64,000 nt of DNA from a virus: the IMG/VR virus record IMGVR_UViG_3300026488_000012, positions 32,001 to 96,000 of that record; one strand, written 5' to 3'. Position numbers and translations under genes: made by a program. This document shows positions 1 through 64,000 of the stretch, one piece after another (the first letter of the stretch is position 1; each line of letters starts with the position of its first letter). The notes beneath the pieces were generated by a model. The model was not told the origin of the DNA, made no database searches, and saw nothing but the letters and a program-made list of their open reading frames with translations.

Positions 1-729
1 CCTGAGACAAGATGGAAAATAAAATTCTTAGAGAATTTTGAAAAGAACTTTGGAAGAGCACCAAGATCTAGAAAAGAATTAGAAGAATACGCCGCTAGAT
101 TAGAATATATCGGCATTGATAACGAAATCGTTGAAATCTGTGCCAAATATAATTTAGACCAGGATGAAGCTGAAGATTATGATAAATTCTTCAGAAGAAA
201 TCCTGGTAAAAAATACGAATCGCTCCCATACGTATGCGTAGAGTATAGAGGTTATACATTAGAAAAGATGAACGCGTACGACAAGGAGGGTCCATTCCTA
301 GGTCTAGCGACCGCGTGTTGTCAGCATCTTCATAACTCTGGTGCAGATTGTGCTAAAGCAGGATGGAAAAGTCCCGTTAGTGCTTTTTACGTAATCAGAA
401 ATAAAGAGGGTAGAATAGTTGGACAATCTTGGGCGTGGAGATCATCCTGCGGTAAGTACATAGTATTTGATAGCGTGGAGGGTAGATCATTTGTCCCTGT
501 TGAAATAATAGCCGAACTAATCAGACTAGCAGCTAAAACTATATCGTCCCAGTATAGTCTAGGTGTACAAGAACTATTAATAGGCGACACTAACTATGGG
601 TTAACTAAGGCTCTACATAAATACTTTGGTTACCCAGAAGTTGATGAAATAGCTGAAACACCAGATTCTCTAAGCTGGGTAGACTACTGGGACGGAGATG
701 AAGGACAATGGAGAGTACCGATAAATTAA
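1..729 (+). CDS. 5'-truncated hypothetical protein with a Cys-containing C-terminal domain (possibly PcfJ/GNAT-like)
   Basis: Frame 1 is open from base 1 (PETRWKIKF...) into the 268..729 ORF, so the real start lies before the window. Motif FLGLATACCQHLHNSGADCAKAGW...FYVIRNKEGRIVGQSWAW. The fold assignment is from memory only. Confidence 0.6.
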   Translation, partial: PETRWKIKFLENFEKNFGRAPRSRKELEEYAARLEYIGIDNEIVEICAKYNLDQDEAEDYDKFFRRNPGKKYESLPYVCVEYRGYTLEKMNAYDKEGPFLGLATACCQHLHNSGADCAKAGWKSPVSAFYVIRNKEGRIVGQSWAWRSSCGKYIVFDSVEGRSFVPVEIIAELIRLAAKTISSQYSLGVQELLIGDTNYGLTKALHKYFGYPEVDEIAETPDSLSWVDYWDGDEGQWRVPIN

Positions 730-755
730 TAAAGGTACCTCCTTGTCTTTTTTTT
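704..755 (+). terminator. Rho-independent terminator
   Basis: gacaa(t)ggag(a)gtacc / ggtacctccttgtc followed by T8. Confidence 0.65.
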
Positions 756-805
756 CTTCTAAAGAAAATCATCGCTTGATTTAATTTAAATAAAAAGGAC
801 AACCT

Positions 806-2443
806 ATGGATAAAAACATAAATAAGTATGTATTCAGTAATAAAGTACCTTTTAACTTAGAAATACTAAAAGTAACAAAGGATACTATAAAACTACTCGG
901 AGAAGTTAAATCTATAGATATATTCCAAGCCAGCTCTAATGAATTTAACCCTGAGGGATTATTCTCTACAGAGATATTTGGTAAAGTAGGTTCATCAGAG
1001 AGAAATGAAAAATTCGGGTATATAGATTTAGGTTTAACAACCCTACATCCACTTATCTATGAAACTATTATATCTTTAAAACAGTTCTATAAACAAATTA
1101 TAGAGGGTAAAGCATATGCTAAATTCGATCCTAAATTAAAAGACTTTGTAGAAGCTTCTATAGACGATGGTGAAACTGGTTTTAATTTCTTTATTAAATA
1201 TTACGATAGTTTACAACCAGAAAAAACTAATAGTAAAGAAAGAGAAAACAAGATAAAACTAATTAAAAAGTATATGTTAACAGATGTAGTAACTGATAAA
1301 TGGTTAGTACTACCAGCTGGGTTGAGGGATTATATAGTTAAAGATGGTAAACCTATGGAGAATGAAATAAACAATTATTATAGAGAAATAATAAAAGTAT
1401 CCAAGACAGCCAAGATACTAGCTAAATCAATTACTGATAAAAGCGACCCTATTCTGAACATAGTGATACTTAAATTAATTAGATCAGTAACCAGTCTATA
1501 TGATTATATATTAGGAATACTAGAAGGTAAACAGGGATTTCTACAGGGTAAATGGGCTAAGAGAGCTTTAGCATATGGAACAAGAAACGTTATTACTTCT
1601 ATCCCTCTAGAAACTAAACACGCAGATGAACCAGTCTTATCTTTTAACGAAACTATGATAGGATTATATCAGTTTGTTAAAGGATTAGGAACTAAAGCGT
1701 TATATGAACTAAAAACAAAACTATTAGATAATGTATTTTCAGAAACATCCACTGATGTTTTCTTAATAAATCCTAAGACTTTAAAATTAGAACAAATCCC
1801 TCTATCTGATAAAGAAAGAAAAACTTGGCTAAGTCCTGAGGGGTTAGAAGAATTAACAAATAAATTACACCTTGACAGTATTAAGTTGTCTCCAGTAACA
1901 ATCGAAAAGAAATATTATTTATATTTAGTCGTTGATACTGGAGATACCATAGAACTATATAGGGATATTACTGAAGTACCTGAAGATAAAAGACCGTACG
2001 TTAGACCTATCAACTATGCAGAGCTTTTCTTCTTAGCAGTAAATGACGTGGTCAAAGACGCATATGCTACTGTTACAAGATATCCTATAGATAGTTATGG
2101 TAGTATTTATTTTAGTAGATTAAAGTTAAAGGTAACTGTAAAAGATAGAAAAGTAAAATTTAAACCTTATAATGGATTAGAATACATTACTATAAATAAC
2201 TACCCTCGTTTTGATTCAGAATTTTATAACTCTATGTCAGTACACGTTACTAAGTTACCTGGACTTGGTGGAGACTATGATGGAGATATGACTAACCTTA
2301 ATATAATACTTACTGAAGAAGCTAAAAAAGAAGTAGAAGAAATATTAGGAAAAAGAGAATATTACATAGACGTAAACGGTAGCTTAGCATTCCCTGTAAG
2401 TAATTTAATAACGGATATAACGTTGAAAACATTAACAGAATAA
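806..2443 (+). CDS. rpoC: Virion RNA polymerase beta' subunit, N-terminal part carrying the catalytic motif (phiKZ gp180-like)
   Basis: N-terminal GLFSTEIFG motif, GFLQGKWAKRALAYGTRNVIT, RYP, and catalytic LGGDYDGD (DxDGD). Lies just upstream of a 1451-aa beta subunit, as in phiKZ-like phages. SD aaagga. Confidence 0.93.
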   Translation: MDKNINKYVFSNKVPFNLEILKVTKDTIKLLGEVKSIDIFQASSNEFNPEGLFSTEIFGKVGSSERNEKFGYIDLGLTTLHPLIYETIISLKQFYKQIIEGKAYAKFDPKLKDFVEASIDDGETGFNFFIKYYDSLQPEKTNSKERENKIKLIKKYMLTDVVTDKWLVLPAGLRDYIVKDGKPMENEINNYYREIIKVSKTAKILAKSITDKSDPILNIVILKLIRSVTSLYDYILGILEGKQGFLQGKWAKRALAYGTRNVITSIPLETKHADEPVLSFNETMIGLYQFVKGLGTKALYELKTKLLDNVFSETSTDVFLINPKTLKLEQIPLSDKERKTWLSPEGLEELTNKLHLDSIKLSPVTIEKKYYLYLVVDTGDTIELYRDITEVPEDKRPYVRPINYAELFFLAVNDVVKDAYATVTRYPIDSYGSIYFSRLKLKVTVKDRKVKFKPYNGLEYITINNYPRFDSEFYNSMSVHVTKLPGLGGDYDGDMTNLNIILTEEAKKEVEEILGKREYYIDVNGSLAFPVSNLITDITLKTLTE

Positions 2444-2534
2444 TCTTATTAGAAGGAATAAACACGACACGGATAAGATAAGAAATCTTAGATATCTTAA
2501 ATATGATTCAGACGGAATAGATACTGAATTCATT

Positions 2535-2559
2535 TTACCGTAGGATAGTCCTACGGTAA
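2535..2559 (+). terminator. Terminator hairpin
   Basis: ttaccgtagg / cctacggtaa, then an AT-rich tract. Confidence 0.65.
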
Positions 2560-2572
2560 GGTATATTTATTT

Positions 2573-2606
2573 TTAACATTTATCGGTTACTTATTACTAA
2601 ATTGCG
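2573..2606 (+). promoter_or_regulatory. Putative early (vRNAP) promoter
   Basis: ttaac-N12-cttattactaaattgc; matches the consensus YYAAG-N12-TATMTTACTAAAWTGCAA. Confidence 0.65.
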
Positions 2607-2632
2607 AAAAACCATTATGAAAGGAGCTAAAT

Positions 2633-3169
2633 ATGAAAAGAAAAGAACTAATCAGTATTAACAAACTAGAAGATAATGTTAGAAGAACATGTAAATTAAG
2701 AATCAAAGACTTAGAGAGATATAAAACAAAGTTACAGATAAAGGTTAATCGTCTTATACACGAGTACTCTGATTACGTAAACAGAGTGATAAAAGACATC
2801 AACTTTGATTATGATTTTTATAAAGGTTTACCTAAAACCGGTGATGCAATTTCCGTAGAAAAATGGATACAGTCTATATCAGATTTACAAGCCTTAATTA
2901 ATAAATATAACGTATTAAGAGGTGTAAGAATAGGTAGCGACGATGAACAATACTACGATGAAACACCAGCTGAGATAGCGGGAGCGCTAACAGGACTAAT
3001 GAATGCCTTGTACTGGGATCTAATGGTATATGCTTCACTAGAGCAGGACCAAGAATACCATAGGAACATATTAGTGGATGGTGGCGAATCTGTGAAAAAA
3101 GTAAAAAATGATCTCAGTATAGTATTGAACAAGTATTTTAAAAATGCTAAAGCCACAGAGACTCCTTAA
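2633..3169 (+). CDS. Hypothetical protein in a self-contained promoter/terminator cassette
   Basis: 178-aa ORF with SD aaggag, early-promoter motif at 2590 and hairpins at 2535 and 3155. Confidence 0.8.
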   Translation: MKRKELISINKLEDNVRRTCKLRIKDLERYKTKLQIKVNRLIHEYSDYVNRVIKDINFDYDFYKGLPKTGDAISVEKWIQSISDLQALINKYNVLRGVRIGSDDEQYYDETPAEIAGALTGLMNALYWDLMVYASLEQDQEYHRNILVDGGESVKKVKNDLSIVLNKYFKNAKATETP

Positions 3170-3200
3170 CGTAGGAGTCTCTGTATTTTTTTTTTCTTTT
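3155..3200 (+). terminator. Rho-independent terminator
   Basis: acagagactcct / aggagtctctgt followed by a long T run. Confidence 0.8.
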
Positions 3201-3211
3201 AATACCCGTCA

Positions 3212-3223
3212 ATCGCTTGAAAT
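3212..3223 (+). promoter_or_regulatory. Putative late promoter element (ATCGCTTGAAAT)
   Basis: ATCGCTTGA also occurs at 771-779 before beta'. GCTTGAAATT/TTTGAAATT occurs on the minus strand at 26114-26123 and 19297-19307, each 20-35 nt before a virion gene. Confidence 0.4.
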
Positions 3224-3244
3224 CATCTTCTATAAGGAGTAAAT

Positions 3245-6200
3245 ATGAATACTTTGTTACTGAGAGATATAGTTAAGTTTAGTAAATACTTAACTAATTA
3301 TAAAGCTACCTATTTATTAAAACCAAGAGTTTTTGCTAAAACTGATTTCGTTTATCCTTGGTATAGTATATTAATCTATGACAGAGACAGAGATAATATC
3401 ATACCTAGCCCAAAGATACCTATTTTACACAACGTGGATGATTCTATTGTATTTAATATGTTAGACCTGATAGATGATAGTATTATATTTGGGGATGAAT
3501 GTAAATTAATAACAACTAATCCAACCGCCATAATTAAAAAGCATATGAAAAAGACTGATACTCCATATACCATATACATACCAGGAAAACCTGTAAGATG
3601 GAAAGAACATCTGGCAAGGAAATACCCTCTTATAGTAAGCTATAACCTATTTACAGAAGCACATAGGTGTAAAGAGTTATTAGTATCGGAAATGAAGAAA
3701 ACAATAGACAAATTTTATACTAAGATTAATCTACTATACAAAATAGATAAAGATAAAAAGTACCTTAACAGCATAGATGATAAAACTATGGACGGTCTAT
3801 TAAAAGTTAAAAAGAATACTTATAAGAAAGGCGTCAATGCGTTCTTTATGTATTTTAAGATACCTGGTTATTTACTACCATTTCCAGTATACTTAAGATA
3901 TGCTGAAAAAGAACTCGACACAGGTCTTTTGAAATACTTAACTAGTCAGGAAAGAATGGAATTATATCTACTGTTTAAAATCATATACGAAGCAGGTAGA
4001 AATAACATATATGACATATTTAACTACATAGGTTTAGATACATTAGAGAAAACATTTCTTATATTAGAGGTTGATAACAAGATAACAATTACTCCATTGT
4101 ATTTCATACTGTCTCTTATAAAAGAACTAGAAATAGAACCATACCTAGGGATCAAAACTAATAAGTACAAACGTGAGCTTGTTCTTAAACTATTTTATAA
4201 ACATCTACTCTCTATAATAGAATCACCAACTTACACATTTACAGAAATAAGCGAAAACATAAATATAGCAGCTGGATTTGATAACGATAAAGGTATTTTA
4301 GATAAATTAATAAAAGGAGTTGAGTCTGGTGAAATAGATATAAACGAAAAAGAATTAGAAAAAGAGTTAGAGAACTTAGAAAACGAAGATATCGAGGACA
4401 TAACAGAAAACTTAGAAGAGACGCTTGATGTTGATCCAGAATCAGGAGACATATTAGAAGAATTAGAGGATGAGATATCAGATATATATAAACCAGATAG
4501 AAAAGACAGTGATTTAAATAAAGACTTATCGGATATAGAAAAAGGCATAGAGAAGATAAAACATAAAAACATTAAGAAGAAGACTAAGAAAGCAAAAGAT
4601 GAGTTAGAAAAACTCAAAAATATGACCATAGAGATAGATGATAAAAAAATCAAACTTAAAGACTTATTAAAAATAGAGAAAGATGAAGTAATACTTAAGG
4701 AAGACGAAATAACGTTACCGGATTCATCGGTTGTATTTGAAAAAGAGTATTTAAAAGACCCTATTAATAATTTCGATAAAAAGTATATTAAGAACTTATA
4801 TCATAAAGACATCCTTAGAAGTATAGTTTCACTAGCTAGAGCTGGTTTTATTCCTAAGAAGATAGAAGTAATAAAAGAACTGGAAGATAGCGTTTTAGGA
4901 GAGGCTGAAACTTATCAAATAGAATATATAGATTTGGTAGGTAAAACACATAAAGTAAAAATAAGGATACCTAAAATAAAAGAAGACGGAACATATAAAA
5001 TATCCGGTAATACATACATACTTAGAAAACAACGAAGCGATGTACCTATTAAAAAGACTAGCTGGAACAGAGTAATCTTATCATCCGGATATGGTAAAAT
5101 ATTCATAGATAAAGCACCTATGAAAAAATATGACGCTGGTTATGTATTAAGGAAAAAATTAGTTAAAATGTCTGAAGAGGGTAAAATCAAAAACTTAGTA
5201 GCTGGTTTTGGATTAACAGACTCAGTAGACTTCCCTATAGAGTATAGTTTAATAGCCAGATATAATAAATCATTTACTTATGGTAGTTATAATTTTATCT
5301 TTGATTATGACAACAGAAAATCTATCTTTATAAAACTTGGATATACAGAGGAGGAATTAGAAAAATATGAAAAAGATAATAAAATATTTGTAGGACACAA
5401 AGGAAAGACTCCTATTTTCATAGATACTAATAACCAGCTTTACGAACTACACAATAAGAAACTTAAACCACTTAATAAAACACTATTTCAATTATTGTCT
5501 ATTGAAATCAAGGACTTAAAAGTAGAATACCCTATGGTTAAGATATATAAAAAATATATACCTGTAGCTTTTCTATTGTTGTATTACTTAAATCTCAAAG
5601 GTCTTGAGAAAGCATTAGGTGTTAAGATAAAAATAAGTGATAAAGCTATGAAAGAAGAAAATATCTACAATTTAAGATTAGCGGATAAGGTTATAAATAT
5701 AAGATATACTAACGAACTACAGAGAAACATACTTCACGGGTTTGACGAATTTAAGAAAGAATTAAAAAACATACCTTTAGAAACATTGTTAGATAATACG
5801 TCTTTTATAGCGTTCTTATACGATTTAGGTTACCCTATTAACGTAATTACACAGATTAAATTACTAGGTTCGCTATTCGTAGACCCAGTAACTGCTAATA
5901 TATTAGAGGATATGAATGAACCTACTACCTTTACAGGATTATTAATAAGAGCTAGTGAAATGTTATTAAACGATAATTATCAACATCCATCATCTTTAAA
6001 AGGATATTTAATTAGAGGCTATGATAGGATACCTATGCTAATATATAAGAACTTGATATCTGGTGTTACGAATAAAACTAACGAAGATAACTTCTCAACT
6101 GGTACATTTGCAGTAGACCCGTACACTGTTTGGAAAACACTAAACGAAGATAGCGCTAGTGTATTACTAGACGATACTAATCCTGTTATATTTGTTAAAC

Positions 6201-7600
6201 AGAAGGAAGATACAACTTACCTAGGAGAAGGTGGGAGAAAGAAAGAATCTATGAGTAAAGATACCAGGGTATTTCACCCAGACGACATAGGTGTCATCAG
6301 CGAAGCAGTAAAAGATAGTGGAGATGTAGGTATTACTGCTTATTTATCAGCATCACCGTTATTAAACAGTATAAGGGGTGATAAGAAAGATAAAAAAGAT
6401 TTAAAATATGTTAATATTTTATCAACACCTGCTATGTTAATGCCTTTTACAATAAATGACGACTCAAAGCGTCTTAACTTTATTAATATACAAATGGGTC
6501 ATTTAGTACCTATAGAAGGAAGTATAGTATTTCCAGTAAGGACAGGATACGACGTAGTATTTCCTTATAAACTAAATAGGAAATTTATAGGTTATGCAGA
6601 AGAGGATGGAGTAGTAATTAACATTACTAAAACTGAAGTTACAGTTAAGTATAAATCAGGTAAGAAGGATAAGTTTCCTTTATCAGACTGGTACGCTAAA
6701 GAAGAATCGTTTTCTACTATGAGGATGGAATTAGTTCCTAATGTTAAAAAAGATGATAAGGTTAAAAAAGGTGATATAATAACGTACTGTAAACAATGGT
6801 TCGAACCAGACATGTTCGATCCTAAAAGAGTAGCATTTAAGCAAGGAGTGATAGTTAAGACTGCATTACAAGAAATCATAGAGACATTAGAAGATAGTTG
6901 CGTATTAAGTAAAAAGCTATCAGATAAGTTAAAACTAAGACCTGTTAAAACAAGAAGTATAATACTTAAAAAGACGGATAAGATAATCAATCCTATTTTA
7001 ATAGGAGAAGAAGTCGAACCTAACACACCATTATTCACAATCTTAGGTGAAGTAGAAGGTATCGAAAAAGATGAATTTACAAAAGAAGAACTTGAAGTAT
7101 TACAAAACTTTATAAGAGAAACTCCTAAAGCTAAATATAAAGGAAAAGTAACAGGTATAAAAGTATTCTATAACTGTGAAAAGAAAACAGTTAATAAAAC
7201 TATAAGAAAATTAATAGATATAGCTGAGTCTACAGTAATAGACCCTAGTGAAGGTAAGAAATTCAACGGTAGAGTAGATAGTAGTTACAGTGTAAAAGGT
7301 ATTCCGTTAGAAGAAGACCAAATAGAGATAAAATACTATATAGAAGGCGAAGATATACCTACTACAGGTGATAAGTTTGTATTCGGTAATCAGTTAAAGA
7401 CTACAGTAGGTGAAGTAATGAACTATGAAGTAAAAACAGAGAACGGTGAAGAAATTGAAGCTATATTTAGTTCTAAATCTATAATAGCTAGAATAGTAAC
7501 ATCTTCCACATATATGGGTAGATTAAGCACTATCTTAAGGAAACTAACAAAAGATGCTGTAAATATGTATTTTAACGAAACAAAGAAAGGAGATAAATGA
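3245..7600 (+). CDS. rpoB: Virion RNA polymerase beta subunit, N-terminal part (phiKZ gp178-like)
   Basis: 1451 aa with beta motifs YILRKQR.D.PI.K, EAVKDSGDVG, DDSKRLNFINIQMGH, EDSCVLS and TGDKFVFGNQLK. Size and synteny match phiKZ-like vRNAP. Confidence 0.93.
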   Translation: MNTLLLRDIVKFSKYLTNYKATYLLKPRVFAKTDFVYPWYSILIYDRDRDNIIPSPKIPILHNVDDSIVFNMLDLIDDSIIFGDECKLITTNPTAIIKKHMKKTDTPYTIYIPGKPVRWKEHLARKYPLIVSYNLFTEAHRCKELLVSEMKKTIDKFYTKINLLYKIDKDKKYLNSIDDKTMDGLLKVKKNTYKKGVNAFFMYFKIPGYLLPFPVYLRYAEKELDTGLLKYLTSQERMELYLLFKIIYEAGRNNIYDIFNYIGLDTLEKTFLILEVDNKITITPLYFILSLIKELEIEPYLGIKTNKYKRELVLKLFYKHLLSIIESPTYTFTEISENINIAAGFDNDKGILDKLIKGVESGEIDINEKELEKELENLENEDIEDITENLEETLDVDPESGDILEELEDEISDIYKPDRKDSDLNKDLSDIEKGIEKIKHKNIKKKTKKAKDELEKLKNMTIEIDDKKIKLKDLLKIEKDEVILKEDEITLPDSSVVFEKEYLKDPINNFDKKYIKNLYHKDILRSIVSLARAGFIPKKIEVIKELEDSVLGEAETYQIEYIDLVGKTHKVKIRIPKIKEDGTYKISGNTYILRKQRSDVPIKKTSWNRVILSSGYGKIFIDKAPMKKYDAGYVLRKKLVKMSEEGKIKNLVAGFGLTDSVDFPIEYSLIARYNKSFTYGSYNFIFDYDNRKSIFIKLGYTEEELEKYEKDNKIFVGHKGKTPIFIDTNNQLYELHNKKLKPLNKTLFQLLSIEIKDLKVEYPMVKIYKKYIPVAFLLLYYLNLKGLEKALGVKIKISDKAMKEENIYNLRLADKVINIRYTNELQRNILHGFDEFKKELKNIPLETLLDNTSFIAFLYDLGYPINVITQIKLLGSLFVDPVTANILEDMNEPTTFTGLLIRASEMLLNDNYQHPSSLKGYLIRGYDRIPMLIYKNLISGVTNKTNEDNFSTGTFAVDPYTVWKTLNEDSASVLLDDTNPVIFVKQKEDTTYLGEGGRKKESMSKDTRVFHPDDIGVISEAVKDSGDVGITAYLSASPLLNSIRGDKKDKKDLKYVNILSTPAMLMPFTINDDSKRLNFINIQMGHLVPIEGSIVFPVRTGYDVVFPYKLNRKFIGYAEEDGVVINITKTEVTVKYKSGKKDKFPLSDWYAKEESFSTMRMELVPNVKKDDKVKKGDIITYCKQWFEPDMFDPKRVAFKQGVIVKTALQEIIETLEDSCVLSKKLSDKLKLRPVKTRSIILKKTDKIINPILIGEEVEPNTPLFTILGEVEGIEKDEFTKEELEVLQNFIRETPKAKYKGKVTGIKVFYNCEKKTVNKTIRKLIDIAESTVIDPSEGKKFNGRVDSSYSVKGIPLEEDQIEIKYYIEGEDIPTTGDKFVFGNQLKTTVGEVMNYEVKTENGEEIEAIFSSKSIIARIVTSSTYMGRLSTILRKLTKDAVNMYFNETKKGDK

Positions 7601-7857
7601 TGTATAGTATGTTAGATTTATATGGAGTAACTCTAGAAGAATATCTTAAAAGACAGGATATTCTTCCTCTGCATTTGTATAAGAAAACATTAAAAGACAT
7701 TGAGTTGTTAGAAAGTAATAAAAGAAAGCTTGTAGAAGAAAATAAACATATAGAAAAGACTGACCTTATAGTAGAAATAAACAAGAGGATTGAAATAAAA
7801 AGAAAAAAATTAGGCGATATTAAGAGAATACTTAGGAAAAACGGTGTGAATATATGA
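7597..7857 (+). CDS. Small basic coiled-coil protein, probable head protein
   Basis: 86-aa ORF coupled to the beta stop (ATGA overlap), SD aaaggag. Small head genes occupy this position in phiKZ-like vRNAP operons. Confidence 0.7.
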   Translation: MMYSMLDLYGVTLEEYLKRQDILPLHLYKKTLKDIELLESNKRKLVEENKHIEKTDLIVEINKRIEIKRKKLGDIKRILRKNGVNI

Positions 7858-7898
7858 TAACGGTTAACTTGATGAAATCTTAATATAAAGGATTAAGT

Positions 7899-9530
7899 AT
7901 GGGAGAAGTGTTGAATATAGTAAATATTAACCCTATTAAGAATGCATATAGAGAGAGAAACATTCTCTATAAAAGGTATATTTCAGACATAGTTGAAAGA
8001 TCGTTGAAAAAATCTATCCACGATGATAGATTTAAACATTTGATAACCAGTAATATAGATGTAACTAAATTAGAATCTATGTATTTAGTAACAGCAGAAG
8101 CTATAGTAAATGATAAATTCAGAAGGATAGATGACGACATTAAGAGAGAGTATGGTAATGAAGCACTATATACTATAGAGCCAGTAGACCCTGAATTAAT
8201 ATCCACTGACATAGAAGCTTTAGAGAGAGTTTACTTTAAAGATAGACGCGGTATTAAATTTGATTTAGCAACACTTGTTAAGAAAGAGTTAACAGAACTG
8301 ATAACAGATGTTACGCTTGACCTATTAGAGACTGTTAAGAATAAAGCTAAAAACTTCACAAATGAGTTCTCTAAAAATGTAAGAGAACTTGTATCTAATA
8401 TAGACAATAACGGAAATATAGAAATTAAGACAACCATAATGGGTATATTACAGATAGACGAAGATATCTTAGAGTATGGAGTAGTTAGCAAACGTTATTC
8501 TAATAACTATACATATGATTTTAGTAGGGAAGTTAAAAATATGGACACTACTATATTTAAAGATTTAGATATGTCATATTTTAATCCTGAAAATATAGAT
8601 ATTAATAAATTCGATTTAAACATCGATTCGACAGTTAAAGAGTACTTATCAGATTTAGAGGTTGATGTAATAGAAGATTTTATAGAAGATGTATCATCGT
8701 ACGGGTATACAGACATATATTCGTTAATAAATGAATTAGCTTCACTTGGTGTTATTAAGAAGTTAGAACCTTTAAGATTATTATGGATTTATTTAATACA
8801 AAAAGTTGACGAAGACCCTAGAATAAACTCGGTATTAGGTTTAATAGAATCATACATTAACAGAACAGTAAGCGCTATTAGAAATAATAAAGAACTTTTA
8901 GCTATCAGAAGTAACGAAATTATAAGAGTAGGTAGTATAAGAACGGAACTACCTGCTGAGATTATATTAATAGATAAATCATTAGCTAAGATTACGGAAA
9001 AATATCCAAACGCAATTAAAGCTATCATAGGGGAATTTATAAAGACAGAAGTACATGCGTTAAATATTTCGGATTTAAGCGATGACGAAATAAAAACAAA
9101 TATCTCTTATTACGAAAAATATATGACGTCTTTACGCTATAAAGATTTAGTTAAAAAAGTTAGTGAGTTAAGAGATGCATATATTTTAGGATTGACTAAA
9201 CTTATGAGATCGTTTAATGATTATTTCGGTGATTTAACAGAGAAGTATGGTGAAAATATTTACATTATTAAAAACAACCTATTAGATATTGTTACAGAAT
9301 ACGTAAATGGATTATCTATAGACGAACTACTTAACGTTGAAGAAACTACGTATAAGATAGTTAAAGAGTTTATTTTACCAGATATATTAGCAACAATAGA
9401 ATCTTTTATGAAAGCAGGTGAAGAGAGATTTAAAGATGACGATGATATTCTAATTTTTACATACTTGAACACACTTGTAGAGATAGTATTTAGTTTATTT
9501 ACATTTAGAGTATTGAACAAGATAGACTAA
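7899..9530 (+). CDS. Putative virion (head) structural protein
   Basis: 543-aa helical, acidic ORF lying between vRNAP beta and the following vRNAP subunit (phiKZ gp177 position). Function inferred from synteny only. Confidence 0.55.
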   Translation: MGEVLNIVNINPIKNAYRERNILYKRYISDIVERSLKKSIHDDRFKHLITSNIDVTKLESMYLVTAEAIVNDKFRRIDDDIKREYGNEALYTIEPVDPELISTDIEALERVYFKDRRGIKFDLATLVKKELTELITDVTLDLLETVKNKAKNFTNEFSKNVRELVSNIDNNGNIEIKTTIMGILQIDEDILEYGVVSKRYSNNYTYDFSREVKNMDTTIFKDLDMSYFNPENIDINKFDLNIDSTVKEYLSDLEVDVIEDFIEDVSSYGYTDIYSLINELASLGVIKKLEPLRLLWIYLIQKVDEDPRINSVLGLIESYINRTVSAIRNNKELLAIRSNEIIRVGSIRTELPAEIILIDKSLAKITEKYPNAIKAIIGEFIKTEVHALNISDLSDDEIKTNISYYEKYMTSLRYKDLVKKVSELRDAYILGLTKLMRSFNDYFGDLTEKYGENIYIIKNNLLDIVTEYVNGLSIDELLNVEETTYKIVKEFILPDILATIESFMKAGEERFKDDDDILIFTYLNTLVEIVFSLFTFRVLNKID

Positions 9531-9566
9531 GATGGTAGGGAATTTCCCTACCATCTCTCTTTTTTT
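9530..9566 (+). terminator. Rho-independent terminator
   Basis: agatggtaggga / tccctaccatct plus T run. Confidence 0.8.
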
Positions 9567-9591
9567 ATGAACTAACATCTAAGGAGTTTAT

Positions 9592-10320
9592 ATGGAAACA
9601 TTAGATATAACTAAGTTAAAACGTGATCCAAATTACATAAAAAGTAATCTGATTATGAAAGATGAGTTTACATTAACTAAAAAGGATACATATATAGTCT
9701 TTCCTGAAAAATATGAAAAGAAAGACCTCGCAGAGCTTGGTAACGTTTGTTTAGTAACCGGTGTATTTGCCATCGTAATGGGTGATAGATACGGAGTTAT
9801 GACGATTCCCAACCACATAGAAATAACACCTGTGGAAATAGAGCAAGTTGACATAAATGGAGATGTTTACTATAGGTTATTTATAGAAGCTAATACTGAT
9901 ATATTCAGTAATAACAACATAGTAAAAAAGAGTGACAGAGTATATAATCTGTTAGACCTATTTTTAATGCAAGGTAAAGTTCCTTGGTATATAGAATATG
10001 AAGATTTAGTAAAAGTATTTACTAACGTTGGTAAATATACAGGATTAACAGCTACTGATAAACTATTACCTGTGGAAACTATTATATCTATTATTTCTAA
10101 ATATAAAAAAGACTTAACTAAAGACTATAGACTTGTCATCAATAAACCACAAGATTTAAAAACTAAGCCTGTTGAATACGTAGGGTTAATGGACGTGTAT
10201 TATACGTATAAATCAACTGTTAGTAAACTTCTTGGTAACTTCTTTAAGAAAGCAATAGACAGTACCATACTGTATCCTGAAAAAGAGGTAACCGATATAG
10301 AGAACGTCTTAAGGGAGTAA
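9592..10320 (+). CDS. Probable virion RNA polymerase beta' C-terminal subunit (phiKZ gp176-like)
   Basis: 242 aa with LKRDPNYIK, GKVPWYIEYEDL and STVSKLLGNFF motifs recalled from this family, at the expected syntenic position. Confidence 0.72.
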   Translation: METLDITKLKRDPNYIKSNLIMKDEFTLTKKDTYIVFPEKYEKKDLAELGNVCLVTGVFAIVMGDRYGVMTIPNHIEITPVEIEQVDINGDVYYRLFIEANTDIFSNNNIVKKSDRVYNLLDLFLMQGKVPWYIEYEDLVKVFTNVGKYTGLTATDKLLPVETIISIISKYKKDLTKDYRLVINKPQDLKTKPVEYVGLMDVYYTYKSTVSKLLGNFFKKAIDSTILYPEKEVTDIENVLRE

Positions 10321-10340
10321 ATCCCTTAAGACTATATTTT
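10306..10340 (+). terminator. Terminator hairpin
   Basis: gtcttaaggga / tcccttaagac. Confidence 0.7.
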
Positions 10341-10377
10341 TGATTTTGATGAACTTAATATAACAAGGAGCTTAAAG

Positions 10378-12468
10378 ATGAATAACGATATAAATTTTTA
10401 TGGCAATATAGAACTATACATAGATGATAGAGATGTATATAAGGTTAGAAAAGATGATTTAACAGTATTGGATACTGAATGGATTTCAGATATATTTATG
10501 ATTAAACCGGAACAGTTGGACGAAGTAGTAAAAGACGCAAGATTCTGGACTACTGCCGAGATGAAAGTGACGGATACTAGTTTAGGTGGTAATACCAGTA
10601 TAAATAACTTACCACAATTTACAAGGTATACTGATCCCAGAGTAAAAGGATTAAGAAAAGATAGAGCCGACGTTAAAGTAAACCATGTAACTGGTAATAT
10701 AGGTATGGGTAGGTATTACTCTGAGAAAATAGATGATAACTATATACGCTGCTTTATGGAATTCGGTGTTCCTGAGTTTAACGGAGTGTTTAGTTTCCTA
10801 ACATCAGCTGTGGATTACAAAGAAGCAGTTATAGCTAATAGTGCTAGATCACCAGTTCCTTATATGGTTGGACACTTAGCTGGTAGTATAGCTATGTTTG
10901 CAGCGTTCCCTATAGCCAGTACTCTTATCTGGTTAGGTAGTTACGCTAAAGATTTATTAATAGGTCCAGGTAACTTCGATTTCTACTATATGAAACCAGC
11001 TATGTTTAAATACTGGTCCGTAGTTAACAGTTTAGTAATAATGATGGCTACTGAATTAGGTATATTAGTTCCGTACTTCGAATCAAATACTAATGACAAT
11101 ATTATAGGTACTCCTGTAAAATTTGATAAAGATGACTTAAACTTTCTAAAACAGTATATGCCTAACTTAATTACAGATGAGAATAATATAGATATTATGG
11201 CTGTTGTTACAAAAACACAAAGAGCTATAAATCAGTACTTGGACAAATCATATACAGAGATTCTGCAAGAGAATAGTTTAGGAAGCTTACACGAGTTAAT
11301 AGAGAAGTCAAGGAACATAGATATACCTACTCCAACTACAGAAACATCATTTTGGAAAAAAATGAAAGACCTTTTAACTGGTTCTTATTTTTACGATTCA
11401 AACTCCAGCAATAATAATAACGAAAATAAACCTGAAACTAGTAAGGATAAAACTCCTAAGAAAATATCTGCTAATGACGACGGTACTTATAATAAAGGAG
11501 ATTTACATTTTAAACAAAATGAGCAAGGACCTGCTAGTAATTTTTTTGAAATCGCAAAAGCTACAGCTTACGAAGGAGCTCAGTATGCTGTCTTTAATGT
11601 TGAATATCTAGGAAGTAGTACTACTTCATTTAGCAATCAGACAGGTGAGCTAGAACTAGAAGGTATATTAAAAGGAGTAGGTAGTAAAGCAAGAAGTGTT
11701 AAGTTTAATTTAGGAGGAGGAGAGATTATACCTGGATTACAAACAATGCTTAATGCAGCTAAGGATACTGCGGTAGGATTACTAGACGGTGCTACATTTA
11801 ACGTAACAGGTAAAATACTTACATTATTACTGGGAGATGGTAACGTAAGTCTACCGTTAAGATGGATGGATAGTAGTATAAGTCTACCATCACATACATT
11901 CAAGATGAAATTAGTATCTCCATATGGAAACCCTATATCACAATTGATAAATATCTATATACCGTTAGCATCTATAATGGCTGGGGCATTACCATTAGCT
12001 ACAGGTAGAAGGTCATACACATCACCATTCTTATGTAGTATGTTTATAAGAGGATACCAGAGTATAAAATTAGGTATGATTACGTCTTTAAACATAACTA
12101 AAGGGACTACCAACTTAGCTTTTAATAAATCTAGAAAACCATTAGGAGTGGAAGTAGAATTTAGCGTAACCGACTTTAGTCAAGTTGTAGCTCTACCTGT
12201 TGGACATGATTTAGTTTCATCTTCTAATATAATAATGGATGATGAAAGTCCTCTTAATAGATTTATACAAAGTCTTTGTGGTAGAGATTTATATACCACT
12301 ACATATCTCTTCCCTAAGGCTAAACTAAGAATAAGTAGAGAGATACAAGAATCTAGTATGGTAACTAAACCATCCTACTGGGGTATGAGGATAGGAGAGA
12401 TATTTAGGCCGCTATCAACTCTTATTCCAGGTGCTACTAGATATGAAAATTATTCTGAAGCATACTAG
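10378..12468 (+). CDS. Conserved phiKZ-like virion structural protein (tail/baseplate)
   Basis: Motifs DTSLGGN..IN.LPQFTRYTD, FGVPEFNGVFSF, LVSPYGNP and RSYTSPFLC...LGMITSLNITKG typical of phiKZ-like structural proteins. Confidence 0.72.
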   Translation: MNNDINFYGNIELYIDDRDVYKVRKDDLTVLDTEWISDIFMIKPEQLDEVVKDARFWTTAEMKVTDTSLGGNTSINNLPQFTRYTDPRVKGLRKDRADVKVNHVTGNIGMGRYYSEKIDDNYIRCFMEFGVPEFNGVFSFLTSAVDYKEAVIANSARSPVPYMVGHLAGSIAMFAAFPIASTLIWLGSYAKDLLIGPGNFDFYYMKPAMFKYWSVVNSLVIMMATELGILVPYFESNTNDNIIGTPVKFDKDDLNFLKQYMPNLITDENNIDIMAVVTKTQRAINQYLDKSYTEILQENSLGSLHELIEKSRNIDIPTPTTETSFWKKMKDLLTGSYFYDSNSSNNNNENKPETSKDKTPKKISANDDGTYNKGDLHFKQNEQGPASNFFEIAKATAYEGAQYAVFNVEYLGSSTTSFSNQTGELELEGILKGVGSKARSVKFNLGGGEIIPGLQTMLNAAKDTAVGLLDGATFNVTGKILTLLLGDGNVSLPLRWMDSSISLPSHTFKMKLVSPYGNPISQLINIYIPLASIMAGALPLATGRRSYTSPFLCSMFIRGYQSIKLGMITSLNITKGTTNLAFNKSRKPLGVEVEFSVTDFSQVVALPVGHDLVSSSNIIMDDESPLNRFIQSLCGRDLYTTTYLFPKAKLRISREIQESSMVTKPSYWGMRIGEIFRPLSTLIPGATRYENYSEAY

Positions 12469-12488
12469 GAGTATTCACTCCTAGTATG
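12461..12488. terminator. Bidirectional hairpin between convergent genes
   Basis: catactaggagt / actcctagtatg (12 bp). Confidence 0.7.
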
Positions 12489-13553
12489 CTATATTACATA
12501 ATTTAATACGGTTTCATCGATATCGTCATCTGTATCTGTTTCCATATTTACTATATCCAATAAATCAGACTCATTAACATTAACATTTAAATAATCAATC
12601 CTACTATCAGATTCACTATGTGAATTAATAACAGCTGATACTATAGCAGAGTTAATTATATCTTCTTTTAACTTATTAGATTCAGCATAGGAGTAACTGT
12701 TATTACCGGGTATATTTATGTCTTTAAGTTTATCTATTATTTCACTACCGCCTATATTAACAGCATCGGAACCTAGAGTAGTAATCTTAGATTTATTTAA
12801 GCTTTTAGTATTATCTACTGCGTTCTGGATTAAAGCTATTTTAGCATCAGACCCATTTAAAATATTGTCTAACTCTATTGCTGATTTAGCTAATGAATGT
12901 AAGGTGTCACTATCTATAGTCCCTTTAGTAACGACATTTTTAACTATTAAATCAGCAGTATGTTTTCCAACACCTAAGTCTCTTAAACCACCTTTTAACG
13001 TATCCCTTAATAAACCTACCATAGCTTTATCATCTATACTACAGCTGATAGCGATTATAGCCGTACTTATTAATGCTAAATTAATACTATCTCTTACAGA
13101 ACCAGCAAAACTAGCGTCTGCCCCGGAACATAGTCGTTCAACTACTTTATCTATACCTGCTTTAACATCAGGTGGAACCATTTTAGCTATTTCAGAAGCA
13201 GCTAGTTTTTTTATGGTATCTATATTTGAAAATTTCTCGTATACACTTTTAGAAGTATTTACAAGGTCTTTAATGTTATTAATCTCTGTATTAGCTTTCT
13301 TAGCGTTTTTTACAAAGTCTTCAAGCTTCTTTAATACACTATCGCTCTCTGTATCATTCTCTAAGATATTCTTATTATTTGTTTTATTTTTAACACTCTT
13401 AGTTTCATTTTCTGTTAAGTCTGATAAAGGAGCTTTTTGTAAACCATTAAAGTTTGTTTTTTTATTATCCAAATTTTTATTAGTATGTTTAAGTTTATCA
13501 GCTATGTTACCAACAGATGGATAATCATAGACTCCCACGTTACTAAGCGCCAT
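12489..13553 (-). CDS. Hypothetical protein, possible virion protein
   Basis: Long N/S/K/D-rich ORF. The best SD (aaagga) precedes the ATG at 13553; the ORF track starts it at 13577. Confidence 0.65.
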   Translation of the reverse strand: MALSNVGVYDYPSVGNIADKLKHTNKNLDNKKTNFNGLQKAPLSDLTENETKSVKNKTNNKNILENDTESDSVLKKLEDFVKNAKKANTEINNIKDLVNTSKSVYEKFSNIDTIKKLAASEIAKMVPPDVKAGIDKVVERLCSGADASFAGSVRDSINLALISTAIIAISCSIDDKAMVGLLRDTLKGGLRDLGVGKHTADLIVKNVVTKGTIDSDTLHSLAKSAIELDNILNGSDAKIALIQNAVDNTKSLNKSKITTLGSDAVNIGGSEIIDKLKDINIPGNNSYSYAESNKLKEDIINSAIVSAVINSHSESDSRIDYLNVNVNESDLLDIVNMETDTDDDIDETVLNYVI

Positions 13554-13643
13554 TGTATATCCTTTATTAAAAATCATATCACGTAATTCCTAGATAAGTC
13601 AAATATACAGTAATACAGATAATTAGTAAAAAAAAATTGATTT

Positions 13644-13678
13644 CCAAGGGTTTTCTTATGTATCTTATTAATTTGCAA
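13644..13678 (+). promoter_or_regulatory. Putative early (vRNAP) promoter
   Basis: ccaag-N12-tatcttattaatttgcaa. Confidence 0.7.
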
Positions 13679-13705
13679 AACCAAAACAAATCTAAAGGAG
13701 TCAAC

Positions 13706-14167
13706 ATGGAAAACAAAATTATGGACATATTAAGTAGTGTAGAGTTTGAAGTAATTAAAGAGGACAATGTTGCTACTATCAAACCTAAAAATGAAGAGCT
13801 ATATTTCGAGGCCGCTAAAGCCTACGATGAAAGCTTAACTAAGAAGACACTGAAAACGGTTCAAAAATTTGAGGATGAGCTGTTAAAAGCCGGGTTAGAA
13901 ACAGCAGCTAGTAAAGCTAAAGAACTATTTAAAGAAGACGAGAACATTAAGGATTTCGTAATGGAAATGCCTTTCGGTGTGAACAAAACCGATACAGTAC
14001 ATTACGAAATCGAGAGAATGAGAGAATTTAAAGTACCAGGAGAAGATAGGGTTGTTAAAAAGACCTACATTAAAGCACCTATGATTAAGAAGACAGGTTG
14101 TAAAGTAAGCAAAACGATGATTAAGTCTTTAGAAGAGGATTTAACTACAGCATTAGGAATTAAATAA
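13706..14167 (+). CDS. Conserved jumbo-phage hypothetical early protein
   Basis: SD aaggag before ATG 13706, early-promoter motif at 13661 and terminator at 14164. K/E-rich, 153 aa. Confidence 0.8.
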   Translation: MENKIMDILSSVEFEVIKEDNVATIKPKNEELYFEAAKAYDESLTKKTLKTVQKFEDELLKAGLETAASKAKELFKEDENIKDFVMEMPFGVNKTDTVHYEIERMREFKVPGEDRVVKKTYIKAPMIKKTGCKVSKTMIKSLEEDLTTALGIK

Positions 14168-14208
14168 CAGATACGGGATAATCCCGTATCTGTTATATTT
14201 TTTTTTTT
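14164..14208. terminator. Bidirectional terminator
   Basis: ataacagatacgggat / atcccgtatctgttat (16 bp) plus T run. Confidence 0.8.
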
Positions 14209-14221
14209 ATTTAGTCATTTT

Positions 14222-15184
14222 CTAAGATTTAGCTGTTTGTTCGAAATAAATATCTTTATCAGATTCTAGAGTAGGGTCTACCTCTTTAGCAGGCGGTAGT
14301 ATATAGTCATTTGTTAATTTATATAGTTGTAGTTTATCTAAGAAATCTTGTGCTAATTTTCTAACATTTAAGTTAGAGCTATGAATAGCAAATCCACCAA
14401 GCTCAATACTGAGTTCTTCAATTTCTTTATCTGCTTTCTTATCTTTTTTACCTATAATGTTTGGTACTGCTCTAGGGAACATATTAGAAACTAACCAAGC
14501 ATTGTTTACTCTAGCATTAAGAATATCTGGTTCGATGAATAAACATGTCATTGTGTAATATTCAGTAGACCATACGTTTTTATTAAGAGGAACTTCGATA
14601 GATCCGTTATCGATTAATAACCCATTATCTCCGTCTGATTTTAACCATTGTGCAATCAACGGTTGTTTAGTATCTGGGTCCATAATTAAGAATCTAATCC
14701 ATACATCTAGTAGATTCTTAACAGCTTGTCCATATTTTTCTGTTAAAGATATAGTAACATTTGAAGCAGCTCTTGTAACGTTAACAGGCTCTTGGTATGT
14801 GGCACCATCTAATCCTAAATCATGTTCACCCACGTTAACGGTTAAGCTACTATCTAATCCTTCGATAGTTCTTGCGTGTTTTTCAATAAGTGCTTTAGCA
14901 GCTAGTTTAAAATATTCTCCGTTAGGTAGGAGTTCAAATCCTTTAGGTACTTGTAATACAATAGGAATGATATCTCTTCTTATATAAGCTTGGTCAGCCA
15001 TCCAAGCATGTCTATTTTTATCGTCACCTATAAGTGGTAAAAATCCCCACTGTCCACCTTTTAATAAATTAGAACTAGGTATACCATACAATCCCGCATT
15101 ATCTTCATTTACGATATTATAAGCAGACTCGTTGTAATCATATATACCTTCAGAACTATTTAAAGCTACTGTTGAACCAAACAT
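14222..15184 (-). CDS. Tail tube protein (phiKZ gp30-like)
   Basis: Directly follows the sheath gene. YIRRDIIPIVLQVPKGF, IEGLDSSLTV, LTEKYG and NAWLVSNMFP match phiKZ-type tube proteins. Confidence 0.88.
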   Translation of the reverse strand: MFGSTVALNSSEGIYDYNESAYNIVNEDNAGLYGIPSSNLLKGGQWGFLPLIGDDKNRHAWMADQAYIRRDIIPIVLQVPKGFELLPNGEYFKLAAKALIEKHARTIEGLDSSLTVNVGEHDLGLDGATYQEPVNVTRAASNVTISLTEKYGQAVKNLLDVWIRFLIMDPDTKQPLIAQWLKSDGDNGLLIDNGSIEVPLNKNVWSTEYYTMTCLFIEPDILNARVNNAWLVSNMFPRAVPNIIGKKDKKADKEIEELSIELGGFAIHSSNLNVRKLAQDFLDKLQLYKLTNDYILPPAKEVDPTLESDKDIYFEQTAKS

Positions 15185-15226
15185 TTTTTCTCCTTAAAAT
15201 AAATTTAATAAAAAAGAAGATAGACA

Positions 15227-17323
15227 TTAAAGTCTATCCGCGTTAACTGTAAGTTGCATTTCTGTTTTCATAGTCGGAGAATAGATATTAATATCAGTAC
15301 TCCAGCTATATCCTTCTAACTCGTTATTTTCAGTTAGATAAGAAGTAGCTTCAACCTTAAACATATCACCAAATGCTCCGTCTAACTTACTCATAATGAA
15401 ACTATCAACTTTTTTCAAGAACTCTTTATCAGGTAAGCTAACAGAACCACTGAATCTTCTATGTGCTTCATATGCAACTTTATAAATCCAAACGATAGCC
15501 ATAGCTGTAAAGTAACTATTAAGAACAGATGTATCATCTGGATAAACTGTTTGAAGAGCAGTAAAACAGTATGTGCTTCTATCGATAGGTTCTGGATATA
15601 CCATATTGATAGACCATAGGTTAGCTTTAACTGTTTCAGGTACAAATTTAGGTTCTATGTCTATCATAGATTTAATTATGTTTAATTCTCCTCTATCGAA
15701 TAGTTTGTTTTTATTCCATTTAGCTCCGCTAGCTCCCATAAAGCTACAAGATTTCTCAGTTATATCAAGTGTTAATGGATATCTAGATAGGTTAACATCT
15801 GATTTAATTCTACCAGAACCTGCTACTATCATAGCTCTCATAACCGGAGTACCGTACTCTTCAGATTCAGGAGCTAATTGACATCTACTGTTAAGAGCAA
15901 CGGCTATAGCTCTTTCTTCTTCTAAAGTAAACGGTTTATCACTTTCAGATTTAACATATGTACTTAAAATCAAGAACGTGTCATGTCTTAGCGCTATGAA
16001 GTTAACAAGAGATTTTTTAGTTTCTACACCGAAACCACTATCCACAAGTACTGTTTCAACATTAACTAATGGATCCATATATGGACCATCTACTTGCAAA
16101 TATAAATCCATTTGTTCTCTTACTAAAGATTCAAATGTTTCATCATCTATTTTACCATCTTTACCACCTTTCATAAATAGTGGTAAGTTTTTACCAAGAG
16201 TTACATCCACCATACCATCAGATAACGTAGCTTCATCTTTATCGTGTACGAATCCAAAATAAGGTACTCTGCTTAAAGTTCTAAATGATACTGGGTTAAG
16301 CATATATTTATTCTCATCATCAGTTGCTTCTTCTATAAAGTCATACCACTCAGAAGTATTAACAGTACCCTCTTCTGTTTCGATATCTTTACCATACCAC
16401 TCTTTTTCTTTTTCGTAAAGTTTAGTTAGTACTAAATCAGCATTATCTGCATAGAAGTATGGTTTTAAGATTTCTTTATATTCGTCTTCTGTATAGTATT
16501 TATCAAGAATTCTACTAATATCTAAGAATTCGTTTGTTATAGGATGTTTAGCTTTAGGATTTAAAGCGAATGTGATATTAGGTCCGTTATAAATATTAGG
16601 GAATACTCTAGGTGTTCTAGTTTCATTGTCTTTTCTATAATAATAGAAGTACAGTGGAAATGTTCTGAATTTTTCTAAATCCTCTTTACTTACTTTATTA
16701 ATATCTGCAGTAGCGAATGCGAATCCTAAATCGTTACCATACTCACCAACATCAGCTGCCCTAAATTCAAAAATAGGATACATCGTTGATTTGTTACCAT
16801 CGGCGTCTTCCATCGTTCCTGTTTTAACAGTTTTAGTTCCATACTCTTCAGAACCATCTGTGTATTCAACTATCCATTTAACTCTGTATCCTTTAAAAGG
16901 AGAATTATCTTCATCGACTACTGGTTCTCCATTATCGTCATATACTATAGAACCATCGATATGTCTTTTATATACATCGATATCGTCTTCTAAAATATCT
17001 AAATATAGTGTAATATTAGACCTCTCTTTTACAACAGGGTCTACTAGTCTATGAACTACAGCCACGCCACTATTAGATAAAACAGTCTTTAATAACTGGT
17101 TAGTGTGTTTAAAATATTTACTATTAGAGTCGAATATCTCTTTACCATATAAGTTAATAGCTAATGAACTATTAACAACTTGTCTAGTTGTAGGTCCTTT
17201 TCTACTCATAACGAATACCAGCGGTAAAAACTGTGGTAATGAAGTAGTTTTATACGGTACTTGTCTTAAAGATTTATCATTAGTACCTCTTACGTTTACC
17301 CTAGGATATGCATTTGTAGCCAT
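15227..17323 (-). CDS. Tail sheath protein (phiKZ gp29-like)
   Basis: 698 aa with N-terminal NAYPRVNVRG..D.S, LPQFLPL...RKGP, DSGF..ETKKSL and a sheath-like C-terminus (SVLNSYF). Sheath-tube gene order. Confidence 0.92.
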   Translation of the reverse strand: MATNAYPRVNVRGTNDKSLRQVPYKTTSLPQFLPLVFVMSRKGPTTRQVVNSSLAINLYGKEIFDSNSKYFKHTNQLLKTVLSNSGVAVVHRLVDPVVKERSNITLYLDILEDDIDVYKRHIDGSIVYDDNGEPVVDEDNSPFKGYRVKWIVEYTDGSEEYGTKTVKTGTMEDADGNKSTMYPIFEFRAADVGEYGNDLGFAFATADINKVSKEDLEKFRTFPLYFYYYRKDNETRTPRVFPNIYNGPNITFALNPKAKHPITNEFLDISRILDKYYTEDEYKEILKPYFYADNADLVLTKLYEKEKEWYGKDIETEEGTVNTSEWYDFIEEATDDENKYMLNPVSFRTLSRVPYFGFVHDKDEATLSDGMVDVTLGKNLPLFMKGGKDGKIDDETFESLVREQMDLYLQVDGPYMDPLVNVETVLVDSGFGVETKKSLVNFIALRHDTFLILSTYVKSESDKPFTLEEERAIAVALNSRCQLAPESEEYGTPVMRAMIVAGSGRIKSDVNLSRYPLTLDITEKSCSFMGASGAKWNKNKLFDRGELNIIKSMIDIEPKFVPETVKANLWSINMVYPEPIDRSTYCFTALQTVYPDDTSVLNSYFTAMAIVWIYKVAYEAHRRFSGSVSLPDKEFLKKVDSFIMSKLDGAFGDMFKVEATSYLTENNELEGYSWSTDINIYSPTMKTEMQLTVNADRL

Positions 17324-17401
17324 ATCGAATCCTTTATAACTGATTTAATTATCATATAAAACCGATATATTTATCGGAGAAAAAATATCAGAAACTATAT
17401 A

Positions 17402-17432
17402 ATATCATCTGGAGATTAACTCCAGATGATAT
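17402..17432 (-). terminator. Terminator hairpin
   Basis: atatcatctggag / ctccagatgatat, overlapping the stop of 17416..19266. Confidence 0.7.
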
Positions 17433-19266
17433 CTGTAAATTCTTTTTTGTCGTTGAAACCTGCTAACAAAACATTACCAGATTTAAGTCTGACTAAATTA
17501 ACAAGTTTTGTATCGTCATCGATCATAAGAGCGTATTCATTTGTTTTAACATCATTTTTACCAGTAGAATCAAACTCGGCAGAATATAATCTACTATTAT
17601 CGTCTAGCTGAGTAGTAAACAGAATAAAGTTACCATTATCCAGAGTTGTTCCTAATACGTTTTTGTTTCTCACTTCCTTAGGAACTGTAAATAATTTATA
17701 AACTTCATTTTTACTTACATCATAGGTAAACCCAAAGAACTCGTCTTCGTCTCCATAATAAATAGGAATAATAATAAACCTATCTTTCGTTATCCTACCA
17801 AAACAGACATTGTCAATTTCTTTATCTCCATTTATAACATTATGGTATAGTGTTGTTATAGTTTTACCATCATTACTTAGTTTCTTAATTATGATCTTAG
17901 TCTTATCATCCTTATCTATACTAGCCCAGTAGAATTCATTATTTAGAACACCATATGTGTTAGTATTAAAATCAGTTACTAACTCATCATCCCTAACTAA
18001 TGTACTCAATGATTCAATTGTTGAGTTATAAGGATTAACCTTGTAAGTTTCTAAAACCTTATTATTATCTTTGTCTACTTTATCTATAATAAGTATGTCA
18101 TTATCCATTAACTCGAATTTAATATATGGAGTTTCTTTTATATCTATATTCAAATTCTTGTTAAAGTATAGTTTATTGTTCGTTTTAGATAATAGATATG
18201 TACTTAATTTATTATTTCTATTAACCATAGGTATAAATCCTATGTATGTTTCCTCTGTTAAGACTTGTAAATCAGGATTAAGTAAATCATCCGGTTTTGT
18301 ACCGCCTACAAGATAGTCAGATTGACTGTTAGATTCTATAACCTTAGCAACATAGTTATATCCTCTTTTAGTATCGAATCTAATTTTTTCATCGATACCT
18401 TTAGTAAAGAAAGTATAGCTCGTTGTAAACATAGTTGTTTCGTCATTATCTAAGTATAACCATAATCTAACCCTATAACTATTCTTAGGAACTAGACATC
18501 CCATCTTGAAACTAAACTTGTTATCTTCAACATCCCCACTACAGATATATTTTCCATCTACTGTGAATAATTCTGCTTTCTTTAATTTAATATCTCTTAT
18601 AGTAGTCTGTTTTATTTCACCTTTATAATCCTCATATATAGGAACTATTTTCTTATTAGCAATTATTTCGTAATATTTTCTGGATAGTTGAAGTGTTTCA
18701 CTATGCATAGGAGATTCTGTACCTAAACTACTTATAAATGAAACATAAACTTTTATATACGGAATCTGTGTAAAATCTATCTCATCGTTTTTAATGTTTA
18801 AAGATGTTAGATTTTCTTCATCGTTTAATTTAACTACTAAGACTTCATTGTTCTCTACGTTCTTGATTATCCAGTTTGTAGCACGGTGTGGTACATTTCC
18901 TTCATAATCAGCTAGTTCTATCGTTAAACCATCTTCATAATCTAATGTAATATTCTTAATATAAGGCTCAGTTATTTTAACAGGAGGTTTAATAACTTCG
19001 TTAGTACCTGCTTCTTCAGATATAATAGGTTTAGGACCTATCCAAACATCGTTCTCAACTTCTTTAAATTTCCTTTTAGCTCTTACATAATAAACCTTAC
19101 CTACAGGCACAACTATATTAGTCTTATAAAAATTCTTATACTCTTCACTATCTATAACTTCATCTATTACATTTGTGAATTCTTTATCAGTAGCTATTTG
19201 CCAAGTAGTAGCAATATGAGTCACACCAGAATTATTGTCCCATTCTTGTAGTCTAAATATCTTCAT
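17416..19266 (-). CDS. Putative virion protein with an N-terminal FN3/Ig-like module and a beta-rich C-terminus
   Basis: H.AT.WQIATD..F motif at the N-terminus with a second degenerate copy (HRATNWII). Lies upstream of sheath and tube on the same strand. Confidence 0.6.
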   Translation of the reverse strand: MKIFRLQEWDNNSGVTHIATTWQIATDKEFTNVIDEVIDSEEYKNFYKTNIVVPVGKVYYVRAKRKFKEVENDVWIGPKPIISEEAGTNEVIKPPVKITEPYIKNITLDYEDGLTIELADYEGNVPHRATNWIIKNVENNEVLVVKLNDEENLTSLNIKNDEIDFTQIPYIKVYVSFISSLGTESPMHSETLQLSRKYYEIIANKKIVPIYEDYKGEIKQTTIRDIKLKKAELFTVDGKYICSGDVEDNKFSFKMGCLVPKNSYRVRLWLYLDNDETTMFTTSYTFFTKGIDEKIRFDTKRGYNYVAKVIESNSQSDYLVGGTKPDDLLNPDLQVLTEETYIGFIPMVNRNNKLSTYLLSKTNNKLYFNKNLNIDIKETPYIKFELMDNDILIIDKVDKDNNKVLETYKVNPYNSTIESLSTLVRDDELVTDFNTNTYGVLNNEFYWASIDKDDKTKIIIKKLSNDGKTITTLYHNVINGDKEIDNVCFGRITKDRFIIIPIYYGDEDEFFGFTYDVSKNEVYKLFTVPKEVRNKNVLGTTLDNGNFILFTTQLDDNSRLYSAEFDSTGKNDVKTNEYALMIDDDTKLVNLVRLKSGNVLLAGFNDKKEFTDIIWS

Positions 19267-19391
19267 GGAGTCATCCTTTTATATTAAGTGTATTCGAATT
19301 TCAAAGCATTTGTACCGATACCTATAAAAAACTGATAAACTAATATATCGGCTTTGTATTTCAACTGAGAAACAGATTTTAAGGAGTAGAT

Positions 19392-20828
19392 ATGGCTAAA
19401 TTCTTTAACTTAGGAAGTAACAGAAAGATAAAAGTTAAACCATTAATAAACATAGGATGTCTTATGGACATCCCAACTGGTAACTTAGTAAAAGGTAGAA
19501 AAGGAGAAACTATAGTAAACGGAGGATTAGGTACGTTCGATGGTATAGCTGGACCACCTAACAACTTTAAATCCAGAATATTAAGATATATGTTAATAAC
19601 CGCTGGTGATAGAATATCAGCAACAGTACCAGCTCCTATACATATATACGACACAGAAGACAGCTTACTGCATAACCCAGAGGGATTATTAAAAGAGTTA
19701 CAAAAAACAGAATGGTTAGGAGAAGAGAGTATAGAATCAGGACAGTTCACGCTTGTAAGTAAGTCTGAAATGTTAGCAGATGAATGGGCTAAGGAATTAT
19801 ACAGTATGGTTGATGATAAAATAAAAGACAAAAGCTCGATAGTAGAGTATTCATCATTTACAGAGAGTATAAAATCAGATAAACCATTAAAATATTTTAT
19901 CCCTTCTTTTATAGCTATAGATAGCTTAACTAAATTAGAACCGAGTAATACTGTTCAAGAGCTAGAGAAAGGTAATTTAGATAATAATACACTAGAAATG
20001 AGAAAGAACCTATATAAAAGCAAATTAGTGGGGGACCTACCAAGATTAGCTAATAAAGCCGGATTGTATATAGCAGTAACAGCACATATGGCTAAAGAGA
20101 TAAATATACCATCTGGTCCAGGTATGAATATGCCTACTAAATCTATACAGTATCTAAAGGCAGGTGATAAAGTAAAAGGGGTAACTCTAGATACTCTATA
20201 CCTAACTACTCATTTCTGGATAGCACATATGAGTAAATTATTAAAAAATAAGAATACAGGAGAACCTGAATTTCCTAATAAAGAAAATGATTTAGATACA
20301 GATTTACACTTAGTACAGTTAACGCTGTTAAGAAGTAAATCAGGACAATCCGGTATAACATTAGAAATTATAGTAAGTCAAACAGAAGGTGTATTACCAG
20401 ACTTAACGCAGTTCTATTACATTAAACAAAGGGACTTTGGTTTGGAAGGAAGTCCTAGAAGTTACTGGCTAACTTGGTTACCCGATATTAAATTACAGAG
20501 GACAACTGTTAGAAAGAAGTTACAGGAAGATGAGAAATTAAGAAGAGTAGTAGAGATAATGAGTGACTTATTACAACTATATACTTTTAAACCTGATTTA
20601 AGAGGCGTGTTATTCGACGATTTACTACAAGGTCGAGATTTTAAAGAATTACCAAAGATTATGTTAGAAAAAATGAAAGAGAAGAACATCGATTTAGATA
20701 CAGTTCTAAATACAAGAAACTGGTGGACTATTGATAATTATTCGGATAAGCTTAAACCATATTTATCCACAGTTGATTTGTTGAACTGGCTCAGCGACAA
20801 ATACGTTCCATTTTGGTATAAAAAATAA
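19392..20828 (+). CDS. uvsX: UvsX/RecA-like recombinase (phiKZ gp152-like)
   Basis: IPTGNLVKG...NGG, Walker A-like AGPPNNFKS, YDTE, Walker B IAIDSLT, VTAH and LRSKSG. Confidence 0.85.
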   Translation: MAKFFNLGSNRKIKVKPLINIGCLMDIPTGNLVKGRKGETIVNGGLGTFDGIAGPPNNFKSRILRYMLITAGDRISATVPAPIHIYDTEDSLLHNPEGLLKELQKTEWLGEESIESGQFTLVSKSEMLADEWAKELYSMVDDKIKDKSSIVEYSSFTESIKSDKPLKYFIPSFIAIDSLTKLEPSNTVQELEKGNLDNNTLEMRKNLYKSKLVGDLPRLANKAGLYIAVTAHMAKEINIPSGPGMNMPTKSIQYLKAGDKVKGVTLDTLYLTTHFWIAHMSKLLKNKNTGEPEFPNKENDLDTDLHLVQLTLLRSKSGQSGITLEIIVSQTEGVLPDLTQFYYIKQRDFGLEGSPRSYWLTWLPDIKLQRTTVRKKLQEDEKLRRVVEIMSDLLQLYTFKPDLRGVLFDDLLQGRDFKELPKIMLEKMKEKNIDLDTVLNTRNWWTIDNYSDKLKPYLSTVDLLNWLSDKYVPFWYKK

Positions 20829-20846
20829 TGTTAGAGGAGGTTGAAA

Positions 20847-21257
20847 ATGGATAAGAAAGAATTAGAAAAAGAGATTTACAAATTAAAAAACATTATGGAG
20901 ATAGAGAGAGAAGAGAATGAAGATGATTTATACGCTAAGATTATGAGATTTATAGATGAAATAAATTCGACAGACGATAATAAGGATAAACTAAAGACTC
21001 TTATAGATAACTTACATCCTAAAATAAGTAAGTTAAATAACTTAGCTTTTAGGACATTAGTAAACATGGCGTTTACTAAACTTCTGCTTATAGGTAAGGT
21101 ACACAATAATAAAGTTATGTCTGAATTCATTATACCTGTCTTGAATATAGAAGACCCTGAAAAAGTGTGGTTGGAAAATATGAAAGACATGGTACTTAAA
21201 TATATGCTTAACAGCGGTATTTTAATGTTAATAACTGTTCCTAAGGAGGAAAAATGA
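20847..21257 (+). CDS. Hypothetical protein
   Basis: SD gaggagg before ATG 20847; coupled to the next gene. Confidence 0.75.
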   Translation: MDKKELEKEIYKLKNIMEIEREENEDDLYAKIMRFIDEINSTDDNKDKLKTLIDNLHPKISKLNNLAFRTLVNMAFTKLLLIGKVHNNKVMSEFIIPVLNIEDPEKVWLENMKDMVLKYMLNSGILMLITVPKEEK

Positions 21258-22012
21258 GTTCAAATAACAATTACTTAGTTAGGATAAAGAAAGTAAATGA
21301 AGATAGATCTGATAATGATTTAGCCATAAGGTTCTATCCAACCAACAGTTTACCATTTATAGTAATAGAAGACAGTATGTTGGAAGAACTTGGTTTTGAA
21401 GAGTCAAATAGTATCAATACTAACTTTGGTAAAGAACTATATAAGCAATCAGAAGACGAAGATGGATACATTAACATAATTAACGTTATTTTAAATAGAT
21501 ATGGGTATAGTTTAAGATTAATTTATGATTCAGATGTAGGTAAATTATTTTTTACTTATAACCTAGACTACATACCTCTAATAAACACTGTAAGAAGATC
21601 TGAAATTATACCTAAATATATGTTAGGAGGATTGAAAGACAATAGAAGACTTAATATAGATAATCAGATACTAGACCATAGTCTAACAACATCTTCTGAT
21701 AGATATGACGATATAACATATCCTGAACCGGATACTAACAGTAGTAACTTTAAATTATATAGTCTAAACCTTAGAGGAATTATGAATCCTATTAAAACAA
21801 GAAAAAGAATATCTGACAATAGGACTGGAGAAACAAATTACTACGAAACTAACGAGATTTATTTTCTACAAATAGATAAGAAGAAAGTATTAGGCGATGA
21901 TACTTCTCCTTATATTTATTCAATACTACCTGTAAGTGGTAACAAGTTTAGTTTAAACTACATAGGCAGAGTCTCTGATATAGACTACTTGTATATACCT
22001 ATCATACTCTAG
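21254..22012 (+). CDS. Hypothetical protein
   Basis: 252-aa ORF with SD aaggagga and a 4-bp overlap with the upstream ORF. Stop codon lies in a palindromic hairpin. Confidence 0.75.
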   Translation: MSSNNNYLVRIKKVNEDRSDNDLAIRFYPTNSLPFIVIEDSMLEELGFEESNSINTNFGKELYKQSEDEDGYINIINVILNRYGYSLRLIYDSDVGKLFFTYNLDYIPLINTVRRSEIIPKYMLGGLKDNRRLNIDNQILDHSLTTSSDRYDDITYPEPDTNSSNFKLYSLNLRGIMNPIKTRKRISDNRTGETNYYETNEIYFLQIDKKKVLGDDTSPYIYSILPVSGNKFSLNYIGRVSDIDYLYIPIIL

Positions 22013-22031
22013 AGGTTAACCTCTAGAGTAT
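22004..22031 (+). terminator. Perfect 28-bp palindrome at a gene end
   Basis: atactctagaggtt|aacctctagagtat. Confidence 0.7.
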
Positions 22032-22055
22032 AATTTATTTAAACAAGGAGTAACA

Positions 22056-22739
22056 ATGGGTAAAGAACACTATAAAAATAGAAAAAAAGTAGAGGAATTT
22101 ATACTTAAACATATAAGAGAACTCACTGACAAGGATAACGAAGAACTTTATAAGCAAATGTTTAAGAAAATGAGTAACGAAGAATTCGATAAACTAATGG
22201 AGGACTTTAAAAATGAAAGAAAACTGTTACAGGTTATTATACCACCTGAAAAAGCTAAAAATTACACCATACCAAAAATAACTAAATATGGAGAGAAGTT
22301 AGGTATTAAATTCTTTCAGAGATTAGAGTATGAAATAGATGGTAAAAGAGTAATGACTCCTGAAAAATATGAAGTTCTAGATTTACCATTAAGAAGATTA
22401 AGACAAACAATTGAGAAGAAAATAAGTGTTGCGACTGATATCAGAAAAATAGATATGTTAACAGGACAGGTAACAGGCGATAGTCAAGCTTCCAAAGTAA
22501 CACTACCTGAGATACAATTGTTAATAGGTATGGGAGTTAAGGATACACTCGTAGAGTTCTTAAAATTTAGAGGAGGGGATTTAGGAGGTATGAGAGCGTT
22601 AAACAGTTCTTTGTTCCATTATGGCAAGGTCAGTATGAATGTATTAAAAGACTATGCTGAAGGTGTTATAAGTACTAAAACATTAAAAGCATATTTTAAC
22701 GCTATGCACTTTAAAGTAAATGAAAAGAACCAACTCTAA
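22056..22739 (+). CDS. rpoB: Virion RNA polymerase beta subunit, C-terminal part (phiKZ gp149-like)
   Basis: RKKVEEFIL, DLPLRRLRQTIEKK, DMLTGQVTGDS, PEIQLL and FRGGD motifs, 227 aa. Confidence 0.88.
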   Translation: MGKEHYKNRKKVEEFILKHIRELTDKDNEELYKQMFKKMSNEEFDKLMEDFKNERKLLQVIIPPEKAKNYTIPKITKYGEKLGIKFFQRLEYEIDGKRVMTPEKYEVLDLPLRRLRQTIEKKISVATDIRKIDMLTGQVTGDSQASKVTLPEIQLLIGMGVKDTLVEFLKFRGGDLGGMRALNSSLFHYGKVSMNVLKDYAEGVISTKTLKAYFNAMHFKVNEKNQL

Positions 22740-22764
22740 CGGGTGCTATAACCCGTTAGAGTTG
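22731..22764. terminator. Bidirectional terminator between convergent genes
   Basis: caactctaacgggt / acccgttagagttg (14 bp). Confidence 0.75.
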
Positions 22765-22768
22765 ATAT

Positions 22769-25700
22769 TTAAGTTTGTATATGTATTATAGGTATATCAT
22801 TTACCTCATCATCTGGATTAACATGTATGGTAGGTGTATCTATATTATCGGCGATAGGCATATTTGTAGTTTTATCTTGGACTATATCTTCATTAGGATC
22901 GTACCCGGAGGCATCTGGTTTATGGTTCTCTGGAATGACCTCAGTATTACCAGATTGATAAGTATCTGTTATTTCATTATTCTTAGTTATATGTAACTTC
23001 TCAGGTGGTATAGTTTTTATATCTATGTCTTTATTCGTTTGTGAAATATCCATATTAACATTACCAGGGTAGATGATGTCTGGTGTCAGATGTTTTAGAC
23101 TTCTATTGTCGTTGTAACCTATATAGAGTTCGGATACTTCATCTACTTCACCTATGATTAATCTCTTAGGTAATTCATATCCAATATTTGATAAATTATC
23201 TATTACTATATCATCGTTAGGATCATAACCAGAAGCTGAAGGACTATATCCTGCTGGTAGTATATCATCTGTTACCTGTTTCTCTATATATGTTGTTATA
23301 TTGTCATTATCAGAAACTATATTAAGAGTTTCTGGTTTAACTCTTGTAATAGTTCTATCTATACCGTCCTGTACATCTATTTTAGGACTGTCTTTTACTA
23401 TACCAGGTTTATACGGACTAGGAGGATTAATACCCTTATTTAGATATATGTTTGTAGATAGGTATTCATCTGTGGAATCTATTTTTAATTTTCTAAATTC
23501 AGTAACATCAACTTGTCTTGTAGATTCGTTTTCATTTATTGTATCTCCGTAGTTAGTTACCAAGTTAGTTTCAGGAGAAAATATCTTAGGTAATCTATAA
23601 TAACTACTATATTCTGTTACTACTGATTCAGTTAGTTCATTAAGTTGTAATAATTTAGGTATAACTGGTCTTGTTTCAGAATAGACTTTATCGGATTTTA
23701 TATGTTCACCTATCTCTTCATCAGTAATATAAATAGGTGGTTTATATAGACTCGTAATATATCCTGTAGTTAAAGGTGAATATACGTCCAAGTCGCCGTT
23801 ATCGGCTTTATAAACTGTAGAGTCTGATTTAGATAGAACTCCTGTAGTTATCTCATCACCTGTGCTTCTTATAGTAACAGGTCTTTCTAATATCTTTTTA
23901 GTATTATCAACTTCGTATTCATCTATATCGTATTTAGGTATATAAGTAGTCTTGTTGAATATAGGTTTATAAAAGTCAGGTAACCTATTTCCGAAATTAG
24001 TAAAACAGATGCCCGTATCTATCATATTTCTACCCTGTATATTCTGTAACTTTAAACGATAATTACCATAGATACTGAAAGTATACAGACTGTTTTTACT
24101 TATTACTTTATCAGATATTTTAATAAACCTATTATAAAGACGTTTATCAACTTTATCGTATAACCTTATATCTGAATCCATAACCGATGCAAAACAACTC
24201 ATACCCGTACTTGGTTTCAGAGTCTGATATTCTCCTGTTATCGTATATGGTATTTTATTGTCTAGTAATATCTGAACTGTATATCCATTTGTCTTTTTAA
24301 AAATATTGATTAATTGTGCAATCTTACTATTAAATAAATCGAAGTCGTATATGTTACGACCTATTATAGTTTCTATCAGTTTCTTAAACGTATATTTATA
24401 ATAAGGTTCTGCTATATCCATATTAGGAAAATTCACTAATTTTTCTAAATCTGATAATTTTAATCCATTTACTAAATCAACATTACCAGATATAAAAAAT
24501 GAGTTAAACAGATACATTAAGTCCATACTGTATAGTACATCGTTAACATTAGACAGGTAAAACCAGAATTTATCCATGACTTTAAAACTTATATCGAAAT
24601 ACTTATTAAATCTTTCTAAAGTTGTTATATCCTTAGGTAAGTTTTTAAAATCATTAGTTATTTCGTTTACTATATCTTTTAGACTGTTACCTGTAAACGG
24701 TAACGGTTCAAATTCGTAGTTTTTAGCCTTTTTAACATCTAGGATGTTTGTATAATATAGATTTCCTATGGTTGGATTAGTTTCTTTATTATAGTAGATA
24801 TTAAACATAAGTTTCAGAAGTAATGCAAACACTTGTCTACTATTTAAGTTGTAAACTATACCATCAGATGGATTATGGAACATTAAATAAGAACCATTTG
24901 AATCATTGTTTATTTCATATATTAGAGAATTTATAAAATAAGTGAACTTATTGACATCATCAGTTATAAGAAGTATAAGTTTATCAATCTCTAATACTTT
25001 CGATGTTTCCTGTGTAGGGATACTGAATCTGAATTTCTCGTCAGCTTCCATAGATATGGAGGTTACCTTATTATAATCATTAAGGTATCCCTGTGAATAT
25101 TCCTTTTCTAAGATATCTTCAAATGTCTCTTTACGCGCAAGACTGATACTATACTTATCGTTAGCCTTGACTCTCTCTATAAGTGTTTTCCTATCATACG
25201 AGATATATGTATTACTATTATACTCTACTGTTGTAGCTATAGGTCTCGATTTAACAACTAACGTCTTACCTATACCTAACCCAGTATCGTTAAATACTTT
25301 ATCCAGTAACATATCTAATACCTCGTTTTTACCTATATTAGTTTTAATATAAGATAAAGCACCGTATAACCAAGTTAACGTCTTCCTATCCAGTACAGTT
25401 ATATCCTCATCCATAAATTTATAACTTCTAAAGTACTGTAATATGTGAAAATCATCTGCGTTAGAAGTTAAAACATATTTAAGTTTTTCGGTAAGTATAA
25501 CAGCTGGTAATACCGAATAAAGATTAGATACTAAACCGGCTGGATATAGTTCATCTATAACATATTTATCATTATCGTATCTTTTTAAGAAATCATATAT
25601 AAAGTTTTGAACATTATGCATTACTAACTTATTATCACTATTAAATAACTCGTTATTATACCATAATATTTCTCCGTTGTTACTCTCTATTATTTTATCT

Positions 25701-26095
25701 ATAGTAAAACCACCAGCTATACAACCCTTTATATATGTTATATGTTCAGGATACTTAGAGACAAGATTATCGTAAAAATTACCAAATGTTTTAAGTTCCT
25801 TAGCTAGAATTTCATACTCATTAACTAAATCGGGGGTAAGTATCATCTCTTTTTGTATGTCTGGTACATAAACCATAACAGGTACATCCCTATCGTAGTG
25901 AATACCAGCTAAATTTAAACAATAACGATTACCATAACAATCTAAGACATTCTCTCTAAATAACTTCCATTGTACGATTCTACTAAGAGTAGCTAACGTA
26001 TCAAGTTTGATATGTATAGACTTAGATATTCGAATAGAACGTTTAATATATTCAGTCAGACTCATTTTTTCTAATTTAACAGAATTATCAATCAT
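22769..26095 (-). CDS. Large virion structural protein (phiKZ gp128-like, probably baseplate) with a repetitive C-terminal extension
   Basis: N-terminal YCLNLAG.HY..D..., LV.KYPE...YIKG, LYPAG and NIGKNEVL.ML motifs. Divergent from the portal gene, as in phiKZ-like phages. Confidence 0.72.
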   Translation of the reverse strand: MIDNSVKLEKMSLTEYIKRSIRISKSIHIKLDTLATLSRIVQWKLFRENVLDCYGNRYCLNLAGIHYDRDVPVMVYVPDIQKEMILTPDLVNEYEILAKELKTFGNFYDNLVSKYPEHITYIKGCIAGGFTIDKIIESNNGEILWYNNELFNSDNKLVMHNVQNFIYDFLKRYDNDKYVIDELYPAGLVSNLYSVLPAVILTEKLKYVLTSNADDFHILQYFRSYKFMDEDITVLDRKTLTWLYGALSYIKTNIGKNEVLDMLLDKVFNDTGLGIGKTLVVKSRPIATTVEYNSNTYISYDRKTLIERVKANDKYSISLARKETFEDILEKEYSQGYLNDYNKVTSISMEADEKFRFSIPTQETSKVLEIDKLILLITDDVNKFTYFINSLIYEINNDSNGSYLMFHNPSDGIVYNLNSRQVFALLLKLMFNIYYNKETNPTIGNLYYTNILDVKKAKNYEFEPLPFTGNSLKDIVNEITNDFKNLPKDITTLERFNKYFDISFKVMDKFWFYLSNVNDVLYSMDLMYLFNSFFISGNVDLVNGLKLSDLEKLVNFPNMDIAEPYYKYTFKKLIETIIGRNIYDFDLFNSKIAQLINIFKKTNGYTVQILLDNKIPYTITGEYQTLKPSTGMSCFASVMDSDIRLYDKVDKRLYNRFIKISDKVISKNSLYTFSIYGNYRLKLQNIQGRNMIDTGICFTNFGNRLPDFYKPIFNKTTYIPKYDIDEYEVDNTKKILERPVTIRSTGDEITTGVLSKSDSTVYKADNGDLDVYSPLTTGYITSLYKPPIYITDEEIGEHIKSDKVYSETRPVIPKLLQLNELTESVVTEYSSYYRLPKIFSPETNLVTNYGDTINENESTRQVDVTEFRKLKIDSTDEYLSTNIYLNKGINPPSPYKPGIVKDSPKIDVQDGIDRTITRVKPETLNIVSDNDNITTYIEKQVTDDILPAGYSPSASGYDPNDDIVIDNLSNIGYELPKRLIIGEVDEVSELYIGYNDNRSLKHLTPDIIYPGNVNMDISQTNKDIDIKTIPPEKLHITKNNEITDTYQSGNTEVIPENHKPDASGYDPNEDIVQDKTTNMPIADNIDTPTIHVNPDDEVNDIPIIHIQT

Positions 26096-26175
26096 AACTA
26101 GTCCTTATACGTTAATTTCAAGCTAAACCATTACCTGATTAACCGGAATTAATTTATATAGAAAGGAGAATAAAA

Positions 26176-28713
26176 ATGGGTAAAAAATTAGTACCTGAAC
26201 ATATAGACGCTAAGAAAATATTGAGAGAACTCGATAAAAAAGAACCTATAAACGTAGACATAAGTGAGTTATATAGAATAGTATCAGATACTGAAGAAAA
26301 ACTAAATCTAAACGAAGATATATTTAATCTATTCCCTAACATAAGTTTAGCTATAGAAATTATGACAAGTAGTATAGTTTCTGCAAACACTATGATAGAT
26401 AGTGATTATAGTCTTACTCTTAAAACTAAAATACTACCTAATGAAGTTGTGAATAGCATTATGTCTTCTATTAAAGAACACGTGGATACACATTACAAGT
26501 TTAAGGATAAACTATACACTATAACAGAGGAGAGTATATTTACAAAAGGAGCATATATAGAATTGATTTTGCCTCCGGACATACTTGTAGATATACATAA
26601 GAAACTGACAAGAATGGAAAGAAAATTATCAGCTGGTGTTGAAGACGCGCTCTCATACTTCGATAATAAAGTAAGTAGTAAACTTATTGACTTTAGAAAG
26701 GCTAATAAAATAAGCACTGATTCTGAAAAAGAGTTAAAAGCATTAGGCCTTAATCCTGGATTATTAGACATTACTGAAAATTATGCATTATTAAACTCCG
26801 AGAAAGTCATTGAAGATTTTGTAAACTATAAAGATAAGAGTCTGAATAGATTATCAGAAGGATTAGAGGACTTTAAAATAATAGACCAGATGTTAACTAT
26901 AGACGAATACATAGAATTAGAAAATGAATACAGTAAAGCATTTGTTAAGAAATTAAATCCTAGTAATGTAATTCCTATAGCAGACATAGATGACCCATCT
27001 AAACACTATGGATATTTCTTAATCCTGAATTCAAATGGTAAACCTATAAACATAGACGACGAGAAGAGTTATGAAGATAAATTAAAAGAAATGTTCAGTA
27101 TAACTACGGAAAGTAGTACTAAAACTCCTGGTAGTAATATAATCAGTGAAGCTAAAAGGAATATATCTAGTAAAACTAAAAACACACCAGCTTTAAGCGG
27201 TGCTGTAAACATAATAAACAGATTATTAAGAGAGAAGATAGATAACGCTATTAAGCATAGTGTATTTAAAGATATGGTTAAATTTGATTTAGAACTAAAA
27301 GACGATATACTAATGGCTATATATGAAAAAATGAAAAGAGGAGATAAAGTTAAAATAGTGTTTGTTCCTAAGAGGTATATACAATATACAGCAGTAGACT
27401 ATAGAAGTAATGGTACAGGTAAATCAGTTATGGAGGATTTATCAGTATTAGCTAGTTTAAAAGCGATGTTGTTTCTAACAAGATTATCAGGGATGATAAA
27501 ATCGCATATAACTATCACAGAAGTTGATATAGAGTTAGACGAAGATGATCCTAACTATGAATTTACATTAAAGAAAATAATTAATCAGATAAAGAGAAGC
27601 AGACAAATGCAGCTACCTATAGGTATGCTAAAATTAGATAGTATGGTAGACTGGTTACATAATGTAGGATTTAAGTTTAATCCTAAACACCCCGGATTAG
27701 CAGATATAAAAGTAGAAATAAATGAGAAAAGATACGATCCTCCTAGCGATGATAATGGATTAGAAGAACTACTTGATAAATATATGATATTAAGATTAGG
27801 ATTAACGCCAGAGATAATTGATAACAGTTACAGTCCTGACTTTGCTACTACTATAGTAGCTAATAACTTACTACTGAATAGAAGAGTCTTAAAAAGACAG
27901 AATCAATTATCTCCACATCTAACAAACAATATAGTTAAATACGTAGAAAATGACCCTATCCTATATAACAAGATATTGTCTATACTAGAGTCTAACCTAC
28001 CTGAAATCAAAAAGAAATTAAAGAAAACTATTACAAACACTGAACTATCTAAAAAGATTTTACGTCTGAATAAGAAGTCACTGGTTAACTGGCTGTTTCA
28101 TACAGTTCTTAAAAATTTAGACTGTAGATTACCAAAACCTGAATTTAAAGACGAAGATATTCAAGGAGATATGTTCGAAGAATATGTAAGTAGGTTGGAT
28201 AAATTGTTAGATAACTTCTTAAACACAGATTTATTCACAGATGACTTAATAGGAGAGTTAGGAGAGAAAATAGAAAATCAAAAAGCAGTAATTAAAACTA
28301 TACTTCTTTATAAATGGTTAAGCGAGAATAGACCTATACCAGAACTTAACGATATGCTAAGCCTCGATGAAGATGGTAAACCTGTTTTAAAACTTAGTGA
28401 TGAGTATAAGAACTTAGTGGAAGTATTGAAAGAGAATATACTAGACCTATTAAAAGAGATGAATAAATTTAGAAAGAAAACAGATGAGAAAATAGAAAAA
28501 CTAGATGAAGAGTCGGATGAATATACAGATGAAGAAGACAACGGAGAGGAAAGTAATATAGAGGAACCGATAGGAGAAAACGAAAATAATGAAGAAGGAA
28601 ATAATGAAGAAGAAGGCGATGAAACAGGAGGAAGTGAAGAAGGTGAATCCGAAGAAGACGAGTCTGAAGAAGGTGAAAACCCTGAGGATGATTTAACAAA
28701 AGGATTATTTTAA
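26176..28713 (+). CDS. Portal protein (phiKZ gp129-like)
   Basis: 845 aa with LFPNISLAIEIMTSSIVS, IFTKGAY, HYGYFLILN.NG.PI, GTGKS.ME and LGLTPEIID...PDFATTIVANN.L motifs, plus an acidic tail. Confidence 0.85.
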   Translation: MGKKLVPEHIDAKKILRELDKKEPINVDISELYRIVSDTEEKLNLNEDIFNLFPNISLAIEIMTSSIVSANTMIDSDYSLTLKTKILPNEVVNSIMSSIKEHVDTHYKFKDKLYTITEESIFTKGAYIELILPPDILVDIHKKLTRMERKLSAGVEDALSYFDNKVSSKLIDFRKANKISTDSEKELKALGLNPGLLDITENYALLNSEKVIEDFVNYKDKSLNRLSEGLEDFKIIDQMLTIDEYIELENEYSKAFVKKLNPSNVIPIADIDDPSKHYGYFLILNSNGKPINIDDEKSYEDKLKEMFSITTESSTKTPGSNIISEAKRNISSKTKNTPALSGAVNIINRLLREKIDNAIKHSVFKDMVKFDLELKDDILMAIYEKMKRGDKVKIVFVPKRYIQYTAVDYRSNGTGKSVMEDLSVLASLKAMLFLTRLSGMIKSHITITEVDIELDEDDPNYEFTLKKIINQIKRSRQMQLPIGMLKLDSMVDWLHNVGFKFNPKHPGLADIKVEINEKRYDPPSDDNGLEELLDKYMILRLGLTPEIIDNSYSPDFATTIVANNLLLNRRVLKRQNQLSPHLTNNIVKYVENDPILYNKILSILESNLPEIKKKLKKTITNTELSKKILRLNKKSLVNWLFHTVLKNLDCRLPKPEFKDEDIQGDMFEEYVSRLDKLLDNFLNTDLFTDDLIGELGEKIENQKAVIKTILLYKWLSENRPIPELNDMLSLDEDGKPVLKLSDEYKNLVEVLKENILDLLKEMNKFRKKTDEKIEKLDEESDEYTDEEDNGEESNIEEPIGENENNEEGNNEEEGDETGGSEEGESEEDESEEGENPEDDLTKGLF

Positions 28714-28714
28714 T

Positions 28715-28752
28715 ATATCTTACGGGTCGATGCCCGTAAGATATTTAATTTT
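28715..28752 (+). terminator. Terminator after portal
   Basis: atatcttacggg / cccgtaagatat. Confidence 0.75.
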
Positions 28753-28787
28753 CAAGTTTATATATTATTATCTTACTAAATTGCAAT
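28752..28787 (+). promoter_or_regulatory. Putative early (vRNAP) promoter
   Basis: tcaag-N12-tatcttactaaattgcaat. Confidence 0.75.
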
Positions 28788-28842
28788 AAAGCAGCGGGTA
28801 TAGACCCGGTAAAGAATTTAAATTTATTAAAAGGAGTAAACG

Positions 28843-29085
28843 ATGGTTAGTGCATATGTAGAACAATACACAATCGGAAAAAGAGGTTTAATGTTGATTT
28901 CTATGGATGGCGATATTATCATTTTCCATAGAGAGACTATCTCAAACTTGAAAATATACAAAACAGAAGAAGGTTTAGTATTCGAAATTAAAGATACAGT
29001 TGGAGATACATATAAGTTTGTTCTAGCTGACGGTGAACTTAACAATTCAGATGTTAAACTATTAAAAGAACTTTTAGTTCTTTAA
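28843..29085 (+). CDS. Small hypothetical early protein
   Basis: 80 aa, SD aaggag, downstream of the early-promoter motif at 28769. Confidence 0.75.
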   Translation: MVSAYVEQYTIGKRGLMLISMDGDIIIFHRETISNLKIYKTEEGLVFEIKDTVGDTYKFVLADGELNNSDVKLLKELLVL

Positions 29086-29105
29086 CAAATAAAAAGGAGT
29101 AAAAA

Positions 29106-29771
29106 ATGAGCCCATATGGAAATAATAGTTTTGGAAATTTCACTAGACAACCTAACCAACAGCAGCAGTACCAAGGTCAACAACAAGGATTCCAGCAACA
29201 AGGATTCCAACAACAAGGATTTCAAAATTCTGGTTATCAACAACCACAATATAACCAAGTAAACCAGGGTGGAACTTTCGGTAATCAACAATTAACGCCA
29301 CAGCAAATGGCTATGTTGCAGCAACAGCTATTATTACAGCAAATGATGCAACAACAGGCTGCTATGAATACCCAGCCTATGACTAACATGGGGATGCAAA
29401 ACACAATGATGAATAACCCTATGACAAATAGTAGTGTAATGAATAACGCCATGGGTACAATGATGAACAACATGGTAAACCCTGGATTTAATAGCGTTAC
29501 GACGAACTCTACGAGTAGCATAGGTAGAAGAACATCGGGGTTTGCTAAACCGACTCAACAGCAAACTCAACAATCTACAAGTAGTTTCAATAACAAATTC
29601 AATTATAAAAAACAAGAAGAAAAATCTAAAGAAGAGCCTTTAGACTTTTCTAAGATGTCTCCTGAAGATGGACACGAATTTCCACCATACTACGACCCTG
29701 ATACACAAGTATTAAGGATAGTGGCTACTAGCAAAACTACATACAAATATGAAATAATAAACAAGAATTAG
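29106..29771 (+). CDS. Q/N/M/G-rich low-complexity (prion-like) protein
   Basis: 221 aa with SD aaggag. QQGFQ repeats, a poly-Q tract and an M/N-rich segment precede a short folded-looking C-terminus. Confidence 0.85.
   Translation: MSPYGNNSFGNFTRQPNQQQQYQGQQQGFQQQGFQQQGFQNSGYQQPQYNQVNQGGTFGNQQLTPQQMAMLQQQLLLQQMMQQQAAMNTQPMTNMGMQNTMMNNPMTNSSVMNNAMGTMMNNMVNPGFNSVTTNSTSSIGRRTSGFAKPTQQQTQQSTSSFNNKFNYKKQEEKSKEEPLDFSKMSPEDGHEFPPYYDPDTQVLRIVATSKTTYKYEIINKN
29181..29225 (+). repeat. Three tandem 15-bp repeats encoding QQGFQ
   Basis: caacaaggattccag caacaaggattccaa caacaaggatttcaa. Confidence 0.95.
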
Positions 29772-29780
29772 GAGGTAAAT

Positions 29781-30515
29781 ATGAGTACTAAAACAAATGG
29801 AAAAAGAAAAGTAGAGTTGGATAACATTGTAGAAGATGAAATTCTAATAATAGAAGACCCTATAACAGAGCCTAATGCGTTAAAGGCTCTTGTTGACAAT
29901 TTAGATAAACCTTATATAACACATACTGTAAGGTTTGATGATGGAAAACAAATATCTAATAAAGATATAGTATTAATGAATGATATATTAAACACTAAAA
30001 TTACAGTAGATTCCAAAACCAAGAACATTATAGATAGTATACTAACTATGATAGTCAATAGGGAATTAAAGATGTCCACTAATGTCATAAGTATTGATTC
30101 CGTGGATAACGACTTAAAAGATTTGAGACACATAGAGGATGCCTTGTTGATGATGGGAATTAACAAATCTGTTAATTATCTACAACATTTATTAAAAATA
30201 AACGTAGATATCAAATTCAAACATACAGTAACTATCGTAGAAGAGGTTAATATTATCAGAACAGGAGTTAAAATAAAGATACCTCCTGAGTTAATAAATA
30301 CGCCTATGGATATAACGAGACATAGGATAATGATCGATTTGTTAAATGACTTAGGTATAGAAAATGACGATGAAATTCCATTAGTTAAAGATAAGTTAAA
30401 CTTGCTAATGGATGGAAATATGAACCTATTTATAATTAGTAGGAATATGCATAAAAGGATAGTAATTAAATTGTTTACCATTAGTGATTGTTATGTTGGT
30501 AAAATTATACAATAA
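29781..30515 (+). CDS. Hypothetical protein
   Basis: 244 aa, SD ggaggt, co-transcribed with the Q-rich ORF. Confidence 0.8.
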   Translation: MSTKTNGKRKVELDNIVEDEILIIEDPITEPNALKALVDNLDKPYITHTVRFDDGKQISNKDIVLMNDILNTKITVDSKTKNIIDSILTMIVNRELKMSTNVISIDSVDNDLKDLRHIEDALLMMGINKSVNYLQHLLKINVDIKFKHTVTIVEEVNIIRTGVKIKIPPELINTPMDITRHRIMIDLLNDLGIENDDEIPLVKDKLNLLMDGNMNLFIISRNMHKRIVIKLFTISDCYVGKIIQ

Positions 30516-30555
30516 GACATAACCCGGGTATACGGGTTATGTCTTTTATTTTTTA
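30514..30555 (+). terminator. Rho-independent terminator
   Basis: aagacataacccg / cgggttatgtctt plus T run. Confidence 0.8.
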
Positions 30556-30574
30556 TATTTGTAATTTTTGAAAT

Positions 30575-30610
30575 TAAAAGAAAAATGACTATATATCGCT
30601 AAGATGTAAT
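30575..30610 (+). promoter_or_regulatory. Putative early (vRNAP) promoter driving the structured RNA and MYG1 gene
   Basis: taaaa-N12-tatatcgctaagatgtaat (more divergent copy). Confidence 0.55.
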
Positions 30611-30614
30611 AAAA

Positions 30615-30743
30615 CCGCAAGTCCTATCTGTCTAGTACTTATCTCCTGGTGTGGAAGGGGGAAGACACGACTAACCCCGTTGTCATATAGGGGGTCAGAA
30701 GTCTTCCCTGACGAAGGAGATTTAAGGAACGACAGATAGGCGG
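30615..30743 (+). ncRNA. Putative structured RNA (5' leader or sRNA) upstream of the MYG1-family gene
   Basis: Nested pairings: 30623-32/30731-40 (10 bp perfect), 30642-47/30715-20, 30659-66/30701-08 (8 bp perfect), 30669-78/30690-96. Hand count gives 65/130 GC over 30621-30750. Confidence 0.6.
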
Positions 30744-30760
30744 GCTACAAGGAGTCAGAA

Positions 30761-31609
30761 ATGACACAAATGAGTAGAGTAAATAAAATCGGAACACATA
30801 ATGGTGTTTTTCATGCAGACGAAATCACTGCAATTGCAGTGATTAAAATATTTACAGGTTCAAATCCTGAAATAATAAGAACCAGAGACAAAGACGTTCT
30901 TAACAATATCCTCCAAGAAGGAGGGATACTGATTGATGTTGGTGGTGAATATAACTTTGAGAAAGGGATATTCGACCATCACCATAGTAAGAATGGAGTA
31001 AATAACATGGCATCTGCTGGTATTATTGCAGATGCTCTGGGCATTACTGAAGAGAAATACCCATTATTGGTCTCATTAATCAGGGAAGTAGATGCTCAGG
31101 ACCTAGGCATTAAAAGAAATCCTGAGCATCACTTTTCAAATATAGTTAAATCGTTTAATGGATTAGCAGATAATCCATCTAATAACGATGATGCTTTTGA
31201 GAAAGCATTAGAGTTTGCAGTTAATTATATAACCACCCTTAAAAAACAAGACGAGCTAAACTTATTCTACAAAAAAGAAGTAGAAGAAACAGTAATAAAG
31301 GAAATAAACGGAATTAAGGTCGCAGTTCGTAGGAAAGATGATAAGTTTGTCCCAGCTGTAGAATTCACTGGAGAAGCCGATTTAGTACTAAGTTGGGACA
31401 AGCAACAGAACTGTTGGAGTCTCCAGGCAGTACCTCTAACCAAAGGAGACTTTAAAAGTAAATACAAAATTGTAAGTGCAGATAATCCGGTTTTCATCCA
31501 CCCGGCTGGATTCATTGCTAAAATAAAAGATACGGGCGAAGGTATCAAGTTTGAAGTTAAAGATGGAGATAGTAACAAAACCATCACCATCCCATATCCG
31601 GGAGGATAA
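30761..31609 (+). CDS. MYG1 / UPF0160-family metal-dependent hydrolase (DHH-superfamily exonuclease)
   Basis: IGTHNGVFHADE, IIRTRD, IDVGGEY, FDHHH, ASAG and FIHPAGFIA are hallmark MYG1 motifs. Confidence 0.9.
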   Translation: MTQMSRVNKIGTHNGVFHADEITAIAVIKIFTGSNPEIIRTRDKDVLNNILQEGGILIDVGGEYNFEKGIFDHHHSKNGVNNMASAGIIADALGITEEKYPLLVSLIREVDAQDLGIKRNPEHHFSNIVKSFNGLADNPSNNDDAFEKALEFAVNYITTLKKQDELNLFYKKEVEETVIKEINGIKVAVRRKDDKFVPAVEFTGEADLVLSWDKQQNCWSLQAVPLTKGDFKSKYKIVSADNPVFIHPAGFIAKIKDTGEGIKFEVKDGDSNKTITIPYPGG

Positions 31610-31637
31610 TCCCCTTGACTCTTTTTTTTTTATTAAA

Positions 31638-31663
31638 ATAACAGAGATATATATCTCTGTTAT
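31638..31663. terminator. Palindromic hairpin between the convergent MYG1 and helicase genes
   Basis: ataacagagatat|atatctctgttat, with a T run on the minus strand. Confidence 0.65.
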
Positions 31664-33925
31664 CTATTTTATTTTTATTAAAGATTCGTATATATCCTTA
31701 ATGTTGTTAATAGGTAAATGGACATAATTACTTATACTATTAACAGCTATATCTTCTGTAACTTCTTCTAAAACTTCTTCTGTATCAGGATTTTCCTCTT
31801 CTATCTCTTCTGTTTCCTCTTGTAATACTTCTTTAGGTATCTCGTAAGCAAACTTATTATCAGTTATGAGCTCTACTCTATCTTTAGAGAGATTTAATAT
31901 AAATAAATCTCTTTGGGTTATGTTAAGCTTATCACCTGTATCTAATTTTACTATATAAACAAAACATTTCATATCCTGTCCTAATCTATATATCCTAGCT
32001 ACGGTTTGGTCAAATATATACATCCTGAATGGTAAATCTAAACATATCATAACGTTAGCAGCTATTAGAGGTACTCCGGTAGATAGTGACTTATATGTAG
32101 TAACTAAAGGGTTATAGTTATTCTTTAAATCCATAAATAAGGATACTGTTTCGTCTAGCTTCTTAGTTAACTCTCCATATACTCTTAAAGGGTTGTATTT
32201 TAGTTTTTTGCATTTCTCATAGGCTATATCACATACTTCTGTATAGTTAGAGAATATCAATGTCTTCTTAGGAGTAGATTCTATTATATCTTTATACTTC
32301 ATAACCTTAGCTATCTCTTTATAACAATCTATTCTTCTCCTTAGTAAGATTTTACCTAATGCTTCTCCTAGTGCTTTTAACTTAGGATATTTAACTATAG
32401 GAGCTACATCTCTAAACTCTTTTAATAAATCACCTTCCAACATAGGTGTAATATAATTCTTCTCAAATTCATTAACAGTTCTTATTATAGGTATAGCAGC
32501 CATAAGTTTTCCATTTTCAACAAGGTTAAATACTTCCTTAACATCTTTTAAATAGTTCCTAAACATCCTATCTATCTCTATTTTGGTATAACCTCGTTTT
32601 TTCTTTTTATACCATTTGTCCTTTACATAGTTAATTATCTCTATAAATCTATTATAATATTTATCATAATCTTTAAGTAACTCTTTATGTCTTTTAGTTT
32701 TATATTCTTCCATATCTTTTTGTATAGTAGAGATTAAATACGGTTCATAATTGTCTATAGTTACTTTATATTCGGTAATAACTAAAGGAGGAAGGTTGTC
32801 TGTAGGCTTTTCTATGCGTCTTCTATATAATCCAAATCTATATTTTAGAAGATTTAAGGATACAGGGTCTGTAGATTTATACATATTTAAAAACCAGGTT
32901 AACGCATATGGGAATTTCTTATCCAGAATATATAGTAGTGGTATTAATTCCTTTTGTTCCATTTTTATAGGTGTACCTGTTAATAAAAACATATCTTTAG
33001 GGTCTAAGTAGCTAACTACTTGTAATAACGATTCAGTTCTTAAAGATTTAATATTGTTAAAATTGTGCCATTCATCTACGATTATATTAGGTTTAAGTCT
33101 TTTTAGTTTTTTAAGAAGAACTTCATCTTTAGCTAATTTCTCCAAGAATTCGTAATGAAGAATAATAAACCTTTCTCTACTTACTTTTCTATCTTTAGTG
33201 GATAATATTTTATAGGTCTGCGGTCTCTTAAATACTGATTCAGTAACTGATTTAACCCATACTTCTTCTAAGGTCTGTCTGGGAGCTATGATTATAGTAT
33301 GTTCGTATTCTAATCCTACAGATAGTGCTAAACTTACAAATGTCTTACCAGCTCCAGCTGCTGCGTCTATTAAGAACCCTCTTAAGTCTGCTAAACGTTT
33401 AACTTCCTCATATTTTTCAAAAGCAGGTCTTTGAAAATCTAAAACATCGAATTTAAGCTCCTTTTTGATTCTCTTATAGTTAATAGATGTTCTTGTTTTT
33501 ATGTATCTCTGAGATACCCAAGTCTGGGTTCTTATGAAACTTAACAAATCTTCTACATTAGTTATACCTATACCAAGGTTGGCCTCTATATCAGGATGAT
33601 TAGATATATAATCTAATACAACTTCTAATTCTAATAAGCCAAACTCTGGTATAGAGATAGTATCTCCTCTCTTACCAAATATAATATCAAACTGATAACC
33701 TGAAATAGTTAAATCATCCTCCGATAGCGGTTTTACAACCATAGATTTAACAGAACGTATTAAATCCAAATAAGGTAATTTAAATTCATAATACCTGAGA
33801 TTACGTCTATATCTATAAGTTATAGATTTATATCTTAGATAATTAAGCATAGTCATTCCTTTATTTAATTTCAATGTAACCGGTTTATGACTAATAACGT
33901 AATAGTAATAGTTAAAAAGATTCAT
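31664..33925 (-). CDS. SF2 (SNF2/DEAD-like) helicase
   Basis: Walker A AAAGAGKT, DEWH, LLTGTP, SLSTGVP and DQTVARIYRLGQ. A better SD suggests the true start may be 33850. Confidence 0.9.
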   Translation of the reverse strand: MNLFNYYYYVISHKPVTLKLNKGMTMLNYLRYKSITYRYRRNLRYYEFKLPYLDLIRSVKSMVVKPLSEDDLTISGYQFDIIFGKRGDTISIPEFGLLELEVVLDYISNHPDIEANLGIGITNVEDLLSFIRTQTWVSQRYIKTRTSINYKRIKKELKFDVLDFQRPAFEKYEEVKRLADLRGFLIDAAAGAGKTFVSLALSVGLEYEHTIIIAPRQTLEEVWVKSVTESVFKRPQTYKILSTKDRKVSRERFIILHYEFLEKLAKDEVLLKKLKRLKPNIIVDEWHNFNNIKSLRTESLLQVVSYLDPKDMFLLTGTPIKMEQKELIPLLYILDKKFPYALTWFLNMYKSTDPVSLNLLKYRFGLYRRRIEKPTDNLPPLVITEYKVTIDNYEPYLISTIQKDMEEYKTKRHKELLKDYDKYYNRFIEIINYVKDKWYKKKKRGYTKIEIDRMFRNYLKDVKEVFNLVENGKLMAAIPIIRTVNEFEKNYITPMLEGDLLKEFRDVAPIVKYPKLKALGEALGKILLRRRIDCYKEIAKVMKYKDIIESTPKKTLIFSNYTEVCDIAYEKCKKLKYNPLRVYGELTKKLDETVSLFMDLKNNYNPLVTTYKSLSTGVPLIAANVMICLDLPFRMYIFDQTVARIYRLGQDMKCFVYIVKLDTGDKLNITQRDLFILNLSKDRVELITDNKFAYEIPKEVLQEETEEIEEENPDTEEVLEEVTEDIAVNSISNYVHLPINNIKDIYESLIKIK

Positions 33926-34035
33926 AATTAATAAAGCAGTAACTCTTGATATACAGGATTTATTCCTCGTATATAGTTTTTATTTCGACTTACCTGAAAA
34001 TTCATTGATTTAACTTCAATCATAAAGGAAAACCT

Positions 34036-34983
34036 ATGATAGACTTATACCAAGGAACATTAGGACATAAGTACAACGTTGACGATATAAAATCAGAGTT
34101 AATCAAGTATTTAATTAAGACAGAAGAAGATTTATCTTACGGAGTAGTAGAAAAATACTCTAAGGTAATCTTTATAACAGGTAGGAACGAGTTAGAGAAG
34201 AACATTAAGACGTTCTACCATCCTATCATATTTGAACATAGTGGTAATACATATATAGCTATGGATGTAAGACTCTTCAGTAAACAAAAAATAAATCCGG
34301 ATGATAATATACTAGACATAATAAAAGACCCTAATAACGGTAAATTAGCGATATATAGAACTATACTAACTAAGTTATTCTTAGATAAAAACTTAAAATT
34401 CCTACTAGCTATAGATAAACAAGTATTTAAAATGTTTGATTCAGTAATAACTACTCTATATAGAAATGCTTTAATGTCTCCTGATGTTACACCATATGTT
34501 AGTCTGACATGTAACTACCATTATCAGACTTACGAAGATAGAAGAATAGAACCAAAAGAATTTGAAAGAATCATATACGACTACATAAGAACACAAATAA
34601 ATATGATAGATAGAGGTTTAATTAAGAGGATAGAAAATGCTCTAGTTACTAATGAAATACCTAATCCATCTAAAACTATAGGAGACTTAGTAGAAGTTAG
34701 TAAATTCATAGGTGCTAATACGAGAGTAGAAAAAATGACAACAGATGTTCTCTCTACTATACTTGGTAGAAGTATGATATTCCTGAATAGTTTTGAACTC
34801 GGCATAGCTTTCGTAGAATCTAAAGCTAACACTATAGCTATTCTAACAACACTATTAGAAAACAGTTTTAATAGAAAATCTATTATGTATAAAGCTATAG
34901 ACTTAAGAAAAAGATTTATAGACCCAAATAGTTTCTTAAGAACTATGCAAAGAGTCATTAATGAAAATATTTTAAAAGGATAG
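34036..34983 (+). CDS. Conserved phiKZ-like hypothetical/virion protein
   Basis: 315 aa with FYHPI...IAMDVR motif, SD aaagga. Divergent from the helicase. Confidence 0.65.
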   Translation: MIDLYQGTLGHKYNVDDIKSELIKYLIKTEEDLSYGVVEKYSKVIFITGRNELEKNIKTFYHPIIFEHSGNTYIAMDVRLFSKQKINPDDNILDIIKDPNNGKLAIYRTILTKLFLDKNLKFLLAIDKQVFKMFDSVITTLYRNALMSPDVTPYVSLTCNYHYQTYEDRRIEPKEFERIIYDYIRTQINMIDRGLIKRIENALVTNEIPNPSKTIGDLVEVSKFIGANTRVEKMTTDVLSTILGRSMIFLNSFELGIAFVESKANTIAILTTLLENSFNRKSIMYKAIDLRKRFIDPNSFLRTMQRVINENILKG

Positions 34984-34987
34984 GAAA

Positions 34988-35593
34988 ATGATAGATTTAA
35001 GAAATAGAGCATTATTATTCAAAGATAAAAGATTTCTAATAAACAATAAAAATGTTTATATTTTTGCTAAAGCTAATTACTATAACTACGGGAGAGATAA
35101 ATCATCTCCTTTTGAATTCTTCTATAGAGTATTTAGAACAGATGAAGAGGCTAAACAGTATTTTGACTTATATAAGAACGATTGTTTACCGAATGAGACA
35201 ACTTACAACGGAGCAGAGAACTTCCTTAAGCTTATATATATAAAACCTCCACATACTATAAGTCTGTTAGCCCATATATTAAATTTAGGTATAGAAGACT
35301 ATGTAGGAAATTTGGACTCAGTAATAAGTAATAAAGATATACTTTTTATAAAGAACTGTGAATTAAAACTAGTTAACTATGACAAAGAAAAAGATGAATG
35401 GATTTTTAAGAATAATAAAGATAACTATTATATAGTACAGAAACCATATCTATTATTAGAAGAAATAATAAGTGAAAACAATAACAGTAAAAACAAAAAC
35501 TCTATAATAAACGTATTATTTATAAAGAAGCCTATAGAAGATTTGATATTATTAGAAGATAGTGGAAACAAAACATTTTTTAGATATAAGTAG
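34988..35593 (+). CDS. Hypothetical protein
   Basis: 201-aa ORF with SD, ending in a terminator hairpin. Confidence 0.75.
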   Translation: MIDLRNRALLFKDKRFLINNKNVYIFAKANYYNYGRDKSSPFEFFYRVFRTDEEAKQYFDLYKNDCLPNETTYNGAENFLKLIYIKPPHTISLLAHILNLGIEDYVGNLDSVISNKDILFIKNCELKLVNYDKEKDEWIFKNNKDNYYIVQKPYLLLEEIISENNNSKNKNSIINVLFIKKPIEDLILLEDSGNKTFFRYK

Positions 35594-35615
35594 GGTATGT
35601 ACCCTACTTATATCT
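35582..35615 (+). terminator. Terminator hairpin
   Basis: agatataagtagggta / taccctacttatatct (16 bp). Confidence 0.75.
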
Positions 35616-35744
35616 GTATTTTAATAGCAATGACAAAAATAATAAAAAATAAAGGAGGGGTAAAATCACAAAATATTAAAAATCCTAATATGCTCTTATG
35701 CTTAAAGTCTCAAAAAGGAAAGGAATATGGGTGGGCAAGTCTAT

Positions 35745-37880
35745 CTAAAAATCTTTAAGAACCCCGAGCTTCTTCAACCTCTTGTAAAATTTCATCTCTT
35801 TTAAAATTGTATCCAAGTTAAATGTTTTCGTGTATTTCGGGTCAAGTTTCTCTTTCAAGATTCTTATCTTCCCTATTATACGATAAGCTTCAATCTCGGA
35901 TGCGACATTCTCTAAACTCTCAAGTAGCTCTTCTATTTTTTCTTTAAGCTCTTCTTGGAACATAATATACTCACGCTCTTCCTCAGTGGCATCTTCTAAC
36001 AACTCCAAGTTAACTGCTCTTGCCAGGACTTTGCTTCCATCGATTCCGTAAACTTCTTTGTTTTTCGCATTATTCAAAAACCAGTATGCTAGGAGCCAGG
36101 CGATGACCATATCATCATGTCCATCTTTTTTATGGTCAACTCTTCCATTCACAACACTCAATGATAATATCTGCTCCACTAAAACTTCATCTCTTACTAC
36201 ATCACCAATATAGGAGGCTGCGCTTTTTAAAACGGGACCGTAAAGATTACTTCTTGCAGTAACACCACCACCCGAAGTCACAAACCCAAACTTGCTCTTG
36301 AACTTTAAGTACAGATAGTTACTGTACATCTTATCCTCAAGTATCTCTGAGTACCTATCCACGTATAAGTCCAAATCATCAATCACCCAGTTAAAGATTC
36401 TTCTGAATGGATTAACACCATTCTTAACCATTAACTCAACAACTCCGTCTAAAACTGCTACACCAGTTGATTTTCTCTCTACGATTAATACGCTGTTAGG
36501 ATAGGTACTCAATAAATCATATACAAATTTAGAAAAACTTGGAATAGAAGCTTCGTTGTAATTACCTGCTCCTACTACTTCACCAGTATATACGTTCATA
36601 ATCACTAACGCTATATCATCCCTACCTATCCCTTCTGAAGGGTCTATAGAGATAACATATGGTGTATACCTGTTGTCTCTAACAGTGTCTTTAAACTTAT
36701 CGTAAAGCCTTAATACATATCCGTTAAATATCTCAGTATCAAGAGGTTGCATCTTACTGTTTTCTATTATCTCTAACTGTTTCTTAGTTAGAGGATGGTT
36801 TAAACTACCACTACCCCACTTCATAAGGAAATCAGCTTCAGCATCTTCTCCTTCAGCTCTAGCTACCTCCATCCTCTCTAACAACCAATCATCTGTAAAA
36901 CCTAACTGTCTATGGTTATACTCTAATAAACATATAACGTGTGCTTTATACTTACTGTTCTTAATCATAACTTCATTAAGCTCTTTCCTATCTTTGACGT
37001 CAAACAGCTTCTCCGTCCATCTAAATGCTTCCTTATATATCTCGTACGCAAACTGACCTTCCTTAGTTTTTAATTTACCAGGTGTAGTTAATAACGTGTT
37101 ACCATAAGGTAGTCCCTTCTCCTCAGCTATCTCTCTAACTGCTGTAGTAGCTGCAAATATAACTGGTAATATCTTCTCTATGTTGTAGACATATGCAAAC
37201 TCGTCTATATCAACTACAGGAGTACTCATACCCCTACCTATGTTATCTGCTGTCTTAGGGTCCTTCTGACCTACATATAAGTCTATAACGTTCTCAAATG
37301 CTTTAACAGTTATCCTTTCACTGTTTTTAACATCCCTATTACTTATCATCTTCAAATACCAAGGAAACCCTTCCTCTAACTTATCTACTATCTTCCTACT
37401 AACCCCTGCTCTTAACTTATCATCTTTCACAAGTATAGATATGTTAAACTTCCTTACTTTTAATCCACTTAGATAAGCGTTCTTAGTCTCATAGCTTAAT
37501 GACTTACCTGTCTGTCTAGGTTGTATCAGATACGTAGTTACGTGATTAAAGAATAACCAAAAATAACTTATGTTAGCCCTATTAGCTATCAATGGTAACA
37601 GGTTACCACCTATGCTTGGTATTCTAAATACCTCTCTTAAAAAATACCAAGGATTTAAAAAACACTCCTCTGATATCATAGATATCTCTTCGTTTGTTAA
37701 ATTGTCAGACCAAGGGTCTACATCCAGTAATTTAGGATTTAAAAGACTTAGCATAAATGCGTGATTCTTTATGCCCATATGCTTTAACAGTCTTGCTACA
37801 TGTAAAAAACTATCATTCTTCGTATTTAACTGTAAGACTGCGTTAGGATACTTCTTCCAGTCATCGTAGAATAAAATCAT
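35745..37880 (-). CDS. terL: Terminase large subunit (phiKZ gp25-like)
   Basis: N-terminal MILFYDDW, NPWYFLREV, Walker A QPRQTGKS, Walker B VDIDEFAY, nuclease ISIDPSEG and DHKKDGHDDMVIAWLL. Confidence 0.95.
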   Translation of the reverse strand: MILFYDDWKKYPNAVLQLNTKNDSFLHVARLLKHMGIKNHAFMLSLLNPKLLDVDPWSDNLTNEEISMISEECFLNPWYFLREVFRIPSIGGNLLPLIANRANISYFWLFFNHVTTYLIQPRQTGKSLSYETKNAYLSGLKVRKFNISILVKDDKLRAGVSRKIVDKLEEGFPWYLKMISNRDVKNSERITVKAFENVIDLYVGQKDPKTADNIGRGMSTPVVDIDEFAYVYNIEKILPVIFAATTAVREIAEEKGLPYGNTLLTTPGKLKTKEGQFAYEIYKEAFRWTEKLFDVKDRKELNEVMIKNSKYKAHVICLLEYNHRQLGFTDDWLLERMEVARAEGEDAEADFLMKWGSGSLNHPLTKKQLEIIENSKMQPLDTEIFNGYVLRLYDKFKDTVRDNRYTPYVISIDPSEGIGRDDIALVIMNVYTGEVVGAGNYNEASIPSFSKFVYDLLSTYPNSVLIVERKSTGVAVLDGVVELMVKNGVNPFRRIFNWVIDDLDLYVDRYSEILEDKMYSNYLYLKFKSKFGFVTSGGGVTARSNLYGPVLKSAASYIGDVVRDEVLVEQILSLSVVNGRVDHKKDGHDDMVIAWLLAYWFLNNAKNKEVYGIDGSKVLARAVNLELLEDATEEEREYIMFQEELKEKIEELLESLENVASEIEAYRIIGKIRILKEKLDPKYTKTFNLDTILKEMKFYKRLKKLGVLKDF

Positions 37881-38781
37881 CTATAACTCCTATGTTTAAA
37901 TTCATTCACTACAAAACAAAAAAAGATTCATAGTTAGTAGGGATATCCCTACTAACTATTTAATTCTTAAATCTATACCCAGGAGTTCCTTATGCCAAGA
38001 GGATTTAAAGACAGGTTTTTTTTTTCTTTTCTGAAGTCTTTTCTTTATCTTCAGTCTGTCTTTTCTAATCCTCTCACTAGATAGGAGAACTAAATCAAGT
38101 ATCTGAAATATTTTTTTCTGTTCTGAAATCCCTCTAGTAGAGTTAAAGACTAATAACCTGTAACTTGGTTACCATTCATGTACGTTAGCTCTGAGTCTTT
38201 TAAACCCCTTTTAGCTCTTATCTATCTCTCTTATTTTAAAACTTTTTTTATCAATATTTTTTTATCGTTAGAGTATATATAATATATATTATACTAACGT
38301 ATAATATATTACATATTATTAAAAAAAAAAGGAGAGGGGTACAGTCCCCCTCCTACGGAGCCTTCGCTCACGTAGGTTTGTCCTACTCTGTCTCTTCTTC
38401 TACCCAACTAAATACTTCTATATGTCTGTTCCTCCGTTCGCTCGTCTCCTACCTTCCCCATCAATAGAATTATGTACAAGACTACGTCTTGTAAACACTT
38501 TTTATTAAATTAGATTTAATAAAAGCTTAATTAGTTGGATATTGCTTAGAATATGGTATAGAAATAATGAAAAAACTGTATAAGAAATGAAGAAAACTAA
38601 TTAAGCTATTCCTATGTAAGATTAGATACATATCCTATATACTCTCTTATAAGTCTTTTAGAAGTAAAAGAGAATATAACATGTCTTATATAGAAAAAGA
38701 AAATAAGAAAAAGATATAAGTATATACAAGATAGTATGTTAAAAGATAAAAAGAAATAGATAAGATAAAAGGAGTAGAAAC
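37881..38781. other. 900-bp non-coding locus rich in inverted repeats (candidate origin, pac region or ncRNA locus)
   Basis: No ORF of 60 aa or more. Pyrimidine-rich left half, purine-rich right half, central AT palindrome, GC-rich hairpins and a 13-bp inverted repeat. Confidence 0.5.
37930..37959 (-). terminator. Perfect 30-bp palindrome upstream of terL
   Basis: atagttagtagggat|atccctactaactat, followed on the minus strand by gaatc and a T8 run. Confidence 0.65.
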
Positions 38782-39207
38782 ATGGATAAGATACTTGAAA
38801 GAATATGTAAGTTCTTGTTTAAACCCAAGATAGTTAACAGCATGCTTATAAGAAGTAACTTATTTGCTAGAGAACATGTATTAGAGTTTAAAAAGATGTT
38901 TTGTAGGATAAAGGGTAAAATAAGACTTGAAGTAATTAGATACAGTATAACTCTAACACTGTTTAGGGATATAAAGAGTGGTAAGAGATACGTAGATTTG
39001 ATTATACAGATAAAGGATAAAGATGGATTAGTACATAAGGATTTAAACTACAATTTAGAAACTTGGTGTATAAGAGAGATATCTTATTCCCTATACAGTT
39101 TTATGACATCTGATCAATCCTTTAATAGAGTAATGAGTAAAGATGAGATATATGACATAATAGAAGAGTTAAGCTCTTATATAGAAGAACATGTATTACC
39201 TATGTAA
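38782..39207 (+). CDS. Hypothetical protein
   Basis: 141 aa, SD aaggag. Confidence 0.75.
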   Translation: MDKILERICKFLFKPKIVNSMLIRSNLFAREHVLEFKKMFCRIKGKIRLEVIRYSITLTLFRDIKSGKRYVDLIIQIKDKDGLVHKDLNYNLETWCIREISYSLYSFMTSDQSFNRVMSKDEIYDIIEELSSYIEEHVLPM

Positions 39208-39210
39208 AAT

Positions 39211-39522
39211 ATGAATGCTAGGAAAGGATATGATATGGACTTATTGAGAGATCATACTTTAGAGATGTTAAAAGAGGATGTATCTGGTTCTGAAATTAGC
39301 GATATGATAGGTAATGTGTTTAGAAATATAGGGATAGAAGACATTAGTGGTAAGATAGGTTCATTACTGAATTCTAAAGGACATCGAATAGATGGAGATA
39401 TCACGTGTAGAAGTGGTTTATTAATTAATGAAGATGATACTGTGGACTCTTTTAAAATTACAAGTAGTAACTCTTCTGAAAAAGAAAGAGAGTTTGAGAG
39501 ATTTGTAAACGAGTTACTATAA
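39211..39522 (+). CDS. Hypothetical protein
   Basis: 103-aa ORF directly after the previous gene; start uncertain (an ATG about 24 nt later has a better SD). Confidence 0.6.
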   Translation: MNARKGYDMDLLRDHTLEMLKEDVSGSEISDMIGNVFRNIGIEDISGKIGSLLNSKGHRIDGDITCRSGLLINEDDTVDSFKITSSNSSEKEREFERFVNELL

Positions 39523-39586
39523 GTTATTTTACATATCCCCATGTAGAAGAACACTATATACGTTATTTGATTAAAAAGAAAAATAG

Positions 39587-39621
39587 AAGATACGGGATGG
39601 TACCATCCCGTATCTTTTTTT
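39587..39621 (+). terminator. Rho-independent terminator
   Basis: aagatacgggatggt|accatcccgtatctt plus T run. Confidence 0.8.
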
Positions 39622-39625
39622 GGTT

Positions 39626-39661
39626 TTAAGAACATTTAAAGATATATTATTAAAGTGTAAC
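39626..39661 (+). promoter_or_regulatory. Putative early (vRNAP) promoter
   Basis: ttaag-N12-tatattattaaagtgtaac. Confidence 0.7.
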
Positions 39662-39685
39662 AAAATATAAAAAAAGGAGTTGAAA

Positions 39686-40258
39686 ATGGAAAACAAATCT
39701 TGTAAAGTTAAAAACATTACAAAATGGTTAAAAGAAGTGTTACGTAAAAAGGATGTTAAAATTCATGTGGATAAAAACGATGATTCGTCTATGGATGTTA
39801 CCATAGAACACGATAATCTCAAATTGAGATTGATAATCGGGGATAATCCATACTTATCGTTTCACAGTAGTGAGTCTATTTGTGAAACTTATAACAAGGA
39901 TAAAGTATCTAAGGTATCTAAATTAATATTAAGTTATTTTAACGTTCTAATATGGAAGGTCATAAAGACCGCTGATTTTATAACAGAGTGTTCTAAATTA
40001 ATCGGAGACAAACCTAAGATTAAAAAAGATAAACAAGGACGTTTGAAAAGAGTTAAATACTTCAACGTCACTATTAAAAAGAAAAACAACGATATCGTAA
40101 TTAAAGATGAACTTTTTGACGATAAGTTCAAGGTTAAACAATACGACAATGAATTTGTAAGATTATTGTATAGAGACGTAAAGGTACTTGCACCAGTTAC
40201 TCTATACAAACAAATCAATAGGGTATTAGACAAAATAGAGGAGGAGTTAGTGGATTAA
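39686..40258 (+). CDS. Hypothetical early protein, paralog of 44789..45634
   Basis: SD aaggag and early promoter at 39643. Shares D.L.D.K(F/Y)...Y.N......YR...VL.P..LY..I with the 44789 ORF. Confidence 0.8.
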   Translation: MENKSCKVKNITKWLKEVLRKKDVKIHVDKNDDSSMDVTIEHDNLKLRLIIGDNPYLSFHSSESICETYNKDKVSKVSKLILSYFNVLIWKVIKTADFITECSKLIGDKPKIKKDKQGRLKRVKYFNVTIKKKNNDIVIKDELFDDKFKVKQYDNEFVRLLYRDVKVLAPVTLYKQINRVLDKIEEELVD

Positions 40259-40285
40259 TCCACTAACCGATATCTTTTTTTTTTT
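40246..40285 (+). terminator. Rho-independent terminator
   Basis: gttagtggatt|aatccactaac, then a T run. Confidence 0.7.
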
Positions 40286-40293
40286 ATTAATTT

Positions 40294-40329
40294 CCAAGTT
40301 TAAATAACTAAAGATTACTAAAATGCAAT
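40294..40329 (+). promoter_or_regulatory. Putative early (vRNAP) promoter
   Basis: ccaag-N12-aagattactaaaatgcaat. Confidence 0.7.
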
Positions 40330-40354
40330 AAACGAAATTAAAAAGGAGTTAAAG

Positions 40355-40519
40355 ATGAAGAAATCAAGATCTTATTACCTAGTTGTAAATGGAAAAAAGT
40401 TAGATTATGAATACAAGAATCCATTACACGTGAACAAAATAATGTTAAAGATGATCAGAAATGGATTTAATCCGGAGGATATTAAAATAAGAGTAAGTGG
40501 AAGGAGACAACATGTATAA
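40355..40519 (+). CDS. Small basic early protein (54 aa; absent from the ORF track)
   Basis: SD aaggag before ATG 40355, MKKSRSYYLVVNGKKL...RRQHV*. Early promoter at 40311; the stop overlaps the ATPase start. Confidence 0.7.
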   Translation: MKKSRSYYLVVNGKKLDYEYKNPLHVNKIMLKMIRNGFNPEDIKIRVSGRRQHV

Positions 40520-41714
40520 CAGTATTTTGCCAGTAGGTAACCCTATAAACCTAATAGAAGCTATGGGTGGAAATAGAAAACTCCCTCCAGGCGTATATAA
40601 AGTAGTTTATGATAGTAACACTAAGAAGCTGGACTTCTACAAGTTACCTTACGATAAATTTAAACTACCGAATAAAATATACGGTAAGTTGCCTAACTAT
40701 GCTAAGCATTTTTGGTATGCTTATAGGAACAGTAAAAATAACTTAGGTGTTATCTTAACTGGTGAGAAAGGAACCGGTAAGACTGAGTTAGCTAAACTTA
40801 TAAGTAACTTGGCTATAGACGATGGTTATCCTGTTATTATGGTGGATGAAGCTGGTAGTTACGATATAGCTAAGTTACACGATTTATTAGAGAATCTAGG
40901 TGATGTAGTTGTCTTCTTCGACGAATTCGGTAAAAATTTTTATATGGGAGATCAGAATAGGTTATTAACCACTTTAACATCAGACAGCGGTGGCAAGAAG
41001 TTATTCTTGATAACTGAGAACAAGTATTACAATTTAAGTCCATTCATAAGGAGTAGACCAGGTAGAGCTAGATATCATCTAGATTTTAAAAAATTAGAGT
41101 CGGATATAGTAAAGGAATATCTAGACGAGCATGTTAGTGATTCTAAATTTAAAGAGGATGTATTAAGAGTATATGAAAAGTCTACGAGATTTACTTTTGA
41201 TTATTTAAAAGCGTTAGTAGAGGAGCATAAGTTGTTCCCAGACATGAAATTTGAAGAGATGAGTAGATATCTTAATATAGACGAAATAAGAACAGAATTC
41301 TACGTTATAATTACAGATGCTTTTAAGGTAGACGATAAAGGTAATAAGAAAGAGGTTTATATGGTGTTACAAAATACCATACCTAAGTTAGAAGACTTCG
41401 AAGAAAGTATGATTCCTATAAGTGTAACGCTTCTTAAAGAAGATAAGAGTAATAACGAAGATGAGAATCCCGCTCTTATACCTGAAACTATGTTACAGAT
41501 AAATGTTAACGATATCATTCAGGAAAAAGATAAGACATTGACTTTTGAAAAAGAATTCAACGGAGTATATTATAGGTTAGTAGGAAAGATTGTTCCTAAG
41601 GAGGAGATGATAGAATTTAGGAAGTTACAATCGCAGTTAAAAAACAGAAAACTGCCAGTAGGACAAGGTATTCAAGCAGCTAATGTAAATCAACAAGTAA
41701 ATCCATTTGTATAA
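40512..41714 (+). CDS. AAA+ ATPase (BCS1/ATAD-like phage family)
   Basis: Walker A GEKGTGKT, Walker B VVFFDEFGK, arginine finger RSRPGR. SD aggaga before ATG 40512. Confidence 0.88.
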   Translation: MYNSILPVGNPINLIEAMGGNRKLPPGVYKVVYDSNTKKLDFYKLPYDKFKLPNKIYGKLPNYAKHFWYAYRNSKNNLGVILTGEKGTGKTELAKLISNLAIDDGYPVIMVDEAGSYDIAKLHDLLENLGDVVVFFDEFGKNFYMGDQNRLLTTLTSDSGGKKLFLITENKYYNLSPFIRSRPGRARYHLDFKKLESDIVKEYLDEHVSDSKFKEDVLRVYEKSTRFTFDYLKALVEEHKLFPDMKFEEMSRYLNIDEIRTEFYVIITDAFKVDDKGNKKEVYMVLQNTIPKLEDFEESMIPISVTLLKEDKSNNEDENPALIPETMLQINVNDIIQEKDKTLTFEKEFNGVYYRLVGKIVPKEEMIEFRKLQSQLKNRKLPVGQGIQAANVNQQVNPFV

Positions 41715-41726
41715 AAGGAGATAAGA

Positions 41727-42161
41727 ATGAAATATATAGATATATTTAAATTAACAGATGATAATGGTTATGTTAGGTTGGATAAGAATATATTAGAAGA
41801 GTTTAAATATACGGATGCTAATAATTCAGATAAGGAAATAGCTGAAGTTGGATTAGATATTAGGTCTTATGAAAGTCCAACGATTTTCGTGAAATATAGC
41901 GACCTTACGACTGTTATGGTTCCGTTATGTAATTTAGTGGACTTCTTGCATAAGAAATTTAAATCTAGAAACAGACATTATGTATATAAGAATACTTTTA
42001 CAAGAAAAGGTAAAGGTACAGTGGGGATTGGTTTTGGGTGTAAAGATGAATATTATACTTATTCCATTATTTCTAATAATCCTGACTTGGCATTTTTGTT
42101 CGCTATACAGTGGTATACTAATAAAATTAGAAAAGTTAGAAAGGAGGATAAGGCTGAATAG
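41727..42161 (+). CDS. Hypothetical protein
   Basis: 144 aa, SD aaggag. Confidence 0.75.
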   Translation: MKYIDIFKLTDDNGYVRLDKNILEEFKYTDANNSDKEIAEVGLDIRSYESPTIFVKYSDLTTVMVPLCNLVDFLHKKFKSRNRHYVYKNTFTRKGKGTVGIGFGCKDEYYTYSIISNNPDLAFLFAIQWYTNKIRKVRKEDKAE

Positions 42162-42177
42162 TCTTATCCTTTTTTTT

Positions 42178-42213
42178 TTAAGTTTGTATACTAATATCTT
42201 ACTAAAATACATT
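42178..42213 (+). promoter_or_regulatory. Putative early (vRNAP) promoter
   Basis: ttaag-N12-tatcttactaaaatacatt. Confidence 0.7.
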
Positions 42214-42234
42214 AAAACAAAAAAAGGAGTGAAT

Positions 42235-42635
42235 ATGAAAAATGAAGAAAGATATGCAATCATTGATAGAGAAGAAAATAAAGTACTTTCAGAAGCGAAC
42301 AAGGTTCAGTATTTAAGCGGTGGTTATCACACATACAAAGAGCTGTATGACTATCGTATGGTATATAGTACTATTGCTTTTAACGCTTTATATTAACAAG
42401 GTTACAATGTGGTGAAGAGTTGGAGGCATGATGATGGCGAACTGTGTTTTGGCGGGAGCGGTTCGTGGTGTACTTGTTACACCCGGAAATCGGACAGATT
42501 TCGAACCATTACCCTACTGAGACATGGGAATTACTTAAGGTCCCTGAGGTTGAGACTGCTCCTAAATGGGACGGACATACGTCTCAAGAAGCATACGAGA
42601 GGTTACTAAAATTAATAGAGCCACAGGGGAAATAA
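42235..42635 (+). pseudogene. Disrupted WDGH-domain phage protein
   Basis: YHTYKELYDYRM...[TAA 42394]...KSWRHDDGELCFGG...[frameshift near 42452]...FVVY...GQISNHY...WELL.VPEVETAPKWDGHT. The family's pieces are collinear across one stop and one frameshift. Confidence 0.75.
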
Positions 42636-42645
42636 CCCTGTAGCT

Positions 42646-42852
42646 CTACTTTTTCTTTTTATTTTTTCTCATGTTTTTAAAAGCTTTAGCTAAAGCTGCT
42701 CTTTTTCTAACAGTTTTACTAGGCGATTTTAAACCTTCATTTATGCAAGCTGTATTTACTTTACTATATCCTTTGCGTTTACAGTAAGCTCTAAACGCTC
42801 CAGGATGTTTAACCGCAGTCTTAACCCAGTTTTTATTTTGTTTCTTAGCCAT
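42646..42852 (-). CDS. Small highly basic protein, probable nucleic-acid binder
   Basis: 68 aa, W...AVKHPGAFR...RKRAALAKAF, K/R-rich, SD aaggag. Confidence 0.75.
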   Translation of the reverse strand: MAKKQNKNWVKTAVKHPGAFRAYCKRKGYSKVNTACINEGLKSPSKTVRKRAALAKAFKNMRKNKKKK

Positions 42853-42885
42853 AACTTACTCCTTAATTAAATATTCATTACAATC

Positions 42886-44109
42886 TTAAGTTTTCTTCAA
42901 TGCTAGACTATATACATAAACGATAAATGCTATAACATCTGCAACTATCATCCATTTTGTTTTTCTACCAGTTGCTTTTACAAATGTTTTAAATAATGTC
43001 TTCTTAATATTATCCATGTCTTTGTTTTTCACCTTACTACTACTCCAGTAGTTCTTAATATTTGTGATAATTAGATATATCTTAGTTTTGTCTAAAGGAT
43101 TTATTCCAAGTCTATTCAGGTACTCATAGTTTAGTATAATTGATTTCTCTAATATTTCTAACATATCCTTGGCTTTAATCAATTCTTCCTCTTCATCGTT
43201 TACTAATTCGTTAAGTGTTTTTAAAAGTAATCCCTCTGGTAAACTATTAAACATTCTCTCTATGAAACTTACTAATGGTTCGTCTATGAAATCTGTTTTA
43301 TTTATATACGTAGTTTTTATTTTCTCTATCATAGGTTTAACTCCAGTAGATACTTCTTTCATATTCCCGTCTTCGTAAAACATACTATCACTTTTTATAT
43401 GGTTAGTCTCTTCTAGGAGACCATACATAATCCTAGCAAGGTTTTTTAATACTGAGCGTATCTTAGTTTGTAGTGTGATGATTATATTAATAGCGTCTTC
43501 TGTAGAATATCTTATTAACCTCTTATAGTATATACCGTTCTTCTCTATAAAGTCGTCTATCCTTTTCTCGAAGAACTGTTCCCAGTTGTCTAACTGTTTT
43601 ATTAAGTATTTATTACTTAACTTCTGTAATGCTGTTATAGCTATTTCCTTACCAAAAGGAAATCTGAACATATGAGTATGGATACTACAGAACATACGGT
43701 ATTCCATTATTAACAAAGGTTCTAGAAGATATTTTCTAAGTTTCTCCTTATTTTTATTTATTTTAGGATCAGTAATCCATACATGCATAGTGTATAATAA
43801 CAAATGGTATATAAAGTTACTAGATACTTTTCTATCAGGGTCTATACCTTTTACTTTTTTAATTTCCTCTACACAGTAGTTTAAGTCTAAGTTATAGATA
43901 TTTTCTACTAACTCTATATCGTCCAAGCTACTGAATCTTACTTTATATACTCCTACTAACTTATCTCCAAAGAACTCTATATGGTCTTGGTTCTTTACCA
44001 TAAATGCTCTTCTGAAATGGTATAACTCTTTCCATAACCTATCGTCAAGCTTTTTATTTTTAAGTAGAATAGAGAAGAACTCTTTTAAGTCTTTATATTT
44101 TTTCTCCAT
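42886..44109 (-). CDS. Conserved phiKZ-like protein (putative virion-associated)
   Basis: KNQDHIEFFGDKLVGVYKVRF and LSNKYLIKQLDNW motifs recalled from phiKZ-like phages, 407 aa. Confidence 0.65.
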   Translation of the reverse strand: MEKKYKDLKEFFSILLKNKKLDDRLWKELYHFRRAFMVKNQDHIEFFGDKLVGVYKVRFSSLDDIELVENIYNLDLNYCVEEIKKVKGIDPDRKVSSNFIYHLLLYTMHVWITDPKINKNKEKLRKYLLEPLLIMEYRMFCSIHTHMFRFPFGKEIAITALQKLSNKYLIKQLDNWEQFFEKRIDDFIEKNGIYYKRLIRYSTEDAINIIITLQTKIRSVLKNLARIMYGLLEETNHIKSDSMFYEDGNMKEVSTGVKPMIEKIKTTYINKTDFIDEPLVSFIERMFNSLPEGLLLKTLNELVNDEEEELIKAKDMLEILEKSIILNYEYLNRLGINPLDKTKIYLIITNIKNYWSSSKVKNKDMDNIKKTLFKTFVKATGRKTKWMIVADVIAFIVYVYSLALKKT

Positions 44110-44194
44110 ATTTTTCCTTTAAAATGTTTTTACTTCAACGGATTTTAAAGATATATCCTTAGTAAGAAACAATACAAAGTAAAAGGAGTTAGAT

Positions 44195-44719
44195 ATGAAC
44201 AGAAGTTTAAGTCTGCCTGAAGTAATTTCACATATTTCGCATAACGGAATATCAAAACTGATGGAGACAGAGAAAACTATTAACATAACAACTGACGAGT
44301 ATTTGATAGTTAACGTTAAAGACGATTATGACGAATATTTAAAATTAAATAACATAAATTACCCTGGTGATACTGATTTTATAGACCTATATGTAGTTTA
44401 TGATTTAAATAAAAATTATTTAGTTATACCAGACATGTCTATGGACTATAAGATATTTAACGAGGTAATAGCTAATAACACCAGACTATATGTCGAATTA
44501 TTGGAGAATATAAGTTCATTACCTCTATATGAAGAATTCCTAGAAGGTATGATAAATGATGACTTTGTGATAGAATTAATTAATAAAGAGACTGAAAAGT
44601 TGTTTAAAGCTACACTAAAGAGCATCAACGAGTATAAATTTAGAATAATCGTAAAGGACGATAAAGATAATACAATAATGAGTCTTTTAAGAGACAGAGT
44701 TAATAAATTACCAAGTTAA
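44195..44719 (+). CDS. Hypothetical protein
   Basis: 174 aa, SD aaggag. Confidence 0.75.
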   Translation: MNRSLSLPEVISHISHNGISKLMETEKTINITTDEYLIVNVKDDYDEYLKLNNINYPGDTDFIDLYVVYDLNKNYLVIPDMSMDYKIFNEVIANNTRLYVELLENISSLPLYEEFLEGMINDDFVIELINKETEKLFKATLKSINEYKFRIIVKDDKDNTIMSLLRDRVNKLPS

Positions 44720-44727
44720 TTTTAATT

Positions 44728-44763
44728 CTAATTTTGATTAGTAGTATATTACTAAGTTGTAAA
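44728..44763 (+). promoter_or_regulatory. Putative early (vRNAP) promoter
   Basis: ctaat-N12-tatattactaagttgtaaa; contains an exact TATATTAC. Confidence 0.7.
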
Positions 44764-44788
44764 AAAATAAAAAAAAAAGGAGTCAAAA

Positions 44789-45634
44789 ATGAAAAGAACC
44801 ATTAATATTGAAAAAGTAGTAACGTGGTTACGTGGTGTATTGGCAGATGTTGATAACGTAGTAGTAGATATGGAGGTTGTGAGTAACGAAAATTATGTAA
44901 ATGTAAAACATCCTACGGGTGAGTTAATCATAGAAGGTGGGATTGTTAATACTAGAATTAACGACATAGATTATGAATTAGAACTTAAAGATGTTGATTA
45001 TTCTAGGATTCTGGATATCATAGTGAGTCCTGGAGTAGATATCTCTAAGGAGATTTTAGGACGAATCGAATATTTAGAGAATATCGGAGAAGATTGTACG
45101 GATTTTGTAGGTTTCTCTAGAGGTGAATATATGGAATTCGTCATATGTGACACGTCTAGGTATATAAAAGGTGTCGTAAAATTCAGAAAAGTGAAAGAAG
45201 GCGTTATAGAGGTTACGGACATACTCAACGATTATAAGTATGTGATTAGAAAATATAGTAACAAACTTGATAAAATAACCTATAGAAATATTAACGTATT
45301 AATACCTAAAGGGTTATATAATAGAATAGAGGAAGTTATAAATAAAGGTATCTGCGATATTAAAGAAGTACTAAGATGGATTAAGACGGTTGTTAATAAT
45401 ATTAACAATGATGAACTGGATATAAAAGATATCGTCGATGTAGAAAACATTGGTACCGACCAACCAGTTCTAAAGATAAAGCACAATGGAACATATTTTA
45501 ATATATCGGATGTTATAGAATTTGGATACGAAGACAAGAATTGTACATTCGAGTTTAACTTACACTCAGCTGAATATATGGAGATAATGGATGTAGCGAA
45601 CGAGCTATATACAAAGTATATTGATCAGAAGTAG
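44789..45634 (+). CDS. Hypothetical early protein with a partial internal repeat, paralog of 39686..40258
   Basis: Early promoter at 44745. INIEKVVTWLRGVL recurs as CDIKEVLRWIKTVV at about residue 190. Confidence 0.8.
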   Translation: MKRTINIEKVVTWLRGVLADVDNVVVDMEVVSNENYVNVKHPTGELIIEGGIVNTRINDIDYELELKDVDYSRILDIIVSPGVDISKEILGRIEYLENIGEDCTDFVGFSRGEYMEFVICDTSRYIKGVVKFRKVKEGVIEVTDILNDYKYVIRKYSNKLDKITYRNINVLIPKGLYNRIEEVINKGICDIKEVLRWIKTVVNNINNDELDIKDIVDVENIGTDQPVLKIKHNGTYFNISDVIEFGYEDKNCTFEFNLHSAEYMEIMDVANELYTKYIDQK

Positions 45635-45636
45635 TA

Positions 45637-45680
45637 GAAGAGGTAGTTAAACTACCTCTTCATTCGTATTTCTTTTTTCC
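45637..45680 (+). terminator. Terminator hairpin
   Basis: gaagaggtagtt / aactacctcttc. Confidence 0.7.
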
Positions 45681-45735
45681 AAGGAGGATTAACAATGTCA
45701 GATATTAATGAGATTAAAAATGAAAGGATTGTAAA

Positions 45736-47541
45736 ATGTCAGAGAGAATTTCAAGAAAGGAGTTACTGGATGTAGCGAAGAGTAACAGTACTGAGTTATT
45801 AATACCAAATAGGACAGTGTATAAATATGTTTTAGAGAAGACTAAGAGTAGAGAGAGAGCTACTATAGTTGGTAATAGATACAAGAACACATATCATTAT
45901 CAGAAGTACTACACCACTCCTTTGTCAGTAATAATGTCTGCTAAGTTTATAAAGAAACTACCTGATATAGATAAAGCTATAGATATCGTAGATAAACATA
46001 TTAACAATAACTCCAGGATATTACAAGTTACTGATTATGACGTCGACGGTATTACTGCTGGAGTTATAGGACATAAGATATTTAAAGGTATATTTAAGTA
46101 TAAGAGATTTAAGGTAATGATTAATAAGAGAGACTGGAAGAACGGGATGAATGAAACCATAATAAATAAGATACTTGAAGAACATAAACGTAAGCCTATA
46201 GGGTTAATTATTACATCTGATCACGGAAGTTCGGATGGAGATAGACTTAAGAGACTAAAAGAGGCTGGTATAGACGTTATAGTAACAGACCATCATATAC
46301 CATCAAATACTAATAGTCCAGAAGGTATAGTAGACGCATTTGTAAATCATAAGAGAAGTGAATCTCTTTATACTTCAGATATAACAGGAGCAGCTGTTTT
46401 ATTCTTTACTTATTACTATTATTATCTAAAAAAGAGAAAAGTAACTAAGGACATGATAGACAAGTTCTATACACTACTTATATATGTAGGATTGACTGTT
46501 ATATCAGATAGTGTAGATTTATCAGAATGGGTTAATAGAAAGATTGTAAAATATATGTTAAATAGACTTAATAGTAATAAAAGCATAGATCCTTTCTGGG
46601 ATGTAGTTAGAGATGAAATATTTTCTACTTGGTTTATAGATCAGGAATTACTATCGTTTAACCTTATTGCCAAATTAAATAGTCCTGGTAGGATACATGA
46701 CCCTACTTTAACTTTTAGACTTATGGTATCTGATAATAAAAAAGAAACAGAAGAACTACTTAGTGAAGTAACTGAGATAAATAATAAAAGAAAAGAGATA
46801 CAGAACGAAGCTATAGATGATTTAGAAATAGAGTATGTTAATAATAACTTAACTATTGCATATAGGGATGGATTATCTGGTATACAGGGTATTATAGCTA
46901 GTAAGCTTATGTTTAGGAACTCTACTCCTATTTCATTTTGTTTCACAGATACAGAGGATGGAGTAGTCGTGGGTTCTGGAAGGTCACTAACAGAGGATTA
47001 TAACTTAGTGGAGATATTAAGAGAACTAAAAAATAAACCATACGTGTTAAATTTCGGAGGACATGCCGGTGCTTGTGGTATAGATATAAAGAAAGATTGT
47101 ATCTATAATTTTATTAAAGATATCAACGACGTAATGGAAAGAAAATATAAAGGTATAAAAACTAAACTAAAAATAGATGATATTATTACTACTGATAAAC
47201 AACTTAATAAAGTATTCTTCGCTAACTTATCAGAAAGTCCATATGGACAAGGATATCCTAAACCTATGTATTTATCTAAATTTAAAGTAGTGTCTAAGCG
47301 ACTTTTTGAAAAACATAAAAATAACTTTCTAGTAGCCACTGTAAGATTAGTTACTAATAACGGATTAGGTCACGCATATAAGCTACTATATAGTCTTAGT
47401 GCGAATGAACTTAATATAATAAATAGAAAAGATTTAGAATATTTGATTATAATATATAGTATAGGTCTTAATAGTTTTAAAAGAAACAATGAACTCAGTA
47501 TAGCTGTAGAAAAGATACTCTCGGTAGAATATACCGAGTAG
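45736..47541 (+). CDS. recJ: RecJ-like single-stranded DNA exonuclease (DHH/DHHA1)
   Basis: TDYDVDGIT, ITSDHG, IVTDHH, TVISDSV, LNSPGRI, GSGRS and FGGHAGACG motifs. Confidence 0.92.
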   Translation: MSERISRKELLDVAKSNSTELLIPNRTVYKYVLEKTKSRERATIVGNRYKNTYHYQKYYTTPLSVIMSAKFIKKLPDIDKAIDIVDKHINNNSRILQVTDYDVDGITAGVIGHKIFKGIFKYKRFKVMINKRDWKNGMNETIINKILEEHKRKPIGLIITSDHGSSDGDRLKRLKEAGIDVIVTDHHIPSNTNSPEGIVDAFVNHKRSESLYTSDITGAAVLFFTYYYYYLKKRKVTKDMIDKFYTLLIYVGLTVISDSVDLSEWVNRKIVKYMLNRLNSNKSIDPFWDVVRDEIFSTWFIDQELLSFNLIAKLNSPGRIHDPTLTFRLMVSDNKKETEELLSEVTEINNKRKEIQNEAIDDLEIEYVNNNLTIAYRDGLSGIQGIIASKLMFRNSTPISFCFTDTEDGVVVGSGRSLTEDYNLVEILRELKNKPYVLNFGGHAGACGIDIKKDCIYNFIKDINDVMERKYKGIKTKLKIDDIITTDKQLNKVFFANLSESPYGQGYPKPMYLSKFKVVSKRLFEKHKNNFLVATVRLVTNNGLGHAYKLLYSLSANELNIINRKDLEYLIIIYSIGLNSFKRNNELSIAVEKILSVEYTE

Positions 47542-47609
47542 TATCTTTTTTATTTTTTACGCTGTAACCTCGGGATAGCTTGATGTTATACCATACCAAG
47601 GAGAATATT

Positions 47610-48497
47610 ATGTATGTTTATGTTACTGATTATATAGTTGCTAGAATTAGTGATAAACAGAATAAAACAGATTCAGAAACAGATACTTCTAAAAAGACTA
47701 ATCATATAGTCTTCAAAGATAAAGAATACTCGTCTATATTAACAAGTAATATTGATAAAGTTACTTATGTTACGCCTAATGAAATTATAAGACACGTGAT
47801 AGGATTAGGTATAAATGAATTCAACGCTATACTTAACAAATATGACATAGTGTTTGATTTTAAAGATGAGATGTTGGATAATAGGGATTATTTAAAGTTA
47901 ATAGTAAAATCTAAATACGAGATGGATTTCACACAGGGATATGATAGCTTAGTTATGTCCATACCGAATACGAGTAAATTACTTATTATAACTCCTTCAT
48001 TAGTTAAACTACTGTATAGTAAATTACACAGTAATCTAGGATTTGAGTTCATAGGAGAGGTTGTAAAATCTCCATATAAGATATTTATGTATACGGTTGA
48101 TATTATGGAAAAAGTACCGATGAAGTATATGGATAACATAGATATTATCTATGATGTTTTTGGTAAATATCAAGAAACATTTAGAAACTTGGATAGAGTT
48201 TTTCAATTAGCTATAAAGGACCTTAAACAACGTAAAATCGATGATAAATTTATGAATGAAGTTAATAATATATATAATATTTATAGAAAAATGATTAGAA
48301 CTACGCCAACTATTTCAGAGTTGATTATAAAAATAGATTTACATACGAACAATTGGAAGTTCAAGAAGAACATTAAAACCGGAAATACTAAGGCTATACT
48401 TATAGACCCATTTGTTTTGTTTATAGAAAATCTAGAGGTTTATTTAGATGTACAGAAAAACTTACATAAAGAGTTAAGAAAAGCTAAGATATTTTAA
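47610..48497 (+). CDS. Protein kinase-like (PKL fold) protein
   Basis: G-loop-like QGYDSLV, catalytic-loop-like IDLHTNN and metal-binding-like LIDPF in canonical order. SD aaggag before ATG 47610. Confidence 0.5.
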   Translation: MYVYVTDYIVARISDKQNKTDSETDTSKKTNHIVFKDKEYSSILTSNIDKVTYVTPNEIIRHVIGLGINEFNAILNKYDIVFDFKDEMLDNRDYLKLIVKSKYEMDFTQGYDSLVMSIPNTSKLLIITPSLVKLLYSKLHSNLGFEFIGEVVKSPYKIFMYTVDIMEKVPMKYMDNIDIIYDVFGKYQETFRNLDRVFQLAIKDLKQRKIDDKFMNEVNNIYNIYRKMIRTTPTISELIIKIDLHTNNWKFKKNIKTGNTKAILIDPFVLFIENLEVYLDVQKNLHKELRKAKIF

Positions 48498-48500
48498 TTT

Positions 48501-48536
48501 CCAAATTTAAACGGATATAACTTATTAATCTGCAAT
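48501..48536 (+). promoter_or_regulatory. Putative early (vRNAP) promoter for phuZ
   Basis: ccaaa-N12-taacttattaatctgcaat. Confidence 0.65.
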
Positions 48537-48563
48537 AAGAAAAATAAAAAAAAAGGAGTCAAA

Positions 48564-49607
48564 ATGGCAAGATTAGAAGGAAAATTAATTATTCATGGCG
48601 TAGGTGGAGCAGGAATTAATATAGCGTCAGATGTGCTAAGAGGGTTAGAAAACTATAACGAAATTTCAGATATAGAAATCTATACTCTAGACAGTACAGA
48701 TAAAACTATCCAAAAACATCCAGAATTAGAAGAAACATTTATGAAAATAACATCCGGTAAAAGAAGCGGCACACAGATAGATGGTGCTGCTGGTGAGAGG
48801 AAAAATACAGAACTGGTAAAGATTTATTCTGAAAATGTTAAAAACTACATGGATGAGTTTGAGTTTACTAAACCGAACACCAACGAATTCCATGTAGTTA
48901 TATTCAGTGGTTCAGGAGGTACTGGTAGTGTAGCAGGACCTTTACTAATTCAAGAGTTGATACAGACAGGTAATATCGTCTATCCTATAGTGATAGGGGA
49001 TGCGTCTAACTTATTATTTATAACAAATACCATTAATACATTATCAACTATAGAAAGAATCGCTACTAAAAATAAAGTAGCAATTCCATTTACTTTTTAC
49101 AATAATACTATAAATGGTGTTACGAATATGCAAACTGAAAAGGAGATTAATAATAGGGTTATTAAGATGCTGTATCTGATAAGCATCGGTATTTCTGGAA
49201 ATATCCAGAATATAGACTTACAAGATATGAGGAATTTTATGCAGCCGTCTCTGTATAAAACTATCAGAGTTCAAAATGGTGCATATGGTCTACACGTAGT
49301 TAGAAAGACTTTGGATGTGGAAGATGCAATTATAGCTAGAACCGTCACTACAGAAGAATTCGATATAGATATCAAATCTGATCTCCTACACAATAAAGTA
49401 GGTATTCTTCTCTCAGAAGAAGCTATCGAAACATTGGGAGACCAATTACCAGTGTATCTGTATCTAAGAACTAATACACTGGTAGACACTGTTGAGGAGT
49501 TAGAAGAGACCTATGAAAAATTAGAAGAGAAGACTAGAAAGAAGAGAAGGTCTCTCAGGTCTAATCTAAACAACGTAGAAGACGATGATACAGGATTGGT
49601 ATTGTAA
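48564..49607 (+). CDS. phuZ: PhuZ tubulin/FtsZ-like protein
   Basis: GVGGAGINI, tubulin signature SGSGGTGSVAGP, NTINTL, DLQDMRNF and an acidic C-terminal tail ending DDTGLVL. Confidence 0.93.
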   Translation: MARLEGKLIIHGVGGAGINIASDVLRGLENYNEISDIEIYTLDSTDKTIQKHPELEETFMKITSGKRSGTQIDGAAGERKNTELVKIYSENVKNYMDEFEFTKPNTNEFHVVIFSGSGGTGSVAGPLLIQELIQTGNIVYPIVIGDASNLLFITNTINTLSTIERIATKNKVAIPFTFYNNTINGVTNMQTEKEINNRVIKMLYLISIGISGNIQNIDLQDMRNFMQPSLYKTIRVQNGAYGLHVVRKTLDVEDAIIARTVTTEEFDIDIKSDLLHNKVGILLSEEAIETLGDQLPVYLYLRTNTLVDTVEELEETYEKLEEKTRKKRRSLRSNLNNVEDDDTGLVL

Positions 49608-49658
49608 TACCAGTCCTTCTTTATTTTTTTTTTGATTAAATTAAAACAAGGAGTGATT

Positions 49659-51278
49659 ATGTTAGCTAAATATCTTACTAAGAAAAAAGATATCGATTTT
49701 GTAAAAGACTTAATTAAAATAATGAATAAAATTGTAGAGTTAGGGTATAAGAGTAAAAAGCGTAAAAATGTGATGTTAAAGGATAGTGAGAAAATATCTA
49801 AAGAGTTCACTAAGCTTATGGAAAGAAGATTCGGGATAAGAGCTAAGTTAGACTTAAAAAGAGGTAACACTATAGCAACCATACCTCCCGTTACAGCTTT
49901 AGATTCTGTTGTGTCTGAGTATAATTATAAGAAAGCGATACAGGACCACGCTGCGATATCCGGTACTAACGATCCTATAGTTAAAATGTATGAGAGAAAT
50001 AATGAAATATTAAGAGAATTTGGTAAGATAGAGATAGATATGGATTCCCTGTTTATACATACAGATGAACCTTTAGAATCTTTCGTATTAATAGACCCTG
50101 TGTTTGTTGTTGAAAACGGTATAACACCTACTGAGTTAGCTGCTACAGTCTTACACGAAATAGGACACGACTTTGAGTATATAAGATATCAAGCGTATTT
50201 ATCTGTACAATATGTTAGAATATCGGATAAGATTAAAGAAGTAATTGACGGCAAAAAAGGAGTTATTGAGCTTATATTAGAATTAGAAAACACTAAAGAT
50301 ATAGAAGTTAGTGAATTAACATTTAGCGATAAAGTAGAATTGATTATGAGACTTCCAGATAAACTATTAGAAGATTTCTCTGAGGAATATAGAAAAAAAT
50401 ATATATTACCGTCTAAGGTTATTTCTAGAATTAAAGAATTCGAAATAAGAGCTGATGATTTTGCTTGCAGATTTGGTTTAGAGAAGGAGCTAGCTACAGG
50501 ACTTCAAAAGTTATTTACTGTAAGAAATGTTTTAGATACCTTAACAGCGTCTTTTTCAGCAGTAGGTACTCCTGTTAGATTTTTATATAGGAAGTTCATC
50601 GGTATAAGAAGTATCTTTGATATATATGTGATATATCTACTCGAGACATTTGTATTACATAGCTTAACAGCTTTTCTATCGGAAGTTATAAACTCAGAGT
50701 TAGGTGAAGATGAGAGAAGATTTGCATTAAAAGCAAGTAGAGTATTAACATTCTTATTGTTCACTTTTAAAATTTACGATAATGCTAGTATGTTGATTCA
50801 GATAAAACGTTTATTCGGTAATCAAGCATTTTTTAAATTAACCGCATATGGTTTAGCATACTCGTTGATAACGGTATTTATTTCTTATAATGCTGTATAT
50901 TCTAAAGATGATGAAAGTACATTATGGTATATGGTAATGGGTGATAGCACTATCTATGAAAATCCAGTTAAAAGATTAGAAAATATTAAAAGAAGTATAA
51001 TAAGTAAACTTAAAACAATAGATGATAAAGAGATACAGAAAGAGATGCTTGACGAATTATACGAAATCGAGAGAATAATTTTAGATTCCAAACAAGAGCT
51101 AAATAAATTGTTTATTAGTATTCTAGATATAGTATTACCTAGCTATACGTTTAAAGAAAAATCGGAGATGAATCCTATGTATATCTTAGAAATGTTAAAT
51201 AGGAAACATATAAATAATGACTTATATGTTAAATCAGTAGAGATATCTTTAATTCCAAACGATGCTAGTGATAAATAA
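49659..51278 (+). CDS. Virion-associated zinc metalloprotease-like membrane protein
   Basis: ELAATVLHEIGH (HExxH) followed by EIRADDFACRFG (M48-like), then hydrophobic segments. SD aaggag before ATG 49659. Confidence 0.65.
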   Translation: MLAKYLTKKKDIDFVKDLIKIMNKIVELGYKSKKRKNVMLKDSEKISKEFTKLMERRFGIRAKLDLKRGNTIATIPPVTALDSVVSEYNYKKAIQDHAAISGTNDPIVKMYERNNEILREFGKIEIDMDSLFIHTDEPLESFVLIDPVFVVENGITPTELAATVLHEIGHDFEYIRYQAYLSVQYVRISDKIKEVIDGKKGVIELILELENTKDIEVSELTFSDKVELIMRLPDKLLEDFSEEYRKKYILPSKVISRIKEFEIRADDFACRFGLEKELATGLQKLFTVRNVLDTLTASFSAVGTPVRFLYRKFIGIRSIFDIYVIYLLETFVLHSLTAFLSEVINSELGEDERRFALKASRVLTFLLFTFKIYDNASMLIQIKRLFGNQAFFKLTAYGLAYSLITVFISYNAVYSKDDESTLWYMVMGDSTIYENPVKRLENIKRSIISKLKTIDDKEIQKEMLDELYEIERIILDSKQELNKLFISILDIVLPSYTFKEKSEMNPMYILEMLNRKHINNDLYVKSVEISLIPNDASDK

Positions 51279-51290
51279 CTAAAATATACA

Positions 51291-51322
51291 AAAGGTAGGG
51301 GATAAAAACCCCTACCTTTTTT
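51291..51322 (+). terminator. Rho-independent terminator
   Basis: aaaggtagggg / cccctaccttt plus T run. Confidence 0.8.
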
Positions 51323-51368
51323 AATGTTCTTTGTTTTCACTGAATATTACAAACAAAAAGGAGAGTAT

Positions 51369-52190
51369 ATGAATTTCGTACCGAGTATAGATGACCCGTC
51401 ATATAGAATAATGATTAAAAGTATAAAGACTTATATCAAGACTATTTCGTTAAATGTAGCCGATATAATAATTTACATCATTGATACATTGTTAATAAAT
51501 AAAGAATTAATCAGGCTACCGTATATAAATATGGTAAACAATGTACCACTTCTTAAACATAACTTATACATGGACAAAAGTGATAACGTTTACAGAAGAA
51601 ATGCTATAAATAACTTAGAAGCTTTATTAGAGTTATTAAACAGCGTTGACGTGTTAATGCCGATAGAAGATAATGGTGCAATAATCTCAGCTGAAAATAT
51701 GGTAATAAGTAAAAATAAGTTACTACATATGATAAGTAAAAACACAGTATCTATGTACTTAGACCCAAATAAGACAGCTGGAGATATTTTAACCATTTTA
51801 GCTAAGTATAATCTTCTATCCATCAATAAACAAAAAGAGTATATCTGGGAGTCATTAACGCCGTTAGACCAGAATATAATTCTGGAAGAAGTATATTACA
51901 ACGATGAACAGTATCCGGAATTATATCTGATAGAAAACCTATACAAACCATTATCGAATCTAAGTGATATGCTAAATGAAGTTAGCTTTATGTTAAGTAG
52001 TAGGATTATAAATAATAACATCGAAAAAGAGGTTAACATATATAGTTTAGATACCTTTATGGTAGATAGGTTAACATTAGGAATAAATATACATCAAGGA
52101 TATCCTGCATTAAGAGCTATGGCTATTAAAAAATTAAGAGATATCATAGGAGGCAATGATGAAAAAGATAACAACAGTAATGAGTATTAA
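51369..52190 (+). CDS. Hypothetical protein
   Basis: SD aaggag before ATG 51369; first gene of the cluster preceding DNA polymerase. Confidence 0.75.
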   Translation: MNFVPSIDDPSYRIMIKSIKTYIKTISLNVADIIIYIIDTLLINKELIRLPYINMVNNVPLLKHNLYMDKSDNVYRRNAINNLEALLELLNSVDVLMPIEDNGAIISAENMVISKNKLLHMISKNTVSMYLDPNKTAGDILTILAKYNLLSINKQKEYIWESLTPLDQNIILEEVYYNDEQYPELYLIENLYKPLSNLSDMLNEVSFMLSSRIINNNIEKEVNIYSLDTFMVDRLTLGINIHQGYPALRAMAIKKLRDIIGGNDEKDNNSNEY

Positions 52191-52599
52191 CTTAGTTAAT
52201 AAGAAACTTTACAATTATATAAAGAGTAGGTTTAACTATAGAGATAACGACATGGAATTTCTGATAGGTCTACTTATGAAGTATGCTGTAATGGCGTTAG
52301 ATAATGAGTTATCATTATCTAATAACACGTCTATATTCGAGATGTCGTTAAAAGTTGACCATATAAAAGACGTTATGTTTTCATTTATAGATAAAGTACT
52401 AGATAGATACATGTATAATATACTGGAAGAAGATGAAATAGAGATAGTAGACTTAACAGTGGATGGGTTATTATTATCATTACTCGAACATATAAAATTG
52501 TTAAGTATGATAACCAAAGTAGATTTAAATATAAAGTCTCTATACTATAATCCGTTTTTACAGGATAAGTTATTGATAGATTTAATAATCAAGGATTAA
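52156..52599 (+). CDS. Hypothetical protein
   Basis: 147 aa, SD ggagg, overlapping operon structure. Confidence 0.7.
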   Translation: MMKKITTVMSINLVNKKLYNYIKSRFNYRDNDMEFLIGLLMKYAVMALDNELSLSNNTSIFEMSLKVDHIKDVMFSFIDKVLDRYMYNILEEDEIEIVDLTVDGLLLSLLEHIKLLSMITKVDLNIKSLYYNPFLQDKLLIDLIIKD

Positions 52600-52601
52600 A
52601 T

Positions 52602-52913
52602 ATGAACCACGTTATAATAAATGCGTCAGGGTTATTACCCTTGATGTATCACCCGTTATATTTTATTTTTTCTGATTTTATAAACAACTTAGATACCGAA
52701 TTCTTGGATTTACACTTCGAGAGACTTCTTAACGAGTTAGAAGATGAGTTAGATGTTAAAACAGTGTTCGATATATGCACAAAGATTCATTACTACATTA
52801 CAACACTTGTTCTAAGTAAAGTTCCAAATGTACTCAATTATAAAGTTACTAAAGTGGAACAAGATGAACGAAGAGGTTATTACTTATTAAAAATAGAGTA
52901 TACAGAACTATAA
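52602..52913 (+). CDS. Hypothetical protein
   Basis: 103 aa, SD aagga. Confidence 0.7.
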   Translation: MNHVIINASGLLPLMYHPLYFIFSDFINNLDTEFLDLHFERLLNELEDELDVKTVFDICTKIHYYITTLVLSKVPNVLNYKVTKVEQDERRGYYLLKIEYTEL

Positions 52914-52922
52914 AGGAGTACT

Positions 52923-53414
52923 ATGATTTACGATTTAAGTAAGACCAAAGTTAAAAAAGGATTGTTGAAGAGACTTGGTATCGAGATGGATTTAACTGAT
53001 GACGTAGGTGTTAGGAACAGGTGTTTAAAAGCTTACTATAGATTTAGTTTACTAGATAAGAGTAAAGTTGTACAATTTAACATTTACGACAAATTACTAA
53101 GAGCTATGTTTGGAAAAAAGAAAATAACTGAACATATTGAACTAGTGTATTTAGAGTTATTAGTGGAACTTATAACTAAGTCTATTGTCTATGATATCGA
53201 TTATAAAACATTAATTAAAGAAACACTTATTATAGACAATGATAGTATTAAACTAACAGATGAAATATTGGATATGTTGTATGTGATATTAAACAATGAG
53301 TTAGGTAGGTTTAAAGAATATATCAAACCTAATACGTTAATTTATGCGTATGTTTGTAAGATAATAGACGTCATAGATTTAGCAGCAGTTACTATTTACA
53401 TAGAACTAACATAA
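52923..53414 (+). CDS. Hypothetical protein
   Basis: 163 aa, SD aaggag. Confidence 0.7.
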   Translation: MIYDLSKTKVKKGLLKRLGIEMDLTDDVGVRNRCLKAYYRFSLLDKSKVVQFNIYDKLLRAMFGKKKITEHIELVYLELLVELITKSIVYDIDYKTLIKETLIIDNDSIKLTDEILDMLYVILNNELGRFKEYIKPNTLIYAYVCKIIDVIDLAAVTIYIELT

Positions 53415-53420
53415 GGAGGG

Positions 53421-54239
53421 ATGGTGATGTTAACAAGAACTACTGATAATAACAGAGACTATTTACTATATATTATATCAAAGCTTTCCGCATATCGTAA
53501 TGACGATGTGATGGAATCCATCGATACTTATATCTACGATAGAACTATGGAATCGAAGTATATCTTAAATACTGATATAGACTCCGATCCATTTATAAAA
53601 TTCTCAGCTATAACTTTAACAAAATTCATATTTGATCTTGGCGCATATAGTGGTTACTTGGACCAAGATTTATCTACCTTTATAACCTTATTAACGAAGG
53701 AGTTTAAATATGACGAAGTAATTTTCTATAATAAAGTGTATGAAGTTATTAAAACGCTCAGTGATTCTACTAATAAACTCGTATTTGCTATGTATTCCAT
53801 TTATGAGTTTGTAAATGAGATATCTACCGCTTTAAGTAGAGGTGAGACAGAGAATTATATTAATGGAATAATATCAAACATTATATCTACATCTGGCCCG
53901 TATTTAGAAGTAACGTTAACGGATATGTTAACAACATTTATAAAGTCATTAATTAAAGATAGAATTTATAGAGAAGAGTTATTAGACCTATTTGGATTAT
54001 CTAACTATGACTTTATGGAGATTATAGTAGAGATAATTGACGATTTCTTTGCTAGAGAGAAAAACGAGTTATGGTTATATAAGTCTGTTTCAGAATTAGC
54101 GGACTTTACTACGAGTTACTTACTAGTAAATAGAAATCTAATTTCGTTCGACGAGTGTCTTGTACTCGGACCACAATATAAAATAGTTAATGGTGTAGAA
54201 GAAGTATACAAATTTAATCTACTTTTCTTAAAAGGATGA
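53421..54239 (+). CDS. Hypothetical protein
   Basis: 272 aa, SD aaggagg (the start may be 53424 or 53427). Confidence 0.7.
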   Translation: MVMLTRTTDNNRDYLLYIISKLSAYRNDDVMESIDTYIYDRTMESKYILNTDIDSDPFIKFSAITLTKFIFDLGAYSGYLDQDLSTFITLLTKEFKYDEVIFYNKVYEVIKTLSDSTNKLVFAMYSIYEFVNEISTALSRGETENYINGIISNIISTSGPYLEVTLTDMLTTFIKSLIKDRIYREELLDLFGLSNYDFMEIIVEIIDDFFAREKNELWLYKSVSELADFTTSYLLVNRNLISFDECLVLGPQYKIVNGVEEVYKFNLLFLKG

Positions 54240-54685
54240 ATATGTTAAATACTAATAGTTTGGCGACATTCGGACCGTGGAGTGAATCCTACCATTCGAT
54301 TATAGAAGCTAGATATGTCTTAAAGTTACAGACGCACAACCATACGATACTTAGTGAACTTTCTAAAGTTCTAATGATTACTAACATAGATGACAGAGAG
54401 AAAATTTTACTACAAAACGATCTCTCTAATTTAATCTATATTTTTAACGCTGATTATAGATTAGAGAACACTGATAAACTACTTGATGAGTACTTTAAAT
54501 TTAGAAAGATTAATTTAGAACCTGAAAGTAAGGATATTTTAAACCATATAGTCAGAGAACATAGAGAAACATTTATGTATTATCATAAATCCGTCTATGA
54601 TATTTCCGACTCTATTATCCTTTACGAAATATATACAGTTAAAGCTTCACTTATAGTGAATTTAGCCATAGGCGTTAAGGAGTAA
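54236..54685 (+). CDS. Hypothetical protein
   Basis: 149 aa, coupled to the upstream gene. Confidence 0.7.
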   Translation: MNMLNTNSLATFGPWSESYHSIIEARYVLKLQTHNHTILSELSKVLMITNIDDREKILLQNDLSNLIYIFNADYRLENTDKLLDEYFKFRKINLEPESKDILNHIVREHRETFMYYHKSVYDISDSIILYEIYTVKASLIVNLAIGVKE

Positions 54686-54688
54686 ACT

Positions 54689-55090
54689 ATGATTGCAGAT
54701 TTTAAAATAGGTAATAGGTATAAGTTTAGGACTATAGCACCTATTACCCTTAAACCTGAATACGTTAATGTTAAACTAGTGGGTACCCTAACATTCGATA
54801 TGGCCACTGCATTCACAGATGTAACAGGGTTACACATAAGGGTACAAGAAGAGGTAGGTAGAAATATTAGAGGTTTAGAAGACTCGAGTTTCTACGTTTT
54901 TGAAAACGATGATAAAGAAAGAATAGTCTTATCTTCGCTATGGATAAATCTTGATACAGTAGAAATTGTACAGGAGATGAAATTAAAAATAGAGGTAGTA
55001 GTAAAAGATTTAACAGATAAGTATGTTATAGAGAATATGCTAAAAGAATTAGGTTATGATAACGTAAAAGTAGAACTAGTAACGACATAG
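54689..55090 (+). CDS. Conserved phiKZ-like small beta-barrel protein upstream of DNA polymerase
   Basis: Y.F.T.AP..L...Y.NVKL...L.FD.A....DV..LH and WINLDTVE motifs; this position before the DNA polymerase is conserved in phiKZ-like phages. Confidence 0.65.
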   Translation: MIADFKIGNRYKFRTIAPITLKPEYVNVKLVGTLTFDMATAFTDVTGLHIRVQEEVGRNIRGLEDSSFYVFENDDKERIVLSSLWINLDTVEIVQEMKLKIEVVVKDLTDKYVIENMLKELGYDNVKVELVTT

Positions 55091-55170
55091 TCGTTACTAG
55101 CTTTTTATTTTTTCTCTTTTTTACTTTAGTTTAATCAAATCGACTGAAATAATAATATATGGGAGTATAA

Positions 55171-57321
55171 ATGAGTAAGTTCCTTAAAAAACAACATAAT
55201 TATAAAAATCTGGTTGACCCGATAAATCAATATGTGAAAGTGGCCGCTAATTTTATAAAGAAAACAAAAGAACTTGATGACAATATAGAAGTTATAGAGA
55301 GTAAAATTAAGAAACTATTAAAAGAGAAGTTCGAGATAAAGAACCCTAAAGTTAAATTTAGAGAAAGGGATTTAAAAGGGGATGTTACTACTAAAACAAC
55401 ATCTCTATACTCATATATAAAATATCCTAAAAAGACAGGACATATCATTGTTCCATCTTTTACTGTTTATTTTAAACCAGAGGTTAAAAGAAGTCTCCAT
55501 AGTGACTTCATTGATGAGAACGTTAAAGAAAGGAATAAGCATAAGAAACTAGCTTTCAAGTATGAAATAGAAGGAGAAATAGAATTATTTAAAAAACATA
55601 ACACTATTCAGAAAACTAAAAAGATATTCAATAACAGTTTATCAGGAGCATATGCATCATCAGGAACTATCCTTTATAACCCATCAGCACATTATACTTT
55701 AACATCTATAACGAGATGTGTATCAGGTACAGGTAATTCTCAGTCAGAAGTAATAATATCAGGAAACCTACATTTAGCAACTCCTGAGATAGCTCTTAAC
55801 TATATAGCCACCATAATAACATTTATGAATAGACATAAGTTATTAGAGATAGTAAAGAAGTATAATTTATATATACCTACTCCTGAGGAAGTATTAAGTT
55901 TATTACTTAAATCTACTAGAAAATACTGGCAGAGTAAATCTGAAGAGGAGTATTTGCTAAACTTCCTTAAAAGATTAAGTAAATTAGAATTAGTATGGGT
56001 AGCCTATTTAAATAATCTATACGCTATTAGGGAATTTAATTCCGACCTATTAAGAGAGTTTTTTGATTTAACACTAAGGAAACCTGATATATCAAAAATA
56101 GATACACCTAAAGAAGAAATGGTCAAATTTCTAAATGATCATCCTGAATACCTAAATATGTTACATCACCTAAGAGCGGATGTATTAATGGGTAAAGAAC
56201 CTATCTATGATAAATTAGAGCTTAACGATATAAAAGAGTTATACGGTAGCTTAAAATATGCTATCGAAGCATTCGATAAGTTTGATGATTTGCTAACAAC
56301 ATTCCTAATGACTGATTTATTACCTATTAACATCGCTTATATTAAAAATATGTTAAGAGAAGTTATAGTGTTATCAGATACAGACAGTACCTGTGCCACA
56401 TATGAAGACTGGGTGGAGTGGTATTTTGGAGAGAATAAGTTTTCTGTAGAGGGTATGGCTACTACAGGTGTAATAATGACTATAACAGCTACCGCAGTAG
56501 ACCACGGGATTAAAGTATTTGCAGCGAATATGAATATACCTAAAGATAGAGTACATGGTATAGCTATGAAGAATGAATTCTACTGGGATGTATTTGTTCC
56601 TACTAACGTATCTAAACACTATTTTGCTGATTATTGGATTAAAGAGGGTAATGTAAGAAAATCACCTAAGAATGAAACTAAAGGTGTTAATCTATTAGCT
56701 CCTAATGCTTATAGTAAAGTAAGAGACTTAGAAGACTGGTTAAGGAATGATATTTTTAGAAGAGTAAGAAATAAAGAAAAGATACCTATGAGAAAATATC
56801 TTAAAAAAGTTATGTTAATGGAGAAAGAGATTATAGAGAAAGTTTATCAAGGTTCGGCTGACGTTTTAAGATTAGACAAGATTAAAGATAAAGATGCTTA
56901 CAAATTAGATCAATATCATAGTCCATATTTCCATTATCTATTGTGGCAAAGAGCTTTCTCTAAAAAATACGGTAATGCACCAGACCCTACATTTGTAGCA
57001 TTGAAGGTTAACGTGACTACGGATAGTAAAACAAGATTCAAAGAGTTCCTAAATAGTTTAGAAGATGAAGAGATAAAAGAAGGATTGATTTCAATAATGA
57101 AAGAAGCTGGTAAAGACAGTATCGGTACATTTAGATTTCCACTGGCTAACGTTATGGAAAAAGGATTACCTAAAGAAGTAATTCCATTTATCGATATAGA
57201 TAGAATCGTATTTGATAACTGTAACCCACTTTATATGGTCTTAGAATCTATAGGTTACTATAAGAAACCAAAAACTAAAATTTTGGATATCGAATTAGAG
57301 TTAGCTGAAGAGTTAGAATAA
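55171..57321 (+). CDS. Family B DNA polymerase, catalytic subunit of the split phiKZ-type enzyme (gp50-like)
   Basis: Motif B QKTKKIFNNSLSG, HYTLTSITR, motif C LSDTDST, MKNEF and KHYFA...IKEGNV...KGV. Confidence 0.92.
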   Translation: MSKFLKKQHNYKNLVDPINQYVKVAANFIKKTKELDDNIEVIESKIKKLLKEKFEIKNPKVKFRERDLKGDVTTKTTSLYSYIKYPKKTGHIIVPSFTVYFKPEVKRSLHSDFIDENVKERNKHKKLAFKYEIEGEIELFKKHNTIQKTKKIFNNSLSGAYASSGTILYNPSAHYTLTSITRCVSGTGNSQSEVIISGNLHLATPEIALNYIATIITFMNRHKLLEIVKKYNLYIPTPEEVLSLLLKSTRKYWQSKSEEEYLLNFLKRLSKLELVWVAYLNNLYAIREFNSDLLREFFDLTLRKPDISKIDTPKEEMVKFLNDHPEYLNMLHHLRADVLMGKEPIYDKLELNDIKELYGSLKYAIEAFDKFDDLLTTFLMTDLLPINIAYIKNMLREVIVLSDTDSTCATYEDWVEWYFGENKFSVEGMATTGVIMTITATAVDHGIKVFAANMNIPKDRVHGIAMKNEFYWDVFVPTNVSKHYFADYWIKEGNVRKSPKNETKGVNLLAPNAYSKVRDLEDWLRNDIFRRVRNKEKIPMRKYLKKVMLMEKEIIEKVYQGSADVLRLDKIKDKDAYKLDQYHSPYFHYLLWQRAFSKKYGNAPDPTFVALKVNVTTDSKTRFKEFLNSLEDEEIKEGLISIMKEAGKDSIGTFRFPLANVMEKGLPKEVIPFIDIDRIVFDNCNPLYMVLESIGYYKKPKTKILDIELELAEELE

Positions 57322-57337
57322 TAAAAAAGAATCACGT

Positions 57338-57363
57338 CAAGAGAGTCATTATCGACTCTCTTG
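57338..57363. terminator. Hairpin between the convergent DNA polymerase and FN3-like genes
   Basis: caagagagtc / gactctcttg. Confidence 0.65.
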
Positions 57364-57370
57364 GCATACT

Positions 57371-57835
57371 CTATTTCTCTTTTACTAAATTTCCATAATC
57401 TGTTCTATACTTTTCATCTCTTCTTTTCTTAATTAAGTAGTTAATTCTTTCTTCATCTTCTATATCCGTCATTATCTTTCCATCTTTATCATACTCTAAT
57501 TTACCTACTAACTCTTTTCTACAATTATTAGAACTATCTTCTGCATTTATCCAGATATTAAGTCTTTTAGACCTATTTATAGGAATTAAATACCATTCAG
57601 TTTCACAGCTTTCAAAATGGAATTTAACCCTTACGTATAACTCATCATCTTCATCATACCAGCTTCCATCTTCTTTTTGTAATCCTACTCTTATCTCAGT
57701 TAAGTTTTTTGTATCCTTTAATGATTCATATATGATGTTTTTAAATTCCTTATCAGTAGCTACTTGCCAACTGGTTGCTTTTATACCTGTGATACCACCT
57801 ATAGTAAATATATCTGTTATTTTAAAATAAGCCAT
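57371..57835 (-). CDS. Small FN3/Ig-like module protein, paralog of the N-terminus of 17416..19266
   Basis: KATSWQVATDKEFKNII...LYVRVKF aligns with IATTWQIATDKEFTNVI...YYVRAKR. Confidence 0.7.
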   Translation of the reverse strand: MAYFKITDIFTIGGITGIKATSWQVATDKEFKNIIYESLKDTKNLTEIRVGLQKEDGSWYDEDDELYVRVKFHFESCETEWYLIPINRSKRLNIWINAEDSSNNCRKELVGKLEYDKDGKIMTDIEDEERINYLIKKRRDEKYRTDYGNLVKEK

Positions 57836-57894
57836 TTGTAACTCCTTTGCATAGTTTTGTTTGAATTAATTAATTAATAAAAAAGGATAAAGCT

Positions 57895-59244
57895 ATGTTA
57901 AATACAGGTATAATCTTATTTAACGATAAGGATATTTTAAAAGCAGAAATGTTGTTAACTAAGGTATATAACGCATCTGAAAAAGGTTATTACGGTAGTC
58001 CTGATGAAAGAAAGTATTTTCAAGACTACTTAGATAATGCTTTTTCTAAATTAGAAGAGATATTCACAAACAGGTTTGGAATAACTATTAAGTTTAAACA
58101 CGACAAAGAAGGATTACCTATAATATATCCATTACCTACTAGAACTATACTAAACGAGGTTAAAAAGATTAGAAAAGAGATGAGAGAAAAACTAATCACT
58201 AGTAGTAAAATACCTTCAGATAAAATATCATTAAAGACCATTGGGTCATTAGGCAAGCTAGTAGATGTTTTAGAATCTAACAGTATTTCTATAGATATAG
58301 AAGAATTGAGATTTATCAATGGCAAGGATATAGAGGTAAACATAGAGTTCAGTATAGAGTATATGTTAAAAGATCTTAAACTAGCTCCTAGAGAGATTTT
58401 AGCGTCATTCCTACACGAAATAGGACATATCTTCTTAGCATATATTAAATTAGGTAACGAAGTGTTATACACTATGAAAACAACTTATAATCTACTTAAT
58501 AGTATTTATAACGAAAACGATATTGTAAAGTTTGTTAAGATTTATTATAAACAGAGCCCTGTAAATGAAAAAGATGCTATTAATATAGTAATAAAGGATA
58601 TAAGCGACCATACTGTAAATGCGGTAGACTTTCAAAGTTACTATAACACTTCAGTGGATAATGAAGATATTTGTGATTACGTAGCTGTTAAATTTGGGTA
58701 TAGTAGTGATTTAGCTAGTCTTATATATAAGTCCAGTGAATCTAACTATAGTAGCCTGAATAGGCTAAAATATGTTTACTTGTTAGAAATGTTGATAATA
58801 ACTATATTTGTAGGATTTGAAATAGCTTTAGGATTTATAATATTAGTCCTATTCTATAAGGGATTATTTAAGTTAATAGGATACATATTAGGATTTATGT
58901 TCTTTGGTTTAATAGGGATTATATTTGTTAAAGGATTTAAATCTAAAATGCTTAGGGACGGTAATACACATAGAGATTTAAAATCCAGAATTAAACAAAT
59001 AAGAAAAGACCTTATCTCTATAATAAGGGAACACCCTGACAAGAAAGACGTTATAGAAGAAACGTTAAAACAACTTAAGACTATATCAGGTATCTTAGAC
59101 GATGTCGATAAGTTATTAGGTAAGACAGATTTTAAAGATTTATTAATTTATGATAACGTATCTTATCTCTATGAGAAAATCGATAGCTTGATTAACAATG
59201 AACTATACGTAAAATCGATAGAAATAGAAAAAGTAAGGAGTTAA
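57895..59244 (+). CDS. Virion-associated zinc metalloprotease-like membrane protein (paralog of 49659..51278)
   Basis: EILASFLHEIGH, EDICDYVAVKFGY, two hydrophobic helices and C-terminal INNELYVKS. Confidence 0.65.
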   Translation: MLNTGIILFNDKDILKAEMLLTKVYNASEKGYYGSPDERKYFQDYLDNAFSKLEEIFTNRFGITIKFKHDKEGLPIIYPLPTRTILNEVKKIRKEMREKLITSSKIPSDKISLKTIGSLGKLVDVLESNSISIDIEELRFINGKDIEVNIEFSIEYMLKDLKLAPREILASFLHEIGHIFLAYIKLGNEVLYTMKTTYNLLNSIYNENDIVKFVKIYYKQSPVNEKDAINIVIKDISDHTVNAVDFQSYYNTSVDNEDICDYVAVKFGYSSDLASLIYKSSESNYSSLNRLKYVYLLEMLIITIFVGFEIALGFIILVLFYKGLFKLIGYILGFMFFGLIGIIFVKGFKSKMLRDGNTHRDLKSRIKQIRKDLISIIREHPDKKDVIEETLKQLKTISGILDDVDKLLGKTDFKDLLIYDNVSYLYEKIDSLINNELYVKSIEIEKVRS

Positions 59245-59245
59245 G

Positions 59246-59800
59246 ATGTTGAACTTATTTATTAATGATTATAGGGACGTAATAGAGTTAAAGCCAAATG
59301 AGGTATTTAACGGAAATAATGTTTCCACTAGGAGTATAAGTTATGAAAGTATTAATCTTATAAATAGGTTAATTGATAGGACTTCGTTACTGAAACCCGA
59401 TGACGTTATTTTAGAGAACAATACACTTATAGTTTTTAAAGATGGTATAAACGTAGCCGAATACCTAATAAGTATTGGATTATCTAAAGTTATTTTTCCA
59501 TCCGTTAATTATGGCGTTTATGAAAAAGAATATAGACTTATTACGGAGAAATCTATTAAGTTTTTTGTTTACTACTTGGTAGATAGTGTAATAGGTAATA
59601 GACTTGTAGATAGTAAAAACATTATAAGTATGCTGGGGAATATATTATCTAGTAGAATGTGCGCAGATCTTGAAGGATTTAGTCAATGCGGCGGTTTTAT
59701 CTTTACTGAGACCCCTGTGGTATTCGATAAAAATATGGATACATTAGGTTTAATCGAACAAGTTAAGTGGTTAGTATTGAGTTTAAGAAAAAGAGTATAA
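59246..59800 (+). CDS. Hypothetical protein
   Basis: 184 aa, SD aaggag, follows the previous gene by 1 nt. Confidence 0.7.
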   Translation: MLNLFINDYRDVIELKPNEVFNGNNVSTRSISYESINLINRLIDRTSLLKPDDVILENNTLIVFKDGINVAEYLISIGLSKVIFPSVNYGVYEKEYRLITEKSIKFFVYYLVDSVIGNRLVDSKNIISMLGNILSSRMCADLEGFSQCGGFIFTETPVVFDKNMDTLGLIEQVKWLVLSLRKRV

Positions 59801-59825
59801 GGAGTGGTTAACCACTCCTTATACT
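59794..59825. terminator. Perfect 32-bp palindrome between convergent genes
   Basis: agtataaggagtggtt|aaccactccttatact; contains both stop codons. Confidence 0.75.
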
Positions 59826-62686
59826 TTAATTAACTTTAACTCATAATCCAGTTCTGGTACATATATACCAGTAAGTGTAGGTGCTAATTTCTTAGACACG
59901 GAGAACATATTACTAGTAGGAGTGTATTCATATATTTCTATCTCTCCTAAGTTATCTAAGTTTTCTACTTTAACGAACTGTATATTACTGTCGTTTAATC
60001 TGTTTAATATGTATTTATCCATATCTATTCTTTTATTAAATTTCCTAATAGCGTATTGCAAAGCTAGACCTGTTTTTCTTTTTAGTTCTTCTAACTTAAT
60101 ACTATCAGTTACATCGTCTATTACATAAAGTGTGACTGTTGGTTTTACTATAAAAGGAGTATGGAATGTTACGTTATTTTTAATAATTTCAACGTCCCTT
60201 AGATTATAAGTAGGTTTGTATAATATTTTAGTATTTTCCAGTAACATACTATTTAATTCTTCTAACTCGTTAAATATGTAGTTATCGAGTTCTAAGTATT
60301 TACTTATCATAAATGTTCTATAATCCTTATCTTTAGTCAATAAGAACTCTAATTCAAATGTTAAAATATCTATGTAGTGGTCGAATCCATACGTATAATC
60401 TATAATAGGTTTAGAGTTATCGTCTAAGATAACTTCTCCTTTTTTATGTATTAGTATAGGGTTCCCTTCTTCATCAAGAACAAGGTCTCCTTTCTTATGT
60501 AGTATTTTTACTATTTCAGTATCCTCGATTCCATCTCCATTGGTATCTATTTTTTCAAATATGTAATTACCATCTTCATCCGTAGCTAACACGTCTTCTT
60601 TATACGTAAGGTATACGTCATTCTCATATTTTTTATATATTCTAAGGTTAGGGGATACTCTATAGTTTGTAAATAAATATTTAGCTCTTTTGAATAACTC
60701 TAAAGATAAATTACTTACAGCGATAACATTTGCTACTTCTGAATCAAACTGTTCTATCTCTCTGGTATAAGTGTTATTTATTTTACCTAAGACTGTAGGG
60801 TCTGTTACATATATGTAAAGCTTTGCATTTTTTATCACATTACCTATTCTAACATGGTCTAAAACAGATATGAAATCCATTAGTTCAACAGTATCATCCT
60901 GACCTATATAATCAGAAACATTGAATCTAAACGTTATTTCTTCATCTCCTATCTCACCTTTAATAGCTATCTTAGACATACTATTATTAGGTTTAAATAC
61001 CAACATAGCCTTCCTAAAATTATTAGGAATATTTCTAAAACTATCATCTGCGTTATATCTTAATTTAAGTACATAATCCTTACCGTTTCTAAGTACCGTA
61101 GTGTTTACTAACTCTAATACAAAATTACTATTAGCATTATAGTATTCAGATTTACTATAAATAACTTTAGGAGTATTTACTTCGTATACCCTTATAAATA
61201 CTCCATCTTTAAAATCGAATATGTACTTAAACGTGTTATAGAAATATTTCTCTTTTCTAAGTACCTCCGATAAATCACCTTCTGTTAGTGTTTTTAGTTT
61301 ATCAACATCCGTTTGTGATACCAGTTTAAATTTATAACCATCTTTCTTAAAGAACGTCATAGGTCTTATTATACCTATCCCATTGTCTATAGTAACGCTG
61401 TTAGGTAAATTAGCTATTTCTTCATGTGTTATTTCTAAAGTATCCATAAATACATCTGGATTACTATACAGATATGACTGGTCCTCTATGAATACTAATT
61501 TCTTCTTAACTACGTACTCTCTCTTAAGTATCGTGTCTATGGTGTTATCAAGTTCGTATCCATATCTACTTAACTTCTCTTCTATATCGTATGTCGTTAT
61601 AGGTAACTTGTTATCTCCTGTAGTATTATAAATAACTAACTTTCTAAGATCTTCTAAATCTAACATATTTCTACCACCTGAAGTGTAACTGGATGATAAT
61701 ATTATAGGTGTGAATGAAGTTATAGCAGGTGTTTTACCAGTTATCTGTGTAGGTAATGAAAAATCCATCGTGAAATCGTCTTTAATGTAGTTATCAAAGT
61801 TTAATATAACTTCTCCTTTAGTGGTATAGATATAATTACTAATATTAGTAATGTTAAAGTTCTTAGTATATGTATCATATAGCGTAGTTTTTAGTGTTTT
61901 TTCATCTTTTAGAGAACATCTTAGTACTGGATTTTTTATATCGTATACGAAATCAGAGAAAGTTATACAGGTATCTATCTCACCTACTTCTGTGGTTAAT
62001 TTACTAAATATCGTATGGAACTGATCATTAAGTTCATATGTTTTATTAAATCCTTGAACGGGTATTATAGATTGTTTATCGTATATCATATCTAATTGTT
62101 TTAATTCTACATCGAATAGAATCCATCCGTTACCATCATTGTCTGTAACTATATGACTTTTAAGTATTCTATTACCAGGTAGCGATATACTAAGTTTATT
62201 TGGCATTAGTATAACTACTGATTTATTCGTACTTTCGAAGTATCTTATTATTACGTCGTTTAGGAACATAAAGCTATAGTAGTTTTTTACTATTATTCTT
62301 GTATACATAGGAATGGTGATTTCGTAATATTGTTCTTTTTTTATACCGAATTGTTTAATCTGGTCTATCGATATGTATATATGGAACGTTGTAATACTTG
62401 GATATGCGAATACATTATCGTATTCCCTGTTTATCATATGGTGGTATAAGTCCTCTCTAGTCGTTGCTAATGATGGATATAACTTTCTTAAGTTTATTAC
62501 CATCTGTTCTAAAAGCGTGCTACCTACGGTAGCGTTACTTTCTATTAGAAACATAAACGGATTGGTTGGGTCTGGTATATCATTACCATCCATTAAAGTT
62601 TCCATATATTTGTATAAGTCTATCTGAACCATATTAGGGTCATATGCATACTTTATTAATTCGTTTTTAATATCTAAAAATCCCAT
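59819..62686 (-). CDS. Baseplate wedge-like virion protein (phiKZ gp27-like)
   Basis: PDPTNPFMFLIE, LYPSLATTREDLYHHM, TSGGRN.L.LEDLR and DTILKREY motifs, 955 aa. Confidence 0.75.
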   Translation of the reverse strand: MGFLDIKNELIKYAYDPNMVQIDLYKYMETLMDGNDIPDPTNPFMFLIESNATVGSTLLEQMVINLRKLYPSLATTREDLYHHMINREYDNVFAYPSITTFHIYISIDQIKQFGIKKEQYYEITIPMYTRIIVKNYYSFMFLNDVIIRYFESTNKSVVILMPNKLSISLPGNRILKSHIVTDNDGNGWILFDVELKQLDMIYDKQSIIPVQGFNKTYELNDQFHTIFSKLTTEVGEIDTCITFSDFVYDIKNPVLRCSLKDEKTLKTTLYDTYTKNFNITNISNYIYTTKGEVILNFDNYIKDDFTMDFSLPTQITGKTPAITSFTPIILSSSYTSGGRNMLDLEDLRKLVIYNTTGDNKLPITTYDIEEKLSRYGYELDNTIDTILKREYVVKKKLVFIEDQSYLYSNPDVFMDTLEITHEEIANLPNSVTIDNGIGIIRPMTFFKKDGYKFKLVSQTDVDKLKTLTEGDLSEVLRKEKYFYNTFKYIFDFKDGVFIRVYEVNTPKVIYSKSEYYNANSNFVLELVNTTVLRNGKDYVLKLRYNADDSFRNIPNNFRKAMLVFKPNNSMSKIAIKGEIGDEEITFRFNVSDYIGQDDTVELMDFISVLDHVRIGNVIKNAKLYIYVTDPTVLGKINNTYTREIEQFDSEVANVIAVSNLSLELFKRAKYLFTNYRVSPNLRIYKKYENDVYLTYKEDVLATDEDGNYIFEKIDTNGDGIEDTEIVKILHKKGDLVLDEEGNPILIHKKGEVILDDNSKPIIDYTYGFDHYIDILTFELEFLLTKDKDYRTFMISKYLELDNYIFNELEELNSMLLENTKILYKPTYNLRDVEIIKNNVTFHTPFIVKPTVTLYVIDDVTDSIKLEELKRKTGLALQYAIRKFNKRIDMDKYILNRLNDSNIQFVKVENLDNLGEIEIYEYTPTSNMFSVSKKLAPTLTGIYVPELDYELKLIKV

Positions 62687-62697
62687 TTAAAACTCCT

Positions 62698-63786
62698 TTA
62701 ATTATTGTTACCATTTGTTAACTTCTCAGTTGCTAAAGAGTATGATTGACTGTCTTTAGGAACTAACCATTTAAATTCAAGTGTATCGGGGTCTATATAC
62801 GGGTAACACCTATAGTTTAAATAATTTTTGAGTAAATCATCTACTTCATACATAGAGTTCTTATCTCCTTTTATGTAATAGTCTTCGTAGTAAGGATTAA
62901 AGTATGTCTGGACTAAATTAAACTCATGGATAAGCCTAGGATCGTTATATTGTCCTCCAACGCAAACGAATTTGATATCCAGTGTTTTATTACTTTCTTT
63001 CATTATTTCGTTTCTATCGTATTCGAAATATTTACCGAGATTCATAGCTGTAGGGAACGCAGCTCCCGGTGCGAATATCATACTTACATATTTCCCTGTT
63101 TTATCTAATAGGATTATATAAAATCTCGTATTGTAGTCTAATTCATTTTCAGATATAAAATCCACATATGGAACTAACTCCCCTTCAAATACCTTACTCT
63201 CATACATAGTCCACATTTGGAATAGTAACGGTAATACCCCTGTTTTAATATTGGAAAAGGTAGCAGTAACTTCGTAAACATCATTTACTTCATAAGTACC
63301 ATCAACCATAGCATACTGTTCCCTACGTAACCCAGCTTCAGTTGTCATATGTGGTACAGCTACGTCTGGTATACCTGATAATGTTAATAATGTGTTGGTT
63401 AGAACAGGTATAAATGCTTGATATTTATCAGACAACGGACAATTAACTACTTCGTTAGTTATTAGAATACTTCCTTCTTTACTCTTAACAAATGGTCCAT
63501 ATAAATCCCATTGTAATCTCGGGTCTAACATAGTTCTAACATATGCTTCTTTACTTACAAGGTTTTTAGTTAGTAATGGATAGAACTCTCTGACATTTAG
63601 TAAATTAGGAGTAGTAAGATTTAACTGTGGTCTTGTAAAGAATACATAACCTTTTCTATATCGTTCCATAGGTATAATAGGTGTAGAATGTGTCATATTT
63701 ATGCCGTATAAGAAGTTACTGATACCCCTATCGAGTCCTCCTATATACGTATTGTCTAAAACATCGTTAAAGTTTTTTAAAACCAT
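62698..63786 (-). CDS. Tube-like/baseplate hub virion protein (phiKZ gp28-like)
   Basis: GYVFFTRPQLNL, FIPVLTN.L..LSG.PD, DYNTRFY and YP.IDPDTLEF.W motifs. Confidence 0.75.
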   Translation of the reverse strand: MVLKNFNDVLDNTYIGGLDRGISNFLYGINMTHSTPIIPMERYRKGYVFFTRPQLNLTTPNLLNVREFYPLLTKNLVSKEAYVRTMLDPRLQWDLYGPFVKSKEGSILITNEVVNCPLSDKYQAFIPVLTNTLLTLSGIPDVAVPHMTTEAGLRREQYAMVDGTYEVNDVYEVTATFSNIKTGVLPLLFQMWTMYESKVFEGELVPYVDFISENELDYNTRFYIILLDKTGKYVSMIFAPGAAFPTAMNLGKYFEYDRNEIMKESNKTLDIKFVCVGGQYNDPRLIHEFNLVQTYFNPYYEDYYIKGDKNSMYEVDDLLKNYLNYRCYPYIDPDTLEFKWLVPKDSQSYSLATEKLTNGNNN

Positions 63787-63919
63787 AAAATCTCCTTATT
63801 TATTATAATATCTCCATTTACTTCATCCCAAGGTAACATATACAATATATAACGACCCCTCAAATGTTATGATTAGACGCCTGATAACTAGTAAATTTAC
63901 TTAAAAATAAGGAGAAAAT

Positions 63920-64000
63920 ATGGCTAAATACGAAGTACATGGTAACATAAGCTATGGCTTATGTAGTGGATTTGTTTCAGTAGCAGCTGCTACAAGTATA
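63920..64000 (+). CDS. 3'-truncated ORF start
   Basis: SD aaggag before ATG 63920; MAKYEVHGNISYGLCSGFVSVAAATSI runs off the window end. Confidence 0.55.
   Translation, partial: MAKYEVHGNISYGLCSGFVSVAAATSI

Follow-up and report, generated by a model that had tools for sequence, protein, structure and literature searches.

A lineage-restricted family of structured 5'-UTR RNA modules with a bulged-G strand signature in phiKZ-like phages from hydrothermal vents

The window analysed here, a stretch of 64,000 nucleotides, corresponds to positions 32001-96000 (G000:C1) of a virus record of 179,975 bp whose source DNA is a hydrothermal-vent metagenome. Within the window a gene of the MYG1/UPF0160 family lies in a transcription unit whose features, in window coordinates, are the following.

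30514..30555, + strand: intrinsic terminator of the upstream gene (13-bp stem and T run), the left border of the transcription unit
30580..30614, + strand: putative phiKZ-type early promoter (PWM scan, consensus match), a T/A-rich stretch followed by the AT-rich motif TATATATCGCTAAGATGTAATAAAA at 30590-30614
30623..30740, + strand: structured RNA of 118 nt, here called the rod
30750..30763, + strand: Shine-Dalgarno (SD) sequence AGGAG at 30750-54 and start codon ATG at 30761
30761..31609, + strand: MYG1/UPF0160 (DHH-superfamily) gene, 282 aa, with HNGVFHADE and FDHHH motifs (PF03690)
31638..31673, + strand: terminator-like hairpin after MYG1

Comparison of the MYG1 open reading frame with PF03690 gave an E-value of 1.6e-25 and 90.8 bits (cut-off 22.1). 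Judged by its sequence the product is a MYG1/UPF0160 protein in which the DHH-type metal motifs are present, in agreement with the nuclease-family gene that a first-pass annotation of this DNA had placed downstream of the leader. The unit is monocistronic, since MYG1 is followed by the terminator-like hairpin and the next gene, coding for a SNF2/ResIII helicase, is convergent on the - strand.

The PWM scan revealed at least 26 + strand sites of the form (T-rich)-TATATATTACTAAAnTGYAAYAAAA in the genome, among them sites before three genes for subunits of the non-virion RNA polymerase (nvRNAP). The motif contains TATATTAC, the early consensus published for phiKZ and 201phi2-1 (PMC7058600, table 2), and published descriptions of early promoters give an AT-rich motif centred at -10 that is preceded by a T-rich stretch (PMC7598289; PMC8244752). 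Because it matches the published consensus and fits these descriptions, the motif appears to be an early virion-RNAP promoter, which upholds the early-type promoter proposed in the first-pass annotation. By analogy with phiKZ, transcription is predicted to start near G30606, with the motif centred at -10 there. No sigma-70-like site was found upstream of the MYG1 leader. The standard early leader of this genome is short and A-rich, with about 45 nt from the promoter motif to the ATG. The motif-to-ATG distance is 40-50 nt in the standard early units and 163-179 nt in five units that carry the rod, so that the rod looks like a discrete module set between an A-rich early leader and the SD.

Folding with RNAfold indicated that the rod consists of five stacked helices, P1 to P5, separated by three internal loops and one 2-nt bulge. 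The elements are listed from the base to the apex, the last being an optional outer helix.

30623-32 / 30731-40, + strand: P1, basal helix of the rod
30634-38 (AGUAC) and 30726-29 (GGAA), + strand: bulged-G (loop E) strands, assigned by sequence signature
30639-47 / 30715-25, + strand: P2
30648-57 (GGUGUGGAAG) opposite 30710-14 (GACGA), + strand: G/A-rich asymmetric loop
30658-66 / 30701-09, + strand: P3
30667-68 (AC) opposite 30697-30700 (AGAA), + strand: further internal loop
30669-72 (GACU) / 30693-96, + strand: P4
30673-74, + strand: AA bulge
30675-78 (CCCC) / 30690-93 (GGGG), + strand: P5
30679-89 (GUUGUCAUAUA), + strand: apical loop
30615..30746, + strand: optional outer helix P0 (CCG... 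/ ...CGG) enclosing the rod, weak, in two of four paralogs

The minimum free energy of the rod is -57.5 kcal/mol (z -3.9) and none of 200 shuffled sequences was equally stable; the stability of the fold is thus far beyond chance. The four helices named in the first-pass annotation were recovered at their places both by RNAfold and by covariation, and its description of a GC-rich leader in an AT-rich genome is correct (GC 0.48 over 30620-30739 against 0.305 genome-wide). Its spacings needed revision: the rod begins about 17 nt past the predicted transcription start rather than a few nucleotides past the promoter, and its base ends 9 nt, not about 6 nt, before AGGAG. When the leader is folded in full, the SD stays largely free of pairing (P unpaired 0.67).

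Searches against Rfam 15 gave no match at gathering score across the whole window, and at E<=10 none overlapped 30606-30760, the only weak matches falling on the upstream terminator; the RNA is therefore unlisted, as the annotation had supposed. A DNA similarity search of GenBank phages gave no match. The hairpin and hammerhead ribozymes, SRP RNA and the nadA motif were set aside since their strand topology does not fit and no Rfam match was obtained. A coding reading was also rejected: none of the frames that have a start codon stays open throughout the copies, the best frame has a stop in at least one copy, and the lengths of the copies differ by 1-3 nt.

BLAST searches followed by searches with a covariance model (R1) over the whole record revealed exactly five copies of the rod with four distinct sequences, all on the + strand. 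Their positions in the record are as follows.

1-117, + strand: copy 1
3116-3230, + strand: copy 2
62623-62740 (window 30623-30740), + strand: copy 3, the MYG1 leader
124328-124444, + strand: copy 4
142672-142787, + strand: copy 5

The repetition of the element in the genome had escaped the first-pass annotation. Each copy is placed between a phiKZ-type early promoter and the SD of a different gene, and the downstream genes are unrelated, coding for proteins of 136 aa, 255 aa, MYG1, 168 aa and 728 aa; the 136-aa gene is followed by genes for DUF7484 and S80 prohead protease proteins. Searches of the rod-associated genes against Pfam and PHROGs yielded no function except for MYG1. Identity between the paralogs is only 65-82%; compensatory change preserves every helix, and the loops hardly vary. 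P0 is confined, among the four paralogs, to the MYG1 copy and the copy at 142672.

Both ends of the record lie in one and the same copy, the far end together with its promoter, and their overlap of 65/66 nt indicates that the genome, of about 179.9 kb, is probably a closed circle. That the virus is a phiKZ-like phage is evident from its S80 protease, DUF7484 and a phiKZ-type RNAP beta subunit (phrog_3015, 3e-105). Its closest cultured relatives are only about 26% identical in the RNAP beta subunit, and no close relative was found when this subunit was used as a protein query. No genes for L7Ae, RNase III or a dsRBD protein were found in the phage.

Alignment of the four distinct paralogs gave 37 base pairs, 15 of them with compensatory changes. 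In an alignment of six long copies (A3), which include two from relatives described below, 94.8% of the cells pair; 25 of the 37 pairs, and 45 cells, are changed on both sides, a level reached by none of 500 shuffles. Controls in which the partner strand was slid gave 43-51% paired, and these figures are to be read with the caveat that A3 was fitted to the model. The competing apical hairpin of the first-pass annotation has no covariation in its favour: 72% of ACGAC/GUUGU pairs, double changes are absent, and shuffles do as well, so that the alternative folds lack comparative support. Inspection by eye showed that any pairing between the apical loop and either the 5' leader or the SD region would differ from copy to copy. 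G-U pairs occur on the + strand only, which indicates that the functional RNA is the + strand. The rod is accordingly an RNA structure of the transcribed strand that is under purifying selection and fixed in position beside the SD of a subset of early-type genes.

These observations bear on whether the repeat acts at the level of DNA, as a MITE-like element with P1 as its terminal inverted repeats and with no RNA function; the annotation had named an IS or MITE end as a possible identity. The rod does look like a discrete insertion in a standard leader, and two of its copies are identical. The compensatory stem changes between copies, with G-U pairs on one strand only, the constant orientation and constant site between promoter and SD, the absence of a transposase nearby and the absence of dispersed copies in pattern scans of IMG/VR and JGI metagenomes make such an element scarcely credible.

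The copies at 1 and at 124328 are identical over 60 nt of promoter, the rod and the SD. A lower-depth variant contig from the source sample agrees with the record through the upstream gene, its terminator and the promoter to 30614, and past this point it reads AACAAAAAGGAGTCAATCATG in a short leader and then a different gene. Run X3 contained a relative of about 83% identity with both rod and MYG1; only part of the rod is contained in the contigs of runs X2 and X3. The genes downstream of the cassettes are unrelated and have no homologs in relatives. Taken together, the promoter-leader unit seems to behave as a cassette, being duplicated and exchanged from one gene to another.

Relatives were reached through homologs of DUF7484 (63-70% identity) and of the 728-aa protein (one homolog, 47% identity), and this protein route yielded the metagenomic contigs L024-L035. 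Model R1 detected two further long copies, one in L029 (1-109, 61.8 bits, truncated at the end of the contig) and one in L034 (64-194, 40.7 bits, with an extra apical hairpin); the latter precedes an ortholog of the 728-aa gene. Contigs L024, L027 and L028 carry a mini form consisting of P1, A(R)AGAGUAC, a hairpin of 3-6 bp, UGGAAAA and P1'. A second model, R2, derived from five minis, recognised seven minis with scores of 24-70 bits, all of them 3' of the promoter motif. The spacing from the end of the module to the SD is 1-10 nt. The base of the mini that precedes the L024 MYG1 gene is identical to that of the copy at 142672 over 12/12 and 14/14 nt on its two strands, which links the long and mini forms as homologs. 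Minis are kept with compensatory stem changes at orthologs of a 182-aa gene (L027 and L028) and of a 77-84-aa gene (L024, L027 and L028), and copies in the relatives also precede unrelated small genes.

R2 gave no match, and hence no mini copies, in the genome analysed here; R1 found nothing in L024-L028 or in L038-L040; another 38 kb from relatives contains no member of the family, and a match of 20.9 bits in L037 lacks the AGUAC/GGAA core. The whole records of phiKZ, Bacillus phage AgentSmith and Burkholderia phage FLC9 gave no match with R1 or R2, and exact-pattern scans of IMG/VR and JGI metagenome contigs returned only chance matches inside coding regions. The modules constitute an undescribed, lineage-restricted family of structured 5'-UTR elements in a clade of phiKZ-like phages from vents.

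The distribution largely refutes the reading in which the rod is a dedicated RNA partner of the MYG1 exonuclease, whether as cofactor, substrate or autoregulatory target. The rod adjoins MYG1 here and the L024 mini stands before its MYG1, but four of the five copies in this genome precede other genes, and the MYG1 leaders of the closer relatives L027 and L033 are structured but unrelated to the rod. When the MYG1 loci of seven more distant viral contigs from IMG/VR were searched with R1, including the upstream flank where the contig allows, no convincing match was obtained, the sole match being a degenerate local one of 37 nt inside the L009 MYG1 gene (E 0.98). R2 found nothing convincing in five more distant MYG1-bearing IMG/VR contigs, and R1 found nothing in the two of them searched with it. 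We give a MYG1 partnership almost no credence. The annotation had offered a cis-regulatory RNA or an RNA-plus-nuclease module; the former stands, in that the element is an unlisted leader RNA to which a role in cis may be assigned, while the latter is not supported, since four unrelated genes carry the RNA too.

Comparison of the members located the most conserved part of the element. In 13/13 members the 5' strand reads AGUAC and the 3' strand GGAA without change, while the stems vary. The two strands lie at matching distances from the hairpin base across members, the core standing 10-11 bp, or one helical turn, above it in the long form and 15-19 nt above it in the minis. A bulged-G motif comprises a C-G closing pair, a sheared A-G pair, a reverse Hoogsteen U-A pair with the bulged G, and an A-A pair. 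By its letters AGUAC/GGAA is the strand signature of this motif (loop E, sarcin-ricin), with AGUA opposite GAA, an apical C-G closure and a position between helices. An alternative pairing UAC/GUG suggested by RNAalifold was rejected, as it fails in the copy at 62623 and in all minis.

The other loops are less widely kept. To the core the long form of this genome joins a G/A-rich loop, a further two helices and a conserved apical loop of GUUGU type, in which GUUGU(Y)A is kept in five of six long copies. For the G/A loop, GG(UGU)GAAG opposite GACGA, a K-turn can be drawn in two copies: those at 142672 and 3116 fit as CUCUCCU-GGA-GA... opposite ...GA-AGGAGAG. The copies at 62623 and 124328 and that of L034 have bulges of 5-6 nt instead of the 3 of a K-turn, and L034 reads GACAAA, with A at position 2n where a K-turn requires G. 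This loop is absent from L029 and from all minis, and the extra modules of the long form may therefore be dispensable or have another role.

Loop E and K-turn modules are present in lysine, SAM-I and T-box leaders, which, together with the conserved internal loops and the multi-helix architecture, is what speaks for a sensor RNA, either a riboswitch or a thermometer, whose conserved loops would bind a ligand or melt. The leaders lack the expression platform that such a device would need. In whole-leader folds the probability of the SD being unpaired was 0.4-0.99 in 12 of the 13 leaders whose SD was placed correctly; there is no terminator and no covarying alternative pairing. Nor do the downstream genes have a common metabolic theme, the minis retain the loop E hairpin only, and no Rfam family matches. 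The accessible SD argues against any self-contained switch, and we consider a sensor very improbable. The absence of a T-box signature, stated in the first-pass annotation, was borne out: RF00230 gave no match at E<=10, no terminator lies between rod and SD, and the SD is not sequestered.

The accessible SD also speaks for a passive stabiliser or insulator, that is, a GC-rich hairpin that shields the mRNA from 5'-end-dependent nucleases and keeps the ribosome site free of interference from the coding sequence at vent temperatures, with no partner. The GC content of the module, far above that of the genome, its autonomy and its position before fast-evolving accessory genes are in keeping with this, as are the MYG1 genes of L027 and L033, which have other, unrelated stable leaders as if any structure would serve. 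A mere stabiliser would have no need of an AGUAC/GGAA loop that is invariant in 13 members while the stems drift. Moreover, about 16 nt of single-stranded A-rich RNA lie 5' of the rod and leave the 5' end unshielded, and the GC content of the minis is only 19-39%. Passive stabilisation is on these grounds unlikely, although it deserves consideration.

We propose instead that the element is a cis-acting 5'-UTR module, a candidate docking site for a trans-acting protein that would control the translation and/or lifetime of a subset of early mRNAs; we regard this as about evenly poised between right and wrong. The module would leave the SD exposed rather than hide it, a trans-acting protein of phage or host origin would dock on it beside the ribosome-binding site, and the docked protein would set the translation and/or lifetime of the chosen early mRNAs, so that the module would serve as a post-transcriptional operator defining a sub-regulon. 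Specific recognition is suggested by a non-Watson-Crick motif that never varies, by the constant distance to the SD and by the retention of the module at orthologous genes. Against a docking site and its regulon it must be counted that the searches for L7Ae, RNase III and dsRBD proteins in the phage yielded no candidate partner, that the K-turn-like loop is missing from L029 and the minis, and that the rod-bearing genes share no known function in Pfam or PHROGs. Antitermination is an unlikely role, since in the monocistronic MYG1 unit there is nothing to read through to.

A more specific version, to which we attach a rather low probability, is that the loop E hairpin would be an RNA address tag, the bulged G beside the SD being read by a phage factor or a phage-modified ribosome so as to give a chosen set of mRNAs made by the injected virion RNAP privileged handling in the first minutes of infection by a nucleus-forming phage. 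Such handling could consist in the selective translation of these mRNAs, in their export or localisation from the early infection compartment, or in a timed shut-off. A variant acting in trans would have released rods serve as abundant decoys for a host RNA-binding defence or a ribosomal factor, with the G/A loop and the GUUGU apical loop as a second binding surface.

Release of the rod is also the essence of a further explanation, in which it would be a processing site or a 5'-UTR-derived sRNA, cut out for example by host RNase III or otherwise accumulating as a stable RNA, and drawing off a host RNA-binding factor in trans, as a decoy or sponge; five gene copies would make it plentiful early in infection. 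Several copies stand behind strong early promoters, and the early RNA of T7 has repeated, conserved RNase III hairpins. For phiKZ and 201phi2-1, 5'-UTR-derived sRNAs have been reported (PMC11512511). Between rod and SD there is, on the other side, no terminator or U-tract; the helices are short (4-10 bp) and interrupted, the phage has no RNase III gene, and the constant spacing of 1-10 nt to the SD points to action in cis. We judge processing or sRNA formation to be improbable. The docking site for a trans-acting protein remains the reading that we favour.

To our knowledge, post-transcriptional control in the nucleus-forming phiKZ-like phages is almost unexplored. What is described here is an RNA supported by covariation, with the signature of a recognisable 3D module. 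It is repeated on certain early messages, a defined subset, and both its long and its minimal forms are conserved in a clade that is seen only in vent metagenomes. It provides a handle on whether these phages sort or time their early mRNAs by means of an RNA tag, and it is a candidate for a new RNA family and for a portable, thermostable 5'-UTR part.

The nearest structural parallel is the bulged-G, loop E or sarcin-ricin motif of 23S rRNA H95, of loop E in eukaryotic 5S rRNA and of the T-box specifier S-turn, which have the same AGUA(C) opposite (G)GAA flanked by helices. The rod differs from the sarcin-ricin loop in that its motif lies in a hairpin of an mRNA leader and the GAGA tetraloop is replaced by further helices; the likeness is one of strand signature. 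The rod can be compared with the K-turn leaders (T-box Stem I, SAM-I, the lysine riboswitch and L10) in that its G/A loop, combined with a putative S-turn, could form tandem G-A pairs beside a bulge. Unlike them it has a bulge of 3-6 nt, no Rfam match and no expression platform. Among phages, the operators of T4 RegA and gene 32, the coat-protein hairpin of the RNA phages, the lambda nut and HK022 put sites and the T7 RNase III sites are instances of a repeated early RNA element served by one trans-acting factor; to none of these does the rod have sequence or structural similarity.

The PeSL cassettes of the T4-type phages RB49 and phi1 are G/C stem-loops that lie in or upstream of a sigma-70 promoter and act as terminators, and their modular exchange has been described (PMC2839356). 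In both systems cassettes of promoter and structure are repeated before accessory early ORFs and bear signs of duplication or exchange by recombination. As with exchanged PeSLs beside accessory ORFs, an identical rod cassette occurs at two loci, and the variant contig breaks at the border of promoter and leader. The rod differs in being a multi-helix RNA with an internal-loop motif that lies 3' of the transcription start, beside the SD and behind a promoter of phage-RNAP type. It has no T run, and the terminator at 30514-30555 is separate from it. The 5'-UTR sRNAs of phiKZ and 201phi2-1 are single-locus RNAs, for example upstream of the tail gene gp182, that arise by premature termination (PMC11512511). 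They are likewise structured 5'-UTR RNAs of giant-phage genes conserved among relatives, while the rod is multi-copy and has no terminator, and R1 and R2 find nothing in phiKZ. The rod is thus a new RNA family of a known general kind, that of the structured 5'-UTR and regulatory cassettes of phage early genes.

Analysis of both ends of the 179,975-bp phiKZ-like phage record (positions 1-117 and 179850-179975, outside the window) indicated that they fall within one and the same cassette, comprising the early promoter and the rod, the 118-nt folded leader RNA, and that they overlap end to end in 65 of 66 nt, so that the record probably represents a circularly permuted genome that is closed at ~179.9 kb, despite a CheckV completeness estimate of 66%. 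Comparison of window 30406-30614 with a variant contig of sequencing run X1 revealed a second phage strain, roughly 85% identical, in the source sample; it carries the same promoter, but its leader is short and the downstream gene is different.

Early-type leaders were also identified at other positions of the record:

Window 28767-28843 (record 60767-60843): early-type promoter and, 3' of it, a small GC hairpin, GCAGCGGGTATAGACCCGG
Record 113412, 121977 and 126156 (outside the window): non-virion RNAP subunit genes with the TATATATATTGTTATCTTACTAAAATGCAATAAAACTACAAGATTAGGAGG cassette

The first of these leaders is 76 nt long, precedes an 80-aa ORF and differs in structure from the rod. The promoter-leader-Shine-Dalgarno cassette TATATATATTGTTATCTTACTAAAATGCAATAAAACTACAAGATTAGGAGG is identical in the three RNAP subunit genes.

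A paralog of the rod-bearing 728-aa gene occupies window 1-729 (record 30804-32729, beginning before the window). It showed 35% identity to the 763-aa ortholog of the 728-aa gene encoded by L034, a metagenomic contig of a related phage, and the paralog's own leader is of the standard short early type without the rod. The start predicted by the gene caller at L034 191 falls within the RNA element, and the true start of the L034 gene is the ATG following AAAGGAGCTAAC. Positions 1-34 of the contig (GTCTCGTGGGCTCGGAGATGTGTATAAGAGACAG), which we take to be Illumina Nextera adapter sequence, are assembly contamination.

In the related contig L024 (27% GC), a GC-rich intergenic stretch of ~270 nt was found 5' of DUF7484 (9730-9990); it has the appearance of a non-coding RNA with structure, and an Rfam search of it returned no match at E<=1. 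In two relatives (L024 14650-14830 and L027 8850-9030) the chimallin gene has a long leader that contains the conserved sequence TATGAGAGACTAT...ATAGTYCTCGTCTRT..AGATGAAC; this may be another structured leader.

The MYG1 gene is likewise preceded by structured leaders in two related contigs:

L027 5183-5292: MYG1 structured leader, ~105-110 nt, z -3.4
L033 3178-3282: MYG1 structured leader, ~105-110 nt, z -2.4

Both leaders differ from the rod and apparently have no kinship to it; a long folded 5' UTR was present on MYG1 in all four lineages seen.
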